From Actinomycetes bacterium (GTDB taxonomy: Bacteria; Actinomycetota; Acidimicrobiia; Acidimicrobiales; JAJYXR01): 64,000 nucleotides of DNA. Positions 1 to 64,000 of this stretch are shown here, one piece after another (position 1 is the first letter of the stretch; each line of letters starts with the position of its first letter). The notes under the pieces were generated by a model. That model made no database searches. It was not told the origin of the DNA and saw only the letters and a program-made list of their open reading frames with translations. The stretch lies in the NCBI GenBank assembly GCA_021801525.1, contig JAJYXW010000034.1, forward strand, positions 5,052-69,051, written 5' to 3'. The translations under genes and the position numbers were made by a program.

Positions 1-6
1 CCGCGT

Positions 7-414
7 TCAGGAGCTCTCCTCGTTCGAGGAGCCAAGACGCCTCAGGATCTCGTCGACCTTCGCTCCGCTCGCTACGGCCGGGTCGGGAGAGAAACCAAGC
101 TGGGGAGTGCGCTTCATCCTCACCTGGCGCCCGATCACCCTCTGGAGCCGGATCCTGTGCTCGTCCAGGGCCTCGGACAGCTCTCCGGGCAGCGAGGCGA
201 GGAAGACCGTCGCGTGCCTGAGGTCTGCCGAGGTATCCACGCCCGTCACGGTCGCAAGGCGAAGGCGCTCGTCCGCGTCCGCGAGCCGCTCGATCTCGTC
301 GGCGAGAACCTCGCGCAGAAGCTCGTTCACCCGCTCGCTCCGACGGTAGGGGGCCGGGCTGCGGCGCCGCTCAGGAACGCGCAACCTCGCGCTCTTCGAA
401 GGTCTCGATGACAT
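7..414 (-). CDS. rbfA: Ribosome-binding factor A
   Basis: 135-aa ORF. RSERVNELLREVLADEI...VTGVDTSADLRHATVF matches the RbfA core. Lies directly downstream of infB, as in the canonical nusA-infB-rbfA operon. Start (ATG 414 or TTG 384) overlaps the infB 3' end. Confidence 0.9.
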   Translation of the reverse strand: MSSRPSKSARLRVPERRRSPAPYRRSERVNELLREVLADEIERLADADERLRLATVTGVDTSADLRHATVFLASLPGELSEALDEHRIRLQRVIGRQVRMKRTPQLGFSPDPAVASGAKVDEILRRLGSSNEESS

Positions 415-3283
415 CGCCCTCTTTCAGATCCTGGAAGTCCGACAACCCGATCCCGCACTCGAATCCGGCCTGCACCTCGCGCACGTCGTCCTTGAACCGC
501 TTGAGCGAGGTGATCGTTCCCTTCCACAGCACCACTCCGTCGCGCAGGAACCTGACGCGCGACCCTCGGGTGACGACGCCGTCGCGCACCTGGCATCCCG
601 CAACCGCTCCGACCCTCGGCACCCGGAAGACCGCCCTCACCTCTGCCTCTCCAGTGACCACCTCTTCGAGCTCGGGTGCAAGGAGGCCCGTCATGGCGGA
701 CTCGATGTCCTCGATCAGCTTGTAGATGATCTCGTAGGCGCGCACCTCTACTGCTCGCTCCGCAGCAAGCTCGCGCGCTCTGCGATCGGGGCGCACGTTG
801 AACCCGATGATCGTGGCATTGGACGCCGCTGCCAGCTGGACGTCGTTCTCGGTGATCCCTCCTACACCACGATGCACGAAGCTGAGCTTCACCGCCTCGC
901 GCTCGAGCTTTCGCAGGCTGTCGGTTATCGCCTCGAGCGAGCCCTGCACGTCCGTCTTCAGTACCAAGTTGAGCGTGGCGGTCTCGCCCCGCTGTATCTG
1001 CTCGAATATGTCCTCGAGGCGTGCCCCGGGAATGCTCGGGGAAGGAGCGTGACCTGCAACTCGGAAACGGCGCTCGCGAGCCTCGCCGATGGTCCTCGCC
1101 TTCGCGAGATCCGCTGTCACGCGTAGCTCGTCACCAGCCATCGGAGGCTCGGAGAACCCGAGCACCTGCACGGGCATCGAGGGCGGAGCCTCCTTTACCT
1201 GCTCCCCCCGGTCGTCGACCAGGGATTTCACCTTTCCCCACGCTGCCCCGGCAACAACCGTGTCGCCCACCCTGAGAGTCCCTCTCTGCACCACGACGGT
1301 GGCAACCGGGCCTCTGCCTATTTCGAGGTTCGCCTCGAGGACGAACCCGCGTGCTCGCCCCTCCGGGCTCGCGACCAGCTCCTCCACCTCCGCCACAAGG
1401 GCGATCTGTTCGAGCAGCTCAGGAACTCCCTCACCTGTCAGGGCCGATACCCGGCACACGATCGTGTCGCCGCCCCAAGCCTCGGGCACGAGGGAACGCT
1501 CCGCGAGCTGCTGCATGACACGATCCGGATCCGCATCAGGCCGGTCGCACTTGTTGATCGCCACCACAATCGGAACGCCGGCTGCCTTGGCGTGCGATAT
1601 CGCCTCCAGCGTCTGAGGCATGACGCCATCGTCGGCGGCCACCACTAAGACCACGACGTCGGTAACTTCCGCGCCACGCGCGCGCATCGCAGTGAACGCC
1701 TCGTGACCAGGCGTGTCGATGAACGTGACGGGCAGCCCGCCAGTCTCGACCTGGTACGCCCCGATGTGCTGGGTGATGCCGCCAGCCTCGCCGGCCGCGA
1801 CATTTGCAGATCGGATCCGGTCGAGCAGGAGGGTCTTTCCGTGGTCGACGTGGCCCATCACGGTCACGACCGGCGGGCGCGGCCGCAGGTCCCCCTCTTC
1901 CTCGGTGTCGTCCGCCAGGTCGAGGTAGCGAGCCTGGAGCTCGGCTTCCTCCTCCTCGCCGGGGTCGACCAGCCGGACGTTGGCACCCAGCTCAGCGGCG
2001 AACAGCTCGATCATCTCGTCGGAGAGCGACTGGGTCGCGGTGACCACCTCGCCCTGGAGGAACAAGAACCGGATGACGTCGCCTGCTGAACGGTTGAGCT
2101 TCGGGCCGAGCTCCCTGGGTGTGCAGCCGCGCTCGACTATGACCTCGTGCTCCGGCACCGGTGCGTTGGAAGGGGTGTAGGTCGTCAGCTGCGTGGGCTC
2201 GAGCTCGTCGAGGTTGCGCCGCCTGCGTCGCACCTTGCGCTGCGGAGCACGGCCCCGGCCTCCGGGCACCCCGCGCCCTGGCGGCGGACCGCCCGCGGGC
2301 GCCCTGCTCGAGAACCCTCCGGTTGCCACCCCTCCGCCACGACCACCGTACCCACCACCAGTTGCAGGCCTCGACGAACCTGACCCCGCTCGCGAACCTC
2401 CTGAGCGACCGCTAGACACGCCCGCCGAAGGTCCACCTGGTCCAGCTGGAGGACGACCTCCTTGTACTCGCCGGCCCGGCGGCGGCGGGATCGGCCGGCC
2501 GGAAAGCGAGCGCGGACCCGGCGGCGGCGGGATGGGGCGCCCCGACGGACTCAAGGGATGCCGCGTCTCCTCAGGGAGCGTGACAGCCCCAGTGGAAGCT
2601 GGTTCCACTTTCCCATCCTCGGGTGGAGCCTGGGCAGCGGGAGCCTGGGCAGACCTGCGTGCCGCAGGAGCAGCTGGTGCTCCGGCAGCAGGAGCCTGGG
2701 CAGCAGGAGCCTGGGCAGCAGGAGCCTGGGCAGCAGGAGCCTGGGCAGCAGGAGCCTGGGCAGACCTGCGTGCCGCAGGAGCAGCTGGTGCTCCGGCAGC
2801 AGGAGCGTCTCCACGAGCCGCAGGACGCGCAGGCGGGACAGGGGCGGCTTTCGGGGGAACCGCCGCCCGAGCCGGAGCGGGGGAGGTCGCCTGGACCTCA
2901 CGCTGGCGCGGAGGACCCGCAGCAGGCTGGCGCTCGCCCGCAGGCTTGCTTGTCACCAGGCGCGCCCGAGCCCGGGAGCCATCTTGCCCTTCGCCGACCA
3001 CCTCAGGTGAGGATGCCCCTTCGCTCCCGGCGCCATCACCGGGTGTTCCCTCGCCGGCACCCCGCCCGTGAGGAGCCGCCTCAGGTGGCGGCGGCTCGCT
3101 GGGAGGCTCCCTCTTTATCCCGTCACGCTCGGCCTTCCTCCGGGCGCGGTCCGCCTGGGCGTCCTCTATCGAGGAGGAGTGGCTCTTCGCGGCAATGCCG
3201 AGCGACCCACACAGATCGAGCGCTTCCTTGTTGGAAATGCCCAGCTCGCGAGCGAGCTCGTAGACGCGGATTTTCTTCGGCAC
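371..3283 (-). CDS. infB: Translation initiation factor IF-2
   Basis: 970-aa ORF. N-terminus [16 protein letters not shown]-domain motifs [26 protein letters not shown]. Long Pro/Ala/Gly-rich N-region carrying tandem repeats. Confidence 0.97.
2475..2558. repeat. 42-bp x2 tandem repeat in infB
   Basis: cccggcggcggcgggat... recurs at 2475 and 2517. Encodes [10 protein letters not shown] twice. Confidence 0.85.
2625..2806. repeat. 15-bp tandem array plus duplicated 51-bp block in infB
   Basis: Unit ggagcctgggcagca occurs about 7 times. Block 2640-2690 is identical to 2751-2801. Encodes (QAPAA)n. Confidence 0.95.
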
Positions 3284-3304
3284 CTGGTCGTGGGGTCCTT
3301 TTTC

Positions 3305-3676
3305 CTAGCTATGTCCGTTGATGAGCCCGTCGCCGGATCGAGCGCCGGTATGGCCTGAACTACCATCCTCGCACACCTTGACACCCGGCCCCGGCGCGAT
3401 GCCCTCCGGTTTGGCAGTTGCCGTCGAAGCAACGCCAAGAAGGCGAGCCAGGTCGTCCAGTCCAGCCTCGCTCACCTCCACTCGCAGCGCCCTTGCGAAT
3501 GCCTTCCTCCGGCGAGCCTCCTCGAAGCAGGAGGTCGATCCCCTGCACAGCCACGCCCCCCTTCCGGCAGACGCCGGGCTCACCACCACAACGGCGTCCG
3601 GGCCCGCAACCAGCCTCACCAGCTCTGCCGGCGGAAGCCTGCGGCGACATCCGATGCAGCTTCGCCTGGCGTCTAT
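3305..3676 (-). CDS. ylxR: YlxR/DUF448-family RNA-binding protein (start codon unresolved)
   Basis: The canonical-start ORF is 3305..3619 (GTG) and contains the GRGAWLC motif. The family N-terminal motif (RRSCIGCRRRLPPAELVRLV) is encoded in-frame upstream at 3620..3667, and no ATG/GTG/TTG exists before the in-frame TGA at 3686-3688. Coordinates are extended to the ATA at 3676, which overlaps the nusA TAG. Position between nusA and infB is canonical. Confidence 0.7.
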   Translation of the reverse strand: MDARRSCIGCRRRLPPAELVRLVAGPDAVVVVSPASAGRGAWLCRGSTSCFEEARRRKAFARALRVEVSEAGLDDLARLLGVASTATAKPEGIAPGPGVKVCEDGSSGHTGARSGDGLINGHS

Positions 3677-4953
3677 GACGCTCCCTCACCCACTTGGGCC
3701 GGATCCGCCTCTCCGCCCTCGTCGGCCGGTCCCGATCCCGCCTCGGCATCCGGAGGCAGTGCCTCCACCTGCGCTGGTGCCTCTGACAGTGCTGGTGCCT
3801 CCACCTGGGCCGGTGCCTCTGCCTGGCCTTCCGGGGCGGCTTCCTCTGCTGCCGCGCGGGACCACTCCTCTGCCGACACCACCTCGCCTCCCTCGGCGGG
3901 CTGCCAGACCATCTGACCGGCCTCGTTGGTCACCCACCTGCCCTCTGCCCATTCGACACCTTCACGGGCCTCGTCCTCGGCGACCTGGCTCTCGCTCCTT
4001 ATGTCTATCAACCATCCCGTCAGCCTGTTCGCGAGCTTGACGTTCTGGCCCTCCTTCCCGATGGCGAGCGAGAGCTGGTAGTCCCCCACGACGACCGTCG
4101 CCCTCCCCGTCGCATCGTCGAGGCGCACCTCGCGAACCCTTGCGGGCTGCAAGGAAGCCTGTATCAGCTCCACTGGGTCCTCGGAGAAGGGCACGATGTC
4201 GACACGCTCGCCACGTAGCTCGTTGGTGACCATGCGCACGCGCGAACCTCGCGCTCCAACACACGCACCCACGGGGTCCACGTTCGGGTCGTTGGACCAC
4301 ACGGCAAGCTTGGTCCGGTGCCCCGGGTCGCGTGCTGCAGCCTTGATCTCCACCACGCCAGAGGAGATCTCCGGGACCTCGAGCTCGAAAAGCCGCTTCA
4401 CGAGGCCGGGGTGGCTCCGGCTGACCACGATCTGGGGGCCTTTGCTCGTCTTTCGCACCTCGACGATATAGGCCTTGAGGCGGGCGCCGTGCTCGTAGCG
4501 CTCGTAGGGCACCTGCTCGGCCTGGGGGAGCAGGGCCTCCACCTTGCCCAGGTCCAGTAGCGTGTAGCGGTTGTCGGTCTGCTGGACTATGCCCGTCACT
4601 ATGTCGCCTTCGCGCCCTGCGTACTCCTCGTACTTCATCTCCCGCTCGACCTCGCGGATCCGCTGCGTCATGACCTGCTTGGCTGCCTGCGCTGCGATCC
4701 GGCCGAAGTCCTTTGGCGTGTCGTCCCACTCCCGGACCACGTTCCCGTCCTCGTCGAGCTCCTGGCCGTAGACGCGGATCTCGCCTGACTCCGGGTCGAT
4801 GGTGACAACGGCTTCCTCGGCTGCGCCGGGACGCCGTTTGTATGCTGCAACCAACGCGTTTGCCAACGCGTCCAAAAGCGTCTCCACCGATATTCCCTTG
4901 TCGCGGGCGATCTGGCCGAGCGCATCCAGGAACTCGAAGTTCGTCGTGCTCAT
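3673..4953 (-). CDS. nusA: Transcription termination/antitermination factor NusA
   Basis: 426-aa ORF with S1 and KH regions (GDIVTGIVQQTD..., VGACVGARGSRVRMV, LAIGKEGQNVKLA). ATGA overlap with the rimP stop. Acidic Ala/Pro-rich C-terminal tail with a 36-bp repeat. Confidence 0.97.
   Translation of the reverse strand: MSTTNFEFLDALGQIARDKGISVETLLDALANALVAAYKRRPGAAEEAVVTIDPESGEIRVYGQELDEDGNVVREWDDTPKDFGRIAAQAAKQVMTQRIREVEREMKYEEYAGREGDIVTGIVQQTDNRYTLLDLGKVEALLPQAEQVPYERYEHGARLKAYIVEVRKTSKGPQIVVSRSHPGLVKRLFELEVPEISSGVVEIKAAARDPGHRTKLAVWSNDPNVDPVGACVGARGSRVRMVTNELRGERVDIVPFSEDPVELIQASLQPARVREVRLDDATGRATVVVGDYQLSLAIGKEGQNVKLANRLTGWLIDIRSESQVAEDEAREGVEWAEGRWVTNEAGQMVWQPAEGGEVVSAEEWSRAAAEEAAPEGQAEAPAQVEAPALSEAPAQVEALPPDAEAGSGPADEGGEADPAQVGEGAS
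3761..3832. repeat. 36-bp x2 tandem repeat in the nusA 3' end
   Basis: gcctccacctg... recurs at 3761 and 3797. Encodes EAPAQVEAP(A/L).. twice. Confidence 0.85.
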
Positions 4954-5474
4954 CGCAATCCTGTCTCAGCAGCAACATTCCCTGCGCCACTGCGCTGTCG
5001 CGGAGCGGGCCACTCGAACACCGTCCGAGCCCTGTCGAGCTCCTCGTAGGCAATCCGGTGCTCCGCCTCCATCGGGTCGTCGGTGTGCACGGTGATGCCT
5101 GTGTCATCAGCGGAGACGAGCACGCCACGCAGCCTGCGATCCCCCACTGCACCGGGCTTCGTACGCACCGAAACGAGTGATCCGACTGCCCGCATGAAAT
5201 GCTCCGGGCGCCTGAGCGGGCGTTCGAGACCCGGGCTCGTCACCTCGAGGGTGTAGCGCTGACCTGGAACTGGGTCGTGAGCATCCAGCAGCGCCGAGAC
5301 CATCCTGGTTGCTTCGCCCAGCGCGTCGAGGTCGATCCCGCCGCTGCGGTCGAGCACCACGCGAGCCACCCCGCCCATGAGCTCGACGTCCACTAGGTCG
5401 AGACCGAGCGCACCGACGGCGGGGCCGATCAGATCGAACAGCTCGCCTGTCACCTCGCCTGTCACCACGCCCAT
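4950..5474 (-). CDS. rimP: Ribosome maturation factor RimP
   Basis: The C-terminal 174 aa of the 269-aa ORF match RimP (LFDLIGPAVGALGLDLVDVEL..., YTLEVTSPGLERPLRRPEHF). ATG 5474 is preceded by GGAGGAGGTG. The upstream part of the ORF is Arg/Pro-rich over-extension. Confidence 0.85.
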   Translation of the reverse strand: MGVVTGEVTGELFDLIGPAVGALGLDLVDVELMGGVARVVLDRSGGIDLDALGEATRMVSALLDAHDPVPGQRYTLEVTSPGLERPLRRPEHFMRAVGSLVSVRTKPGAVGDRRLRGVLVSADDTGITVHTDDPMEAEHRIAYEELDRARTVFEWPAPRQRSGAGNVAAETGLR

Positions 5475-5573
5475 CACCTCCTCCAAACCTCTAGGCTCGA
5501 CACCTGCCGGCTCGTGCCCTCGTGACGGGCCACTTGCGACACAACACCACTCGACGTCGCTCGAAACCGGACG

Positions 5574-5609
5574 ATGAAAGAAGAAGCGTGGGCACTCCGC
5601 CCACGCTTC
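5574..5609 (-). terminator. Intrinsic terminator/attenuator hairpin in the rimP-nusA-infB leader
   Basis: Perfect 11-bp stem (5583-5593 pairs with 5599-5609) and a 5-nt loop. On the minus strand it is followed by TTCTTTCAT. Lies ~100 nt upstream of the rimP ATG and downstream of a TATAGT -10 candidate (5649-5644). Confidence 0.5.
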
Positions 5610-5694
5610 GACGCACCACAACACCCGTCCGAACGGCACCAAGACTATAGCAGGCCGACCCGCGCCCGCATGACCGTCGCGCGGCATTCCCGAC

Positions 5695-5747
5695 GCTCTG
5701 TGCGCCGGTGGGCGGTGCTCTGTGCGCCGGAGGGCGGTGCTCCGTGT
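5695..5747. repeat. 22-bp x2.4 tandem repeat, rimP/proS divergent intergenic region
   Basis: gctctgtgcgccgg(t/a)gggcggt at 5695 and 5717, with a partial third copy. Confidence 0.9.
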
Positions 5748-5790
5748 ATCAGGGGGCACCGAACAGCCGCGCGAGTATCATCACCGGATT

Positions 5791-7254
5791 ATGCCCACCG
5801 AGCATGCGCCCGAGCGTGTCATCGCCTCCCCGGACGAAGACTTTCCCCGTTGGTACCAAGACGTGGTCGCGAAAGCCGAGCTGGCCGAAGGAGGGCCCGT
5901 TCGCGGCACCATGGTGATCCGGCCCTACGGGTACGCCATCTGGGAACGCATGCAGGCCGACCTCGACCGGCGCATAAAGGAGGCTGGCGCATCCAACGCC
6001 TACTTCCCCCTCTTCATCCCCGAATCGTACCTACGCCGAGAGGCTGAGCACGTAGAGGGATTCAGCCCTGAGCTCGCCGTGGTCACTCACGGTGGCGGAA
6101 GGGAGCTGGAGGAGCCCGTCGTCGTCCGTCCCACCAGCGAGACGATCATCAACGCTTCGTTCGCCAAGTGGATCCATAGCCACCGCGACCTGCCTCTGTT
6201 GATCAACCAATGGGCCAACGTCGTGCGCTGGGAGCTGAGGCCGCGCCTGTTCCTGCGCACCAGCGAGTTCCTGTGGCAAGAGGGCCACACCGCTCACGCC
6301 ACCCGCGGGGAGGCAGGTGAATTCGCGCTGAAGATCCTGCGCGAGGTCTACGAGGACTTCATGGTGGATGTGCTCGCGATCCCGGTTCTCACCGGCCGCA
6401 AGACTGCCCGCGAGCGCTTCGCGGGCGCCACTACCACCTGGACCTGCGAAGCCATGATGCGCGACGGCAAGGCGCTGCAGATGGGCACGAGCCACGAGCT
6501 CGGCCAGAACTTCTCCCAGGCCTTCGACATCACGTTCCTGGACGACCAGGGCAGGCGGAACCACGTCTGGCAGACCTCCTGGGGGGTCTCGACCCGCCTC
6601 ATGGGAGCCCTGGTGATGGCCCATGGCGATGCCTCGGGACTCTGCCTTCCCCCGGCCATCGCTCCTGTCGAGGTTGTGGTGCTCGTGGTGCGCGCCGAGG
6701 GTGGCACAGTAGAGCGCGCAGAGTCCATCGTCGCGGAGCTGCGCTCCAAGGGACGTCGAGTCGAGCTCGATGCCCGCGCCGATACCTCTTTCGGACGACG
6801 GGTCGTGTCATGGGAGCTCAAGGGTGTGCCCCTCCGAGTCGAGCTGGGACCGCGAGATGTCGCCGGGGAAACGGCGGTGCTCGCCCGCCGCGACACCGGC
6901 ACCAAGTCCACCGTCCCCATGGGCGAGCTGGCAGGCCGGGTCTCCGAGGAGTTACGCGCCTCGCAGCAGGCCATGCTCGCCAACGCCGTTCTCCGCCGTG
7001 AGCGTGCCACCTCGGAGGCCTCGACGCTCGACCAGGCGATCGCCGCCGCGCAGAAGGGATTCGCAGTGCTGCCGGCGTCTCTGCTTGCCTCCGGAGGCGA
7101 GGAGAGGCTCAACTCCGCAGGTGTCTCCGTGCGCTGCCTGCGGCGCTCTGACGGGAGCCTCCCGGACGCCGAAGTGCCTGAGGGTGCCGACGACCTCGAG
7201 GGTGCCGGCGGTGCCGATGGAAAGCTGGTGGCTATAGCCGCCAAGGCGTACTGA
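5791..7254 (+). CDS. proS: Prolyl-tRNA synthetase, archaeal/Thermus-type (no INS editing domain)
   Basis: FPRWYQDVVAKAEL..., class II motifs, and the terminal Tyr (..AAKAY) typical of this ProRS type. ATG 5791 chosen because the upstream part of the ORF runs through a 22-bp noncoding repeat. Confidence 0.92.
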   Translation: MPTEHAPERVIASPDEDFPRWYQDVVAKAELAEGGPVRGTMVIRPYGYAIWERMQADLDRRIKEAGASNAYFPLFIPESYLRREAEHVEGFSPELAVVTHGGGRELEEPVVVRPTSETIINASFAKWIHSHRDLPLLINQWANVVRWELRPRLFLRTSEFLWQEGHTAHATRGEAGEFALKILREVYEDFMVDVLAIPVLTGRKTARERFAGATTTWTCEAMMRDGKALQMGTSHELGQNFSQAFDITFLDDQGRRNHVWQTSWGVSTRLMGALVMAHGDASGLCLPPAIAPVEVVVLVVRAEGGTVERAESIVAELRSKGRRVELDARADTSFGRRVVSWELKGVPLRVELGPRDVAGETAVLARRDTGTKSTVPMGELAGRVSEELRASQQAMLANAVLRRERATSEASTLDQAIAAAQKGFAVLPASLLASGGEERLNSAGVSVRCLRRSDGSLPDAEVPEGADDLEGAGGADGKLVAIAAKAY

Positions 7255-7274
7255 GCTACTGAGCTACTGAACCT
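7251..7274. repeat. 8-bp x3 repeat between convergent proS and ispG
   Basis: ctgagcta ctgagcta ctgaacct. The first copy contains the proS TGA. Confidence 0.8.
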
Positions 7275-7278
7275 CGGA

Positions 7279-8613
7279 TCACCCACCGCTCACGGTCTTG
7301 CGAATGAGCTCGACTCGCTGGCCAGCGTGGTTGGCGTCGGAGCCCTTCGCCTCCAACAGCTCCCTCCGATCCTCCTCGGCTGCGGCCTCGGCGCCTGCGT
7401 CCGCTGCAGCGAGGCGCGCCTCTACCCCCTCGGCCACCAGCCGTTCCGCCTCCTCCACGAGGGCCTCCACCATCTGGTCCTCGGGCACCACCCGGACGAT
7501 CTTTCCCCGGATGAAGAGATGGCCGCGCTTTCGCCCGGCTGCTATGCCCAAGTCCGCGTGACGCGCTTCGCCAGGACCGTTCACGACGCATCCCATGACT
7601 GCCACCTGCACCGGCAGGTTCCGTCCCTCGAGCGCCTCCTGGGCAGCTTTGGCTACCCCTATGACGTCGATCTCCGCCCGACCGCAGCTCGGGCACGCTA
7701 TGAGGTCCACGTCGCGCCTGTCGCGCAGCCCCATAGCCTCCAAGAGCTGGCGACCCGCACGCGCCTCCTCCACCGGGTCGGCAGTGAGCGAGTAGCGGAT
7801 CGTGTCCCCGATCCCCTCCGCCAGGAGGGTCGCTATGCCAGCGGTGCCTTTCAGCAGCCCCGCAGGCGGCGGACCGGCCTCGGTCACTCCGAGATGCAGG
7901 GGATGGTCGAAGGTGTCCGACGCCAAGCGGTATGCGGCGATCATGAGCGAGACGCTCGAGGCCTTGACCGAGATCTTGACGTCCTCGAAGCCCACTTCCT
8001 CGAAGTACGCGAGCTCGATCTTCGCGGACTCCACCAGAGCCTCAGGCGTGGCCCCTCCATAGCGCTCGTAGACCTCGGGATGGAGCGAGCCCGCGTTTAC
8101 CCCTATGCGGATCGGCACGCCACGGTCCCTCGCCTCGCTGGCCACCAGCTTTATCTCGGCCTCCTTCCGGAGGTTGCCGGGATTGAGCCTGAGACCCTGC
8201 ACGCCGGCCTCCAGAGCACCCAGAGCCATCTCGTGGTGGAAGTGGATGTCGGCGACGATCGGCACGGGCGAGCGCGGCACGATGTGGGCCAGGCCCTCCG
8301 CAGCCGCCTGTTCGTTGCAGGTACAGCGGACGATATCCGCCCCCGCGGCCGCGAGGTCGTAGATCTGCGCAAGGGTCGCCTCCACATCGGCCGTCTTGGT
8401 CGTCGTCATCGACTGCACGCTCACCGGAGCGCCTCCGCCGACCGCCACGCTTCCCACGTGTATCTGGCGCGTCGGTCGCCTGGGAGGGAGCCATTTGCCT
8501 TCCAGCGCCGCGGACGCTCCTGGCGAAGCCTCGCTCGATCCCTCGGGTTGTCCCACGCGCATACCTCCTTGCAGGGCCCGCGGATAGACCGCGCGGCCTC
8601 TGGCTCCCATCAT
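7279..8613 (-). CDS. ispG: 4-hydroxy-3-methylbut-2-enyl diphosphate synthase
   Basis: IHVGSVAVGGGAPVSVQSMTTT, CPSCGR and MGCVVNGPGE motifs. dxr-rip1-ispG synteny as in mycobacteria. The N-terminal start is uncertain (8613 or the Met at 8562). Confidence 0.94.
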   Translation of the reverse strand: MMGARGRAVYPRALQGGMRVGQPEGSSEASPGASAALEGKWLPPRRPTRQIHVGSVAVGGGAPVSVQSMTTTKTADVEATLAQIYDLAAAGADIVRCTCNEQAAAEGLAHIVPRSPVPIVADIHFHHEMALGALEAGVQGLRLNPGNLRKEAEIKLVASEARDRGVPIRIGVNAGSLHPEVYERYGGATPEALVESAKIELAYFEEVGFEDVKISVKASSVSLMIAAYRLASDTFDHPLHLGVTEAGPPPAGLLKGTAGIATLLAEGIGDTIRYSLTADPVEEARAGRQLLEAMGLRDRRDVDLIACPSCGRAEIDVIGVAKAAQEALEGRNLPVQVAVMGCVVNGPGEARHADLGIAAGRKRGHLFIRGKIVRVVPEDQMVEALVEEAERLVAEGVEARLAAADAGAEAAAEEDRRELLEAKGSDANHAGQRVELIRKTVSGG

Positions 8614-8661
8614 TGCGCGCCAGGAGCCCCATGGTGCGCCGGGGACCGGCAGGCCGCGGCG

Positions 8662-9999
8662 TCAGTGGAAAGGATTGGCCACCGGGTGGGTGATGTCCAG
8701 GTACAGAGAGCTCAGGAACACGAACCCGAGGAACGCGATCATCAGGTAGGCAACGGGCAGGAGCTTCCCCACGTCGGCACGGTACGGCCTGCCCCTGCGG
8801 CTCCGGATCCGCTCGTAGACGGCTACCGCGACGTGACCACCGTCGAGCGGCAGCATCGGGAAGAGGTTGACGACGCCGATGAAGACGTTGATCGAGATTA
8901 GGACCACCAGCAGGTCGCCCACCCCAGCCTGCGCCCCCTGCACGGCTGTCCGCACTGCTCCGTAGATCGACTCCGGCCTCGTCCCCTGCCTGGCCGCTTT
9001 CCTAGCTGCTGCAGGGCTCGACAGCTCCGTGACGTAACGCGCGAGCCCGCTCGGCGAGAAGACGTGTCCGAGAGCCCCGATCGAGGCGCCCAGCGTCCTC
9101 ACGAGCCCCGTAGCCGACTGGCCGACCGCCTCCAGGGGTCCGGACGTCACGGGCAGGTACGTCAGGTCCACGCCGATCAATCCGGGATCCCTTGTACCGG
9201 CAGGCAGCACCGGGCGACCACCCACCAAGACGTGCCGACCGTCAACCGGCGTCAAGGCCACATCTCTCGTCGTGCCCCCCTTGCGAATCTCGAGGGTGAT
9301 CCGCCGCCCGACATGGGAGCCCGTGACCTTCGCCACCTCGGAGAGCGTGCTCACGTGCCGGCCGTCCACGGCCACTATGGTCTCCCCCGCAGCAAGCCCC
9401 GCTCGCTCCGCCGGGCTGGTCATCCCCTGCCAGGGCGTGAGCCCCTGGATCTCGACCTTGCCGGGCCCAGGCACCCCGATCACGGCCAGCAGGACCCAGA
9501 TCAATACGAACGCCATGACGAAGTGCATCGCTGACCCTGCGACGGCTACGAGCAGGCGGTTGCGGAACGGCTTCTGCCGGTACGATCTCGGCTCGTCCTC
9601 GGGATCCACCTCCTCGAGGTTGGTCATGCCGACGATCTTCACGTAGCCACCTGCGGGGATGGCCTTCACGCCGTACTCGGTCTCCCCCCAGCGAACCGAC
9701 CACAGGCGGGGGCCGAAACCGAGGAAGTACTCCGTCACCTTCATGCCGCTCCACTTGGCCGTGAGGAAGTGCCCGAGCTCGTGGATCATGACCATCGCTA
9801 CGATTGCCGCGACCACCACCAACACATCGGTGGTACCGGTGATGATGGCTGCGAAGACAGCGGCGGCGAGCACGATCGCGAGCTCGACCAGCGGGCGCCA
9901 CGCTGCTCGTCCCGGATCCTCGCTTGTCTGGCGCTCGCCTGCGTGGCGCTGGCTTGCCGGGTCGGGCTGAGCGCGCGAAACCACTCTGTGGCTGCTCAT
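8662..9999 (-). CDS. rip1: M50 site-2 zinc metalloprotease (RseP/Rip1 family) with PDZ domain
   Basis: HELGHFLTAK (HExxH), several TM segments, central PDZ-like region, C-terminal LPLDGGH. ATGA overlap with the dxr stop. Confidence 0.9.
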   Translation of the reverse strand: MSSHRVVSRAQPDPASQRHAGERQTSEDPGRAAWRPLVELAIVLAAAVFAAIITGTTDVLVVVAAIVAMVMIHELGHFLTAKWSGMKVTEYFLGFGPRLWSVRWGETEYGVKAIPAGGYVKIVGMTNLEEVDPEDEPRSYRQKPFRNRLLVAVAGSAMHFVMAFVLIWVLLAVIGVPGPGKVEIQGLTPWQGMTSPAERAGLAAGETIVAVDGRHVSTLSEVAKVTGSHVGRRITLEIRKGGTTRDVALTPVDGRHVLVGGRPVLPAGTRDPGLIGVDLTYLPVTSGPLEAVGQSATGLVRTLGASIGALGHVFSPSGLARYVTELSSPAAARKAARQGTRPESIYGAVRTAVQGAQAGVGDLLVVLISINVFIGVVNLFPMLPLDGGHVAVAVYERIRSRRGRPYRADVGKLLPVAYLMIAFLGFVFLSSLYLDITHPVANPFH

Positions 10000-11156
10000 G
10001 CGGCGTGCTCCAGGCGCATCGCCGTCCTCCTGGCGCTCTCACGTGCCCTGCGGTCTGCCTCGACCACGTCCCCCACGCTCGAGATCACCGCCTGGTCCCA
10101 ATCCTCGAGAGCGGCGGCTACTACCTGGGAAATGGCACTCCACGGGATCCTCGCTGACAGGAATGCCGCGACGGCCTCCTCGTTCGCGGCGCTCAGCCAC
10201 GCAGGCGCCGAGCCCCCTGCCCGCCCCGCCTCCTCCGCTAGCCGCAAACACGCGAAGCGCTCCCTGTCGGGAGGCTCGAAATCGAGTGACAAGGCTGTAG
10301 ACCAATCCAGAGCCCCGTAGGAGGAGCAGAGTCTCTCCGGGTACCCGAGGGCATAGCCTATGGGCAACCGCATATCCGGCCTGGACAGCTGGGCGATGGT
10401 CGACCCGTCCGTCATCTCCACCATCGAGTGGACGATCGACTGGGGATGTACCACGACCTCGATCCTGTCGTAGGGCAGACCGAAGAGCTCGTGCGCCTCG
10501 ATGACCTCGAGCCCCTTGTTCATCAAGGTCGAGGAGTCGACTGTGATCTTCGGGCCCATGTCCCAGGTGGGGTGAGCCAGAGCATCGCCAAGGCCCACGT
10601 GAGCTAGCTCGTCCTGGCTCAGCTCGCGGAACGGTCCCCCGCTTGCTGTGATCACCAGCCTTGCCACCTCGCTCTCGCGACAAGCACGCAGGCACTGGTG
10701 GATGGCGCAGTGCTCCGAGTCCACCGGTACGATCTCACCACCGGCTGCATTGCGAACCGAGCTCACCAGCGGCGCCGCCGCTATCAGCGACTCCTTGTTG
10801 GCCAGAGCCAGCCGCCGCCCCGCGACGAGAGCAGCCAGGGTGACCGGCAGCCCGGCGAAGCCCACGATGGCGTTCAGCACCACGTCAGCAGAGCGAGCCA
10901 GGGCTTCGAGGCCCTCGGTCCCGGACATGACCTCCGTCCCCCGCGGGACCTGCTCGGCCAGCTCACCGGCAAGGCTGGCATCCCCGATCACCACCAGCGA
11001 CGGCCGGAGGTCCCTTGCCTGTGCGGCGAGCCGGGACACGTCGCTGCCAGCGGCAAGGGCCACCACCTCGAACCTGTCCGGAGCGCCATGCACGACGTCT
11101 ATGGCCTGGTTGCCGATAGACCCGGTGGATCCGGCAAGGGCTACCTTTGACGCCAA
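9996..11156 (-). CDS. dxr: 1-deoxy-D-xylulose 5-phosphate reductoisomerase
   Basis: KVALAGSTGSIGNQAIDV NADPH motif and LANKESL. TTG start at 11156 lies 5 nt after AAGGAGG, giving 386 aa. The 587-aa track ORF is over-extended. Confidence 0.93.
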   Translation of the reverse strand: MASKVALAGSTGSIGNQAIDVVHGAPDRFEVVALAAGSDVSRLAAQARDLRPSLVVIGDASLAGELAEQVPRGTEVMSGTEGLEALARSADVVLNAIVGFAGLPVTLAALVAGRRLALANKESLIAAAPLVSSVRNAAGGEIVPVDSEHCAIHQCLRACRESEVARLVITASGGPFRELSQDELAHVGLGDALAHPTWDMGPKITVDSSTLMNKGLEVIEAHELFGLPYDRIEVVVHPQSIVHSMVEMTDGSTIAQLSRPDMRLPIGYALGYPERLCSSYGALDWSTALSLDFEPPDRERFACLRLAEEAGRAGGSAPAWLSAANEEAVAAFLSARIPWSAISQVVAAALEDWDQAVISSVGDVVEADRRARESARRTAMRLEHAA

Positions 11157-11215
11157 ATCACCCTCCTTGGTCCTCCTCGGGTCGCTCGTCGCGCCAGGGA
11201 GAGCGCCACGCCTGC

Positions 11216-13204
11216 TCAGCCCAGCTTCAGCAGTCTCACCAGATAGTACGTCGCTGGCAGCACGAAGAGCAGCGCGTCCAACCTGTCGAGGAGGCCTCCG
11301 TGCCCTGGCAACAGGCTGCCCATGTCCTTCAGGCCGAGCTCTCGTTTCACCAGCGATTCCGCTAGGTCTCCGAGCGGTGCCACAATCGCCACGACCACTC
11401 CGAGCACAGCGGCAGTGCCAGGCGTCCAGGGCGACAGGAGCATGCCGGTCACGAGTGCGGACACCACGACCGAAGCGGCAGACCCCCCGAGCAGTCCTTC
11501 CCACGTCTTGTGGGGGCTCACTACCGGGGCCATCGGGTGCCGGCCGATCCAGCGGCCCACAGCCAGCGCTCCGGTGTCCGCGGCCACGGTGGCCACGATC
11601 GCACCAAGGAGGAACGCTATTCCGTGACGGTCCGGGAACTGGCCCGGAGCAACCAGCAGCGCTGCGAACGAGCCGAGGAAGCCCACCCACAAGAACACGA
11701 GCAGGGTCGCCCCCACTCCCGTGGTGACCTGACCACGCGTGCGGCGGGCAAGGTGCCAAACGAAGCTCGCGACGACTAGCGACGCAATGACCACCGGAGC
11801 CGCCGAAAGTCCCCGTGCATACACAGCCAGCATCAATGCCACGGTCGCAAGCAGACCCGGCAGCGTCGCGGGATGCAGCCTGCGCTTTCTCAGCGCGGCG
11901 TACCCCTCGGCCACGGCCGCCGTGACCACCAGAGTGAGGAAACCGACGCTCCAGGCCGGTCCGAGGGCAAACGCCACTAGTGCCAGCGCACCGAAACCGA
12001 GGCCCGTGACGATGGCCACCGGCACGTCTCGCTTTCCGGCAGCTTCTCCTGGCTCGCCTACGGCGCGCCGACCACCCCTTCCGCGCTCGTCGGAGTCCGC
12101 CGTCGGCTGCTCGGGACCACGCTCTCCTCTCGAGCTCCTAGCGGCACGAGTCCGCCTCCTGCCTCTTCTGCGGCGACCCTCCTCGATGATGCCGGGCTCG
12201 CCGAGCGCAGCCCAGGGATCGTCGGTGCGAGGGTCCACACCAGCGACCTCAGTCGGTGTGGAGGCAACATCGCCTTGGAGCTCTCCCATGGAGCCGGCAG
12301 AACCGGGCTCCCTTCCAGGCTTGCCGTATGGGCCTCGGTCCGGTTCCACGCCGAGCTCGGAGCCTTGCTCACCACCGCTCCCCGACTCCGGCAGGCTTCC
12401 TTGATCCGCCCGGTCGGCTGCTCCCGCCCGATCCCACGGAGCCTCGGGCTCGGCCTTCTCCACGCTCACACCCGGTTCTCCTTCCCAGGGCGGATCCGGA
12501 GGGGGCGTCGGGTCGAGGGACTCGAACTCCCAGGGTCGGCGCTCCTCTACCGGCGTGTCGGCCAGCGCGCCTACACCCACCGTGTCGTCGTCCTCGCCCA
12601 GAAGCGACGGCTCGAACGCTGCCTGCTCCCAGTCGTGGTCGTGCTCGCGCCATACAGGGGGCGGCGTGTCAAGTGAGCCCTGAGGGTCACCATCGTCGTC
12701 AGCACGACGGTCGAGCACGGTGGGCACTTGGCCCGTTGGCGGGTCCGTCCAGTGCGGCAGCTCTATTCCGCCGCTGCCCGCATCGCCGATAGCCGGCTCG
12801 CCGCTGTCCGCATCCGCGATGGCCGCATCGCCAATGCCCCCATCGCCGATGACCGGCTCGCCGCTGTCGAAGAGAGTCGCGCCTGACTGGAAGCGCTCTG
12901 TGGCAGACCCGCCATCAGACCCGCCAGTGGCAGCGTCGCCGACCTCACCCTCGGCAACGCCTCCCACCACGCCTCCGACGGTCCCCACCTGGGTCGCACC
13001 GATGATCCTGACGCGCTGCGTCGGCTCCGAAGGGGGCTCATCGGGAGTGCCTGGCACGTCGGCTCCCTCGTGATTCTCCGTTTCCTCGTGATCGTCCACG
13101 TCGTCTCCACCCAGCCGGGCGCCAGGGCTGCGCCTGCGTCCACCCCATCTTGCCAGCTGGCGCCCAAAGGCGCGCCCGCCGGAGCCTGTGCGGCGCTCGA
13201 GCAC
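11216..13204 (-). CDS. cdsA: Phosphatidate cytidylyltransferase with a ~370-aa acidic low-complexity N-terminal extension
   Basis: The C-terminal ~280 aa are polytopic with the CdsA signature (SPHKTWEGLLGG, SLVKRELGLKDMGSLLPGHGGLLDRLD). The ORF exactly fills the frr-dxr gap. The true start within the extension is unproven. Confidence 0.85.
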   Translation of the reverse strand: MLERRTGSGGRAFGRQLARWGGRRRSPGARLGGDDVDDHEETENHEGADVPGTPDEPPSEPTQRVRIIGATQVGTVGGVVGGVAEGEVGDAATGGSDGGSATERFQSGATLFDSGEPVIGDGGIGDAAIADADSGEPAIGDAGSGGIELPHWTDPPTGQVPTVLDRRADDDGDPQGSLDTPPPVWREHDHDWEQAAFEPSLLGEDDDTVGVGALADTPVEERRPWEFESLDPTPPPDPPWEGEPGVSVEKAEPEAPWDRAGAADRADQGSLPESGSGGEQGSELGVEPDRGPYGKPGREPGSAGSMGELQGDVASTPTEVAGVDPRTDDPWAALGEPGIIEEGRRRRGRRRTRAARSSRGERGPEQPTADSDERGRGGRRAVGEPGEAAGKRDVPVAIVTGLGFGALALVAFALGPAWSVGFLTLVVTAAVAEGYAALRKRRLHPATLPGLLATVALMLAVYARGLSAAPVVIASLVVASFVWHLARRTRGQVTTGVGATLLVFLWVGFLGSFAALLVAPGQFPDRHGIAFLLGAIVATVAADTGALAVGRWIGRHPMAPVVSPHKTWEGLLGGSAASVVVSALVTGMLLSPWTPGTAAVLGVVVAIVAPLGDLAESLVKRELGLKDMGSLLPGHGGLLDRLDALLFVLPATYYLVRLLKLG
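12779..12868. repeat. 15-bp x6 (60-bp higher order) array in the cdsA N-terminal extension
   Basis: catcgccgat(a/g)(g/a)ccggctcgccgctgtc recurs at 12781 and 12841, with 15-bp sub-units between. Encodes (I/A)GD-rich pentapeptides. Confidence 0.85.
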
Positions 13205-13219
13205 GGCGCGGACGCCCGG

Positions 13220-13792
13220 TTAGTTCTGGAGAAGCTCCTTTTCCTTGTGCGCAAGGAGCTCCTCTATCCGCTCAACATGCTCGTGCGTGAGGTGGTCGAG
13301 GTCGCGCTCGATCCGTTCGAGCTCGTCGGTCGAGAGCTCGCCGTCGTGCTCCATCACCTCGAGGTCATGGCGGGCAGAGCGTCGTACGTTCCGAACCGCG
13401 ACGCGCCCTTCCTCAGCCTTGTGCTTGACCACCTTCACCAGCTCCTTGCGCCGCTCCTCCGTGAGCGCCGGGAACGCCAGGCGGAGTACCTGGCCGTCGT
13501 CCGACGGCGTGATCCCGAGGTCAGATGCCTGGATCGCCTTTGCCACCGCTGGCAGTAGCGCTTTGTCATAGGGCGATATGACGAGAAGGCGAGCCTCGGG
13601 GACGCTGAGGCCGGCGATCTGGCGGAGCTCCACGTCGGAGCCGTACGCGTCGACCTTCAGCTTCTCCACGAGCGCGCTCTGCGCCCTGCCTGTCCTTACC
13701 GCGGCGAACTCCGAGCGCGTATGCTCCACAGCCTTCTCCATCCGCTCGCGCGCCTCGCTGATCACCAAACCGACGAGCTCCTCGTCCATCAC
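13220..13792 (-). CDS. frr: Ribosome recycling factor
   Basis: 190 aa. SPYDKALLPAVAKAIQASDLGITPSDDGQVLRLAFPALTEERRKELVK is typical RRF. Confidence 0.97.
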   Translation of the reverse strand: MMDEELVGLVISEARERMEKAVEHTRSEFAAVRTGRAQSALVEKLKVDAYGSDVELRQIAGLSVPEARLLVISPYDKALLPAVAKAIQASDLGITPSDDGQVLRLAFPALTEERRKELVKVVKHKAEEGRVAVRNVRRSARHDLEVMEHDGELSTDELERIERDLDHLTHEHVERIEELLAHKEKELLQN

Positions 13793-13835
13793 AACGCTCC
13801 GTGCGAACCGGCAGCTTCGGCCGTAAGAGAAGTCA

Positions 13836-14666
13836 TCACCAGATCAGCGTACCTATCTGATCGCCGGCAAGCGCGCGCCGCAGGTTGCCCTCTCCCATCA
13901 CGTCGAAGACGAGGACGGGCAGATCGTTGTCCTTGCAGAAGGTGACCGCGGTGAGGTCCATGATCCGCAGGTCGCGCGTGACGACGTCCATGAAGCTGAG
14001 CCTGTCGAGCCGCTCTGCCCCGGGATCCACCTTCGGATCGGCGCTGTAGACGCCGTCGACACCCGAGTGCGTGCCCTTCAGGAGCATCTCCGCTTCAATC
14101 TCAGCGGCGCGCAGCGCTGCCGAGGTGTCGGTGGTGAAATAGGGATTTCCCATCCCAGCCGCGAATATGACCACGCGGCCCTTCTGAAGGTGGCGTATTG
14201 CCCTGCGCCGTATGTAGGGCTCCGCGACCTCAGCCATGTGCAGCGCACTGAGCACGCGGGTCGGATGGCCCCTCCGTTCTATGGCGTCCTGGAGCGCGAG
14301 GGCGTTGACCACGGTTGCCAGCATCCCCATGGTGTCCGACGTCGCCCGGTCGATCCCCTGGCCTGCGCCGGTGGACCCACGCCAGATGTTCCCTCCGCCC
14401 ACCATGATCGCGAGCTCGAGATCCAGGTCTTCGCACGCGGACGCGATCTCCCCGGCCAACCTCTCCACGACCAGGCCGTCGATGGTCTCGTCGGATGCCT
14501 GGGACGCGAGCGCCTCTCCGGACATCTTCAGGACGAGCCGGCGCCGGGCACCGCCCGGAACGGGCGTATGGGTACCGCCCGGAACGGGCGTATGGGTACC
14601 GCCCGGAACGGGCGAATGGGCACCGCCCGGAACGGGCGGATGGGCACCGCCCGCTTCAGAGGGCAC
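13836..14666 (-). CDS. pyrH: Uridylate (UMP) kinase with repeat-encoded N-terminal extension
   Basis: RRLVLKMSGEAL..., MVGGGNIWRG, FAAGMGNPYFTTDT. The only in-frame start upstream of the conserved LKxSGE is GTG 14666, so the 24-bp repeats are translated. Confidence 0.93.
   Translation of the reverse strand: MPSEAGGAHPPVPGGAHSPVPGGTHTPVPGGTHTPVPGGARRRLVLKMSGEALASQASDETIDGLVVERLAGEIASACEDLDLELAIMVGGGNIWRGSTGAGQGIDRATSDTMGMLATVVNALALQDAIERRGHPTRVLSALHMAEVAEPYIRRRAIRHLQKGRVVIFAAGMGNPYFTTDTSAALRAAEIEAEMLLKGTHSGVDGVYSADPKVDPGAERLDRLSFMDVVTRDLRIMDLTAVTFCKDNDLPVLVFDVMGEGNLRRALAGDQIGTLIW
14549..14654. repeat. 24-bp x4.4 tandem array at the pyrH 5' end
   Basis: (c/t)accgcccggaacgggcg(t/a/g)atggg at 14549, 14573, 14597 and 14621, plus a partial copy. 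Encodes PVPGG(A/T)H(T/S/P) four times. Confidence 0.97.
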
Positions 14667-14693
14667 GACGGTCCCTGGCCCTGCGCAGGGGTC

Positions 14694-15488
14694 TCAGCCG
14701 CCGACTACGACTTGAGCGAAGCGCACGACCGTGGCCGCACCGAGCAAGGTAGACACGGTCCGCTTCTCGTCCTTCACGTACGCCTGGTCCAAGAGGCAAC
14801 GCTCCTTGAACCACCCTTGCATCCGCCCGTCCACGATCTTCCCGAGAGCAGCCTCCGGCTTGCCCTCGTTGCGGCTCAGCTCCTCGAGCGTTGCACGCTC
14901 CGCCGCGATCTCGGCCTCGGGGACCTGCCCCTGGTCGAGGTAGGAGGGCTTGGCGAAGGCTATGTGTACTGCGACGTCGTGCGCCAGCTGCTCCGAGCCC
15001 CCTGCCAGCTCGACGAGCACGCCGTTCACTCCACGCCCCGCTTGCATGTGCAGGTATGACCCGAGCACCGAGCCAGGGGCGAGCTCGAAGCGCACGACGG
15101 TGCCGAGCGAGATGTTCTCCTTCAGCGATGCCCCGAGCTCGTCTATCGCTGCCGCACGTTCCTCCAGGGCGGCCTCGCCCTTGGTTGCGGCAAGGTCGGC
15201 CAGCTCCTGCGCGAGCTCGAGCAGCTCGACGGATTTCGCCACGAAGTCCGTCTCGCAACGAAGCTCGACGAGGGTCGCCACCGGCCCCTCCACCCCCAGC
15301 GCTACCGCTCCCTGGGTGGCTTCGCGGCCCGAGCGCTTGGCGGCACTCGCGAGTCCTTGCACACGAAGCAGGCGGGCCGCCTCCTCCATGTCTCCCTCCG
15401 CCTCCTCGAGAGCTCGCTTCGAGTCGAGCATTCCTGCCCCCGTGGCCCTTCGCAGGGCCTGAACGTCCTTGGCGCCAAACGATGCCAT
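14694..15488 (-). CDS. tsf: Elongation factor Ts
   Basis: MASFGAKDVQALRRATGAGMLDSKRALEEAEGDMEEA (UBA-like N-terminus). ATG 15488 preferred over the TTG at 15497. Confidence 0.95.
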   Translation of the reverse strand: MASFGAKDVQALRRATGAGMLDSKRALEEAEGDMEEAARLLRVQGLASAAKRSGREATQGAVALGVEGPVATLVELRCETDFVAKSVELLELAQELADLAATKGEAALEERAAAIDELGASLKENISLGTVVRFELAPGSVLGSYLHMQAGRGVNGVLVELAGGSEQLAHDVAVHIAFAKPSYLDQGQVPEAEIAAERATLEELSRNEGKPEAALGKIVDGRMQGWFKERCLLDQAYVKDEKRTVSTLLGAATVVRFAQVVVGG

Positions 15489-15493
15489 AGAGA

Positions 15494-16366
15494 TCAACCC
15501 TCTTCGCCAGCCGAGGTGGCCGGAGCTTCACCGACCGCCGGAGCGCTCAGCTCGCCCTCTTCGCCAGCCGAGGTGGCCGGAGCTTCACCGACCGCCGGAG
15601 CGCTCAGCTCGCCCTCTTCGCCAGCCGAGGTGGCGCCGGAAGTCTGGACAGGAGGGGACGCTGCAACCTTCGAGGCGTTCTCGGCCATGAAACGACCCTC
15701 GAGCACGGCTTCGGCCATCACCCTGGAGACCAGGCTGCCAGCACGGATTGCGTCGTCGTTGCCGGGGATGACGTAGGTCACGACATCGGGGTCGCAGTTG
15801 GTGTCCACCACTGCCACCAACGGCAGACCGAGCTTGTTCGCCTCCGTTACCGCTATGTGCTCCTTCTTCGTGTCGATCACGAAAACTGCGTCCGGCAGGC
15901 GCACCAAGTCGCGTATGCCGCCCAGGTTGCGCCTCAGTTTCGCGAGCTCGCGCGTGTGGCGAAGCGCCTCCTTCTTGGGCATGGCGTCGAAGTCACCTGC
16001 GCGCTCCATCGCCTCGTACTCCTGCAGCTTCTTCACCCGCAGCGAGATGGTGGCGAAGTTGGTGAGCATCCCACCCAGCCAGCGCTCGTTCACGTAGGGC
16101 ATGCCACACGCGCGCGCATAGGTCGCGACGGGTCCCTGGGTCTGCTTCTTCGTCCCCACGAACAAGACGGTTCCCCCTCGGGCAGCCAGGTCCCGGGCGA
16201 AGGTATAGGCCTCCTCCAGACCCTTCAGGGTCTGCTTGAGGTCGATGATGTAAATGCCGTTGCGCTCCCCGAGAATGTACCGGCGCATCTTCGGGTTCCA
16301 GCGGCGCGTCTGGTGCCCGAAATGAACGCCGGCCTCGAGGAGCTGCCGCGTAGTGACGACAGCCAA
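15494..16366 (-). CDS. rpsB: 30S ribosomal protein S2 with repeat-encoded acidic C-terminal tail
   Basis: [27 protein letters not shown]... The C-terminal tail is built from 57-bp repeats. Confidence 0.97.
15498..15640. repeat. 57-bp x2.5 tandem array at the rpsB 3' end
   Basis: Copies start at 15498, 15555 and 15612. Encodes [19 protein letters not shown] repeats. The first copy abuts the rpsB stop and the tsf start region. Confidence 0.97.
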
Positions 16367-16450
16367 CTCAGGCTCTCCTTCCCATCGGTTGTGCTTCCCC
16401 GGGTCTCACGCCTTGCAGGCGACCGTGGACGATCCCGAGTGCTTTGATGT

Positions 16451-16477
16451 CCGTGCCCCCCGATCGGGGGAGCACGG
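16451..16477 (-). terminator. GC-rich hairpin downstream of the sigma-factor gene (possible terminator, no U-tract)
   Basis: CCGTGC(T)CCCC-CGATCG-GGGG-GCACGG stem-loop 6 nt after the stop at 16483. No T-run follows, so function is uncertain. Confidence 0.35.
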
Positions 16478-16482
16478 AGATG

Positions 16483-17358
16483 TTAGCCGATGGCCGGTGC
16501 CACGTGCGCTCCCTCGCTCCCGGGCTGCGAACCATGGCCTGCCCGCTGCGAAGCCCTGCCCCTGTCGCCCCTGGCTTCCACCTCGAGCTCATGGGACGCA
16601 TTGAGCCTGGAGCGCAACTGCAGGACCGCCTTCGTGTGTATCTGGCAGACACGGCTCTCGGTGACCCCGAGCACCTGGCCGATCTCCGCCAAGGTAAGAC
16701 CTTCGTAGTAATAGAGCGACAACACCGTCCGCTCCCTCTCTCCGAGCAGCGAGATCGCGCCCGCCAGGGCCTCCCTGGACTCCTTGGCCTCTATGGCGGC
16801 AAGTGGGCTCGTCCCTGCGTCCGCCAGGGTCTCGCCCAGAGTCGTTCGCTCGGAATGGTCTCCCCCGGGAGAGAACACCTCGTCCAAAGCTGCGACTCCC
16901 ACGAAGGAGATCTGCTGGAGAATGCCCTGCAGCTCGGAGAGAGGAATCCCCATCTCCGCAGCCAGCTCCTCGTCCGTCGGAGTCCTGCGCAACGAAGCTT
17001 CCACGCTCGCATAGGCCTGCTCTACCGCCCTTGCCTTGGCGCGAACGGAGCGAGGAACCCAGTCGATGGCACGCAGCTCGTCAATGATCGCACCGCGGAT
17101 CCGAGGGATCGAGTAGGTCTCGAACTTCACCTCTCTCGAAGGGTCGTAGCGGTCGATCGCGTCGATCAGACCGATGATGCCGTAGCTCACCAGGTCAGCC
17201 TGCTCGACATGCTGGGGGAGGCCCACTGCGACCCTGCCGGCCACGTACTTGACCAGGGGCGAGTAGAGAACGATCAGCTGATCGCGTAGGCGGCGCTCGC
17301 CCGAGCGCTTGTACTCCTCCCATAGCCGGGCTGTAGGGCTAGCTTCTGCGGTCTTCAC
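16483..17358 (-). CDS. Group-3 sigma factor, FliA/WhiG family
   Basis: Regions 2-4 present ([58 protein letters not shown]). Lies between xerC and rpsB, as whiG does in Streptomyces. Confidence 0.85.
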
Positions 17359-17360
17359 CT

Positions 17361-18326
17361 TTACCCCTGCGCTCGCGGATGCGTAGCTTCGTACACCGCG
17401 AGCAGTCGTTCCTTGCTCACATGAGTGTAGACCTGTGTCGTCTGCAAACTCGTGTGGCCCAGCAGTTCCTGGACAACTCGCAGGTCAGCACCCCCGTCGA
17501 GCATGTGGGTCGCAAAGCTGTGGCGCAGCGCGTGGGGGTGTGTCGGCACCGGCGAGCGCCTGTCGAGCACGCGGCGCACGTCGCGGGGGCCCAGCCGCAT
17601 TCCGCGGCGGTTGAGGAAAACCGCCGCGACCGGCGAGGCGCTGCGCACCATGGCTTGGCGGCCGCCCTCGAGCCACTCCGCAAGTGCGGCAGCGCACCTT
17701 GCGTGCATGGGCAGCCGGCGCTCCTTGCTCCCCTTGCCAATCACCGTCACGGTCCTCGCGTCGAGGTCCACGTCCGAGCGATCCAGCGCGCACAGCTCTG
17801 CCACTCGAAGGCCGCACCCGTAGAGAAGCTCCAGGATCGCCACGTCCCTCAGCTCCGCTGCCGCCGCGAGCTGGCTGCTGCGTTTCGCTGGGCCGCTAGT
17901 CACTGGGCCGCTAGTCACTGGGCCGCGCTTCACTGGGCCGCGCTTCGTTGGGCCGCGCTTCGTTGGGCCGCCGTCGATCAGGCGTGACACGTCGTCGGCG
18001 TCCAAGACCTTCGGAAGCCGGTGACGCACCTGGGGAGCCCTGAGACGCGCAGCCGGGTCGGTTGCAAGCATGCCGCTGCGGGCCGCCCAGCCGAAGTACG
18101 AGCGTAGTGACGCAGCCTTCCGAGCGATGCTCGCACGGCTGTAGCGCCGCGTCGACAGGTAGGCGAGATAGCGCCTCAGGATCATGCGGTCGACGTGCTC
18201 GGGGGAGTCGATACCGCCACGTCCGCACCAGACGACGAAAGAGGCGACATCACTCGTGTACGCCCGCGTTGTCGCCGGCGAGCGACCTGCGAGCCTCCGT
18301 GAGTACGCCTCGAGATCCCAGCTCAT
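17361..18326 (-). CDS. xerC: Tyrosine recombinase XerC/XerD family
   Basis: Catalytic region [37 protein letters not shown]. The interdomain linker carries a 30-aa repeat insert. Confidence 0.9.
17888..17977. repeat. 15-bp x6 tandem array inside xerC
   Basis: ctgggccgctagtca, drifting to ttgggccgcgcttcg. Encodes [15 protein letters not shown] pentapeptides. Confidence 0.97.
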
Positions 18327-18386
18327 GCTGCAACGCTACCCACCCCAAGGCCTCGCGTAGAGGTATCCTGCCCAGTGCAGGTTCCG

Positions 18387-18446
18387 CTTCCGGACAGCAC
18401 ACCTCCGGACAGCACGCTTCCGGGCAGCACACTTCGGGCAAACCAG
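18387..18446. repeat. 15-bp x4 tandem array in the 5' leader of the ABC binding-protein gene
   Basis: cttccggacagcaca / cctccggacagcacg / cttccgggcagcaca / cttcgggcaaaccag. Ends 3 nt before the AAGGAG RBS. Confidence 0.9.
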
Positions 18447-18459
18447 GTAAGGAGACGAC

Positions 18460-20130
18460 GTGGCACAGCGCTTCGACCGCAGGAACTTCCTCGGCGCCGG
18501 AGGCGCCCTGGCAGGCGCCCTCGTGCTCGGCGGCGCCGGGGGCGGGCTCCTCGCGAGTTGCTCCTCGAGCTCCTCCACCAGGCTCTCCGCCCTCGCGCGC
18601 AAGGGGCTCTCCAGCGCTAGACCCGTGCGTGGAGGATCTCTCGTCTTCGGCACCGACGCCGAGGAGGAGGGCTTCGACCCTGCCAACGACACCTTCGACG
18701 AGGCCGGCATCATGTACGCGAGGACCGTGTTCGACCCCCTGGCTATCGTGGCGTCCGACGGCAGCATCCAGCCCTACCTGGCCCAGTCCATCGTGCCGAG
18801 CGCCGACTACTCGTCGTGGACCATCACGATGCGGCCGGGCGTGCTCTTCCACGATGGCACGCCGTGCGACGCACGGGCGGTCGTCGGGAGCATCGAGCAC
18901 TATCTCTCCGGAGAGCTCGGCCTGCTCGTCAAGTCCCTCATCGCCAAGGTGGCTCCCACGGGACCCCTCAGCCTCGAGGTGTCGCTCACCCAGCCGTGGG
19001 TACCCTTCCCCGCCTACCTCGCGGGAGGAATCGGCGGGCAGCTCGCCTGGGTGCTCGCCCCGTCCATGATCGCAAATCCGAACGCCGCGACCCATCCCGT
19101 CGGCACGGGTCCATTCGTGTTCGAGGACTGGGTGCCGAACGACCACTTCTCGGCAACGCGCAATCCCCACTACTGGCGAAGCCCCATGCCCTACCTGGAC
19201 CGCATCCAGTACCGACCGATCCCGAGCGCCGAGTCCCGCGTCGAGTCGCTCGAAGCCGGGACCATCGACATCATGCACACCGCGACTCCGCAGGCGATCG
19301 TGCAGTTCCGCGACAACTACTCCTACGCCTACGTGGACGACCTACACGGAGTGGTCGGCGAGCCCGACATGAACTTCATCATGTTGAACATGCAGTCGCC
19401 GCCACTCGACGACATCCGCGTGCGGCGAGCGATGGCGATGGCAATCGACCGTAACGCCGTCTCCAGCGTGATCGACATCAACGTCAACGCGCCAACCGAC
19501 AGCCCGTTCCTGCCCGGCTCGCCCTACTATGTCGACCCCGGCTATCCCTCCTACGACCTGGCGGCCGCCAAGTCCCTCGTCGCCGAAGTCGAGCGCACGA
19601 CGGGCAAGCCCGTCGCCATAACGCTCGGCTCCACCACGCCGGCCTCCACGGTACGCGCGGCCGAGTTCCTCCAGAACCAGCTGAAGGCTGCGGGCATCAC
19701 AGTGACGCTCGCGCAGTTCGAGCAGGCACAGTTCATCAACGACGCCCTCTTCGGCAAGCATTTTCATGCTTACCTCTGGCGCCAGTTCGCGGCCGTGGAC
19801 CCCGACCTCAACTACCCGTTCTGGAGCCCTACAGAGGTGTCGTCGTTCCTGTCGATCAACATGGCGCGCAATACCGACCCGCGCGTGCAAGCGGCCCTGG
19901 AGAAGGGCCGGCAGTCGACCGACCCGGCCGTGCGCGCCGCTGCCTACCAGGAGGTGTCCAAGCTCTTTGCCGAGGACATCCCCTACCTCTGGACCGACCG
20001 CGCCGTATGGGCAGTCGTGGCCCGTCCGCAGGTGAAGAACTTCAACGGGCCGACCACCCCTTCGGGGGCGCCCGCGTACGGCATGATCGTCGGCACTGTC
20101 TGGCCCACGCAGATATGGATGGGCACCTGA
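18460..20130 (+). CDS. ABC transporter substrate-binding lipoprotein, peptide/nickel (family 5) type, Tat signal
   Basis: GTG start after AAGGAG. RRNFLGAGG twin-arginine motif plus LLASC lipobox. Family-5 SBP-like body. No permease or ATPase genes adjacent. Confidence 0.85.
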   Translation: MAQRFDRRNFLGAGGALAGALVLGGAGGGLLASCSSSSSTRLSALARKGLSSARPVRGGSLVFGTDAEEEGFDPANDTFDEAGIMYARTVFDPLAIVASDGSIQPYLAQSIVPSADYSSWTITMRPGVLFHDGTPCDARAVVGSIEHYLSGELGLLVKSLIAKVAPTGPLSLEVSLTQPWVPFPAYLAGGIGGQLAWVLAPSMIANPNAATHPVGTGPFVFEDWVPNDHFSATRNPHYWRSPMPYLDRIQYRPIPSAESRVESLEAGTIDIMHTATPQAIVQFRDNYSYAYVDDLHGVVGEPDMNFIMLNMQSPPLDDIRVRRAMAMAIDRNAVSSVIDINVNAPTDSPFLPGSPYYVDPGYPSYDLAAAKSLVAEVERTTGKPVAITLGSTTPASTVRAAEFLQNQLKAAGITVTLAQFEQAQFINDALFGKHFHAYLWRQFAAVDPDLNYPFWSPTEVSSFLSINMARNTDPRVQAALEKGRQSTDPAVRAAAYQEVSKLFAEDIPYLWTDRAVWAVVARPQVKNFNGPTTPSGAPAYGMIVGTVWPTQIWMGT

Positions 20131-20170
20131 TAGGGAGCGGAGCGCCCAGGACGAAGCGGGAGGTACCGCC

Positions 20171-20851
20171 GTGAGTCATCGCATCATGCTCGTAGACGAC
20201 GACGCGCGTATACGCACCTCCCTGCGCCTGGCCTTCGAGGACGAGGGCTACGAGGTGGTCGACGCGGCGAGCGCGGAGGAAGCCGTCGACCGCTTCGCCG
20301 AGCAGCCGAGCGACGTAGTCCTCCTCGACTTGATGCTCCCCGGCAGCGACGGCTTCGAGTGCTGCCGGGAGCTGCGCCGCATGAGCACCGTCCCCATCAT
20401 CATGGTCACCGCCCGCACCGACACCCACGACGTCGTCGCGGGGCTCGAGGCCGGTGCCGACGACTACGTCACCAAGCCCTTCGTCGCCAAGGAGCTAGCC
20501 GCACGCATCCGGGCGTTGCTGCGCCGCTCGAAGTTCGCAGAGGACGTCCCGGAGGTCCTGCGCTTCGGCGATGTGGAGGTTGCGCCCGAGGAGGGGACGG
20601 TTCGCAGGGATGGTCAGGAGGTCCACTGCACGCGCACCGAGTTCCGCCTGCTGTGCGAGCTCGCGGCGAGCCCCGGCAAGGTGATATCTCGCGAGTCGCT
20701 TCTCGATCGCGTTTGGGGCTACGACTACTTCGGAGACGGGCGCCTCGTGGACGTCCATGTCCGCCGGCTCCGCACCAAGGTGGAGGCGGACCCTGCCAAT
20801 CCATCCCACATCCTCACGGTACGTGGCATGGGGTACAAGCTAGCTCCCTGA
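20171..20851 (+). CDS. mtrA: OmpR-family response regulator, MtrA-like
   Basis: Receiver domain (IMLVDDD, LLDLMLPG, KPF) plus winged helix (RVWGYDY..., LTVRGMGYK). The gene order RR-HK-GerMN lipoprotein mirrors mtrA-mtrB-lpqB. Confidence 0.8.
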   Translation: MSHRIMLVDDDARIRTSLRLAFEDEGYEVVDAASAEEAVDRFAEQPSDVVLLDLMLPGSDGFECCRELRRMSTVPIIMVTARTDTHDVVAGLEAGADDYVTKPFVAKELAARIRALLRRSKFAEDVPEVLRFGDVEVAPEEGTVRRDGQEVHCTRTEFRLLCELAASPGKVISRESLLDRVWGYDYFGDGRLVDVHVRRLRTKVEADPANPSHILTVRGMGYKLAP

Positions 20852-20852
20852 G

Positions 20853-22286
20853 GTGGGCTCGCGCTTTTCGCACCTCGGCCTGCGCTCACGCGTGACCCTC
20901 GCGTTCGCCCTAGGAGCGCTGATCCTGTCGGCATCGATGGGAGCAATCACCTACCTGGCCGCACGCCAGGTCATCATCCAGCAACGAAAGACGTCTGCTC
21001 TCCACCAGGCATACGTGAACGCATCGCTCGTCCGCAGCGCTCTCAGGTCACCCACGCCCCGCATACCCGAGCTGCTCGACTCGCTCGACACCCTGCCCGG
21101 GTCGCGCTCGGTCCTCGAGCGGCGCGGCCAGTGGTTCGCCACCTCGATCTCGATCGGGAAGCAGGCACTGCCTCGCCTGCTGCGTGCCGGAGTCGTGGGC
21201 GGCTCCGCCGCCACCCAGAGCTTCCTCCTGTCGAACACCCCCGAGCTGGCGGTAGGCATCCCGGTTCCGAGCGTCGACGCAGCTTATTTCGAGGTCTTCT
21301 CCTTCGGGAGCGTCGCCCGTACGCTCAGGGTGCTCGCCCTGGCCCTCGCCGGCGCAGCGCTGGTGACGACGATCGCCGGCGCCGTCATCGGGCGATGGCT
21401 ATCGGGCCGGGCGCTCAGACCCCTCGGAACGGTGTCCAAGGCAGCCGTCGCCATAGCGGGTGGCCGTCTCGACACCCGCCTGCCTACAGACGACTCGGAC
21501 CTCGAGCCGATGGCCAGGTCCTTCAACCACATGGCCGATGCGCTCGTCGAGCGGATCGCTCGCGAGGCCCGCTTCACGTCCGACGTCAGCCACGAGCTTC
21601 GCTCCCCGCTCACAACCCTCAACACCTCGCTCGAGGTCCTGGAGACACACTCGGGTGAGCTGTCCTCCCGTGCAAGCCAGGCGCTCGCGCTCATAGCAAC
21701 AGAGCTGAGGCGCTTCGGGAGGATGGTCACCGACCTGCTCGAGATGAGCCGCGTGGACTCGGGGGCAGCGGAGCTCTCGACCGAGGAGGTGGCTGTGGGT
21801 GAGCTGGTGGTCCACCTGGCCACCTCGAGTGGCGCGGGAGTGCCTGCAGTGCTCGACCCAGCAGTGGCTGACAGGCGCGTGCGGGTGGACAAGAGGAGGA
21901 TGGAGCGCGTGGCCGCCAACCTCGTGGACAACGCCGCTCAGTACGCAGGAGGCGTCACCCGCTTTGCGGCGGAGCATTCCGCCGGACGCGTCCGACTCGT
22001 GGTGGCCGATCGCGGCCCCGGTGTCGCCGAGGAGGACAGGAGCCGGATATTCGAGCGCTTCTACCGTGGCACCCTATCAGGACGCCGTGGAGAAACCCAG
22101 GGCTCGGGCCTGGGCCTCTCTCTCGTGGCGGAGCATGTCAAGATGCACGGCGGCCGGGTGTTCGTCGAAGCTCGCGACGGAGAGAACCGCTTCGTCGTGG
22201 AGCTCCCCCTCGCCGACGAGCCAGTCCGGGCCGCCAACGACAATGCGGACAATGCGCCAAGCGGCCGCGAGGTCCCCCGGCGATGA
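20853..22286 (+). CDS. mtrB: Sensor histidine kinase, MtrB-like
   Basis: Two TM segments, HAMP, H-box SHELRSPLT, N/G boxes (DNAAQYA, DRGPGV, GSGLGLSL). Starts 2 nt after the regulator stop. Confidence 0.8.
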   Translation: MGSRFSHLGLRSRVTLAFALGALILSASMGAITYLAARQVIIQQRKTSALHQAYVNASLVRSALRSPTPRIPELLDSLDTLPGSRSVLERRGQWFATSISIGKQALPRLLRAGVVGGSAATQSFLLSNTPELAVGIPVPSVDAAYFEVFSFGSVARTLRVLALALAGAALVTTIAGAVIGRWLSGRALRPLGTVSKAAVAIAGGRLDTRLPTDDSDLEPMARSFNHMADALVERIAREARFTSDVSHELRSPLTTLNTSLEVLETHSGELSSRASQALALIATELRRFGRMVTDLLEMSRVDSGAAELSTEEVAVGELVVHLATSSGAGVPAVLDPAVADRRVRVDKRRMERVAANLVDNAAQYAGGVTRFAAEHSAGRVRLVVADRGPGVAEEDRSRIFERFYRGTLSGRRGETQGSGLGLSLVAEHVKMHGGRVFVEARDGENRFVVELPLADEPVRAANDNADNAPSGREVPRR

Positions 22287-22870
22287 GGACGCTCTGCTCG
22301 AAGGCTCCCTCGATAGCGGCCGTGGCAGCGATCGCCTTGCTCGCCGCCTGCGGCGTGCCCACGCAGGCCAAGCCCGTGCCAATAGCTCGCTCGGCAGTGC
22401 CGTTCAGCCTGCTCGCTCCCTCCACCCCCTCTGCTACTGTTCCGCCGGCACCGGTGGAGGTGCCTGTCCAGGTCTACCTGGTGGCTCCCGACGGCCATCT
22501 GGCTCCGGTGACTCGCGACGTGGCTTTTCCCGCTCCCCTGTCGGCAGTCCTCGTGGCGCTACTGGCGGGTCCCACCAATCCCGAGGCATCGAGCGGTTTG
22601 GAAAGTGCGATACCTTCGGGAGCCCGGATCCTCTCGGTGTCCGAGGCGGCGGGGACCGCGACGATAGATCTCGGCAACGCCTTCGGCCAGCTCGTGGGCC
22701 AGACGCAGATCGAGGCCATAGCCCAGATCGTGTTCAGCGCCACCTCAGTGCCTGGGGTCCACGCAGTGAAGTTCGACCTCGCGGGGACGCCGATCGAGGT
22801 GCCAGTGGCAAACGGCGCCGAGACACCCGGACCTCTCACCCGTGCTCAATACGCCGGGCTGGCACCCTGA
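22283..22870 (+). CDS. GerMN-domain lipoprotein (short LpqB-like)
   Basis: Lipobox LLAACG. The body resembles a GerMN domain (VQVYLV..., LLAGPT..., TIDLGNAF...). Overlaps the mtrB stop by 4 nt. Only 195 aa. Confidence 0.65.
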   Translation: MRTLCSKAPSIAAVAAIALLAACGVPTQAKPVPIARSAVPFSLLAPSTPSATVPPAPVEVPVQVYLVAPDGHLAPVTRDVAFPAPLSAVLVALLAGPTNPEASSGLESAIPSGARILSVSEAAGTATIDLGNAFGQLVGQTQIEAIAQIVFSATSVPGVHAVKFDLAGTPIEVPVANGAETPGPLTRAQYAGLAP

Positions 22871-22900
22871 GCTGTCTCTAGAGCGGACCCTGAACGGCCG

Positions 22901-23311
22901 CTAGGCGGTCCATGGCACTCGGGGCGCGTCCGCCCAGAGGCGCTCGAGGTCGTACAGCTCCCGTGCTTCGGGTGTGAACACGTGGACGAGGAAATCCCCG
23001 TAGTCCATAAGCACCCATGCGTAGTCATCGAGCCCTTCGATGCTAGAAGGCCCAGGGCCGCCCGATTCCTTCACCTGACGCTCCACCTCTTCGACGATGC
23101 TGCGGACCTGGCGGGAGCTACGCCCGTTCGTCACCACGAACGCGTCAGTGATCCCGAGCATGGCACCCATCTCCAGCACCACCGTCGACTCGCCGAGCTT
23201 CCCGGCAGCAGCACGCGCCGCGACCAGGCATGCTGCCGGCACTCTCGGGCACCCCAGCACACCGTCCACTGTGACGGCACTTCGAGCGCCCTGCGGCAAC
23301 GTATCGGTCAT
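22901..23311 (-). CDS. rsfS: Ribosome silencing factor RsfS (iojap family)
   Basis: ITDAFVVTNGRSSRQVRSIVEEV..., WVLMDYGDFLVHVF..., RELYDLERLW. ATG 23311 forms an ATGA overlap with the nadD stop. Confidence 0.9.
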   Translation of the reverse strand: MTDTLPQGARSAVTVDGVLGCPRVPAACLVAARAAAGKLGESTVVLEMGAMLGITDAFVVTNGRSSRQVRSIVEEVERQVKESGGPGPSSIEGLDDYAWVLMDYGDFLVHVFTPEARELYDLERLWADAPRVPWTA

Positions 23312-23910
23312 CTCCCCATAGCGTACATAGCGCGGGAGCGGATGCAACGGATGGCAGCTTCGGGCACGAGCAGGTCCACGGGCTGGCCCCTTGCTATCCG
23401 CTCCCTTATCTCGCTGCTGGAGAGCTCGATCGCCGGGACCTTCACCCTCAGCACCTCGAAGCCCGGCGGATCCTCGACCTCACCGGCACCCGCCCGCTTC
23501 ATCACCACCAGGGTCACCATGCGTGCAAGCTCATCCACGCGCTCCCAGCTGCCAAGGTCCCTCGCCACGTCGCTCCCTACGATCAAGAACATATCGGTCC
23601 CCGGCATGGCGGCGCGCAGCTCCTCCACCGTGTCGACCGTATAGCTCGGGCCTCCCCGGTCGATCTCGACCCGGCAGGCTTCCACTCCCTCTATGCCCGC
23701 CACTGCCGACTCCACCACGGCGAGACGGTCCTCTGCGGGTGAGAGCTCGCGCATCCCGACCTTCTGCCAGGGCTCGTTGGCCACCACCAGGAGGATCTGG
23801 TCCAATCCGAGGGCGTGGCGCACATCCAGAGCAGCAGCCAGGTGCCCGATGTGGACCGGGTCGAAGGTCCCCCCGAAGATGCCGATCCTCCGCAGCTTCG
23901 ACGATCCCAC
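23308..23910 (-). CDS. nadD: Nicotinate-nucleotide adenylyltransferase
   Basis: IGIFGGTFDPVHIGHL motif, ..ISSSEIRERI. Confidence 0.93.
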   Translation of the reverse strand: MGSSKLRRIGIFGGTFDPVHIGHLAAALDVRHALGLDQILLVVANEPWQKVGMRELSPAEDRLAVVESAVAGIEGVEACRVEIDRGGPSYTVDTVEELRAAMPGTDMFLIVGSDVARDLGSWERVDELARMVTLVVMKRAGAGEVEDPPGFEVLRVKVPAIELSSSEIRERIARGQPVDLLVPEAAIRCIRSRAMYAMGR

Positions 23911-23916
23911 GAGCGC

Positions 23917-24852
23917 TCAGGTGCCGGCCAAGAGTGCGACGACGGGAGCAAATGCCTCCATCTCCCCCTCGTGGAGCACCCAGTAGCTGAACCCCCACCT
24001 CTCGCGCCGAGCACGCAGCACATCAGCCAGCTCGGAAACCGTCCCTGCGAGGGCAAGTGGCACCGTGGCGGCCTCCTCGGGTGACATACCGAACGCAGGA
24101 GCCAGCTTCGCCACCACGTCGTCTGCTCCTTCTCCCACGTGGACGAAGAAGGTGAGGCACTGCAGCTCGATCTCCCCGAAGCGCTCGCCAGCCGCCTCGC
24201 GCACCCACCGCACGCGCTCGTCGTACTCCCCAGCGACTGCGGACGCTATCGCTTCGGGTCCGATCACACCCGCCCTGAGGCTCGGATTGACTCCGACGAT
24301 GTCCGCTTCGCGTGCCGCGAGCGACAGCACGCGCCGGCTGCCTCCGCCTATGACGAGGAGCGGTCCCGGCCTACGATGAGGAAGCGGGTAGCCCGTGGCA
24401 CCACGCACCTCGTAATGCCGACCCAGGTAATCGCAGCGCCCATCGCGCCAGAGATCCTTCATCACCCTGACTGACTCAGCCAGGCGATCGACACGTGTCC
24501 CGGGTGGATCGAGCGCTATGCCCGAGGACTCGTAGTCGCTCACCATCCACCCGGCACCGACGCCCGCCTCGAGGCGGCCCTCTGCGAACAGGTCAAGCGT
24601 AGCGAGCTCCCTCGCCGCCACTACCGGATGCCGGTAGTCGTTTCCGAGAACGAGCGTCCCCACCCTCAGCTTGCTCGTGGCCTCTGCGGCAACAGCCAGC
24701 GACACGAGCGGCGACCACTGCTCGTCGAGGTGGTCTGGCATGAGAAGGGAGGAGTAGCCAAGGTCCTCCACCTTGCGCGCCAGATCCCTCCATGCGGAGG
24801 CAGAAGACGCCCTCGAGACCTGCACACCAAAACGGAATGGTCGAGACGGCAT
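23917..24852 (-). CDS. Luciferase-like (LLM class) oxidoreductase, probably F420-dependent
   Basis: MPSRPFRFGVQV...LGYSSLLMPDHL... resembles LLM/F420 oxidoreductases. Start taken at the Met at 24852. Confidence 0.72.
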   Translation of the reverse strand: MPSRPFRFGVQVSRASSASAWRDLARKVEDLGYSSLLMPDHLDEQWSPLVSLAVAAEATSKLRVGTLVLGNDYRHPVVAARELATLDLFAEGRLEAGVGAGWMVSDYESSGIALDPPGTRVDRLAESVRVMKDLWRDGRCDYLGRHYEVRGATGYPLPHRRPGPLLVIGGGSRRVLSLAAREADIVGVNPSLRAGVIGPEAIASAVAGEYDERVRWVREAAGERFGEIELQCLTFFVHVGEGADDVVAKLAPAFGMSPEEAATVPLALAGTVSELADVLRARRERWGFSYWVLHEGEMEAFAPVVALLAGT

Positions 24853-24914
24853 CCAAGCAGCATAACGGCGAGAGCACGTGGAGCGTCCCGGGAGAGGGCC
24901 ACTAGGCTTGTGCC

Positions 24915-26315
24915 GTGCCGCCATCGTCGACAAGCTCCTCCACGTCGCAGGGCTCCTACACCTCGCAGGGCAGGTCGCCTGCGTGGAGCCCGTCGAGCTG
25001 GCGCGAGAAGCCTGCCGCCCAGCAGCCCAACTGGCCTGACGATGCCGAGCTGGACCACGTCCTGAAAGAGCTCTCCGGCATGCCCCCGCTCGTCTTCGCC
25101 GGCGAGGCTCGGCGGCTCACCGCGGCGCTCGGCGAGGCCGCGTCAGGCCGGGCTTTCGTCCTACAAGCAGGTGACTGCTCGGAGTCTTTCGCGGAGCTCT
25201 CCGCTGATTCCATCCGCGACAAGCTGCGCGTCATACTTCAGATGGCGGTAGTGCTCACCTATGGGGCGGGTCTCCCTGTCGTGAAGATCGGACGCATAGC
25301 CGGGCAGTTCGCGAAACCTCGGTCATCGCCGACGGAGGTCGTCGACGGGGTGGAGTTACCGGCCTTCAGGGGCCACATGGTGAACGACGACCTGCCAACC
25401 CAACAGGCCCGCACGCCGGACCCATCGCGCCTGCTCGCCGCCTACCACCAATCGGCCTCGACGCTCAACCTGCTCAGGGCATTCACGAAGGGGGGCTTCG
25501 CGGACCTCTCCCAAGTCCACTCCTGGACCCAGCAGTTCGTCGCCGCATCCGAGGAGGGCAGGCGCTACGAGCAGATCGCCGGTGAGATAGACCGAGCGCT
25601 CCGCTTCATGGCGGCCTGCGGCATCGGCCTCACCACGGAGGCCGCCTTGCACCAAGTGGAGCTCAACACCAGCCACGAGGCCCTGCTGCTCGGCTACGAA
25701 GAAGCCCTTACCCGCGTCGACTCGCTCACCGGCGACTGGTACGACTGCTCTGCCCACATGCTCTGGGTAGGCGAGCGGACCAGGCAGGTGGACGGAGCTC
25801 ACATCGAGTTCCTCTCGGGAGTGCACAACCCTGTCGGAGCAAAGATCGGCCCCGCTGCCACTCCCGAGGAGGTGCTTGCCATCTGCGAGCGCCTCAACCC
25901 TTCGCGCATCCCGGGACGTCTCACTCTCATCACCCGGATGGGCTCGGCCAAAGTGCGCGAGCGCCTTCCCAGTCTGCTCGAAGCCGTGGCCGGCTCGGGG
26001 CATCCGGTGGTCTGGGTCTGCGACCCCATGCACGGCAACACCTTCGTGAGCGATTCCGGCCACAAGACACGACGCTTCGACGAGATCGTCGACGAGATCC
26101 GCGGCTTCTTCGAGGTGCACCACGACTCGGGCACCTGGCCCGGGGGGCTCCACGTCGAGCTGACCGGCGACGACGTCACGGAATGCCTGGGCGGCATCGG
26201 CGACATCGCGGAAGACCAGCTCCACGAGCGCTACACCACCACGTGCGACCCCCGCCTCAACGCCCGCCAGGCGATCGACCTCGCATTCAGAGTCGCGGAG
26301 CTGCTGCGCACCTGA
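24915..26315 (+). CDS. aroG: 3-deoxy-7-phosphoheptulonate (DAHP) synthase, class II
   Basis: KPAAQQPNWPD..., VLQAGDCSESF, GRIAGQFAKPRS, WVCDPMHGNT are typical of plant/actinobacterial class II DAHPS. GTG 24915 is the only in-frame start. Confidence 0.9.
   Translation: MPPSSTSSSTSQGSYTSQGRSPAWSPSSWREKPAAQQPNWPDDAELDHVLKELSGMPPLVFAGEARRLTAALGEAASGRAFVLQAGDCSESFAELSADSIRDKLRVILQMAVVLTYGAGLPVVKIGRIAGQFAKPRSSPTEVVDGVELPAFRGHMVNDDLPTQQARTPDPSRLLAAYHQSASTLNLLRAFTKGGFADLSQVHSWTQQFVAASEEGRRYEQIAGEIDRALRFMAACGIGLTTEAALHQVELNTSHEALLLGYEEALTRVDSLTGDWYDCSAHMLWVGERTRQVDGAHIEFLSGVHNPVGAKIGPAATPEEVLAICERLNPSRIPGRLTLITRMGSAKVRERLPSLLEAVAGSGHPVVWVCDPMHGNTFVSDSGHKTRRFDEIVDEIRGFFEVHHDSGTWPGGLHVELTGDDVTECLGGIGDIAEDQLHERYTTTCDPRLNARQAIDLAFRVAELLRT
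24941..24976. repeat. 18-bp x2 repeat at the aroG 5' end
   Basis: tcgcagggc recurs at 24945 and 24963. Encodes (S/Y)TSQG twice. Confidence 0.75.
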
Positions 26316-26339
26316 GCCGCATGCCCTCCGGTGCACCTC

Positions 26340-26391
26340 CTCCTGGCCGGACCTCCTGGCCGGACCTCGTGCCCGGACCTCGTGCCCGGCA
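26340..26391. repeat. 13-bp x4 tandem array between convergent aroG and the FAD-reductase gene
   Basis: ctcctggccggac twice, then ctcgtgcccgg(a/c)(c/a) twice. Ends 3 nt before the stop codon at 26395-26397. Confidence 0.95.
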
Positions 26392-26394
26392 GAG

Positions 26395-27618
26395 TCAGGA
26401 ACCTCGAGCATGCATCATGGCCTCGTGCATGGACGCGCGCTCCTCGAGGAGCTTGCGGTAAGCCATGAGCCTGCCGGGCATCCCGAACCCGAGAGCCGCG
26501 CTCATGAGCCCGGCGCGACCGTAGAGAGCCACGAAGCGACCCTCCTCCAGCGATCCTTCGACGATCTCCACGTCGTCAGAGGGGCGTGGGTAGCCGAGCA
26601 CCTGGATCTTCACGCCGTACTGGTCGGACCAGAAATACGGCACCGGAACGTAGGGCTCTCCCCTGCCCCTCCCGGCCAGCAAGTTGCGTGCAGCCACCAC
26701 GCCCTGCTCGGCAGCGTTGGTCCAGTGCTCGATCCTCACGTGCTCGCCCTGACCGAGGTCGAGCCATCGAGCCGCATCTCCGGCTACCACGATCCCGTCG
26801 GCCACGAACAGCTCGGCATCTGCCACCAGGCCGTCCGAGATCTCCAGACCCGAGTCCGCCAACCACCCCGTCTCAGGCACGACGCCCACGCCCACCACCA
26901 CGAGGTCCGCATCCAGAGACCTACCGCCGCTCAGCACTACGCGCCTGATCTCCCCCGAAGCGTCACCCTCCAGATTCTCCACCCGTGTCCCTACCAGGAG
27001 CTCCACTCCGTTGCGCCGGTGGAGATCGCCGCAAATACCCCCCATCTGCTCCCCGAGCACCCGTGCAAGTGGCACGTCGAGCACCTCGACCACGGTGACC
27101 TCTGCTCCACGCGCCCGGCAGGTGGCTGCCACCTCCGAACCTATGAACCCTGCACCGACCACCACCACCCGCGTGGCTCCAGCCTCCATCCTCGCGACAA
27201 TCGCCTCGGCGTCGTCCACGGTGCGCAGCTCGAAGACACCCGACAAGCCTGCAGCGAGATCGAGCTTCCTCGGCGTTGCCCCTGGAGCGAGCACTAGGCC
27301 GTCGAAGCCGATCAGCTCTCCACCCTCCATCGCGACTCGCCGGGCGGCAACGTCTACTCCCCTTGCCCGCTCGCCCAGGCGAAGCTCGATACCGAGCTCG
27401 GTCCACCTGGGCGCGGGGCGGAGCTCGATCCTCTCGCGCCCCCAGGACCCGGCCAGGAACTGCTTCGAGAGCGGTGGCCGGTCGTATGGCGCGTGCGCCT
27501 CGGCGCCAATGACCACCACGTCCCCGGTGTACCCCGCGCGGCGAAGCTCCTCAGCGGCACGGGTGCCGGCGAGCGACGCGCCCACGACCACAATGCGGCT
27601 GTTCTGGTCGAGGCTCAT
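26395..27618 (-). CDS. FAD/NAD(P)-dependent oxidoreductase (ferredoxin-reductase-like)
   Basis: RIVVVGASLAG and VVVVGAGFIGSEVA dinucleotide folds. Start taken at Met 27618, just before the first fold. Confidence 0.8.
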   Translation of the reverse strand: MSLDQNSRIVVVGASLAGTRAAEELRRAGYTGDVVVIGAEAHAPYDRPPLSKQFLAGSWGRERIELRPAPRWTELGIELRLGERARGVDVAARRVAMEGGELIGFDGLVLAPGATPRKLDLAAGLSGVFELRTVDDAEAIVARMEAGATRVVVVGAGFIGSEVAATCRARGAEVTVVEVLDVPLARVLGEQMGGICGDLHRRNGVELLVGTRVENLEGDASGEIRRVVLSGGRSLDADLVVVGVGVVPETGWLADSGLEISDGLVADAELFVADGIVVAGDAARWLDLGQGEHVRIEHWTNAAEQGVVAARNLLAGRGRGEPYVPVPYFWSDQYGVKIQVLGYPRPSDDVEIVEGSLEEGRFVALYGRAGLMSAALGFGMPGRLMAYRKLLEERASMHEAMMHARGS

Positions 27619-27656
27619 TGGCGGGCCGGCATCCCGCTGCACGGAGCTTCCACCCG

Positions 27657-28469
27657 TTAGCGCCCGAATACCGAGAGCCACTGCTCGGGGGTATCGAGCC
27701 TGAACACGTAATTGCTCCGCCTGGTCTCACCAAGCTTAGCGAAGGGCTCCGGCGAGTAGAGGTGTCCTGGGTAGAGGACGGTCTCGTCCCCGAAGCGCGC
27801 CAGGCGCGTAGTGAGCGACTCGTACATCTGCTCTGGGCTCCCCCCTGGGAGGTCCGTACGCCCACATCCATCCAGGAACAACGTGTCGCCGGCCACCAGA
27901 CGCCCCTCCACATGGAAGCACTGGCTGCCCGGAGTGTGCCCGGGCGTGTGGACCAGCTCCACCTCCACCTCGCCCGCACGCACCACGTCCCCGCTGCCGT
28001 GTGGGACGATGTCCTCGCGCGTCAGTCCCGTGGTGCGCTCTACCCAAGGAACCTCGTCTCGCTGAACGTGGACCGGGACCGAGACCTCCTCGAGCAGGCG
28101 CGCCACGCCTTCGATGGTATAGCCCATCATGTCCCCGCCGACATGGTCCGGGTGGTAGTGGGTGGCGAGCACTCCGGAGATACGCATGCCGTCGGCCTCT
28201 GCTATGGCGATCAGCTCGTGCACGCCGTATGCCGGGTCCACGAGCAGCGCCTCACCCGCAACCCGGTCCCCGATCAGGTAGCAGAAGTTGACCATCTGGC
28301 GGGCGATCTCGTCGCCGGCCGCGAAGTCCCGCCCGGCCAGCAACTGGCGGAAATAGAGCCGGGCCGGGCTGTTCGGAGGGCTGTTCGGAGGGCTGTTCGG
28401 AGGGCTGTTCGGAGGGCCGCCTGCTGGTCCCCCCGCCGGCGGCTCCTCGGCACTGGAGAAATCGCTCAT
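27657..28469 (-). CDS. MBL-fold metallo-hydrolase (glyoxalase II-like)
   Basis: ATHYHPDHVGG (HxHxDH) and TPGHTPGS. The N-terminus contains (PPNS)4 from 12-bp repeats. ATGA overlap with the def stop. Confidence 0.8.
   Translation of the reverse strand: MSDFSSAEEPPAGGPAGGPPNSPPNSPPNSPPNSPARLYFRQLLAGRDFAAGDEIARQMVNFCYLIGDRVAGEALLVDPAYGVHELIAIAEADGMRISGVLATHYHPDHVGGDMMGYTIEGVARLLEEVSVPVHVQRDEVPWVERTTGLTREDIVPHGSGDVVRAGEVEVELVHTPGHTPGSQCFHVEGRLVAGDTLFLDGCGRTDLPGGSPEQMYESLTTRLARFGDETVLYPGHLYSPEPFAKLGETRRSNYVFRLDTPEQWLSVFGR
28366..28416. repeat. 12-bp x4 tandem array at the 5' end of the MBL hydrolase gene
   Basis: gggctgttcgga four times. Encodes (PPNS)4. Confidence 0.97.
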
Positions 28470-28966
28470 CGGTACACCTTTCTCGGGTAGACGTTAGCTG
28501 GGCCGGGAACCCGGTCGAGGAAAACCAGACCGTCCAGGTGGTCGATCTCGTGCTGGAGCGCCCTTGCCTCGAACGCGTCGGCCTCCAGCTCCAGGCGGCG
28601 GCCGTCGATCCCGATCCCGCCCAGTAACACCTTGGCAGCACGCTCCACGTCCCCGGTCAGATCCGGCACGCTCATGCATCCTTCGCGCGCGCTCTCGGGA
28701 TCGGAGGCTGCCATGACCTCGGGATCGAACATCACCACCAACCCGTGGCACGAGCGCGCCTTTTTGTGCCCGGTCACGTCGACCACGAACGCCCGCAGGC
28801 TCACTCCGATCTGGGGCGCTGCCAAGCCGACGCACGCCGGCGAGGCTCGCATCGTGTCGACGAGGTCCCGCGCTAGCGCGATCTCCTGCTCACCCACACG
28901 GCCGACCGGCGCGGCTCGCGTACCGAGGACCGGGGCAGGTATGGAAAGGACGCTCCTGACCACCAC
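28466..28966 (-). CDS. def: Peptide deformylase
   Basis: GLAAPQIG, EGCMSVP and QHEIDHLDG motifs. Confidence 0.95.
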   Translation of the reverse strand: MVVRSVLSIPAPVLGTRAAPVGRVGEQEIALARDLVDTMRASPACVGLAAPQIGVSLRAFVVDVTGHKKARSCHGLVVMFDPEVMAASDPESAREGCMSVPDLTGDVERAAKVLLGGIGIDGRRLELEADAFEARALQHEIDHLDGLVFLDRVPGPANVYPRKVYR

Positions 28967-28972
28967 GGCAGA

Positions 28973-29545
28973 TCAGAGAACCTCGGGATCATGCAGCCTG
29001 ATGTGACAGCTGACCCCGAGATCCTCGGCCGCAATTCGCACACGGGCGAGCGCTTCGCTCCCAGCACCCGCCTCGAACCCAACCTGCATCACCATGGCGT
29101 ACACGGGGGAAGACTGCTCTCCCACCAGGTGCGTCGAGAGATCCGATATGTTGCCCCCCGCATCGGCGATCGCCGTCGCGATCCCGTGCACGATTCCGGG
29201 ATGGTCCGCTCCGTGCACGGACACCGTCCAGGTCTCACCCCTACCCGTGCCGGGAACTGCCTGAGGAGGGGGGCCCCCGAAAGATCCCGCCGTGCCGAGG
29301 TCCGCAAGGGGCCTCACCGAGACCACGAGGTCGAAGGAGGCCGCCGGGCCCGCCAGGGACTCCTCCAGAGAGCTGGCCGTCTCTCCCTCAGGAGCCCCGA
29401 GCACCAGCAAGACCGCGAAGTGCCCTCTGAGCACGGTCATCGTCGAGTCCTCGAGGTTGCAGCCGCGCTCAGCGAGCGCGCCGCTCAGGGCGGCGACTAT
29501 CCCGGGGCGGTCCACTCCGAGGGCGCTCAACGCGAAGCGGGGCAT
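28973..29545 (-). CDS. Tandem ACT-domain protein (GcvR-like)
   Basis: Two ACT-like modules (GVDRPGIVAALSGALAERGCNLED; GADHPGIVHGIATAIADAGGNISD). Confidence 0.65.
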   Translation of the reverse strand: MPRFALSALGVDRPGIVAALSGALAERGCNLEDSTMTVLRGHFAVLLVLGAPEGETASSLEESLAGPAASFDLVVSVRPLADLGTAGSFGGPPPQAVPGTGRGETWTVSVHGADHPGIVHGIATAIADAGGNISDLSTHLVGEQSSPVYAMVMQVGFEAGAGSEALARVRIAAEDLGVSCHIRLHDPEVL

Positions 29546-29550
29546 GGCGG

Positions 29551-30267
29551 CTACCGAGCTCGAGGCGCGCTCGAGGCGTAGTCGGCGGCCCGCCGCCCGG
29601 CGATGTCGAAAAGGCGCTGGAGCTCTGCCCGGAGCTGTTCGCCGCCTTGGCGCAGCTGGTGGCGCGACACCCGCTTGGCGTCTCCGACCTCGGGAGGACG
29701 GATCGGCTCTCCCACCACCAGTGCGATCCTCGCCGGCTTGAGCAGCTTCGACCCCTTGGGCATCGCATCCTCGCTACCGCCGATGCCGATCGGCACTATG
29801 GGCGCCCCGGTCCTCGCTGCCAGGAATACCGCACCCTCATGGAGATCCTCGACCACCGGCCCGCTGCGCCGGGTGCCCTCGGGGAAAACCACCAGGACCC
29901 CGCCGGACTGGAGCACTGCCTCGGCACGGGCGAGCGCGCCGCGATCCGGTCCGGAGCGGTTCACGGGGAAGGCCCCGAGCCATTCGAGCACCTTTCCCCC
30001 GAGTCGGGAGCGCCAGAGGTTGTCCTTTGCCATAAACGCGATAGGCCGGCGGGTGACCTCGGAGACCAGGAAGAAGTCGATGAAACTGCGATGCACCGGG
30101 GCCAGGATGACGGGACCGTCAACCGGCACGGACTCGGCCCCCTCAGCCGCCACGCGCCAGTATGTCCTGTTGACCATGTGCGCGACTTGCCGGAGGAGGC
30201 GGTAGAGCACCGCCGATATACCGCTTCTCGCGACGCCCGGAAGCGCTGGCTGCCCGTTGGCAGTCAC
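29551..30267 (-). CDS. plsC: 1-acyl-sn-glycerol-3-phosphate acyltransferase
   Basis: HRSFID (HX4D) and FPEGTRR motifs. Confidence 0.85.
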   Translation of the reverse strand: MTANGQPALPGVARSGISAVLYRLLRQVAHMVNRTYWRVAAEGAESVPVDGPVILAPVHRSFIDFFLVSEVTRRPIAFMAKDNLWRSRLGGKVLEWLGAFPVNRSGPDRGALARAEAVLQSGGVLVVFPEGTRRSGPVVEDLHEGAVFLAARTGAPIVPIGIGGSEDAMPKGSKLLKPARIALVVGEPIRPPEVGDAKRVSRHQLRQGGEQLRAELQRLFDIAGRRAADYASSAPRAR

Positions 30268-30292
30268 CGTCGCGTCCCTCCCGCCTTCTCGA

Positions 30293-30958
30293 TCACAGCC
30301 TTGCCCGAAGTGCTTTCACGACTGCTTCGACGACCTCCTCGGCGCGCCACTTCGTCGAGTCGATCACCAGCGCGTCCTTGGCCGCCTCGCCGGCGCTCGG
30401 AAGCGGCGAGTCCCCACGCTGGGCATCCAGCGCGTCGCGCCTCGAGAGCTGCTCGGCTCGTGCATCCCCGCCCGAGCCCGCCTCTGCAGCCCTTCGCCTG
30501 GCCCGCTCGGTGAGGTCCGCCGTCAGGTACACCTTCAGGTCTGCGTCTGGCAGCACCACCGTCCCGATATCCCGCCCCTCCACGACGCCGCCGCCGTGCT
30601 CGTCCACCCAGACCCGCTGGCGATCCACGAGGACACGCCTGACAAGCGGGTTGGCTGCCACGAGCGACACCGCCCAGTCGACCTCGGGTGTCCTGATCGC
30701 CGACGTCACGTCCTCACCGTCCACGAGCACCCGATCCCCGAGGCACATCTTCAGGCTGCTCGCAAGCTTGCCGACATCTTCGAGGTCCTCGGGGCCGATC
30801 CCCCGCTCCAGCGCCGACCAGGCAACTGCGCGGTACATGGCCCCTGTGTCGAGAGCGCGGGACCCCAATCGCTCGGCGAGTGCCCGCGCCAAGGTGGACT
30901 TCCCGGCTCCTGCGGGTCCGTCTATCGCCACGACAGGTTTCGGCCACTTCCTCGTCAT
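30293..30958 (-). CDS. cmk: Cytidylate kinase
   Basis: VVAIDGPAGAGKSTLARALAERLG P-loop and GRDIGTVVLPDA. Confidence 0.95.
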   Translation of the reverse strand: MTRKWPKPVVAIDGPAGAGKSTLARALAERLGSRALDTGAMYRAVAWSALERGIGPEDLEDVGKLASSLKMCLGDRVLVDGEDVTSAIRTPEVDWAVSLVAANPLVRRVLVDRQRVWVDEHGGGVVEGRDIGTVVLPDADLKVYLTADLTERARRRAAEAGSGGDARAEQLSRRDALDAQRGDSPLPSAGEAAKDALVIDSTKWRAEEVVEAVVKALRARL

Positions 30959-30967
30959 CGCTTCTCG

Positions 30968-31060
30968 TCACCTCTGCCAATCACCTCTGCCAAGCACCTC
31001 TGCCAATCACCTCTGCCAGTCACCTGCCTCAATCACCTCTGCCAGTCACCTGCCTGCCAA
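30968..31060. repeat. ~13-bp x7 tandem array immediately upstream of cmk
   Basis: tcacctctgccaa and variants. On the mRNA strand each unit reads ttggcaGAGGTGA. The proximal copy is the cmk RBS, 9 nt from the ATG. Confidence 0.95.
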
Positions 31061-31113
31061 CCCTGCGTGCCCAGAGCACCGCGAGCAGCCGCCGTATCGC
31101 TGCCCGAACCGGG

Positions 31114-32568
31114 TCAGGATCCCCTGAGCCGCCCCAACTCCGCGCCGAACCCAGGGTAGCTGGTCGCGACCGCCGACCACCCGTCTATTCTGCAGGTGCC
31201 ACCCGGTACCGCCAGCGCTCCCACGGCTGCCGCCATGGCAACGCGGTGGTCTCCCAGCGCGTCGATCCTGAATGCCCGAGGGGTCGTTGCAGCACCCTTC
31301 GTACCAATACCCTCGATGACCAGATCGTCGCCCAGCACCTCGGCCTCGCCGCCTAGGAGACTTGCAAGTCGGGCGCTGCCAGCCAGGCGATCAGACTCCT
31401 TCACCCTCAGCTCGCCCACGTCCCTGAATGCCGTCCTACCCTCTGCCAGCGCGGCCGCGACCGCCAGCGCGGGAACCTCGTCCAGGCCGGGAATCTCCGA
31501 CCCGTGGACCTCGGTGCCTACGAGGTGCGAGGCGCGAACCCGGAGCCGCACGCCGGACCCGGTATCCCCCTCGCCTCCAGCATTTCCTGCCCCCTGGCCG
31601 GCCGGCACGACTTCCAGATCGGCGCCCATTCGCTCGAGGACTCCAAGGAACCCGTTTCGCTCCGGCCCGGCGTAGAAGCTCTCCACGACGAGCTCGCTGC
31701 CGGGGACTATCGAGCCGGCAACTGCCCAGAACGCAGCCTGCGAGGGATCCCCCGGCACGGTGAGGTCGAAGGGCGAGAGCGCGGATAGACGTACACGGAC
31801 GACCCACTCCTCCCCCTCCTGCGAAGCTGAGATATCCGCTCCGGCGAGGCCAAGCAGCTCCTCGGTGTGGACACGGGTCCGAACACGCTCGCGCACCACT
31901 GTCTCTCCTGCCGCACCGAGACCCGCCAAGAGCACTGCCGACTTCACCTGGGCGCTCGGCACCGGCGGCGAATAGTCGACGCCGCGAAGGCTTGCCCCGG
32001 GCGCCGGCCCCCGGACGATGATCGGCGGCAGGCAGCGCAGCCCCCTCCCCTCGACCCTGGCCCCCATCGCTCCGAGGGGCTCCGCTATCCGATCCATCGG
32101 GCGCGTGGACAGCGATTCGTCGCCTCCCAGCTCCACCACCCATGGCAGGCTCGCCACAATGCCTGCGACCAAGCGCATGGTGGTTCCGGAGTTGCCGGCG
32201 TAGAGGGGCTCGTCTGGAGCGTGCAGGCGGTCGGGGCCGCCCAGAACTCTCAGCTCGTAAGCAAAGCTCTCGTCCGGGATGCCCGCTGCATCCTCAACCT
32301 CGCGAACGACCTCGAGAGCGCCTCCGGTTCGGGCAGTTGCCGCCGGCTGAGCAGTGCCTCCAGCTCGAATCTCCGAGCCCAGGGCCTCCATAGCCACGGC
32401 ACTGCGGCGCACGTCCTCGCCGGGCGACAGGCCCCGGAGCACGGACTCCCCCTCCGCGAGGGCTGCCAGCATCAACGCCCGGTGGGAGATCGACTTGTCC
32501 CCCGGCACCCTGACGCTGCCGACAAGTGGCCTTCCTCCCGCCAGCTCCAGGTAGTCGCTCAGGATCAC
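31114..32568 (-). CDS. aroA: 3-phosphoshikimate 1-carboxyvinyltransferase (EPSP synthase)
   Basis: VRVPGDKSISHRALMLAALAEG, GNSGTTMRL and VKESDRL motifs. 4-nt overlap with tyrA. Confidence 0.95.
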   Translation of the reverse strand: MILSDYLELAGGRPLVGSVRVPGDKSISHRALMLAALAEGESVLRGLSPGEDVRRSAVAMEALGSEIRAGGTAQPAATARTGGALEVVREVEDAAGIPDESFAYELRVLGGPDRLHAPDEPLYAGNSGTTMRLVAGIVASLPWVVELGGDESLSTRPMDRIAEPLGAMGARVEGRGLRCLPPIIVRGPAPGASLRGVDYSPPVPSAQVKSAVLLAGLGAAGETVVRERVRTRVHTEELLGLAGADISASQEGEEWVVRVRLSALSPFDLTVPGDPSQAAFWAVAGSIVPGSELVVESFYAGPERNGFLGVLERMGADLEVVPAGQGAGNAGGEGDTGSGVRLRVRASHLVGTEVHGSEIPGLDEVPALAVAAALAEGRTAFRDVGELRVKESDRLAGSARLASLLGGEAEVLGDDLVIEGIGTKGAATTPRAFRIDALGDHRVAMAAAVGALAVPGGTCRIDGWSAVATSYPGFGAELGRLRGS

Positions 32569-33692
32569 GGTCGCTCCAGGAAACCAGCCGTCGGACGGAA
32601 TCCCCGCGCCGCCAGAGCGTCATGCAGCGACTCCGCATCGCGCGAGTCGACGACGAGCACCATCACCCCTCGGTCGCCCTCTACGGAGTGGGCTATCTCG
32701 AGGTCGAAGATGTTGACACCCATGTCTCCCGCCATGGTCGTGATCTCCGCTATGACGCCGGGACGGTCCGGGACCGGCACGCGAACCTCGGCCAGCTCGT
32801 CGGGCGTGCCCGCGCTTGCCGGGAGCACCCGGCGCGCGCTCGCGGCCTGCCCGAGCATGGCAAACAGGCCCGCCCTGTCCTGCCGAGCCACGCGGGAACG
32901 CACTTCCTCCAAGTCCGCGACCAGAGCGTCGAGGGTTGCCACTATGGCAGCGGAGTTGGCAATGCACACATCCGGCCATATCGAAGGCTCTCCTGCCGCG
33001 ACCCTCGTCATGTCGCGAAAGCCGCCGGCAGCCAGCCGCAACAGCGCGGCGTGCTCCGTCGACACCCGCTCTGCCAGGTTCATGAGCGTGGCGGCGGCCA
33101 GGTGCGGAACATGGGATACGACAGCCACCAGGGCGTCGTGCTGGCCTGGGGACAGCGCCACCACCTCAGCGCCAACCATGGCGACGACGCTCCGCAGGAG
33201 CGCGTACGCATCCGGGTCGGTGCCAGCGACCGGGGTGAGCACCCAGGTCGCACCCGAGAAGAGCTCGGCGTCCGCGCCATCGATGCCGGTCTGCTCGGAA
33301 CCGGCCATAGGGTGGCCGCCGACGAAGCGAGGGTCGTCCACCTGGGCGACCACGGGCACCTTCACCCCGGCCACGTCGGTAACCACGGCATCGGCGGCGA
33401 GCCCCGCCTGGTCGAGCACACTCCTCGCCTCGGCAGCCACGGCACCCACCGGAGTGGCGACGAAAGTGACTTCGGCATCCGGGTCGCATCCGATCGCGTC
33501 GAGCGCCCCCGCCTGGAGCGCGCGCTCTGCGCTCTCGGGGTTCGCGTCGCGACCCGTCACATGCCATCCTCTGGCCCGGAGTGCCATGCCGATGGACCCC
33601 CCGATGAGCCCGGTGCCCACCACTGCGGCCCGCCGGGCTCGCACCGGTACGGCCTCGGGCGAGTCGCTCTCGGATCCCTGCTCGCCGTTCAT
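32565..33692 (-). CDS. tyrA: Prephenate dehydrogenase with C-terminal ACT domain
   Basis: AAVVGTGLIGGSIGMAL Rossmann fold, FVGGHPMAGSE, C-terminal ACT (PDRPGVIAEITTMAGDMGVNIFDLEI). Confidence 0.9.
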   Translation of the reverse strand: MNGEQGSESDSPEAVPVRARRAAVVGTGLIGGSIGMALRARGWHVTGRDANPESAERALQAGALDAIGCDPDAEVTFVATPVGAVAAEARSVLDQAGLAADAVVTDVAGVKVPVVAQVDDPRFVGGHPMAGSEQTGIDGADAELFSGATWVLTPVAGTDPDAYALLRSVVAMVGAEVVALSPGQHDALVAVVSHVPHLAAATLMNLAERVSTEHAALLRLAAGGFRDMTRVAAGEPSIWPDVCIANSAAIVATLDALVADLEEVRSRVARQDRAGLFAMLGQAASARRVLPASAGTPDELAEVRVPVPDRPGVIAEITTMAGDMGVNIFDLEIAHSVEGDRGVMVLVVDSRDAESLHDALAARGFRPTAGFLERP

Positions 33693-34057
33693 CCCGGCAG
33701 GTCGTCACGCAGGCTGCGGGCACCGCGCAGGTAAACGTGCACCATCTGGTCGCGGCTTCGGTCGGTCATGAGGTGGATGAGGACGCGCAAGCAGCGCGGC
33801 ACGGAGCCGGCCACGTCGAGCTCTCTCGCGCACAGTAGCGGCACGTCGCCAAGGCCCATCGAGCGCGCGGCAGCAGCCGGGAACATCGACACCACGTCAC
33901 CTGTGGCGGTGAAGATGATGCTCACCAGGTCGTCCTTGGTGACGCCATTGCGCTCGAGCATGGCCGCGAGCAGCTCGTGCATGCTCTCGGTCACCTCTTC
34001 GACGGTGTCGTTCTCCACGGTTGTGGCGCCCCTGAGCGCCCTGACGGTCTGTGACAT
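33689..34057 (-). CDS. aroH: Chorismate mutase, AroH class
   Basis: VRALRGATTVENDT... start and ~120-aa length are typical of AroH-type chorismate mutase. Heads the aromatic operon. Confidence 0.85.
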   Translation of the reverse strand: MSQTVRALRGATTVENDTVEEVTESMHELLAAMLERNGVTKDDLVSIIFTATGDVVSMFPAAAARSMGLGDVPLLCARELDVAGSVPRCLRVLIHLMTDRSRDQMVHVYLRGARSLRDDLPG

Positions 34058-34069
34058 CGCAGCTGCATG

Positions 34070-34816
34070 CTAACCAGGACGCGAGGGGGTGGCGACGCCG
34101 GCGAGCGAGCGGACCTCACCGGCGCTGAGCTCCCTCCAGCACCCCGGGGGGAGCTTGGGGTCCGTCAGCGGTCCGATGCGAGTCCGGACGAGCCTTGTCA
34201 CCGGATGCCCGACAGCCTCGCACATGCGCCGGACCTGCCGGTTGCGTCCCTCGTGAACGACGATCCGCAAGAGAGCATCTCCGGCAACGCTCACTCTGGC
34301 GGGCGCGCTGGGACCGTCGTCGAGGAGCACCCCTTCGCGTAGGCGGCGCAGCGCCGCCGGGCGCGGCCGGCCTGTTACCTGCACCAGGTACTCCTTCTCC
34401 ACCCCGTGCGACGGATGAGCAAGCAGCTGGGCGAGATCGCCGTCGTTGGTCAATATGATGAGGCCCTCGCTGTCGGCATCGAGGCGTCCCACGGGGAACA
34501 CGCGAGGTAGACGCGGAACCAGGTCTACGACCGTGGGCCGGCCCTCCGGGTCACGCACTGTCACCACCACCCCTGCGGGCTTGTTGACCAGATAATGGAC
34601 CAGGCCGGGCCTGATCGGCAGCGGCGCGCCGTCCACGCTCACCGAGTCAGTGAGGGTATCCACACGCTGACCCAGCACTGCAGGCTCGCCGTTCACGCGA
34701 ACACGACCGGCTCGCAGGAGCTCCTCGCATGCTCGCCGGCTGCCCAGCCCGGCTCGTGCCATGACCTTCTGCAGCCGCTCGCCCGGAGGACCGGCTCCAA
34801 GCGGCCCGCCTCCCAC
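34070..34816 (-). CDS. rluB: rRNA pseudouridine synthase, RsuA/RluB family, with S4 domain
   Basis: ERLQKVMARAGLGSRRACEELL (S4) and PVGRLDADSEGLIILTNDG catalytic-Asp motif. Confidence 0.85.
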   Translation of the reverse strand: MGGGPLGAGPPGERLQKVMARAGLGSRRACEELLRAGRVRVNGEPAVLGQRVDTLTDSVSVDGAPLPIRPGLVHYLVNKPAGVVVTVRDPEGRPTVVDLVPRLPRVFPVGRLDADSEGLIILTNDGDLAQLLAHPSHGVEKEYLVQVTGRPRPAALRRLREGVLLDDGPSAPARVSVAGDALLRIVVHEGRNRQVRRMCEAVGHPVTRLVRTRIGPLTDPKLPPGCWRELSAGEVRSLAGVATPSRPG

Positions 34817-34824
34817 CTCGGGGA

Positions 34825-35397
34825 TCAGTGCGGGCCCTCCCCCCGCAGGCTCTCCTCCATGGCAGCCATCTCATCGGCACCAGGTAGGAGGTCCCCCACC
34901 GGCGGCAGTGCTGCTAGAGAGTCGATGCCGAGCTTCTCGAGGAAGAGCGACGTCGTGGCATAGAGGAGTGGCGCTCCGGCACCCTCTGCATGGCCCACGG
35001 GCTCTATATAGCCTCGCCCCGCGAGCATGCGGACGACCCCGTCCACGTTCACTCCCCGAAGGGCCGCGATCTGCGCTCGCGACACCGGCTGGCGATAGGC
35101 GATTATGGCAAGGGTCTCCAGCGCAGCCGACGAGAGCCGCGAGGAGACTCCTTCCAGGGCGAAACGCTCCACGAACGGTGCCATGTCCGGATGGGTCTGG
35201 AAGCGGTAGCCTCCCGCCACGCGGGCGAGGACGAACCCGTGTCCCTCTGAGTCGTACGCCGCTGCGAGCTCGTCGCAAATTGCCTCGACGCGTTCTGCGG
35301 GCAACTCGAGGAGCTCCCCGAGGAAACCGGGGGTGACCGGCTCGACTGCCGACAGCAAGACGGCTTCCACGGCACGATGCTCGATCGGGCGAGCCAC
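34825..35397 (-). CDS. scpB: Segregation and condensation protein B
   Basis: IEHRAVEAVLLSAVEPV..., IAYRQPVSRAQIAALRGV... are ScpB winged-helix repeats. GTG 35397 preferred over the track TTG 35415, which lies inside the inserted element. Confidence 0.85.
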   Translation of the reverse strand: MARPIEHRAVEAVLLSAVEPVTPGFLGELLELPAERVEAICDELAAAYDSEGHGFVLARVAGGYRFQTHPDMAPFVERFALEGVSSRLSSAALETLAIIAYRQPVSRAQIAALRGVNVDGVVRMLAGRGYIEPVGHAEGAGAPLLYATTSLFLEKLGIDSLAALPPVGDLLPGADEMAAMEESLRGEGPH

Positions 35398-35399
35398 TA

Positions 35400-35561
35400 G
35401 TGGTCCGTCTCGCAAATGATCTTGGGTTCCCGCCGGCCAGATGACGCCCCTGGCGGCGTTCTCGTCCTCGACGTAGCTACAGCTACGCCTTCGTCCTCGG
35501 CCTTGCCAGATGACGCCCCTGGCTCGGCGGCCAACGTCACGCTATTTGCGAGACAGACCAC
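35400..35561. mobile_element. 162-bp MITE-like element with 18-bp terminal inverted repeats, flanked by TA within CTAG
   Basis: Left end gtggtccgtctcgcaaat (35400-35417). Right end atttgcgagacagaccac (35544-35561). 17 of 18 positions are complementary. Flanks read c-TA-[element]-TA-g. Internal 19-bp direct repeat gccagatgacgcccctggc (35436-35454 and 35505-35523) and central hairpin cgtagct-ac-agctacg. No ORF. Confidence 0.6.
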
Positions 35562-36427
35562 TAGCCGTCGTACTCCTCCACGGGCACGGACCGGGGAAAG
35601 GGCGCGGACAAGACGAACGGCTCGCCGTAGGACGAGCTCCGCTCGATCACCTCGGGCTCGCCGGGAGAGCCACCCAACCACCTCACATGGAGGTCGCCGA
35701 AGGTGAGAGCCTGCTCGATGTCCACGCGGCCGCGCTTGCAGAGCTCGAGCAGCGCGAGGAAACGAACTATGACCTCCATGCGGGTACGGCAATGAGCGGT
35801 CAGCTCGCGAAATGTGGCCCGCCCCCGGGCCGGAAGGCCTTCCTCGAGCTCTGCGACCGCCTCGGAGACCGTGACCGCCTCGACCGTGACGTGATCCAGG
35901 CCAACCACCGGCTCCGGCCTCGGCGCGCACGCCCTCCGGTACGCCGCTGCTAGATCGTCGGGCGAAATACTCGCGAGCAGGTCGGGCGCGAGCAGCAGAA
36001 ACCTCTCGTCGAGCCCAGCGGTCCGCGGCACCGAGCGCGCAGCCCTGTCGAGCATGCGCGCGATCAGCTCCGCCGCAGCGACGTAGGCGTGCAGCTCGAG
36101 CATGCGCCCGAGAAGCTTGTCGCGCTCCTCCAGGCCTACGAGCTCCTCCTCGTCTTCGACCTCCCCACGCCCGGGCAGGAGCTTGCGCGACTTGAGCTCG
36201 ACTAGCACGGCCGCCACGAGCAAGAACTCCGACACGTCGTCGGTTGGCAACGCCGCGAGATGGGACACGAAGGCGTCGACGACCTCGCCTAGGGGAACGT
36301 CGTAGATGTCGACCTTGTGCTCCGCGACGAGACGCGCGAGCACGTCGAATGGACCAGCGTAAGCGGGAGTCTCGACGCTGAAGGTCACACTCAGACCATA
36401 CCGGCTTGCCCGCCGCCGGGCGCGCAT
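35561..36427 (-). CDS. scpA: Segregation and condensation protein A
   Basis: FSVETPAYAGPFDVLARLVAEHKVDIYDVPLGEVVDAF is a typical kleisin ScpA N-terminus. Located upstream of scpB. Confidence 0.85.
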   Translation of the reverse strand: MRARRRASRYGLSVTFSVETPAYAGPFDVLARLVAEHKVDIYDVPLGEVVDAFVSHLAALPTDDVSEFLLVAAVLVELKSRKLLPGRGEVEDEEELVGLEERDKLLGRMLELHAYVAAAELIARMLDRAARSVPRTAGLDERFLLLAPDLLASISPDDLAAAYRRACAPRPEPVVGLDHVTVEAVTVSEAVAELEEGLPARGRATFRELTAHCRTRMEVIVRFLALLELCKRGRVDIEQALTFGDLHVRWLGGSPGEPEVIERSSSYGEPFVLSAPFPRSVPVEEYDG

Positions 36428-36460
36428 CCGCCTGGAGCAGGAAGAACGGATGCCCCTTTA

Positions 36461-36502
36461 CTGCCCAGCCCCGACTGCCCAGCCCCGACTGCCCAGCCCC
36501 GG
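36461..36502. repeat. 14-bp x3 tandem repeat upstream of scpA
   Basis: ctgcccagccccga three times, 34 nt upstream of the scpA ATG. Confidence 0.95.
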
Positions 36503-36690
36503 GCGACCTCCTTCTTCGGAGCACCACCCGGGGCCGTCCCGGCCATCTCGGTGGGGCGAGCAGCTGAAGCCTTCTGGCTCGACGCTCACGAACCTGGTTC
36601 GAACCTCCTGATCGTAGGTGATGCCGAATATCCCGATTCGTAAGCATACCCAGTAGCATGATCGCGGCATAGAAACCAGTTGAACAGAGA

Positions 36691-36696
36691 TATACT
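36691..36696 (+). promoter_or_regulatory. Candidate -10 box (TATACT) giving a leaderless vapB transcript
   Basis: TATACT ends 7 nt before ATG 36704. No SD sequence precedes that ATG. Sits in a locally AT-richer stretch. No good -35 element. Confidence 0.4.
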
Positions 36697-36703
36697 CACT
36701 GTT

Positions 36704-36946
36704 ATGGCCAAGAGTTGCCCTTCAGAGAACGATCAGCGGACGACGCTGGTTCTCGATTTGGAAGAGTTGCGTCGCGCGCGAGAGATTCTCGGCACGAAGA
36801 CGACCAGGGAGACCGTGAACAGAGCGCTGCACGAGGTCAACCGGGTTGCCGCTCTTCGTCGGGCCGCCGCCCTGGTGCGCCGGGGAAACCTCGGTGTCGT
36901 CGAGCCAGAGGACCTGCCTGAGCTCCGACGCACACGTTTGGTTTGA
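36704..36946 (+). CDS. vapB: Type II antitoxin, VapB family (DUF2191-like)
   Basis: RTTLVLDLEELRRAREILGTKTTRETVNRALHEV resembles the RTTLDLDDELL...TKT..V..AL antitoxin motif. Stop lies 3 nt before the vapC start. Visibly lower local GC. Confidence 0.7.
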   Translation: MAKSCPSENDQRTTLVLDLEELRRAREILGTKTTRETVNRALHEVNRVAALRRAAALVRRGNLGVVEPEDLPELRRTRLV

Positions 36947-36949
36947 CTC

Positions 36950-37384
36950 GTGCCCGTCTACCTCGCCGATTCCTCGATCTGGGCGTGGGCCAACAAGAGG
37001 TCGCGTCCGGACATCCAGGAGAAGCTGGCGGAGCGGCTGGAACGCGACGAGATCGCGACGTGCGTACCGGTCGCTCTCGAGGTCATGCACCGAGCGGAAT
37101 CCGCAGATCAATACGAGGAGCTGTTCAATCGTCTGTTGGGGCCGCTTCGCTGGCTCGAACTCGACGATGCGACCGCACGACGAGCGCTCGATGTCCAGCG
37201 CGAGCTGGCTGGACGTTCTCGAGGGAATCACCGCCGCCCGGCAGTCGACTACTTGATCGCCGCGACCGGAGAGTTGGCGGGTGCCGAAGTGGTCACCTGG
37301 TTCTTCGATCGGGACTTTCGTGTGATCTGCGAACACACGGGTCAGCCATTCGAAGCTGAAACCACGACCGGACCGGGCCACTGA
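36950..37384 (+). CDS. vapC: PIN-domain ribonuclease toxin VapC
   Basis: GTG start. VYLADSS (first acidic residue), ...ALEVM..., ...DYLIAAT..., ...FDRDF are consistent with the PIN acidic quartet. Confidence 0.8.
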   Translation: MPVYLADSSIWAWANKRSRPDIQEKLAERLERDEIATCVPVALEVMHRAESADQYEELFNRLLGPLRWLELDDATARRALDVQRELAGRSRGNHRRPAVDYLIAATGELAGAEVVTWFFDRDFRVICEHTGQPFEAETTTGPGH

Positions 37385-37446
37385 CCAAGACGGCGAGCTC
37401 GAGCCCCTGGCCTCAACCATGGGGTCGAGCGAGCCCAGGCGCAACG

Positions 37447-37977
37447 CTATGGCCTACCCTCGAGAGCCCTGGCACGGACGAGGCCCCTGCTCAGGTACGC
37501 CTCCGCCTCTCGGGCGGAGCGCTGGAACGCGGCAGCCAGCCTCGAGTCACGGGCAGCTCCGTAGCAGAAGCCCGCGGCGTCGAAGGCCTGGCGGTACGCC
37601 TCGTCGAGGAAGTTCGTGAGCTCGCCGTCAGGTGCCGGCAAGTTCTGGTGGGCTGCCTCTGCGTCCTGGCTCAGCACGGCGCAGTCGGCATGGAGAGCCC
37701 CCGCGTCGTGGCGCTCGAGCACGGTGCCGACCCTGGAGATGTCCGCTCTCAGGCCGGCCGCCTCCGCGACCAGACCTGTCGAGGTCACCCACGAGGAGAC
37801 CCGCTGCGAGACAGTGCCAGTCTGGTCGGGTCCCGCACATGCGGCAAGCGCAGCTGCCAGCACAACCGCTAGCAGAGCCGGCAGCACAACTGGCAACGCG
37901 ACTGGCAACGCGACCGGCAACGCGACCGGCAACGCGACCCGTGCTGCCGGCATACCTGCCCGCCGCGCAGCCCGCAT
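37447..37977 (-). CDS. Hypothetical lipoprotein (helical, two Cys)
   Basis: Signal peptide with (VALP)4 repeat and lipobox LAACAG. No recognisable domain. Start could be 37953, 37977 or 38037. The 319-aa track ORF is over-extended. Confidence 0.5.
   Translation of the reverse strand: MRAARRAGMPAARVALPVALPVALPVALPVVLPALLAVVLAAALAACAGPDQTGTVSQRVSSWVTSTGLVAEAAGLRADISRVGTVLERHDAGALHADCAVLSQDAEAAHQNLPAPDGELTNFLDEAYRQAFDAAGFCYGAARDSRLAAAFQRSAREAEAYLSRGLVRARALEGRP
37892..37939. repeat. 12-bp x4 tandem array in the lipoprotein signal-peptide region
   Basis: ggcaacgcgac(t/c) four times. Encodes (VALP)4. Confidence 0.95.
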
Positions 37978-38051
37978 CGAGGGCACGCCCGCCTTCCTAT
38001 GCCTGGGAGACCCCGCCTTCCTCCGCCTGTGAGGCATTGACAAGGGGGTGG

Positions 38052-38330
38052 TCACCCCTCCCCTTCCCCCTCCTCCTCGATGCGGCGCGACGTGCCGATC
38101 ACCCTGACACTTGCGGAGCCGCCTCCATGCTGGGAGGAGCCTCCGTCCCGCTCGGAGGAGCGAGGCTCGGAAGCATCGGCCCTGAAGGCACCCTGCCGGG
38201 CACCGGGTCGCGCTCCAAGTGGCCCCCGGCGCGCAACGCCGGCACGCCGGCGCGCGGGCACGAACAGCCCAGCCGCTCCGAGGCCGATCATGGCAATGAC
38301 CATGACCAGGGAGACCACGACGAACAACAC
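38052..38330 (-). CDS. Hypothetical small single-pass membrane protein
   Basis: 92-aa ORF. GTG start 14 nt after the tyrS stop. N-terminal TM helix LFVVVSLVMVIAMIGLGAAGLFV. Mostly G/C at third codon positions. Fits exactly between tyrS and the lipoprotein gene. No homology recognised. Confidence 0.35.
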   Translation of the reverse strand: MLFVVVSLVMVIAMIGLGAAGLFVPARRRAGVARRGPLGARPGARQGAFRADASEPRSSERDGGSSQHGGGSASVRVIGTSRRIEEEGEGEG

Positions 38331-38344
38331 CGCGCCCGACGCCC

Positions 38345-39673
38345 TTACCCGAACCGCACCAGGTGGTAATCGCGCCTGCCACGTCTAAGCACCACGTATC
38401 GGTCACAGAGCAGGTCCGAAATCGACACCAACGCGTCCGGGTCGCTCACTCGGACGTTGTTCACCGACGCGCCACCCTGGGCGAGAATGCTCCGCGCTCT
38501 TGTCTTGGAGCTGGCAAGCCCCGAGCGGGCCAGCAAGTCGGCAACGCTCGCCCCCGGAGGCTCGAGAAGGCTCCGCGGAAGATCAGTCGCCGGCGCCTCC
38601 GAGCAGATCTCCACCAGCATCGCCTCGTCGAGGTCTGCGATCGCCTCGCTGAAGAGCGCCGCCGCGGCCCTCTCCGCCCGCTCCGTCTCGGCCAAGCCGT
38701 GGACGAGAGTGCAGACATGCCTGGCCAGGGCCCGCTGGGCCTCGCGCCGCTCGGGATGCGCCGCCGTCTCAGCGTCGAGCGCCAGGATCTCCTCGTGAGA
38801 GAGGAAGGTGAGCCGGCGCAGGTACGAGCCGACCACAGCGTCCTCGGCGCGCACCAGGAACTGGTACAGCCGGTACGGGCTCGTCTTCGCGGGGTCGAGC
38901 CAGACGGTGCCGGTGGCCGACTTGCCGAACTTCTCCCCGTCGGCCTTCAAGACGAGCGGGGTGGTAAGCCCGAACACCTGCACGCCCCGTAGCTTGCGGA
39001 CCAGCTCCATGCCCACCGTGATGTTGCCCCACTGGTCGCTCGCACCCAACTGGAGCTTGCACCCATACGCGTCGTGCAGGTGCAGGAAGTCGTAGGCCTG
39101 CAGGAGCATGTACGCGAGCTCCGTGAACGACACGCCCGAGCCTGCCCTCGAGAGGCGTGAGCGAACGGACTCCTTCGCGATCATCTCGCCCACCCCGAAA
39201 TGCTTGCCAACGTCGCGCAGGAAGTCGATCAAGCGCAGCTCTCCCAGCCACTCGGCATTGTCCAGGAGGACCACCCGGGCGGGGCTCTCGCTTGCTGTGG
39301 TGCCGCCGGGGGCGCTGCCACTCGGAGCGGGCATCGGGAACGAATCGAGCAGCGCCTCGAGCTGCTTGCGGATCGACTCGAGGTTGGAGCGGAGCTCGTC
39401 CGGCCCGAGGAGCCGGCGCTCCGATGCTCGTCCGCTCGGATCTCCTATGAGACCCGTCGCGCCACCGGCAACGCCGAGTACCCGATGCCCCGCTCGCTGC
39501 AGGCGCCCCAACAACAGCACCTGCACCAGGTGCCCGACGTGGAGGCTGTCCGCGGTCGGGTCGAAACCTATGTACGCGGTCAGCTGCTCGCTGTCGAGGC
39601 GTCGGAGCAGGTTCTCGTCGGTCACCTGGTGGACCAGCCCGCGAAAAGTGAGATCGGCTGACAGCGACGGCAC
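38345..39673 (-). CDS. tyrS: Tyrosyl-tRNA synthetase
   Basis: GFDPTADSLHVGHLV (HIGH), KFGKS (KMSKS), C-terminal S4-like domain. GTG 39673 gives 442 aa. The 577-aa ORF is over-extended. Confidence 0.93.
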   Translation of the reverse strand: MPSLSADLTFRGLVHQVTDENLLRRLDSEQLTAYIGFDPTADSLHVGHLVQVLLLGRLQRAGHRVLGVAGGATGLIGDPSGRASERRLLGPDELRSNLESIRKQLEALLDSFPMPAPSGSAPGGTTASESPARVVLLDNAEWLGELRLIDFLRDVGKHFGVGEMIAKESVRSRLSRAGSGVSFTELAYMLLQAYDFLHLHDAYGCKLQLGASDQWGNITVGMELVRKLRGVQVFGLTTPLVLKADGEKFGKSATGTVWLDPAKTSPYRLYQFLVRAEDAVVGSYLRRLTFLSHEEILALDAETAAHPERREAQRALARHVCTLVHGLAETERAERAAAALFSEAIADLDEAMLVEICSEAPATDLPRSLLEPPGASVADLLARSGLASSKTRARSILAQGGASVNNVRVSDPDALVSISDLLCDRYVVLRRGRRDYHLVRFG

Positions 39674-39747
39674 CCGGACAGTTTCGCATGCCCGGCGAAG
39701 CACCAGTGCTCCGTCCCGGGGGGAGATGGAGACCCAGCGGCAGTGCC

Positions 39748-41610
39748 TCAGGCGAACACAGCCTCTACGGCCTCGACAATCCGCGTGTTCAGGTCCCGGT
39801 GCAAGTCCGCGTTCTCCTCGCGAGATGGCAATGCCACTCGCACCACAGTCGGTGCGCTCCCCGAGGCCCCCTCTTCGATGCAGCGCAGCACGTCGCCGAG
39901 CTCGGCCATGGTTGCGACATCCCACGTTTCCAACCCGGCGGCACTTGCCATGCCGGCGACGCCCGGTTGCATCGGAGTACCGAAGAGCTGCTCGAACCTG
40001 CTGGTTCCCCCGAGGGCGCCGTAGGGGAGCATCGAGAAGATCCCCCCGCCGCCATTGTCCGCAACGACGACGGTGCAAGGTGGACCCGCCTCACCAGCAG
40101 GACGCACGAGCGCGCTCGAGTCGTGCAAGAACGCGAGGTCGCCCACAAGCGCGACCACCGGAAGCCCGGCGCACCCGGCTGCCCCGGCTGCCCCGGCTAC
40201 GCCCAGGGCAGTAGACACGACGCCGTCAATGCCGTTCGCCCCCCTGTTCGCTAGAACTCTGGTGCCCGGAGCCATCGATGCCCCGTAAGACTCGAGATCC
40301 CGGATCGGCATGGAAGACGACACGACGAGCGTCCCACCCGCTGGAAGCCAGCTGGATATGGCACGGGCCAGGCCCGGCTCAGTCGCCTCGGGATGGGTCG
40401 AGCACCACTCGTCTATCGCCTCCTGCGCAGCCGACTCTGCTGCATCCCAGGCAGCCTGCCAGGAGGAGGGGTCTTCTCGAGCACCATGAGAGCTGCTCGG
40501 AGGGCATTTGGAATCAGCAATGACCTCTCTGATCTCACTGCACCACGGCTCTGGCTGCGCGACGACGATCTCCCCCGCCTGGCGTCCGGGGTCGCTCCAT
40601 GTCCACCAGGGGTCCACGATCACCTCGGATACGCCCGAGGCGGCCAGGTCGTCGAGCCATCCGGTGACTACCTTCGAGGCCCACGGAGACCCGAGCCGCA
40701 CCACCACCTCTGGCTTCAGGGCCTTCCTTGCTGCGTCGCTCCGCAAGATCCCATCCGCAGCAGCCACGGACACGTGGGGAACCACCCGGCACCCTGAGCG
40801 CGGTTCAGCGGCAAGGGGCCAGCCGAGAGAGCGCGCCAGCCCATGCACCGCCGAGCCGACCGAGCCCACCGAAGGTGTCACTCCGGCAGCGTGCGACACC
40901 GCGCCTCCACCCGCGACGAGGATGCCGCGACGTCCCGCCAGGCGCGCGGCCATCGGTGCCATGCCCTCCCCCACCCGGGAGCGCTCGCTCACGACATGCC
41001 AGGGTGCATTGCCCTCACGCCCCGGGGGCACTGCTGAGGGATCCCCGACAAGGGGCTCGCAAAAAGCAAGGTTCAGATGGACGGGTCCCGGCCCAAGAGG
41101 CCCGTAGAGCGCCTCCGCATAGGATCGAGCCCCCAGCGATCGCCACGTCCGCGCGCCCTGCAGACTCGGTACACCGGGCTCAGCGTAGAACCTGACCGAT
41201 CCCCCGTAGAGGCGTGTCTGGTCAATGGTCTGGGGCGCTCCCACGCCGTGCAGCTCGGGAGGGCGGTCCGCTGTGCAGACGATCATGGGCACTCGAGCGA
41301 GGTGCGCTTCGACCACAGACGCGTGAAGCTCCGCTGCAGCGGTTCCGCTGGTAGTGCACACCACAGCCGGCCGCCCCGACGCCAGCGCCGTGCCCAACGC
41401 GAAGAAGCCTGCCGCACGCTCGTCGAGGCGCATGTGCACGGAGATCCGCCCGTCCAGGGAGAGAGCGAGAGCGAGAGGCGCGGAGCGCGATCCCGGGCAG
41501 ACCACAGCATGCGCGACGCCGCAGCGCGCCCATTCGTCCACCATCGCCGCGCAGAAGGAAACCTGCACGTCGGCAGAGCCCGGCCCTACCGGCTCGCTCG
41601 CTACGCTCAT
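39748..41610 (-). CDS. menD: SEPHCHC synthase (2-succinyl-5-enolpyruvyl-6-hydroxy-3-cyclohexene-1-carboxylate synthase)
   Basis: ThDP enzyme. VVCPGSRSAPLALAL N-terminal motif and GDLAFLHD ThDP motif. Sits in the men cluster. Confidence 0.9.
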   Translation of the reverse strand: MSVASEPVGPGSADVQVSFCAAMVDEWARCGVAHAVVCPGSRSAPLALALSLDGRISVHMRLDERAAGFFALGTALASGRPAVVCTTSGTAAAELHASVVEAHLARVPMIVCTADRPPELHGVGAPQTIDQTRLYGGSVRFYAEPGVPSLQGARTWRSLGARSYAEALYGPLGPGPVHLNLAFCEPLVGDPSAVPPGREGNAPWHVVSERSRVGEGMAPMAARLAGRRGILVAGGGAVSHAAGVTPSVGSVGSAVHGLARSLGWPLAAEPRSGCRVVPHVSVAAADGILRSDAARKALKPEVVVRLGSPWASKVVTGWLDDLAASGVSEVIVDPWWTWSDPGRQAGEIVVAQPEPWCSEIREVIADSKCPPSSSHGAREDPSSWQAAWDAAESAAQEAIDEWCSTHPEATEPGLARAISSWLPAGGTLVVSSSMPIRDLESYGASMAPGTRVLANRGANGIDGVVSTALGVAGAAGAAGCAGLPVVALVGDLAFLHDSSALVRPAGEAGPPCTVVVADNGGGGIFSMLPYGALGGTSRFEQLFGTPMQPGVAGMASAAGLETWDVATMAELGDVLRCIEEGASGSAPTVVRVALPSREENADLHRDLNTRIVEAVEAVFA

Positions 41611-41615
41611 TGCCG

Positions 41616-42431
41616 ATGCCCCGGCAACTCCATGCCACCCTGCGAGGCAACGGCAGGCGGCTCGTCCTCGCTCATGGCTTCACCCACAACTCCTCCTCGT
41701 GGGGGCCGTTCGCGGCCCTGCTTGCCCGGAGCTGCCAGATCCTCGCGGCCGACCTGCCCGGGCACGGGCGCTCGGCGGCCGTTCGCGCGGACCTGAAGGA
41801 ATCCGCGCGCCTGCTCGGCGAGGCCGGTGGCCGGAGCGCGTACCTCGGCTACTCCATGGGAGGACGCGTAAGCCTCCACCTCGCCCTCGAAAGGCCCGAT
41901 CTCGTCGAGGCCCTCGTACTCTTCGGCGCATCGCCAGGCATACCGGACCCCGCCGAGCGGGAGCAGCGCGTGGTCCACGACGAGCACCTGGCCCGCTCCC
42001 TCGAGGCATCCACGGAGGCCGAGCCTCCAAGCTCCACGGACGGCACCGGGGATGGCGGCGAGCGGCGTCGGCTGGAGCGCTTCCTTCGGGAGTGGCTCGA
42101 CAACCCGCTCTTCGCCACCTTGCCGCCCGATGCCGCCGAGGTCGGCGCCAGAGCCCACAACACTTGCGAGGGGCTCGCCTCCTCTCTTCGCCTCTGCGGT
42201 GCGGGTGTGCAGGAGCCACTGTGGGACCGCCTCGCCGAGCTCGACATGCCGGTGCTCTTCGTGGCCGGCGGGCTCGACGCCCGCTACTGCGAGATCGGCC
42301 GGCGGGTGGTGGAGGCCATAGGGCCGAGCGCCCGCCTGGAGGTCGTGCCGGCAGCCGGCCACGCGTGCCACCTCGAGCAACCCGAAGCATGCGCTGCCAC
42401 TGTGCTCGCATTCCTCGCCGAGCTGGACTGA
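41616..42431 (+). CDS. menH: Alpha/beta hydrolase, probable SHCHC synthase
   Basis: LVLAHGFTHN, nucleophile elbow GYSMGG. Divergent from menD within the men cluster. Start is ATG 41616 or TTG 41610. Confidence 0.7.
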   Translation: MPRQLHATLRGNGRRLVLAHGFTHNSSSWGPFAALLARSCQILAADLPGHGRSAAVRADLKESARLLGEAGGRSAYLGYSMGGRVSLHLALERPDLVEALVLFGASPGIPDPAEREQRVVHDEHLARSLEASTEAEPPSSTDGTGDGGERRRLERFLREWLDNPLFATLPPDAAEVGARAHNTCEGLASSLRLCGAGVQEPLWDRLAELDMPVLFVAGGLDARYCEIGRRVVEAIGPSARLEVVPAAGHACHLEQPEACAATVLAFLAELD

Positions 42432-42478
42432 GCGGAGCCATCCGCTGCGCGTGCAGGTGCCTGTCCGGCGGTCACTGG

Positions 42479-43477
42479 TCAAAGGAGGATCCCCACGGTG
42501 AGAAGCAGTCCCGCAGCGAGCTGCAGCCTCCCGGTGTCCGCGAGCATCGGCAGGAGGTCACGTCCCCCTGCCCCCGACAGTGCAAGGCGCGTAGGACGCA
42601 CCGCTAGAGGAGCGCCAAGCAGCGCCAGCAGGGCCCAGGGCCGCCACGTGGCCACCGCGGCTATGCCCGCTACGGCGCCGGCGAGGACGGCCACGTACAG
42701 CCATCCAGCGGCTCGCCTTCCCACGCGCACTGCGAGCGTGTGCTTGCCTGTGAGCGAGTCGCCTGCGATGTCCCGGAGGTTGTTGGCTAGGAGCAGGGCA
42801 ACCGCGAGCAATCCGGCCGGCAGGGCAGCCAGGGATGCGACTTCGAGCAGGTGGGCCTGATCGCCGCCCAGCACGTATGCGGTCCCGACTGTCGCCACGA
42901 GCCCGAAGAACACGAACACGAAAAGCTCCCCGAACCCGGCATAACCGTATGGGTGTGGTCCACCGGTGTAGAGCCATCCTGCGGCGAAGCAGGCCGCGCC
43001 GAGAGCGACGAGCCACCACGAAGTGGCTGCGGCGATTGCCAGCCCGGCGACACCTGCCAGCCCGAACGCGGCTATCGCCGCCGCTCTCACCGCAGAAGGC
43101 GAAGCCGCCCCCGAGGCCACGAGCCGCATAGGTCCCTGCCTGGCGTCATCTGTGCCCCTTACGCCGTCGGAATAGTCGTTGGCGTAGTTGGTGCCCACCT
43201 GCACCGCCAGTGCAACCACCAGAGCACACCCGGCACGCCACCAGGGGAAGGCGCCGATGCCATGGCCAATAGAGCGCGACGACCACGCGACAGCGGTGCC
43301 GACGGCCACAGGGACCACCGCCGCCGGCAGGGTCCGTGGCCTGGCACCTGCAAGCCACTTTCCCGCTGCAGGCTTTCCCGCTGCAGGCTTTCCCGCTGCA
43401 GGCTTTCCCGCTGCAGGCTTTCCCGCTGCAGCGGGAGCCTGGGCCACCTCGGGAGAATAGCGCGCACGGGAGCGCAT
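42479..43477 (-). CDS. menA: 1,4-dihydroxy-2-naphthoate polyprenyltransferase
   Basis: UbiA-family polytopic protein (NYANDYSDGVRGTD). The N-terminus carries (AAGKP)5 from 15-bp repeats. Confidence 0.88.
   Translation of the reverse strand: MRSRARYSPEVAQAPAAAGKPAAGKPAAGKPAAGKPAAGKWLAGARPRTLPAAVVPVAVGTAVAWSSRSIGHGIGAFPWWRAGCALVVALAVQVGTNYANDYSDGVRGTDDARQGPMRLVASGAASPSAVRAAAIAAFGLAGVAGLAIAAATSWWLVALGAACFAAGWLYTGGPHPYGYAGFGELFVFVFFGLVATVGTAYVLGGDQAHLLEVASLAALPAGLLAVALLLANNLRDIAGDSLTGKHTLAVRVGRRAAGWLYVAVLAGAVAGIAAVATWRPWALLALLGAPLAVRPTRLALSGAGGRDLLPMLADTGRLQLAAGLLLTVGILL
43359..43433. repeat. 15-bp x5 tandem array at the menA 5' end
   Basis: tttcccgctgcaggc five times. Encodes (AAGKP)5. Confidence 0.97.
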
Positions 43478-43481
43478 GACT

Positions 43482-44351
43482 TCAGGGACGCCGGGGGAAC
43501 TGGCTGAAGTCCGGCCGGCGGCGCTCGACGTAAGCGTTGCGCCCCTCTTGGCCCTCTGCCGTCATGTAGAAGAGCATGGTCGCGTCGCCCGCGAGCTGCT
43601 GCACGCCCGCCAGGCCATCGTCGGCTGCGTTGAAACCGGCCTTCAGCATCCGAAGAGCGATCGGGGAGAGCTCTAGCATCCTCCGGCACCAGGACACCGT
43701 CTCTCGCTCGAGGTCTTCGAGGGGCACGACCGCGTTCACGAGCCCCCAGTCGAGAGCCTGCTCGGCGCCGTAACGCCGGCAGAGGAACCAGATCTCCTTG
43801 GCTCTCTTCAGCCCGATGGTCCGGGCAAGGAGGCCGGACCCGTAGCCCCCGTCGAAGCTGCCGACCATCGGCCCGGTCTGCCCGAAGACTGCGTTGTCGG
43901 CCGCTATCGTGAGATCGCATACCAGGTGGAGCACGTGCCCCCCACCGATCGCGTACCCCGCGACCATGGCGACGACGGGCTTGGGCAGGCGTCTGATCTG
44001 AACCTGCAGGTCGAGCACGTTGAGACGCCCTATGCCACGCCGGGCCACCTCGTCGTCGCCGAGATATCCGTCCTCCCCGCGCACTCTCTGATCGCCCCCG
44101 GAGCAGAAGGCTTCGGGGCCCTTGCCGGTCAGCACCACCACGCCCACCTCGGGATCGTCCCTCGCCATGTCGAAGGCCTGCGACAGCTCGAACAGCGTCT
44201 GGGGGCGGAAGGCGTTTCGAACCTCGGGGCGACAAATGGTCAGCTTGGCGATTCCCTCCGCCACCTCCATGGTGATGTCCCCGAAGCTACCGCGAGGCTC
44301 CCACGCAGGAGATGGCAGGTCGCGCAGCTCGTCGACTGGATCCACGGTCAT
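43482..44351 (-). CDS. menB: 1,4-dihydroxy-2-naphthoyl-CoA synthase
   Basis: Crotonase fold. [30 protein letters not shown]. Confidence 0.95.
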
Positions 44352-44410
44352 GCGACCGGAACTTCTAATATTGGAGTGAACGCTCGCATGGTCGCCTAGG
44401 CTACATCGCC

Positions 44411-45565
44411 GTGCACCAGCTCGTTGCCATCGACCTGCCGGCCGGACGGCACTTCGTGGAGAGCTTGCTCAGGGCCTGGGACGAAGGCGACGCAGTAGCT
44501 CCCCTCGACCCGAGGCTGCCTCCTCCGGCTGCCCGGGCCCTCCTCGAGGCGTTGCGCCCGAGCGTGCTCGTAGGCAGCGACGGGGAACGCTCTATCGTCC
44601 CGGGGGGGCTGCCGATGGAGGAGGGTGACGCTCTCGTAGTTGCGACGAGCGGGTCGACTGGCACGCCCAAGGGCGTCGTGCTCTCCCACGATGCAGTGGC
44701 TGCCTCTGCGTGGGCGACGAGCCGGCGCCTCTCGGCGGACCCGGGGTCCGACTGCTGGCTCGCTTGCCTGCCGCTTGCCCACGTAGGCGGGCTCAGCGTC
44801 GTGACAAGGTCAATAGTGACGGGCACGCGGCTGGTGCTCCACGACGGCTTCGATCCAGAGCGTGTCGAGGCCGAAGCCCGGCGCGGAGCCACCCTCGTCT
44901 CGCTGGTCCCGACGGCGCTGCGGCGAATCGACGCGTCGGGCTTCAGGGTGGTCGTCCTTGGCGGCAGCGCGCCACCGGATGGGCTGCCCGCCAACGTCGC
45001 CACGACCTACGGCATGACGGAAACCGGGAGCGGTGTCGTCTACGACGGGATCCCACTCGCCGGCGTCGAGGTGGCGATAGGAGACGGCAAGCTAGGAGCC
45101 GGCGGCGAGGTGCTGCTCCGCTGCCCGATGCTGCTCCGCTGCTACCGCGACGGCCATGACCCGCGAACAGCCGGTGGGTGGTTCCCCACGGGTGACGCCG
45201 GAGAGCTCGACGGCGCCGGGCACCTGCGCGTGTTCGGCAGGATGGCCGAAGTCATAGTCACCGGCGGGGAGAAGGTGTGGCCTGCTCCGGTCGAAACGGT
45301 GATCGCCCGCCACCCGGGCATCGCCGGGGTGGCGGTTGTCGGGAGGCCCGACCCCGAGTGGGGCTCCCTTGTCGTGGCCGTGGTGGAGCCGGTCGACCCC
45401 GCCCACCCGCCATCGCTCGAAGAGCTCCGTATGCTCGTAAAGGAGCAACTCCCCCCCTGGGCCGCCCCCCGGGATCTCGTCGTAACGCCCAAGCTCGCAC
45501 GCACTCCAAGTGGCAAGGTGCGCCGACGCGAGGTGGAGGCCCTGCTCCCTCGATCAGCCTCCTAA
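44411..45565 (+). CDS. menE: o-succinylbenzoate-CoA ligase
   Basis: Short adenylate-forming enzyme ([22 protein letters not shown], ..[10 protein letters not shown]) in the men cluster. Confidence 0.8.
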
Positions 45566-45660
45566 GCTAAGAGGCCCTCTCGGACTCGCTTGCTGCCAGG
45601 TGCGTCCACGAGCGCGTCAGCGGACGAGCCCAGGTAGGAGCCGCCCTCGTTCGTTGCGCA

Positions 45661-47706
45661 TCAGAGCCCGAGCACGTCCGATACGAAGTCGATCTCCATC
45701 ATTGCCGCCCTCTCCATGGTGGCAGCCAGCCGGAAACCGTGACCCTCGCCCTCGAACACGACGTGGTCGCAGCGCACGCCCATCCTCCCGAGTGCTGCTG
45801 CCATGTCCGCTGCCTGGTTGGGTGGAACGACCGGATCCTTCGACCCCTGGAGGAGCAGCACAGGCACCTTTATCTCCTCGGGATGGTGCGCTGGAGATCG
45901 CTCCGCGTAAGTGGACGCCGCATCCGGCAGGGCCCCCAGGAGCCCGTCGAGGTATCGCGACTCGAAGTCGTGGGTGTCATTTGCCAGGGCTTCTAGGTCG
46001 GTCACGCCGTAGACCGACACCGCAGCCGCGAAGCACGTCCCCCTGGCTGCGGCCCTGAGTGCAGTGAAGCCGCCAGCGCTCGCACCCCGAACGACCATTC
46101 GAACCGGGTCCGCCAAGTCGCTCCGAGCGAGCATCTCCGCGGCGGCGATGCAGTCGTCGGCATCCGCGATCCCCCAGTTGCCGCGCAGCATCTCACGATA
46201 GGCCCGGCCATATCCACACGAACCGCGGTAGTCCACGCCCGCCACCGCGAAGCCCCTAGTCGTGAACATCTGCACGCCAAGGTCGAGTGCAGGATCGGTG
46301 CAGGAAGTCGGTCCGCCGTGGCAGAACACGACGAGGGGAGGAAGCTCGCCCGGCATGCCCTCCGCCAGCTGTCCCCGAGGCGGGTAGTAGAGCAGGGGGA
46401 CGCCGACGCCGTCTGGCGCCTTCGCCACCATCGGGCGCGGCGTGGACACCATGACTTCGGCGAGCACGCGCCGGCCCGGCAGGTGGACCAGCCTGCTGCC
46501 TCTCCCGTCCGCTGACGGCTCGGTCGCCGCTTGCCCCCAATCGCCCTGCCCGCTCTTCTCCGGGCCCGTCCTCGGGCTCTTCATCGCGCGCGCAGGCAGC
46601 ACGTAGAGGCCGGCCGGCTCCACTGGCGTCGCGCCGACCACCACCAGCTCACTCCCTGCGGCGCAAAGCGCGGCCACGGAGGTGCACGGCTGGGAAAGCT
46701 CGGTGAGCTCACCCGCTCGGGGATCGAGCAGCCCCAGATGATCACGCCCCCCATGACGCCAGCGGCAAGCCAGCTCGCCCTCGGGCATGACAGCCATGGT
46801 CGCCTGGCCGAGAACCCAGTCGGGGAGGTGGAAGTCGGCCTCGATCCCGCAGGCGAGCTCCGGATCGCCACCGGAAACGGCCCGCCACGGCTGCCACCAG
46901 CCGCCGGCGTCGGACACGAACCACAGCTCACCCGAGGGTCCCCAGGTTGGCTGGCCCACCGACACGCCGGCCCCTCCCGCGATCCTTCGCCCCCCCGACA
47001 AGGCCGGCAGCGCCTGCTCCGCCTGCAGCGCCTCCACGCTGGAGGAGTCGCTGCCTACCGATGGCTCCGCCCCGATGTCCGCGATCCACAGCTCACTCTC
47101 GTCCCAGGGCATGCACGGGTGGTCCCAACAGGTCCACGCGAGCCGCCGGCCGTCGGGATCCGGGCGCGGAGCGGCATAGAAATCCCGCCCGGAGGCCAGC
47201 ACGACGGCGTGCTCGACAGCGTCACCGCCACCCGCAGCGCCGAGCGCGACCAGCTCGTGTGTGACCCCATCTCGATGGTGGCGTTCTCGCAGCGCGACGA
47301 TCCAGCCCGTCTCGCCCACGGCGCGCATGTCGGCGTAACGGTGCTCCTCCCCCTCCGGCGCAACCGGCGTGATCCTGAGAGGAACGCCTCCCGGGGCGAG
47401 GGTCCAGATCGCCTGCGAAGAGCTCTCCACGTAGAACAGCACGCCACCGGCCACGAGGAACGACCCACCGCCGTACTCGTGCACCCTGCTCCTCACGCTC
47501 ACTCCGGCAGGCGACACCCGCACCGGCGGCCGGTCGCCGGCCAGCAAAGCCTGCATCACCACCTGGGAACCACCTTCCTCCGGTCGGCTCTCGGACCACC
47601 AGGCCCGATCGCCCTCCACGAAGAGGCCGGAGAGTGACCTGCGTCCTGCCGGGAGCATCGAGGGGTCGAGTGGGGACGGCCAGGTGCCGAAGGGAGCTCT
47701 CCTCAC
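45661..47706 (-). CDS. S9 family serine peptidase (prolyl oligopeptidase / acylaminoacyl-peptidase-like)
   Basis: N-terminal beta-propeller-like region. C-terminal alpha/beta hydrolase with GASAGG nucleophile motif and ..DPVVP.., ..GEGHGF. Confidence 0.85.
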   Translation of the reverse strand: MRRAPFGTWPSPLDPSMLPAGRRSLSGLFVEGDRAWWSESRPEEGGSQVVMQALLAGDRPPVRVSPAGVSVRSRVHEYGGGSFLVAGGVLFYVESSSQAIWTLAPGGVPLRITPVAPEGEEHRYADMRAVGETGWIVALRERHHRDGVTHELVALGAAGGGDAVEHAVVLASGRDFYAAPRPDPDGRRLAWTCWDHPCMPWDESELWIADIGAEPSVGSDSSSVEALQAEQALPALSGGRRIAGGAGVSVGQPTWGPSGELWFVSDAGGWWQPWRAVSGGDPELACGIEADFHLPDWVLGQATMAVMPEGELACRWRHGGRDHLGLLDPRAGELTELSQPCTSVAALCAAGSELVVVGATPVEPAGLYVLPARAMKSPRTGPEKSGQGDWGQAATEPSADGRGSRLVHLPGRRVLAEVMVSTPRPMVAKAPDGVGVPLLYYPPRGQLAEGMPGELPPLVVFCHGGPTSCTDPALDLGVQMFTTRGFAVAGVDYRGSCGYGRAYREMLRGNWGIADADDCIAAAEMLARSDLADPVRMVVRGASAGGFTALRAAARGTCFAAAVSVYGVTDLEALANDTHDFESRYLDGLLGALPDAASTYAERSPAHHPEEIKVPVLLLQGSKDPVVPPNQAADMAAALGRMGVRCDHVVFEGEGHGFRLAATMERAAMMEIDFVSDVLGL

Positions 47707-47728
47707 AGTTTGGCTAGCGTAACCGAGC

Positions 47729-48763
47729 GTGCAGCCGGCAGATCCTTTCGACGCCTACGTCGTGGAGCGTGACGGGGACGAGATAGCCCATGGACTGCGC
47801 AAGTTGCGCCTTGCAGACCTCCCCGAAGGCGACGTGCTGGTCAGGGTCGAATGGTCCGGGGTCAACCACAAGGATGCGATGGTCACGGAACCCGGCAACC
47901 GGGTCGCTCGCGTGTCGCCGCTGGTACCCGGAGTAGACCTCGCTGGAGTGGTAGAGGAGAGCACTGTCGCGGGAATCGATCCGGGCACGGAGGTGATAGC
48001 CGGCGGCTTCGACATCGGTGTGAGCCGCCACGGAGGCTTCGCTGCTTATGCCCGGCTTCCCGCAGATTGGGTCATGCCGGTGCCCCACCACCTGACGGGG
48101 CGCCGGGCCATGATAGCGGGCACAGCAGGGCTCACGGCCATGATGTCGGTGGAGGCCCTAGAGGCGCACGGGCTCGAGCCCGGCCACGGTCCGGTGCTCG
48201 TGACCGCGGCCTCCGGCGGTGTCGGGTCCTTTGCCGTGGCAGCTCTCTCCTCCCTCGGGTACGAGGTGGTGGCGAGCACCGGCAAGGCGACGGAGCGCGA
48301 TTGGCTCATGGCGCTAGGTGCCTCGGAGGTGATAGGCCGAGAGGACCTCGACACCGCACCAGGACGCTTCCTGGCTCCAGAGCGCTTCGCAGGCGCAATA
48401 GATCCAGCTGGTGGTCGCACGCTCTCCCTGGTGCTTCGCTCCCTGCGCTACGGGGCGGCCGTCGCGGCCAGCGGGATCGTGGCAGGCGACAGCCTAGAGG
48501 GAACGCTCTACCCCTTCATCATCCGGGGCGTGTCTCTGATTGGCATAGACAGCGTCCTCGCCCCTTCGAAGCGGCGGGAGCAAGCCTGGGCCAGGCTCGC
48601 CACAGCCATCGATGCCGCCACCTTCGAGAGCCTGATCGCTCGTGAGGTCACTTTGCCCGAGCTGCCAGATGCCATTGCAGACGTCCTGGCGGGTAGGGTG
48701 CGAGGTCGGGTGCTGGTTCGCGTGGCGCCGAGTGCACATGGTGCCTCCGGGACCGAGCACTAG
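47729..48763 (+). CDS. MDR-family NADPH:quinone/acrylyl-CoA reductase (YhdH/AcuI-like)
   Basis: VLVRVEWSGVNHKDAMV, TAASGGVGSFAV, and ~340-aa length. Confidence 0.8.
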   Translation: MQPADPFDAYVVERDGDEIAHGLRKLRLADLPEGDVLVRVEWSGVNHKDAMVTEPGNRVARVSPLVPGVDLAGVVEESTVAGIDPGTEVIAGGFDIGVSRHGGFAAYARLPADWVMPVPHHLTGRRAMIAGTAGLTAMMSVEALEAHGLEPGHGPVLVTAASGGVGSFAVAALSSLGYEVVASTGKATERDWLMALGASEVIGREDLDTAPGRFLAPERFAGAIDPAGGRTLSLVLRSLRYGAAVAASGIVAGDSLEGTLYPFIIRGVSLIGIDSVLAPSKRREQAWARLATAIDAATFESLIAREVTLPELPDAIADVLAGRVRGRVLVRVAPSAHGASGTEH

Positions 48764-48786
48764 CTGAGCGAAGACGGCGCCAGCGG

Positions 48787-48815
48787 GCCTCGGAGGCCTC
48801 CGAGGCCTCCGAGGC
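48787..48815. repeat. 9-bp x3 repeat/palindrome between convergent yhdH-like and BFN genes
   Basis: gcctcggag gcctccgag gcctccgag. 48786-48807 is a perfect palindrome (ggcctcggagg|cctccgaggcc). Confidence 0.85.
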
Positions 48816-48825
48816 AGGGGCCGCC

Positions 48826-49329
48826 TCAGGCTCCGAAATCCTCGGGACGCACCTGCTCCAGGAACTCGCGGAACTCGCCCACCAGCTCTTCGGGCGTGGC
48901 GTCTTCCTCGTCCTCGTCGTCATCCTCGGGGAGCATGAGGCCCTCGGCGTCCATGAGGTCGTCGCTCACGAACAGGGGGCTACCTGTCCTCACTGCTAGG
49001 GCCACTGCGTCCGAAGGACGAGCCGACACGCTCACGTGCTTGCCTCGCTGGAGGAAATGAAGCTCCGCGAAGTACGTCTTGTCCCTCAGCTCTGTGATGA
49101 CGACCCGCTCGAGCTCGGCTCCGAGCGCGTCGACGAGGTTCTGCATGAGGTCGTGGGTCATCGGTCGGGGTGTCACCACTCCCTGGACCGCGAACGCTAT
49201 GGCTGTCGCCTCGGGGGGACCCACGAAGATGGGCAGCGTCCTACCCAGCCCGGAGGTCTCTGTCAGAAGCAGCACGGGCGTCTGCGACTGCAGGTCGACC
49301 CGTACAGCACCCAAGCGCACCTCGACCAT
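48826..49329 (-). CDS. Bifunctional nuclease (BFN/DUF151) family protein
   Basis: PVLLLTETSGLGRTLPIFVGPPEATAIA...TPRPMTHDL... is typical DUF151. Position matches Rv1829 in the gcvH-garA cluster. Confidence 0.85.
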   Translation of the reverse strand: MVEVRLGAVRVDLQSQTPVLLLTETSGLGRTLPIFVGPPEATAIAFAVQGVVTPRPMTHDLMQNLVDALGAELERVVITELRDKTYFAELHFLQRGKHVSVSARPSDAVALAVRTGSPLFVSDDLMDAEGLMLPEDDDEDEEDATPEELVGEFREFLEQVRPEDFGA

Positions 49330-49338
49330 ACCTGTAAC

Positions 49339-49901
49339 TTATCGCCGGTAGAGATGCTCTACATACGCGTCCGGGTTCGCCAGCACCACCTCCTCGTCGC
49401 CCACAGCGACGGCCGGCAGGTTGCGGTAGCGCTCTGCGAAGCCGAGCCCGTAGCCGAGCAGCAGCTCCGCGGGGGCTTCGTAGCCGACGAAGCGAAGCGG
49501 AACCGGCACTATGCGCCGCGAACGCCGGTCGAAGAGGGTGCAGACCTCGAGACTCGCCGGTCCGCGTCGCTTCAGCTCCCCGAGGATGTACGAGCACGTG
49601 AGACCAGTATCGACCATGCACTCCAACACCACGATGTCCTCGCCACAGATGTCGTGATCGAGATCCTTCACAATCCGCACCCGACCGGTTCCCGGTGCGT
49701 ATGGCGAGATCCCGAGGAAGTCCACGCTGCATGGCACGCAGACGCGCCGTAACAGGTCCGAGGCGAAGAAGATGCTTGCCTTCAGCACGCAGACGAACTG
49801 GACACCGTTCGGGTATGCCGCCGATATCTCCCCGGCGAGCCGGCGGACGGTCGAGTCGAGCTCGTCATATCCGAAACCGGCACGAGCTTCCGCCGCCCCG
49901 T

Positions 49902-49905
<4 letters not shown>
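49339..49905 (-). CDS. Hypoxanthine phosphoribosyltransferase-like protein with non-canonical active-site residues
   Basis: Type I PRT fold aligns to HPRT (VCVLKAS.., VDF.., DIVVLECMVDTG, LFDRRSRR, FVGYE..LLGYGLGFAERYRNLP). The equivalents of human D134, K165 and D193 read C, R and G. ATGA overlap with the merR stop. Confidence 0.7.
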
Positions 49906-50971
<1,066 letters not shown>

Positions 50972-50975
<4 letters not shown>

Positions 50976-51457
50976 TCCTCGTCCGCCGCCGCCAGGTACA
51001 CGAGCTTGAACTTGCCTATCTGCACCTCGTCCCCGCTGGTGAGGCGGGCCTCTTCGATGCGTTCGCGGTTCACGTAGGTGCCGTTCAACGAGCCGACGTC
51101 ACGGAGCGTGTAACCGCCCCCCTCGCGCACGAACTCCACGTGACGCCTGGACACGGTGATGTCGTCGAGAAAGATGTCACTCTCCGGATGCCGTCCGGCT
51201 TTCGTCACCTCGTTGCCGAGAAGGTAGCGCGAACCGGCGTTCGGGCCCCTCCGTATCACGAGCAGCCCGGCCCCGTGCGGCCGCTCCGGCAGCGCGATGC
51301 CGGGATCGTCATCAGCCCCCGCGCCGGGGGCGTCCACCGGGTGGAAGGTCACGGTTGTATCAGAGGCAGCCTCGGACAGAGCGGAGCCACACGACGAGCA
51401 GAAGTTTGCCCCAGGCGGGTTCCGATGGCCACAGGTGCTGCAGAACACGGTCCCCAC
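50972..51457 (-). CDS. garA: FHA-domain regulator GarA/OdhI-like with N-terminal zinc ribbon
   Basis: The FHA core is nearly identical in pattern to GarA (RRGPNAGSRYLL...AGRHPESDIFLDDITVSRRHVEF...DVGSLNGTYVNRE...GDEVQIGKFKLV). N-terminal CSTCGH..CSSCG zinc ribbon. DTTVTF resembles the GarA ETTSVF phospho-site. Confidence 0.85.
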
Positions 51458-51488
51458 GCTAGCCTCTTACCGCCAACACGCGGGCAGC

Positions 51489-51869
51489 TCAGCCCTCGAT
51501 CAGGCGGCGATAGCCTGCCCCGTCCAGGAGGCCGTCCCAGGCACCGGCGTCGTCCGGCTGGATATCGCATATCCAACCCTGCACGTAGGGATCGCTGTTC
51601 AGCAGCTCGGGATGGCTCTCGAGGGCGGTGTTCACAGCGCTCACGACTCCGGCCACGGGCGCATAGATCTCCGACACGGACTTCGTCGACTCCACCTCGC
51701 CGAGCAGGCCGCCTGCCTCGACGCGCGCGCCAAGGGCGGGGGCCTGCACGTACACCACGTCTCCGAGCGCGTCCTGCGCGTAGTCGGTTATGCCGACCCG
51801 CACGGTGCCGCCGTCGAGGCGCGCCCATTCGTGATCCTCTGTGTAGCGGACATCCTCGGGAACGAGCAT
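51489..51869 (-). CDS. gcvH: Glycine cleavage system H protein
   Basis: VESTKSVSEIYAPVAG lipoyl-lysine motif. 126 aa. Confidence 0.95.
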   Translation of the reverse strand: MLVPEDVRYTEDHEWARLDGGTVRVGITDYAQDALGDVVYVQAPALGARVEAGGLLGEVESTKSVSEIYAPVAGVVSAVNTALESHPELLNSDPYVQGWICDIQPDDAGAWDGLLDGAGYRRLIEG

Positions 51870-51920
51870 CGAGGGAACGATACCTGAACACGCCGGACGC
51901 TGCCTCAGTGCTTCGGATCC

Positions 51921-54407
51921 TCAGCGCAGCGCCTGGCGGATCCTCACCGCGTACTCCTGCGCCCGCGCCCTGGCAGAGGCGGCCGTCGGCCCCTCGGCCC
52001 AGACGTGCGTCTCGGGCTCCTCCGGGTCCGGCACGACGAGCACCCAGCCGTCGTCCTCGCACACCTTCACGCCGTCGACGAGCACGACCTTGCGGCCCTT
52101 GGCCCGCTCCACCATGGTCCGCATGACCGTGCCCTTCTGCTCCCAGGGCGTCACCACTTGCTGATGGGCGAGGTGGAAGCGAGGGATCGACCCGGACAGC
52201 TTCGACAGGCGCTCGCCCGTCTTGGCCAGCAGCGACAACAGGTGGACGAGCGTCGCCACCGCGTCGAAGGCGGGAAGGAAGGCCGGGAACACGAACCCTC
52301 CGAGCTGGCTCGCTGCAAACGCGACGCCTCCTCCGGCGGAGACCTCGAGCAGATGGCGGGTCGATAGCTTGGTCCAGACGACCTTGGAACCGTGCTCGGC
52401 GCATATGCTCTCCGCTGCCATCGGGGCTGCCACCGGGAGCGCCACCGATGCCCCTGGGCTCGCAGAGACGACCAGAGCCGTCATCAGCAAGAGTGCCTCG
52501 TCGTCCGAGAGGATCCTCCCCTCGCCGTCCACGAGAGTCAGGCGCTCGCCGCCGGACTCGATCACCGCACCCAGGTGTGCCCCCGAAGCCCTCACCAGGT
52601 CCGCGACCCGTTCGGCAGCTGACAGGCGGTCGACCGCCATGACGGCGGCGGTGCTCGCGTAGGGGTTCACGACCAGTACGTCGGCTCCCAGCTTCGCGAG
52701 GACGTTGGGCATGACGAAGCTGGCGGTCCCAAAGGAATAGTCGAGCACAAGCTTGAACCCGGCCTGCTCTATGGCCGCCGAGTCGACAGAGGCAACCAGC
52801 GCTGCCGTGTAGAACTCGAGAGCACGAGGAGGGTAGCCGATGTCACCGATCTCTGCGGCGGGCATCCGCCGGAACTCCTCTCGGTGGTACAGGCGCTCCA
52901 CCTTTCGCTGGGCCGATTCGTCGAGGTCGATGCCGTCCTGGTCGAAGAAACGGATCACCACCGACTGCGGATCGCCCTCGGCCAGGCGCACGGTCACCCC
53001 GCCTTGGCTTGCAGAGGACCTGACCTGCAGGCACGTGACCGGTACGGTCGCTACCTCCAGGTCGTCCACGCTGACACCGGCAGCGTTGCACCCCACCATG
53101 ACGGCGCGCTTCAACACCCGCGCCGCCCGGCTCGTGTCGCGCGAGGCCGTGATCGTGGTGCCCTTCTCCAGGGTGCTCGCCCATGCCATCGACAGGCGCA
53201 GTGCGAGCTCCGGGCTTATGTCGACATTGGCGAGCCCAGAAACCCCCTGGCGCCCGAAGAGGCTCCGCGCTCCCTTGGACTCCCAGACGATGGACGAGCT
53301 CACGGTAGCGCCGGCCTCGACGGTCTTGAAGGGGTACACCTTCACCCCCTGACGCACCACGGCCTGGGCTCCGACGAAGCACTCCTCACCGAGGACGACC
53401 CCCTCCTCGCATCGCGCTCCCTGGCGCAGGTCAGACGACCGTCCGATGACGCACCCCTCGAGGCGGACACCCGGGCCGAGGAAGCAGCCCTCGTGCAGGA
53501 CCGACCGCTCGACTACGGCGTTGTCCCCCACCCTGACGTTAGGACCGACCACGCAGTACTCCCCGATCCTGGCGCCCGAGCCCACCCGGCAGTTGTCGCC
53601 GATGATCGCGGGGCCGTCTACCACCGCAGCCGGGTCCACCTCGGCTCCCTTGCCGAGCCACACGCCAGGACGGAGCTCGAAACCGCCCACCTGCACCTTC
53701 ACTCTCTCGTCAAGCACGTCCTGGTGCGCGCGCACGTACGCGTCGATGGTGCCCACGTCCTCCCAGTAACCCTCCGCCACGTAACCGAAGATCGGGCGGC
53801 CGGCCTGCAGAACGGCAGGGAACACCTCGCCCGCGAAGTCCGCGGGTCGGCCCTCGGGGATGAAGTCGAATATCTCGGGCTCGAGCACGTAGATGCCGGT
53901 GTTGATCGTGTCGCTGAAGACCTGCCCCCATGTGGGCTTCTCCAGGAAGCGCTCGACCGCACCGTCTTCCCTCGTGATCACTATCCCGAACTCGAGCGGG
54001 TCCTCCACCGCCTGAAGAGCCAACGTAGCGAGCGCGCCCTTCTCCTCGTGGAAAGCGACCACTGCAGCGAGGTCCACGTCGGTCAGGACGTCTCCCGATA
54101 TGACGAGAAAGCGCTCGTCGAGCTCGTCGCGGGCGTTGCGGATGGAGCCCGCCGTGCCGAGCGGCGTTTCCTCTGCCGCGTAGGCCATGCGGACGCCGAA
54201 CTCCGAGCCGTCGCCGAAGTACGTCCGGATTGCGTTGGCCATGAAGGCCACCGTCACGACGATGTCAGCAAACCCGTGCTCTCGAAGCAACAGGACCACA
54301 TGCTCCATCAGCGGCCTGTTGACCATCGGCAGCATCGGCTTCGGCTGGTTGGACGTGAGCGGCCTGAGCCGTGTGCCCTCGCCGCCGGCCATTATCACTG
54401 CCTTCAT
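51921..54407 (-). CDS. Fusion of sugar-1-phosphate nucleotidyltransferase (ManC/GlmU-like, with LbH) and phosphomannomutase/phosphoglucomutase
   Basis: MKAVIMAGGEGTRLRPLT start, left-handed beta-helix hexapeptide region, C-terminal PGM/PMM domains. ATG 54407 gives 828 aa. The 1069-aa ORF is over-extended through an intergenic repeat. Confidence 0.85.
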   Translation of the reverse strand: MKAVIMAGGEGTRLRPLTSNQPKPMLPMVNRPLMEHVVLLLREHGFADIVVTVAFMANAIRTYFGDGSEFGVRMAYAAEETPLGTAGSIRNARDELDERFLVISGDVLTDVDLAAVVAFHEEKGALATLALQAVEDPLEFGIVITREDGAVERFLEKPTWGQVFSDTINTGIYVLEPEIFDFIPEGRPADFAGEVFPAVLQAGRPIFGYVAEGYWEDVGTIDAYVRAHQDVLDERVKVQVGGFELRPGVWLGKGAEVDPAAVVDGPAIIGDNCRVGSGARIGEYCVVGPNVRVGDNAVVERSVLHEGCFLGPGVRLEGCVIGRSSDLRQGARCEEGVVLGEECFVGAQAVVRQGVKVYPFKTVEAGATVSSSIVWESKGARSLFGRQGVSGLANVDISPELALRLSMAWASTLEKGTTITASRDTSRAARVLKRAVMVGCNAAGVSVDDLEVATVPVTCLQVRSSASQGGVTVRLAEGDPQSVVIRFFDQDGIDLDESAQRKVERLYHREEFRRMPAAEIGDIGYPPRALEFYTAALVASVDSAAIEQAGFKLVLDYSFGTASFVMPNVLAKLGADVLVVNPYASTAAVMAVDRLSAAERVADLVRASGAHLGAVIESGGERLTLVDGEGRILSDDEALLLMTALVVSASPGASVALPVAAPMAAESICAEHGSKVVWTKLSTRHLLEVSAGGGVAFAASQLGGFVFPAFLPAFDAVATLVHLLSLLAKTGERLSKLSGSIPRFHLAHQQVVTPWEQKGTVMRTMVERAKGRKVVLVDGVKVCEDDGWVLVVPDPEEPETHVWAEGPTAASARARAQEYAVRIRQALR

Positions 54408-54453
54408 GCCTGCGCCACTCCGGTAGAGATATCCAACCTCCTCAGCGTGCTCG

Positions 54454-54579
54454 CCGTCTGCTCGATCACAACCGTATGCCGGGTCACAACCGTCTGCTCG
54501 ATCACAACCGTATGCCGGGTCACAACCGTCTGATGGTTCACAACCGTATGCCGGGTCACAACCGTCTGATGGTTCACAA
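54454..54579. repeat. 18-bp x7 tandem array (alternating variants A B A B C B C) between pgsA and the nucleotidyltransferase/PMM gene
   Basis: A = ccgtctgctcgatcacaa, B = ccgtatgccgggtcacaa, C = ccgtctgatggttcacaa. Exact 18-bp phasing from 54454 to 54579. Confidence 0.97.
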
Positions 54580-54613
54580 GCCCCGGCACCGCCGTGCTCA
54601 CCCCTCCACGACG

Positions 54614-55234
54614 CTAACCCGCCCGAGCACGCCTGGCACGCCCACCTCGCCCGGCGAGCGCCCTGCGAGCGGCCGGCACGTACGCGCCCGCCGCAACCCA
54701 GGCGAGGACCAGCCCGGCAAGCCCGATCACCCAGGCCGCATCCTCGAGATCGCCCTGCCAGGCGGCCCTGCCGTCGGCAAGCAGGAATGTCGGGTAGGCG
54801 AACATGAGGGCGAAGGTCCCAGCCTTGCCCACCCAGAGCACGTCGATCCTCGATGCTCCCAGGGAAGCAAGTACCACAACGGCGAGCGACACCAACGCCT
54901 CGCGCACGATGGTGGCAAGACCGAACCACATCGGGACCGCTCCATACACGATCACCGAGACCACCGCCGTAGCCACGAGCGCACGATCGGCCGCGGGATC
55001 GAGCACCTTGCCGAGCGTCGACACCTGAGCAAGGCGCCTGGCCAGGAACCCGTCGACCCAGTCGGTGGCACCGAGAACGGCGAGCAAGATGGCCGCCAAG
55101 GTCTGCATCCTTTCGCCGAAGAGCAGCCACACGAACACCGGGAGCAAGGCCAGCCGGAGCGCTGTCAGCGCGTTCGGAATGGTGAGCACGCGCCCGAGGG
55201 AAGCGTCTTCATCCTCCTCTCTCCGGTGTTCCAC
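54614..55234 (-). CDS. pgsA: CDP-alcohol phosphatidyltransferase (PgsA/cardiolipin-synthase type)
   Basis: DWVDGFLARRL...GKVLDPAADR is the DG(x2)AR(x8)G(x3)D(x3)D motif. GTG 55234 preferred because ATG 55318 would force translation of an 8-bp (non-triplet) repeat. Confidence 0.8.
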   Translation of the reverse strand: MEHRREEDEDASLGRVLTIPNALTALRLALLPVFVWLLFGERMQTLAAILLAVLGATDWVDGFLARRLAQVSTLGKVLDPAADRALVATAVVSVIVYGAVPMWFGLATIVREALVSLAVVVLASLGASRIDVLWVGKAGTFALMFAYPTFLLADGRAAWQGDLEDAAWVIGLAGLVLAWVAAGAYVPAARRALAGRGGRARRARAG

Positions 55235-55260
55235 CGGGCCGAGTGTACGCCTGCTCGGCC

Positions 55261-55300
55261 CTGGCCTACTGGCCAAGTGGCCAACTGGCCAACTGGCCAA
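55261..55300. repeat. 8-bp x5 tandem repeat in the pgsA/MFS divergent region
   Basis: ctggccta ctggccaa gtggccaa ctggccaa ctggccaa. Confidence 0.9.
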
Positions 55301-55332
55301 CAGTTGACCCGTGCCCATGAGGGCGCGCGAGC

Positions 55333-56560
55333 ATGATCTCCATGTCCACAGCCACCAGGACCGTCAAACCAGCCCTGGTGGCGCTCTTGGCGTTGTCGTG
55401 CGGCGTCGCCGTAGCGAACCTTTACTACGCACAGCCCCTGCTCGCCACGATCGCAACGTCCTTCCACACCTCCTCGGCCAGCGCTGCCACGGTGGTGACA
55501 GTGGCCCAAGTCGGCTACGGGCTCGGTCTGGCGCTCCTGGTCCCCTTGGGGGACATCCGCGAGAGGAGGAGGGTCGTGCCGCTAGTCCTAGTCGCTACCA
55601 CAGCGGCGCTCGTAGCAGCCGGAAACGCGCCGGACATTGCAGTCCTTGCTGCGGCAGCTGCGGCCATCGGGTTCAGCGCCGTCGTCGCGCAGATACTCGT
55701 GCCCTTCGCGGCCCAACTGGCAGGTGACGCGGAGCGCGGGCGGGTGGTCGGCACCGTGATGAGCGGCTTGTTGATCGGGATCCTCCTAGCACGCACCGTG
55801 GCCGGAGTCGTTGCCGAGCTCGCCGGCTGGCGTGCCATCTACCTGCTTGCCGCCGGTTGGGTCGCCCTCCTCGCCGTAGTGCTCTGGCGCACCCTACCGG
55901 CCGAGGAGCCGCGAGCGCCCATGCCGTACCGTAAGCTGCTCGCGTCCGTGATCCACCTGGTGCGGGCCGAGCCTGTGCTCAGACGCCGGAGCCTGTACGG
56001 CCTCTTGACCTTCGCCTGCTTCAATATCCTGTGGACGAGCCTCTCCTTCCTCCTGGCCGGACCGCCTTACCACTACTCGAACGCTGTGATCGGGCTCTTC
56101 GGTCTGCTCGGAGCTGGGGGCGCAGTCGCGGCCGGTAGCCGGCCGGCTCTCGGATCGCGGGCTCGACGGCATCCTCAGCGGCGTCACGCTGGCTGTCGTT
56201 GCCGGCTCGTTCGGTCTCCTGGCACTCGGCCGGCGAGAGCTCGCGCCGCTCATGGCCGGGATCGTCCTGCTGGACCTCGGTGCCCAAGGCACCCACCTGT
56301 TCAACCAGAGCCATGTCTTCCGGCTCGACCCTGCGGCGAGGAGCAGGCTCAACACCGCCTACATGGTGGCGTACTTCGTCGGAGGCTCCCTAGGTTCGCT
56401 CGGTACTGGACTCGTCTACGACCTAGCCGGGTGGGCCGGGGTGTGCATACTAGGCTCCGCCCTCGGTACCTGCGGTTTCGCCGCATGGCTGACCGAGCGG
56501 CCCTGGCAGCGGTATCGCGGCTCGACTGGCCAGGCTCTCAGCAGGTCGGCACTCAGTTGA
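55333..56560 (+). pseudogene. MFS transporter interrupted by a +1 frameshift near 56116-56137
   Basis: Frame 1 encodes TM1-6 up to ...GLLGAGGAVAA. The MFS continuation VAGRLSDRGLDGILSG...MAGIVLLDLGAQG...AWLTERPW runs in frame 2 to the TGA at 56558-56560. Total length 1228 nt, which is 409 codons plus 1 nt. Frame 1 beyond ~56140 is Arg-rich nonsense overlapping the merR gene. Confidence 0.75.
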
Positions 56561-56567
56561 ACCGCGA

Positions 56568-57059
56568 TCAGGAGGCCGGCCGGCCGGCCTCCTCTGCCTC
56601 GAGGTCACGCGCCCTCACCCGGTTCCGCTTGGCCCTGGCACCGAGATCCTCGAGCATCGCGTCGAGGCGGTCACGCTTGGCCTTCACCATGGCCCTGAGG
56701 CGGGCGTTTATCTGCATCGCCTCAGCCAGGATCTCCTTCCTACGCGCCACGTCTCCACCCGCCTGGTACTCGCTCCGCAACGCCGCCAGCTGGTCCTCCG
56801 AACGCATGATGGTGCGGATCTCACCCAAGTCGAAACCGAGCAGTTCCTGCAGCTCGCGGATGCGCTGGAGCCGTGCCACGTCAGCGTCGGTGTAACGCCG
56901 GGCTCCGCCGGCGGAATGGCCCGCCGGAACGACAAGGCCGAGCTCCTCGTAGTAGCGCAGCGTGCGGCACGACACCCCTGCCTGCTCGGCGGCCTCACCG
57001 ATGCGCAACACTGCTGCGCTACCCACTGTTCCGGCACCCACTGCCTCTCCACGAGCCAC
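56568..57059 (-). CDS. MerR-family transcriptional regulator
   Basis: LRIGEAAEQAGVSCRTLRYYEELGLV...RRYTDADVARLQRIRELQELLGFDLGEI, followed by a coiled coil. Confidence 0.85.
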   Translation of the reverse strand: MARGEAVGAGTVGSAAVLRIGEAAEQAGVSCRTLRYYEELGLVVPAGHSAGGARRYTDADVARLQRIRELQELLGFDLGEIRTIMRSEDQLAALRSEYQAGGDVARRKEILAEAMQINARLRAMVKAKRDRLDAMLEDLGARAKRNRVRARDLEAEEAGRPAS

Positions 57060-57075
57060 TTCCAGATCGTAGCTT

Positions 57076-57091
57076 ACGTTGACGTGAACGT
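57076..57091. promoter_or_regulatory. Imperfect 16-bp palindrome (candidate MerR-type operator)
   Basis: acgttgacgtgaacgt matches its reverse complement at 14 of 16 positions. Sits in the AT-richer divergent region between merR (56568-57059) and the DUF1015 gene. Confidence 0.35.
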
Positions 57092-57225
57092 TATATCAGC
57101 GTGCCGCAAGATCGCCGTTGCGGCCGGCAACAGCCCGGCTGGCAGGCGCGAAGATCGGCTCCCTGTTCCCTCCCCAGATCATGGAACCTTGCCACGGCAC
57201 CCCCGCCGTATGCTACGCAGGAGCC

Positions 57226-58407
57226 ATGCCGCGATTCGAACCCTTCTCAGGCCTGCGCTACGCGCCTGGCCTGGACCTGTCCCAGCTGATCTGCCCGCCC
57301 TATGACGTGGTGAGCCCCGAGGAGAGAGAGAAGCTCGCCGCCTCCCACCCCGCGAACGCCATCCACGTCGAGCTCCCTGTGGAAGATGGCGAATCCGGCC
57401 TGGACCGCTACGCGAACGCTGCCTCGCTGCTCGATCGCTGGCGTGCGGACGGTTCCCTGGTCCTCGACGAAGCGCCGGCCTTCTACCTGTTGCGGATGAC
57501 CCACCCCGACGGGCGCTCCACCCGCGGCGTCATAGGCGCTCTCGGCTGCGAACCCCCTGGCGGCGACGTGCTCCCCCACGAGGAGACCATCCCTAAGGAC
57601 AAGAGCGACCGCCTCGACCTGCTTCGCGCCTGCAGGGCAAATCTCTCCCCGATATGGGGCCTCTCTCTCGCCAGCGGGCTCGCAGAGCTCTTCGACGCTG
57701 AAGGACCAGCCCCCGCCACCGCTCTCGACGGCAGCGGCGTCCTCCACGAGCTCTGGCCTATCACCTCGCGCGAGCGCGTGGGAGCCATAGCGTCGGCCGT
57801 CGCGGACTCACCCGTAGTCATAGCGGACGGGCACCACCGATATGAGACGGCTCTCGCGTACCAGGCCGAGCAGCGGTCGGCCGGTGCCGGTGCCGGAGGC
57901 CACGACCTCGTCATGGCATTGGTGGTCGAGCTGTCTGCCGACGAGCTCTCGGTCCGGGCCATTCACCGCACGCTGCATGGGGTCCCTGCGGACTTCGACC
58001 TCCTCGGGGCATTCGAAGAAGTTTTCGAGGCGACGCCCCTGCCCGGTGGCCTTCCGGCCAGGATGCCCGAGGTGCCCAAGGAGCTGGTGCTGGTCACGAC
58101 GACCGGTGCATGGTCACTCGCACCCAGGGCTGCGGCCCTCGAGGAGGCCCGATCCGACCTCGATTCGAGCGTCGTGGCGCTCGCCGCTGCAGGGATACCC
58201 GGCGCCTCCACCCGCCATCACCACACTCCCGACGAAGCTCTGGCGGAGCTGCGAGCAGGGCGCGCGGACGCTGCGGTGCTGCTCAGACCGGTGACTGTGG
58301 ACCAGATTGCCGCGTGGGCCCACGAGCGCCGGCGCATGCCTCCCAAGTCGACCTACTTCCACCCCAAGCCCGCCACGGGGTTGGTGTTCCGGCTGCTCGG
58401 CGACTAG
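57226..58407 (+). CDS. DUF1015 family protein
   Basis: MPRFEPFSGLRYAP...ICPPYDVVS...ADGHHRYETAL is typical of DUF1015. ATG 57226 follows GCAGGAG. Confidence 0.8.
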   Translation: MPRFEPFSGLRYAPGLDLSQLICPPYDVVSPEEREKLAASHPANAIHVELPVEDGESGLDRYANAASLLDRWRADGSLVLDEAPAFYLLRMTHPDGRSTRGVIGALGCEPPGGDVLPHEETIPKDKSDRLDLLRACRANLSPIWGLSLASGLAELFDAEGPAPATALDGSGVLHELWPITSRERVGAIASAVADSPVVIADGHHRYETALAYQAEQRSAGAGAGGHDLVMALVVELSADELSVRAIHRTLHGVPADFDLLGAFEEVFEATPLPGGLPARMPEVPKELVLVTTTGAWSLAPRAAALEEARSDLDSSVVALAAAGIPGASTRHHHTPDEALAELRAGRADAAVLLRPVTVDQIAAWAHERRRMPPKSTYFHPKPATGLVFRLLGD

Positions 58408-59477
58408 CCAGGAACCTCCCACGTGCCGCCCGAGCGGAGCAGCTCACCCAGGTCGCCGTGACCCTTTCGCTCCTCGGCCGCCTCGACCTGCGCCGCCATC
58501 GCTTCGCCGTACTCGCTTCGCTCTACGCAGCGGAACACACCGATGGGCGTCGGCTCGAAGGGACCCCGCGCAAGGCGTGACAGCTGGAACGCAAGCCCAG
58601 GGTCCTCGCGGCTTTCGTCGTGGACGAGGATCGCGTCCTCGCCCACCTCGGCGACCTCCGCAACCCTGAGTCGCCCGTCGGGCTCGAGCACGACGCAGTG
58701 CTCTCCCTCGGCCCCGAAACGGATCGGCTCACCGTGACGAAGCGGGATCAGCTTGTCCGCCCGGACGTCACGCCCTGTCACACGCTCGAACGCCCCGTCG
58801 TTGAAGACGTTGCAGTTCTGGTACACCTCCACGAGCGATGCACCCTTGTGCTCGTGCGCTCGGCGGAAGGTCTCCATCATGTGCTTGCGGTCCATGTCGT
58901 GGGTCCGCGCCACGAAGGTCGCCTCGGCGCCGAGGGCCAGGCTCACGGGGTTGAACGGGCTCTCCAGGGATCCGAATGGCGTGGACTTCGTAACCTTCCC
59001 CTGCTCGGAAGTCGGCGAGTACTGACCCTTGGTCAGGCCATATATCTGGTTGTTGAAGAGCAGGATCGTGAGGTCGACGTTCCGGCGCAACGCGTGGATG
59101 AGGTGGTTGCCACCGATGGAGAGCGCGTCACCGTCGCCACTCACGACCCACACGTCGAGGTCCGGCCGGGTCACGGCGAGACCGGTCGCTATGGCCGCGG
59201 CACGACCATGTATGGAGTGCATGCCGTACGTGCTCATGTAGTAGGGGAAGCGCGCGGCGCACCCGATACCCGAGATGAACACCGTGTCCTCCCGCCGCAC
59301 GCCGAGCTCGGGAAGGAGCATCTGCACGGCAGCGAGGATCGAGTAGTCCCCGCAGCCCGGGCACCAGCGGACTTCCTGGTCCGACGTCCAGTCCTTGCGG
59401 GTCGTGACGGGGATCGCGCCCGTCTGCGCCGGCCCCGCGGACCCGTTCGTCGACTTGTGGTCAGCCAAGACGGTCAT
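58404..59477 (-). CDS. korB: 2-oxoglutarate/2-oxoacid:ferredoxin oxidoreductase beta subunit
   Basis: RWCPGCGDYSIL and GDGDALSIGGNH ThDP motif. 4-nt overlap with korA. Confidence 0.9.
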   Translation of the reverse strand: MTVLADHKSTNGSAGPAQTGAIPVTTRKDWTSDQEVRWCPGCGDYSILAAVQMLLPELGVRREDTVFISGIGCAARFPYYMSTYGMHSIHGRAAAIATGLAVTRPDLDVWVVSGDGDALSIGGNHLIHALRRNVDLTILLFNNQIYGLTKGQYSPTSEQGKVTKSTPFGSLESPFNPVSLALGAEATFVARTHDMDRKHMMETFRRAHEHKGASLVEVYQNCNVFNDGAFERVTGRDVRADKLIPLRHGEPIRFGAEGEHCVVLEPDGRLRVAEVAEVGEDAILVHDESREDPGLAFQLSRLARGPFEPTPIGVFRCVERSEYGEAMAAQVEAAEERKGHGDLGELLRSGGTWEVPG

Positions 59478-61447
59478 CGCGACTCCACCTCTTCTCCCTC
59501 TTCTCCGAGCATCGCCAGCACGGCGTTCTCTATCTCCGCGGCCTTGAAGGGCACCCCCTGCACCTTGGAGAGCGGACGGGCATCCACCAGGTACTCCGCA
59601 CGCACCAGGCGCGCGAGCTGGCCCAGGTTCGCCTCGGGCACGAGAAGGAGCCGGTAGGCACGGAGCACCTCGCCCAGGTTCGGCGGGAAGGGGTTCAGGT
59701 GCACCAGGTGCAGGTGCGCCACCTGCAGGCCCCGTGCCCTGACTCGGCGCACCCCCGCGGCGATAGCACCGTAGGTCGATCCCCAGCCGAGCACGAGCAG
59801 CGGTGCGCCCCCGAGGCCGGCGGGGTCGTCAACCTCCACCGGCGGGATCGAGGCAGCCACCCTCGCGATCTTCTCCGCCCGCAGGTGCACCATCCGCTCG
59901 TGGTTGGCGGGGTCGTACGCTACGCTGCCCGAGCCGTCGGCCTTCTCGAGCCCACCGATGCGATGCTCGAGGCCCGGGGTGCCAGGCACCGCCCAGGGCC
60001 TTGCCAGCGTCTCGGGGTCACGCAGGTAGGGCCAGAACTCCGGGTCTCCCTCCGGGCCCTCGTGATTTGGCTCGGTTGCGAAGTCGACATGGATGTCTGG
60101 CAGCGCCTCCACGTCGGGAAGCCGCCAGGGCTCCGATCCGTTCGCCAGATAGCCGTCCGAGAGGATGATCACCGGAGTCCGGTACGCGAGCGCGATGCGC
60201 GCAGCCTCGATGGCCACCTCGAAGCATTGCGACGGCCTTCCCGGTGCGACCACGGGCACCGGGGCTTCGCCGTGGCGCCCGTACATGGCGTGGAGGAGGT
60301 CGGACTGCTCGGTCTTCGTGGGAAGCCCCGTGGACGGACCGCCGCGCTGGATGTCCACGACCAGCAACGGCAGCTCGAGGTTCACTGCGAGCCCTATAGT
60401 CTCCGACTTCAGATCGAGCCCCGGACCGCTCGTCGTAGTCACCCCGAGCGATCCGCCAAAGGCCGCGCCTAGCGCAGCCCCGATCCCCGCGATCTCGTCC
60501 TCGGCCTGCAGGGTTCTGACCCCGAAGTGCTTCTGCTTCGAGAGCTCGTGGAGGATGTCGGACGCCGGCGTGATCGGGTACGAGCCGAGGAAGAGCGGAA
60601 GGCCTGCCAAGCGTGCGGCTGCGATGAGGCCCCAGGCGAGCGCCGTGTTGCCAGTCACGTCGGTGTAGGTGCCGGGCGCCAGTGCCGCAGGACGCACCTG
60701 GTAGTTGGACTCGAATAGCTCCGCCGTCTCCCCGAAGTGGTACCCCGCCTTGTATGCCCTGCTGTTGGCGTCGAGGACCTGTGGCTTGTCGGCAAAGCGC
60801 TTGGCGATCCACTCGATGGTGGGATCGACAGGGCGGCTGTAGAGCCATGTCACCAGGCCCAGCGCGAAGAAGTTCTTGGAGCGCTCGGCGTCGCGGGGCT
60901 TCACGCCCGCCTCCTTGCACACCTCCAGGGTGAGAGAGGTCATCGGCACCTCGTAGACCCTGAGCGAGCTGAGGCTCCCGTCCGCGAGCGGGTTCGCCGC
61001 ATAGCCGGCCTTCTCCAGGGAACGCTCGTCGAAGCTGTCGACGTTCACGATCACGGTGCCGCCGGAGGGCACCGCGGCGACATTGGCCTTGAGCGCCGCC
61101 GGGTTCATCGCCACGAGCACGTTGGGCGCGTCGCCCGGGGTGAGGATGTCGTGGTCCGAAATGTGGACCTGGAAGGCCGACACGCCTGCAAGGGTTCCTG
61201 CCGGCGCCCTGATCTCCGCCGGGAAGTCCGGCAGCGTCGCGGTGTCGTTGCCGAAGAGCGAGCTGACCGTCGTGAACTGGCTGCCGGTGAGCTGCATGCC
61301 GTCACCGGAGTCGCCGGCGAAGCGGATGACCACCCGGTCGAGCTCCACCGTTGAGTGCTCGCGATGCTCGCCCAGATCGTCTCCGGTGGTCGCGGCTCCG
61401 TTCGTCGCGTCCGCGGTGGTCGCGGTCCCGCTGGTGGAAGCCGGCAT
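59474..61447 (-). CDS. korA: 2-oxoglutarate/2-oxoacid:ferredoxin oxidoreductase alpha subunit
   Basis: RFAGDSGDGMQLTG..., GSYPITPASDILH. ATG 61447 follows GGAGG. Large fused alpha/gamma subunit, as in mycobacterial KOR. Confidence 0.9.
   Translation of the reverse strand: MPASTSGTATTADATNGAATTGDDLGEHREHSTVELDRVVIRFAGDSGDGMQLTGSQFTTVSSLFGNDTATLPDFPAEIRAPAGTLAGVSAFQVHISDHDILTPGDAPNVLVAMNPAALKANVAAVPSGGTVIVNVDSFDERSLEKAGYAANPLADGSLSSLRVYEVPMTSLTLEVCKEAGVKPRDAERSKNFFALGLVTWLYSRPVDPTIEWIAKRFADKPQVLDANSRAYKAGYHFGETAELFESNYQVRPAALAPGTYTDVTGNTALAWGLIAAARLAGLPLFLGSYPITPASDILHELSKQKHFGVRTLQAEDEIAGIGAALGAAFGGSLGVTTTSGPGLDLKSETIGLAVNLELPLLVVDIQRGGPSTGLPTKTEQSDLLHAMYGRHGEAPVPVVAPGRPSQCFEVAIEAARIALAYRTPVIILSDGYLANGSEPWRLPDVEALPDIHVDFATEPNHEGPEGDPEFWPYLRDPETLARPWAVPGTPGLEHRIGGLEKADGSGSVAYDPANHERMVHLRAEKIARVAASIPPVEVDDPAGLGGAPLLVLGWGSTYGAIAAGVRRVRARGLQVAHLHLVHLNPFPPNLGEVLRAYRLLLVPEANLGQLARLVRAEYLVDARPLSKVQGVPFKAAEIENAVLAMLGEEGEEVESR
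61384..61443. repeat. 30-bp x2 repeat at the korA 5' end
   Basis: ggtggtcgcgg(c/t)cc... at 61384 and 61414. Encodes Thr/Ala-rich decapeptides just after the ATG at 61447. Confidence 0.8.
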
Positions 61448-61629
61448 GACCCTCCAAGTCGTCGCTCGTGTCCCGTAGGCCTGGCCCGGCCGGTGCCGCC
61501 ACCAGGCGGGGACCGGCCACGAGGAGCCCACGGCCGCAGGAATGTTTCAGGTGCGTTACAAGTCTAGCCGCGCGCGGGCCGCTCCGTGGGGGACTCCTCG
61601 CAGCCACAGCCCCCCGGTTGCGAGGGTGC

Positions 61630-62700
61630 TCAGGCGATCGTGACAGCCGGGTCGAGGAACACGTCCTGGACAGAGTGGAGGAGCTCGACCCCTTCGGCCA
61701 TCGGTCGCTGGAACGACTTGCGGCCGACGATAAGGCCCGTGCCGCCCGCTCGCTTGTTGACGACCGCAGTGCGAACCGCCTGCGCGAGGTCCGAGGCCCC
61801 GGAGGACTCCCCACCGGAGTTGATGAGGCCGATCCGCCCGGCGTAGCCGTTGAGAACCTGCCAGCGGGTGCGGTCGATCGGGTGGTCTGCCACGAGGGTG
61901 TCGTAGACGATCGGGTCGGTCTTGCCGAATCCGAGCGCCAGGTAGCCACCGTTGCACTCCGGCTGCTTCTGCTTCACGAGGTCCGCCTCGATGGTGACTC
62001 CCAGGTGGTTTGCCTGACCGGTCAGGTCTGCAGACAGGTGGTAGTCCGCCTCGCTCGTCTTGAAAGCCGGATTGCGCAGGTAGCACCACAGCACCGTGAA
62101 GAGGCCGAGGTCATGCGCCTCGGCAAAAGCAGCGGACACCTCGCGCAGCTGGCGGTCGCTCTGCTCGGAGCCGAAGTAGATCGTGGCCCCCACCCCGACC
62201 GCCCCGAGGTCTGCGGCCTGGCGCGCGCTGCCGAAGAGCACCTGGTCGTACGTGTTGGGGTAGTGGAGGAAGTCGTTGTGGTTCAGCTTCACTATGAACG
62301 GGATCTTGTGAGCGAAACGCCTGGCGACTGCGCCCAGCCCCCCGAGAGTCGTCGCTATGGCCGAGCATCCCCCCTCGATTGCGAGGCGGCAGAGATTTGC
62401 AGGGTCGAAGTACGCAGGGTTCTTGGCAAAGCTCGCCGCGGCAGAGTGCTCGATCCCCTGGTCCACCGGCAAGATGGACAGGTAGCCGGTGCCGCCCAGG
62501 CGGCCGTGGCCGAACAGCGTGCCGAGGTTCCGGAGAACTGCCGGAGACCTGTCGCTATCGACGAGGACCCTGTCGATGAAGTCCGGGCCGGGTAGCACGA
62601 GCTCGCCCGACGGCACGCCTTTGCACTCGTATCCGAGAAGCTTCTCGGCCTCGGGACCAAGCAGTGCCTCGATGTCCGTCGTCACTTGTCTCCTCTTCAA
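61630..62700 (-). CDS. fbaB: Class I fructose-bisphosphate aldolase (FbaB/DhnA type)
   Basis: ~350 aa. LLGYECKG..., [12 protein letters not shown]..., FIVKLNH... resemble E. coli FbaB. GAGGAG RBS. Confidence 0.8.
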
Positions 62701-62781
62701 TCGCTCCGGCCTGGCCCCCTGACGAGACCCTCCGGTCGATCACCAGGATCGACCTTCGGGGTCGTGACCGTTTCCCGAAGT

Positions 62782-63525
62782 CTACCGCTGCTCGCCTGCG
62801 GGCCTCCCCCGCCGCCCGTGCCGCGCCCGGCGTCCGCGCGCACCCAGATCCGCCAGCCGGTCCCTCACGTCGGCCATGTCGGGTGCGTCGGAGGCCAGCC
62901 ATCCGAACACCTCGCGCGCCCGAGTCGTGTCGCCGGCTCGATCGTATAGATCAGCGAGCACGTACCATTGCCGGAGGTGTCGCTCCGCAGGGTGCTGCAG
63001 CCTCCGAGCAGCGCCCGCGCGGCTGAGCAGCGAGATCGCCTCCCCGAGCCGGCCCTCGTCGGCGAGGAACGCCGCGTACACCAGCCTGCCCTCCACGAGC
63101 ACGTCTGCAGGAGGTGAGGCCTTCACCAGCTCCGCCCAAAGCAGCTCCACTCCGAGGCGCTCCCGGAGCGCCCGGTGGCAGTCCATCAGCACCGGCACCT
63201 GGTCGACGTTCCCGGACTCCCGCCACAACGGCTCGAGATAGCGGATTGCGTCCTTCCAGCGGCCGAGCCGGTAGCACGCCAGGCCGCACAGCTCCCTCGG
63301 AGCCACGGCGCCCGGCGCCAGGCGCCGGACCTGGCGGGCCATGCGGAGCGAATCCGCATAACGGTCACGGCCGTAGGCCTCCGCGGCTCGTGCCAGCTTC
63401 ACGGCAACCTCGCGCGCGGCTGCCCGCCCTACTGCGGCCGCCAGCTCATCCACAACACCGTCGGGGAGCTCCGGCCGGGACGGAGCAGTGGGGTCTTCGA
63501 GGGTCTCCGTCGGGCACGCGCGCAC
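62782..63525 (-). CDS. TPR-repeat protein, function unknown
   Basis: 247-aa helical ORF with TPR-like periodicity (YGRDRYADSLRMARQV..., LGRWKDAIRYLEPL..., EGRLGEAISLLSRA...). No specific family recognised. Confidence 0.5.
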   Translation of the reverse strand: MRACPTETLEDPTAPSRPELPDGVVDELAAAVGRAAAREVAVKLARAAEAYGRDRYADSLRMARQVRRLAPGAVAPRELCGLACYRLGRWKDAIRYLEPLWRESGNVDQVPVLMDCHRALRERLGVELLWAELVKASPPADVLVEGRLVYAAFLADEGRLGEAISLLSRAGAARRLQHPAERHLRQWYVLADLYDRAGDTTRAREVFGWLASDAPDMADVRDRLADLGARGRRARHGRRGRPAGEQR

Positions 63526-63578
63526 CCCAAGAGGCTAGCACCACGGGAAAATCCCCAATCCCGTCATGTGCGGGCGCG

Positions 63579-63612
63579 AAAAAGGGGCGCACCACGAGGT
63601 GCACCCCTTTTT
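63579..63612 (-). terminator. Intrinsic terminator of the rRNA operon
   Basis: On the minus strand, GGGGTGCACC-TCGT-GGTGCGCCCC (10-bp stem with one G.U pair) is followed by TTTTT. It lies ~10 nt after the 5S 3' end. An A-run on the other side makes it potentially bidirectional. Confidence 0.8.
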
Positions 63613-63621
63613 CAGGAGAAA

Positions 63622-63740
<119 letters not shown>

Positions 63741-63782
63741 CTAGCGCTCTCCCTTCGAGCGTCTCATAGCGAGCACGAGCAA

Positions 63783-64000
<218 letters not shown>

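Follow-up and report, generated by a model that had tools for sequence, protein, structure and literature searches.

The scpA and scpB genes form a pair that is normally translationally coupled. In the genome analysed here the two genes neither overlap nor abut, and 164 nt lie between the scpA stop and the scpB start. This raises the question of what the intervening segment is, how it came to lie there and whether it serves scpB. We addressed this question in a 64,000-nt stretch of actinobacterial DNA, called the window in the following. The answer that we hold to be very probable as a whole is that an IS630-type MITE has inserted into the CTAG at the scpA/scpB junction, where it is carried as a tolerated passenger and not as a device. 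The features of the locus are the following, in window coordinates.

36427 to 35561, minus strand: scpA, 288 aa, Pfam SMC_ScpA with 5.5e-34
35563 to 35561, minus strand: scpA stop TAG, preceded by the residues VEEYDG (codons GAG GAG TAC GAC GGC for the last five)
35573 to 35579, minus strand: GGAGGAG within the scpA 3' end, the putative pre-insertion Shine-Dalgarno sequence of scpB
34825 to 35397, minus strand: scpB, 190 aa from the GTG at 35397-35395, Pfam SMC_ScpB with 6.8e-48
35415 to 35413, minus strand: alternative scpB start TTG, inside the terminal inverted repeat GTGGTCCGTCTCGCAAAT and six codons upstream of the GTG
35400 to 35561: the element, 162 bp, non-autonomous, assigned as an IS630-type MITE, subfamily A, long form
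35398 to 35399: TA target-site duplication on the scpB side, context C-TA-[G...C]
35562 to 35563: TA target-site duplication on the scpA side, which makes up the scpA TAG on the minus strand jointly with the terminal base of the element, C35561
35400 to 35417: terminal inverted repeat GTGGTCCGTCTCGCAAAT, on the mRNA strand immediately 5' of the scpB GTG
35544 to 35561: terminal inverted repeat ATTTGCGAGACAGACCAC, with one strain-polymorphic mismatch
35436 to 35454 and 35505 to 35523: the two copies of an exact internal direct repeat of 19 nt, GCCAGATGACGCCCCTGGC
35473 to 35486: central palindrome GTAGCTACAGCTAC, the predicted tip of the whole-element hairpin

The initial annotation described a 162-bp non-coding segment with 18-bp inverted repeats that match at 17 of 18 positions and with C-TA...TA-G flanks, and each of these features is present. 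The inverted repeats reach 21 nt at 95% in the repeat search once the CTAG is included. Their sole mismatch, T at 35555 (plus strand ...GACAGACC), is a strain polymorphism, and other strains match at 18 of 18 positions. The 19-bp direct repeat and the central hairpin that had been noted inside the element are recovered by repeat search and by folding, respectively, and the open reading frames within the 162 bp are read-through or spurious only. Taking away the element and one TA yields GGC TAG TGG CTC, in which the scpA stop and the scpB start overlap by one base (TAGTG), as had been calculated. The scpA TAG is retained in the filled site because the G...C ends of the element and the TA duplication together rebuild CTAG.

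Both genes are intact around this segment. The 190 aa counted from the GTG are the commonest ScpB length among close homologues; recorded scpB products have 181, 190 or 196 aa, since gene callers place the start at this locus inconsistently. Compared with a sister lineage, dN/dS is 0.076 for scpB and 0.17 for scpA, and both genes are still under purifying selection.

The segment is a member of a repeat family. The MAG it belongs to comprises 3.38 Mb in 193 contigs, with 93% completeness and 68% GC. We observe 57 matches to the segment in this genome, 14 of them full length with 83–98% identity, which excludes a chance origin. Bounded copies are present at no fewer than 17 unrelated loci, accompanied by fragments at contig ends, and several copies are interrupted by the end of a contig; the further copies expected of a mobile element are therefore plentiful. 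The copies fall into two subfamilies with a common core, and both occur in a long form of 162 bp and a short form of 93–99 bp. Subfamily A comprises seven full-length copies at 93–100% identity and one more diverged copy at 87%. Subfamily B comprises six full-length copies with the ends GTGCTCCGTCCCGGAAGT and a central part of ~100 nt that is nearly the same as in A. In both subfamilies the short forms lack exactly one 69-bp repeat interval. Rebuilding of a stop codon is also seen elsewhere, with other copies on the TAG stops of a Zn-dependent alcohol dehydrogenase gene and of a TadA-like deaminase gene.

How the site itself varies can be read from contigs of many samples, which we fetched via exact-protein look-ups. 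All contigs that are >99.5% identical to the window carry the long form of 162 bp, with short-read contigs ending within the first 5–36 nt of the element. A single contig (L076) carries a short form at the same site, a 93-bp derivative produced by a 69-bp deletion between the 19-nt direct repeats. An element-free allele is found in three Logan contigs (L079–L081) of the sister lineage, which is 95–97% identical to the window. Here the junction reads ...GTG GAG GAC CAC TAG TGG CTC... (GAGGACCACTAGTGG), so that ScpA ends in VEDH as compared to VEEYDG, TAG and GTG overlap by one base, and GGAGGA lies 6 nt before the start. The sequence of the sister junction is that of the filled allele less 170 bp, and both endpoints lie in a GGA microhomology. 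Of these 170 bp, 10 come from scpA, 2 from one TA and 158 from the element, of which the four nucleotides CCAC are left. Recent recombination was rejected as a source of the sister allele because SNPs flank the junction on both sides, at 11–88 nt on the upstream side and from 71 nt onwards on the downstream side.

Judged by the source names of close ScpB homologues, the organism belongs to Acidimicrobiales. For comparison, the 30 relatives analysed from this order share a conserved Y-x-G at the ScpA C-terminus. It is followed mostly by a TGA that overlaps the ATG (ATGA) or by a short spacer, and in none of the 30 does the junction contain the 162-bp segment. The nearest other relatives, with 75–77% ScpB identity, have EEYDG or EEYEG, a TGA and a spacer of 11–26 nt, likewise free of the segment. 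Since the Y-x-G or EEYDG end is common to the relatives, the ScpA end in the window is ancestral and was left unchanged by the insertion. Among the alleles of the site, all those with the ancestral EEYDG end carry the element, and all those that are free of it end in VEDH. Of the empty site predicted in the initial annotation, TAGTG is present in the only element-free allele, where 10 nt of scpA are replaced by CCAC; the exact site GGCTAGTGGCTC was not found by two pattern scans of JGI metagenome contigs (GARTAYGAYGGNTAGTGGCNCGNCC, GGNTAGTGGCNCGNCCNATYGARCA).

We consider it probable that the sister allele arose by secondary loss of the element through deletion, because this takes a single event and accounts for the association of EEYDG with the element. 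The strongest competing explanation is that the sister junction never held the element and derives from the empty site through loss of 6 nt and two adjacent substitutions (GGC to CAC). It has some merit: the window copy looks younger than the split of the lineages, the tetramers CGGC and CCAC differ at their two middle bases only, which makes agreement with the element end a weak coincidence, and SNPs reach the junction with no sign of recent import. We nevertheless regard it as rather unlikely, because three mutations within 10 nt are needed as compared to one 170-bp deletion between GGA repeats, because EEYDG occurs always with the element and VEDH always without it, and because long palindromes are prone to deletion. 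The element-free intermediate of such a history would read GAGGACGGCTAGTGG.

The apparent youth of the window copy deserves closer inspection under the preferred reading, secondary loss. Synonymous divergence between the window and the sister lineage is 0.12–0.16. With an insertion older than the split, about 10–13 substitutions are expected in the window copy, and comparison with 11 other full-length copies reveals 1 private substitution in 168 nt. This difference suggests one of three scenarios. The same site may have been hit independently in both lineages; the nearest relatives of the window copy, C67, C6 and C18, may descend from it; or the copies may be homogenised. Of the 162 positions of the element 4 segregate, versus 8 of 1,437 bp in both genes (Fisher p = 0.026), so that polymorphism is higher in the element, in line with relaxed constraint.

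The GGAGGAG of the scpA 3' end would have been located 11–12 nt from the scpB GTG before insertion and is now about 175 nt away. The best Shine-Dalgarno match near the GTG after insertion is GAGACGGA in the element end. In a duplex with the canonical anti-Shine-Dalgarno sequence it reaches -5.8 kcal/mol as compared to -9.3 kcal/mol for the GGAGG of the scpA end. Folding of the mRNA strand of the element with its flanks yields one hairpin of -112.7 kcal/mol (z = -7.2), and the scpA stop and the scpB start are found at the base of its stem. A scan of the element for a terminator-like U-tract and for a sigma-70-like promoter found neither. It had been proposed that the element may provide a new ribosome binding site or a structure for scpB. 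The element end is a poor candidate for the former, given its Shine-Dalgarno match, and the structure is just the element's own hairpin. No sign of a function of the element emerged from these analyses. Judged from these sequence features, the insertion most likely lowers or changes the translation of scpB without abolishing it.

One could ask whether this hairpin is retained because it is useful. The ribosome that terminates on scpA would then melt the 5' arm and free the scpB start, so that coupling or a tuned ScpA:ScpB ratio would be kept. The location of stop and start exactly at the base of such a stable stem is what this model expects, and it agrees with the fixation of the element in all contigs >99.5% identical from many samples, with the persisting purifying selection on scpB and with the better-folding strand being on the mRNA. 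However, insertion of any inverted-repeat element into an overlap would create this geometry automatically, polymorphism is higher in the element than in the genes, and both a short form and a near-complete deletion are found at the same site. The strand bias is also not particular to this locus. All long copies fold 9–24 kcal/mol better on one strand; for the window copy this is the mRNA, by 17 kcal/mol, and of the 31 copies whose direction of transcription is clear, 15 have the better-folding strand on the sense and 16 on the antisense transcript. This even split gives no sign of selection at the RNA level, and the strand asymmetry is a property of the element rather than a hint of function. 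A hairpin kept for its usefulness is thus improbable. We give equally little credence to the related idea that the hairpin acts as a bridge, over which the ribosome would be handed from the scpA stop to the scpB start across 162 looped-out nucleotides. If it were true, MITEs that rebuild CTAG could enter overlapping junctions with translational coupling intact, and the ScpA:ScpB ratio would be tuned by a natural series of alleles, long, short and deleted.

We return to the tolerated passenger and to the class of element it belongs to. The initial annotation proposed a TA duplication with preference for CTAG, as in IS630, and both hold in a tally of 62 copies, taken from this genome and others, of which 53 have CTAG as their left tetramer and 47 as their right one. 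In the genome of the window CTAG is rare, with 2,644 sites, 0.26 of the number expected from base composition. At least 10 of the 62 copies have unequal tetramers (TTAG...CTAG, CTAG...CTAA, CTAG...CTAC, CTAG...CTAT), and the difference is confined to the outermost base. With the inner G and C unchanged throughout, a duplication of 2 bp, TA, fits these copies and one of 4 bp does not. ISY100 is known for cut-and-paste transposition with TA duplication, and a preference of IS630 for TA in CTAG is attributed to Tenzen and Ohtsubo (1991) in PMC2170065.

A parent insertion sequence with matching ends, as looked for from the outset, is also found. The degenerate end TAGTGSTCCGTCYCGSAAR, scanned in one genome per prokaryote species, has at least 97 loci where ~70 chance matches are expected. 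In at least 48 of these loci two ends are inverted about 166 bp apart. Loci of this 166-bp type occur in MAGs labelled Thermoleophilia, Solirubrobacterales, Gaiellales, 'Actinomycetes' and Acidimicrobiia. Their ends are conserved and their interiors form several unrelated groups; among the matches listed, L158 alone is 83% identical over the whole length. Two loci in Solirubrobacterales MAGs (L122:3760-4951 and L132:1310-2501) hold full insertion sequences of 1,188 bp, or 1,192 bp from TA to TA, with c-TA...TA-g flanks and the ends TAGTGCTCCGTCTCG. Their left end TAGTGCTCCGTCTCGGAAGT matches subfamily B at 19 of 20 and the window copy at 17 of 20 positions. Each contains an ORF of 382 aa with the Pfam domains HTH_32, HTH_29 and DDE_3, which scores 192.5 bits for NCBIfam NF033545 'IS630 family transposase' (cut-off 100). 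In the assembly of the window, PF13358 has no match for a cognate transposase, and tblastn with the L122 transposase returns nothing below E = 0.2. This absence is weak counter-evidence because the MAG is fragmented (193 contigs) and 93% complete, and repeats often stay unassembled. With ends shared with elements that encode IS630 transposases and with TA in CTAG as target, the window element is by sequence an IS630-type MITE.

The competing assignment, an IS5/PIF-Harbinger-like family that duplicates the 4-bp CTAG, is very improbable. In most copies CTAG is present at either boundary, and an empty site fits a TA duplication with G...C ends and a 4-bp duplication alike. The copies with tetramers unequal at the outermost base only, together with the IS630-family transposase in full-length elements with the same ends, led us to reject the 4-bp duplication. 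Finally, a regulatory RNA or terminator conserved for the scpAB operon, to which the strong hairpin separating the genes of this operon might point, and which the initial annotation had linked to a single-copy segment conserved at this junction across relatives, can be set aside with near certainty: it is already refuted by the copy family at unrelated loci, the segment is missing from the junction in all relatives examined, the element has no U-tract or terminator-like site and no Rfam match, and the Rfam scan of 35200-35800 gave one chance lncRNA match, outside the element.

The window element can be compared with several known systems. IS630 of Shigella sonnei and ISY100 likewise show TA duplication, a strong preference for TA in CTAG and short terminal inverted repeats. 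The autonomous relatives in L122 and L132, ~1.19 kb long with one HTH and DDE_3 transposase recognised by NF033545, are IS630/Tc1/mariner-like. In contrast to IS630, the window element is 162 bp long and transposase-less, and its matching autonomous elements are found in another class, in Solirubrobacterales MAGs. The repeat unit of pneumococcus, RUP, is a non-autonomous element of ~100 bp with inverted-repeat ends and TA duplication that occurs in many copies near gene ends. It is attributed to IS630-Spn1 and thought to be moved in trans by its IS630-family transposase. RUP resembles the window element as a non-autonomous, inverted-repeat, TA-duplicating element of IS630 type, while it differs in sequence and in host phylum, and the ends of the window element rebuild CTAG and hence TAG stops. 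The Correia elements (CREE/NEMIS) of Neisseria duplicate TA and exist in long and short forms that result from internal deletion. They are co-transcribed with their neighbours as long hairpins and can alter expression; their ends bear promoters and sites for IHF, and RNase III processes their hairpins. The window element shares with them the TA duplication, the long and short forms and the hairpin transcript, here as a prediction. Unlike in Correia elements, we find no sigma-70-like promoter in it. We conclude that this is an ordinary mobile element of a well-known kind in an unusually tidy location. What is new is the insertion on a stop/start overlap inside a condensin operon and the three observed allelic states at one site. 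In addition, the same CTAG may have served more than once.

The history that we propose for the locus is as follows. An IS630-family transposase (Tc1/mariner-type, DDE) would have moved the MITE in trans, and cut-and-paste insertion would have taken place into the TA of the CTAG at the scpA stop/scpB start (GGC-TAG-TGG, with a shared G). The G...C ends and the TA duplication would then rebuild CTAG at both ends, so that the scpA TAG and the scpB GTG survive 164 nt apart. This step would have parted scpB from the GGAGGAG of the scpA 3' end, and the RNA of the element is predicted to fold into one long hairpin with stop and start at its base. As a palindrome the element would be unstable in place. 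Recombination of the 19-nt direct repeats would lead to the 93-bp form, and in the sister lineage a 170-bp deletion between GGA microhomologies probably restored a coupled TAGTG with ideal GGAGGA spacing.

Since the G...C ends rebuild CTAG, the element can land on a stop codon, or even where a stop and a start overlap, and neither gene is destroyed. This rebuilding would explain the tolerance of such elements in a genome with 68% GC and few CTAG sites. The junction is represented by four states, the putative empty site, the 162-bp insertion, the 93-bp derivative and the deletion with restored overlap. This series could serve as a natural test of how much weight coupling has in the balance of SMC-ScpAB subunits.

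The element at the scpA/scpB junction is not the only copy in its genome that lies at a gene end, as two further copies on other contigs (C179 and C193) occupy the same kind of position.

C179:10668-10835, element copy, exactly at the TAG stop of a Pfam-supported gene
C193:12450-12616, element copy, exactly at the TAG stop of a Pfam-supported gene

According to Pfam, one of the two genes whose stops hold these copies encodes a Zn-dependent alcohol dehydrogenase, the other a TadA-like deaminase. The copy at C190:10260-10427 is surrounded by two long convergent open frames, each of which terminates in the flanking CTAG. Uncoupling of scpA and scpB is not unique to the window genome, since in one relative in the order (G019, locus L049) a spacer of ~120-260 nt with lower GC separates the stop of scpA from the start of scpB.

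Further features are found directly upstream of scpA.

Window 36460-36501, tandem repeat of ACTGCCCAGCCCCG, unit 14 nt, three units, 33-74 nt before the ATG of scpA
Window 36680-37384, antitoxin-like ORF (88 aa) and PIN-domain ORF (144 aa), in orientation opposite to scpA, just upstream of it

The tandem repeat is a single locus in this genome and is preceded on the sense strand by GAAGGAGG. Its unit number varies between strains that are >99.5% identical: most carry three units, L083 carries one together with degenerate units, L073 and L085 carry two each, and L070 and L082 carry five each. For the PIN-domain ORF, PF01850 is assigned in the called genes of matching contigs.

In G006, a genome from another family of the same order, at least 11 repeat copies (L031-L035) match the element interior only, at positions 35-134 of the 168-nt element query with ~77% identity; the element ends found no match in these copies. 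Among the matches listed from the end-sequence scan (L092-L171), elements in MAGs of several Actinomycetota classes share the ~16-20-nt ends of this family, and their length is nearly constant at 166 bp from TA to TA, while the interiors are unrelated in sequence. This combination suggests a constraint on length or hairpin shape, not on sequence.

Elements with subfamily-A ends (TAGTGGTCCGTCTCGCAAAT...) also occur in a cultured isolate, Bifidobacterium jacchi MRM 9.3.

L117:6684-6802, subfamily-A-end element
L149:3962-4083, subfamily-A-end element
L149:6091-6232, subfamily-A-end element
L140:1-106, subfamily-A-end element

The elements of this isolate are 119-142 bp long and flanked as c-TA...TA-g. 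Bifidobacterium jacchi MRM 9.3 is a possible laboratory host for tests of this transposon family.
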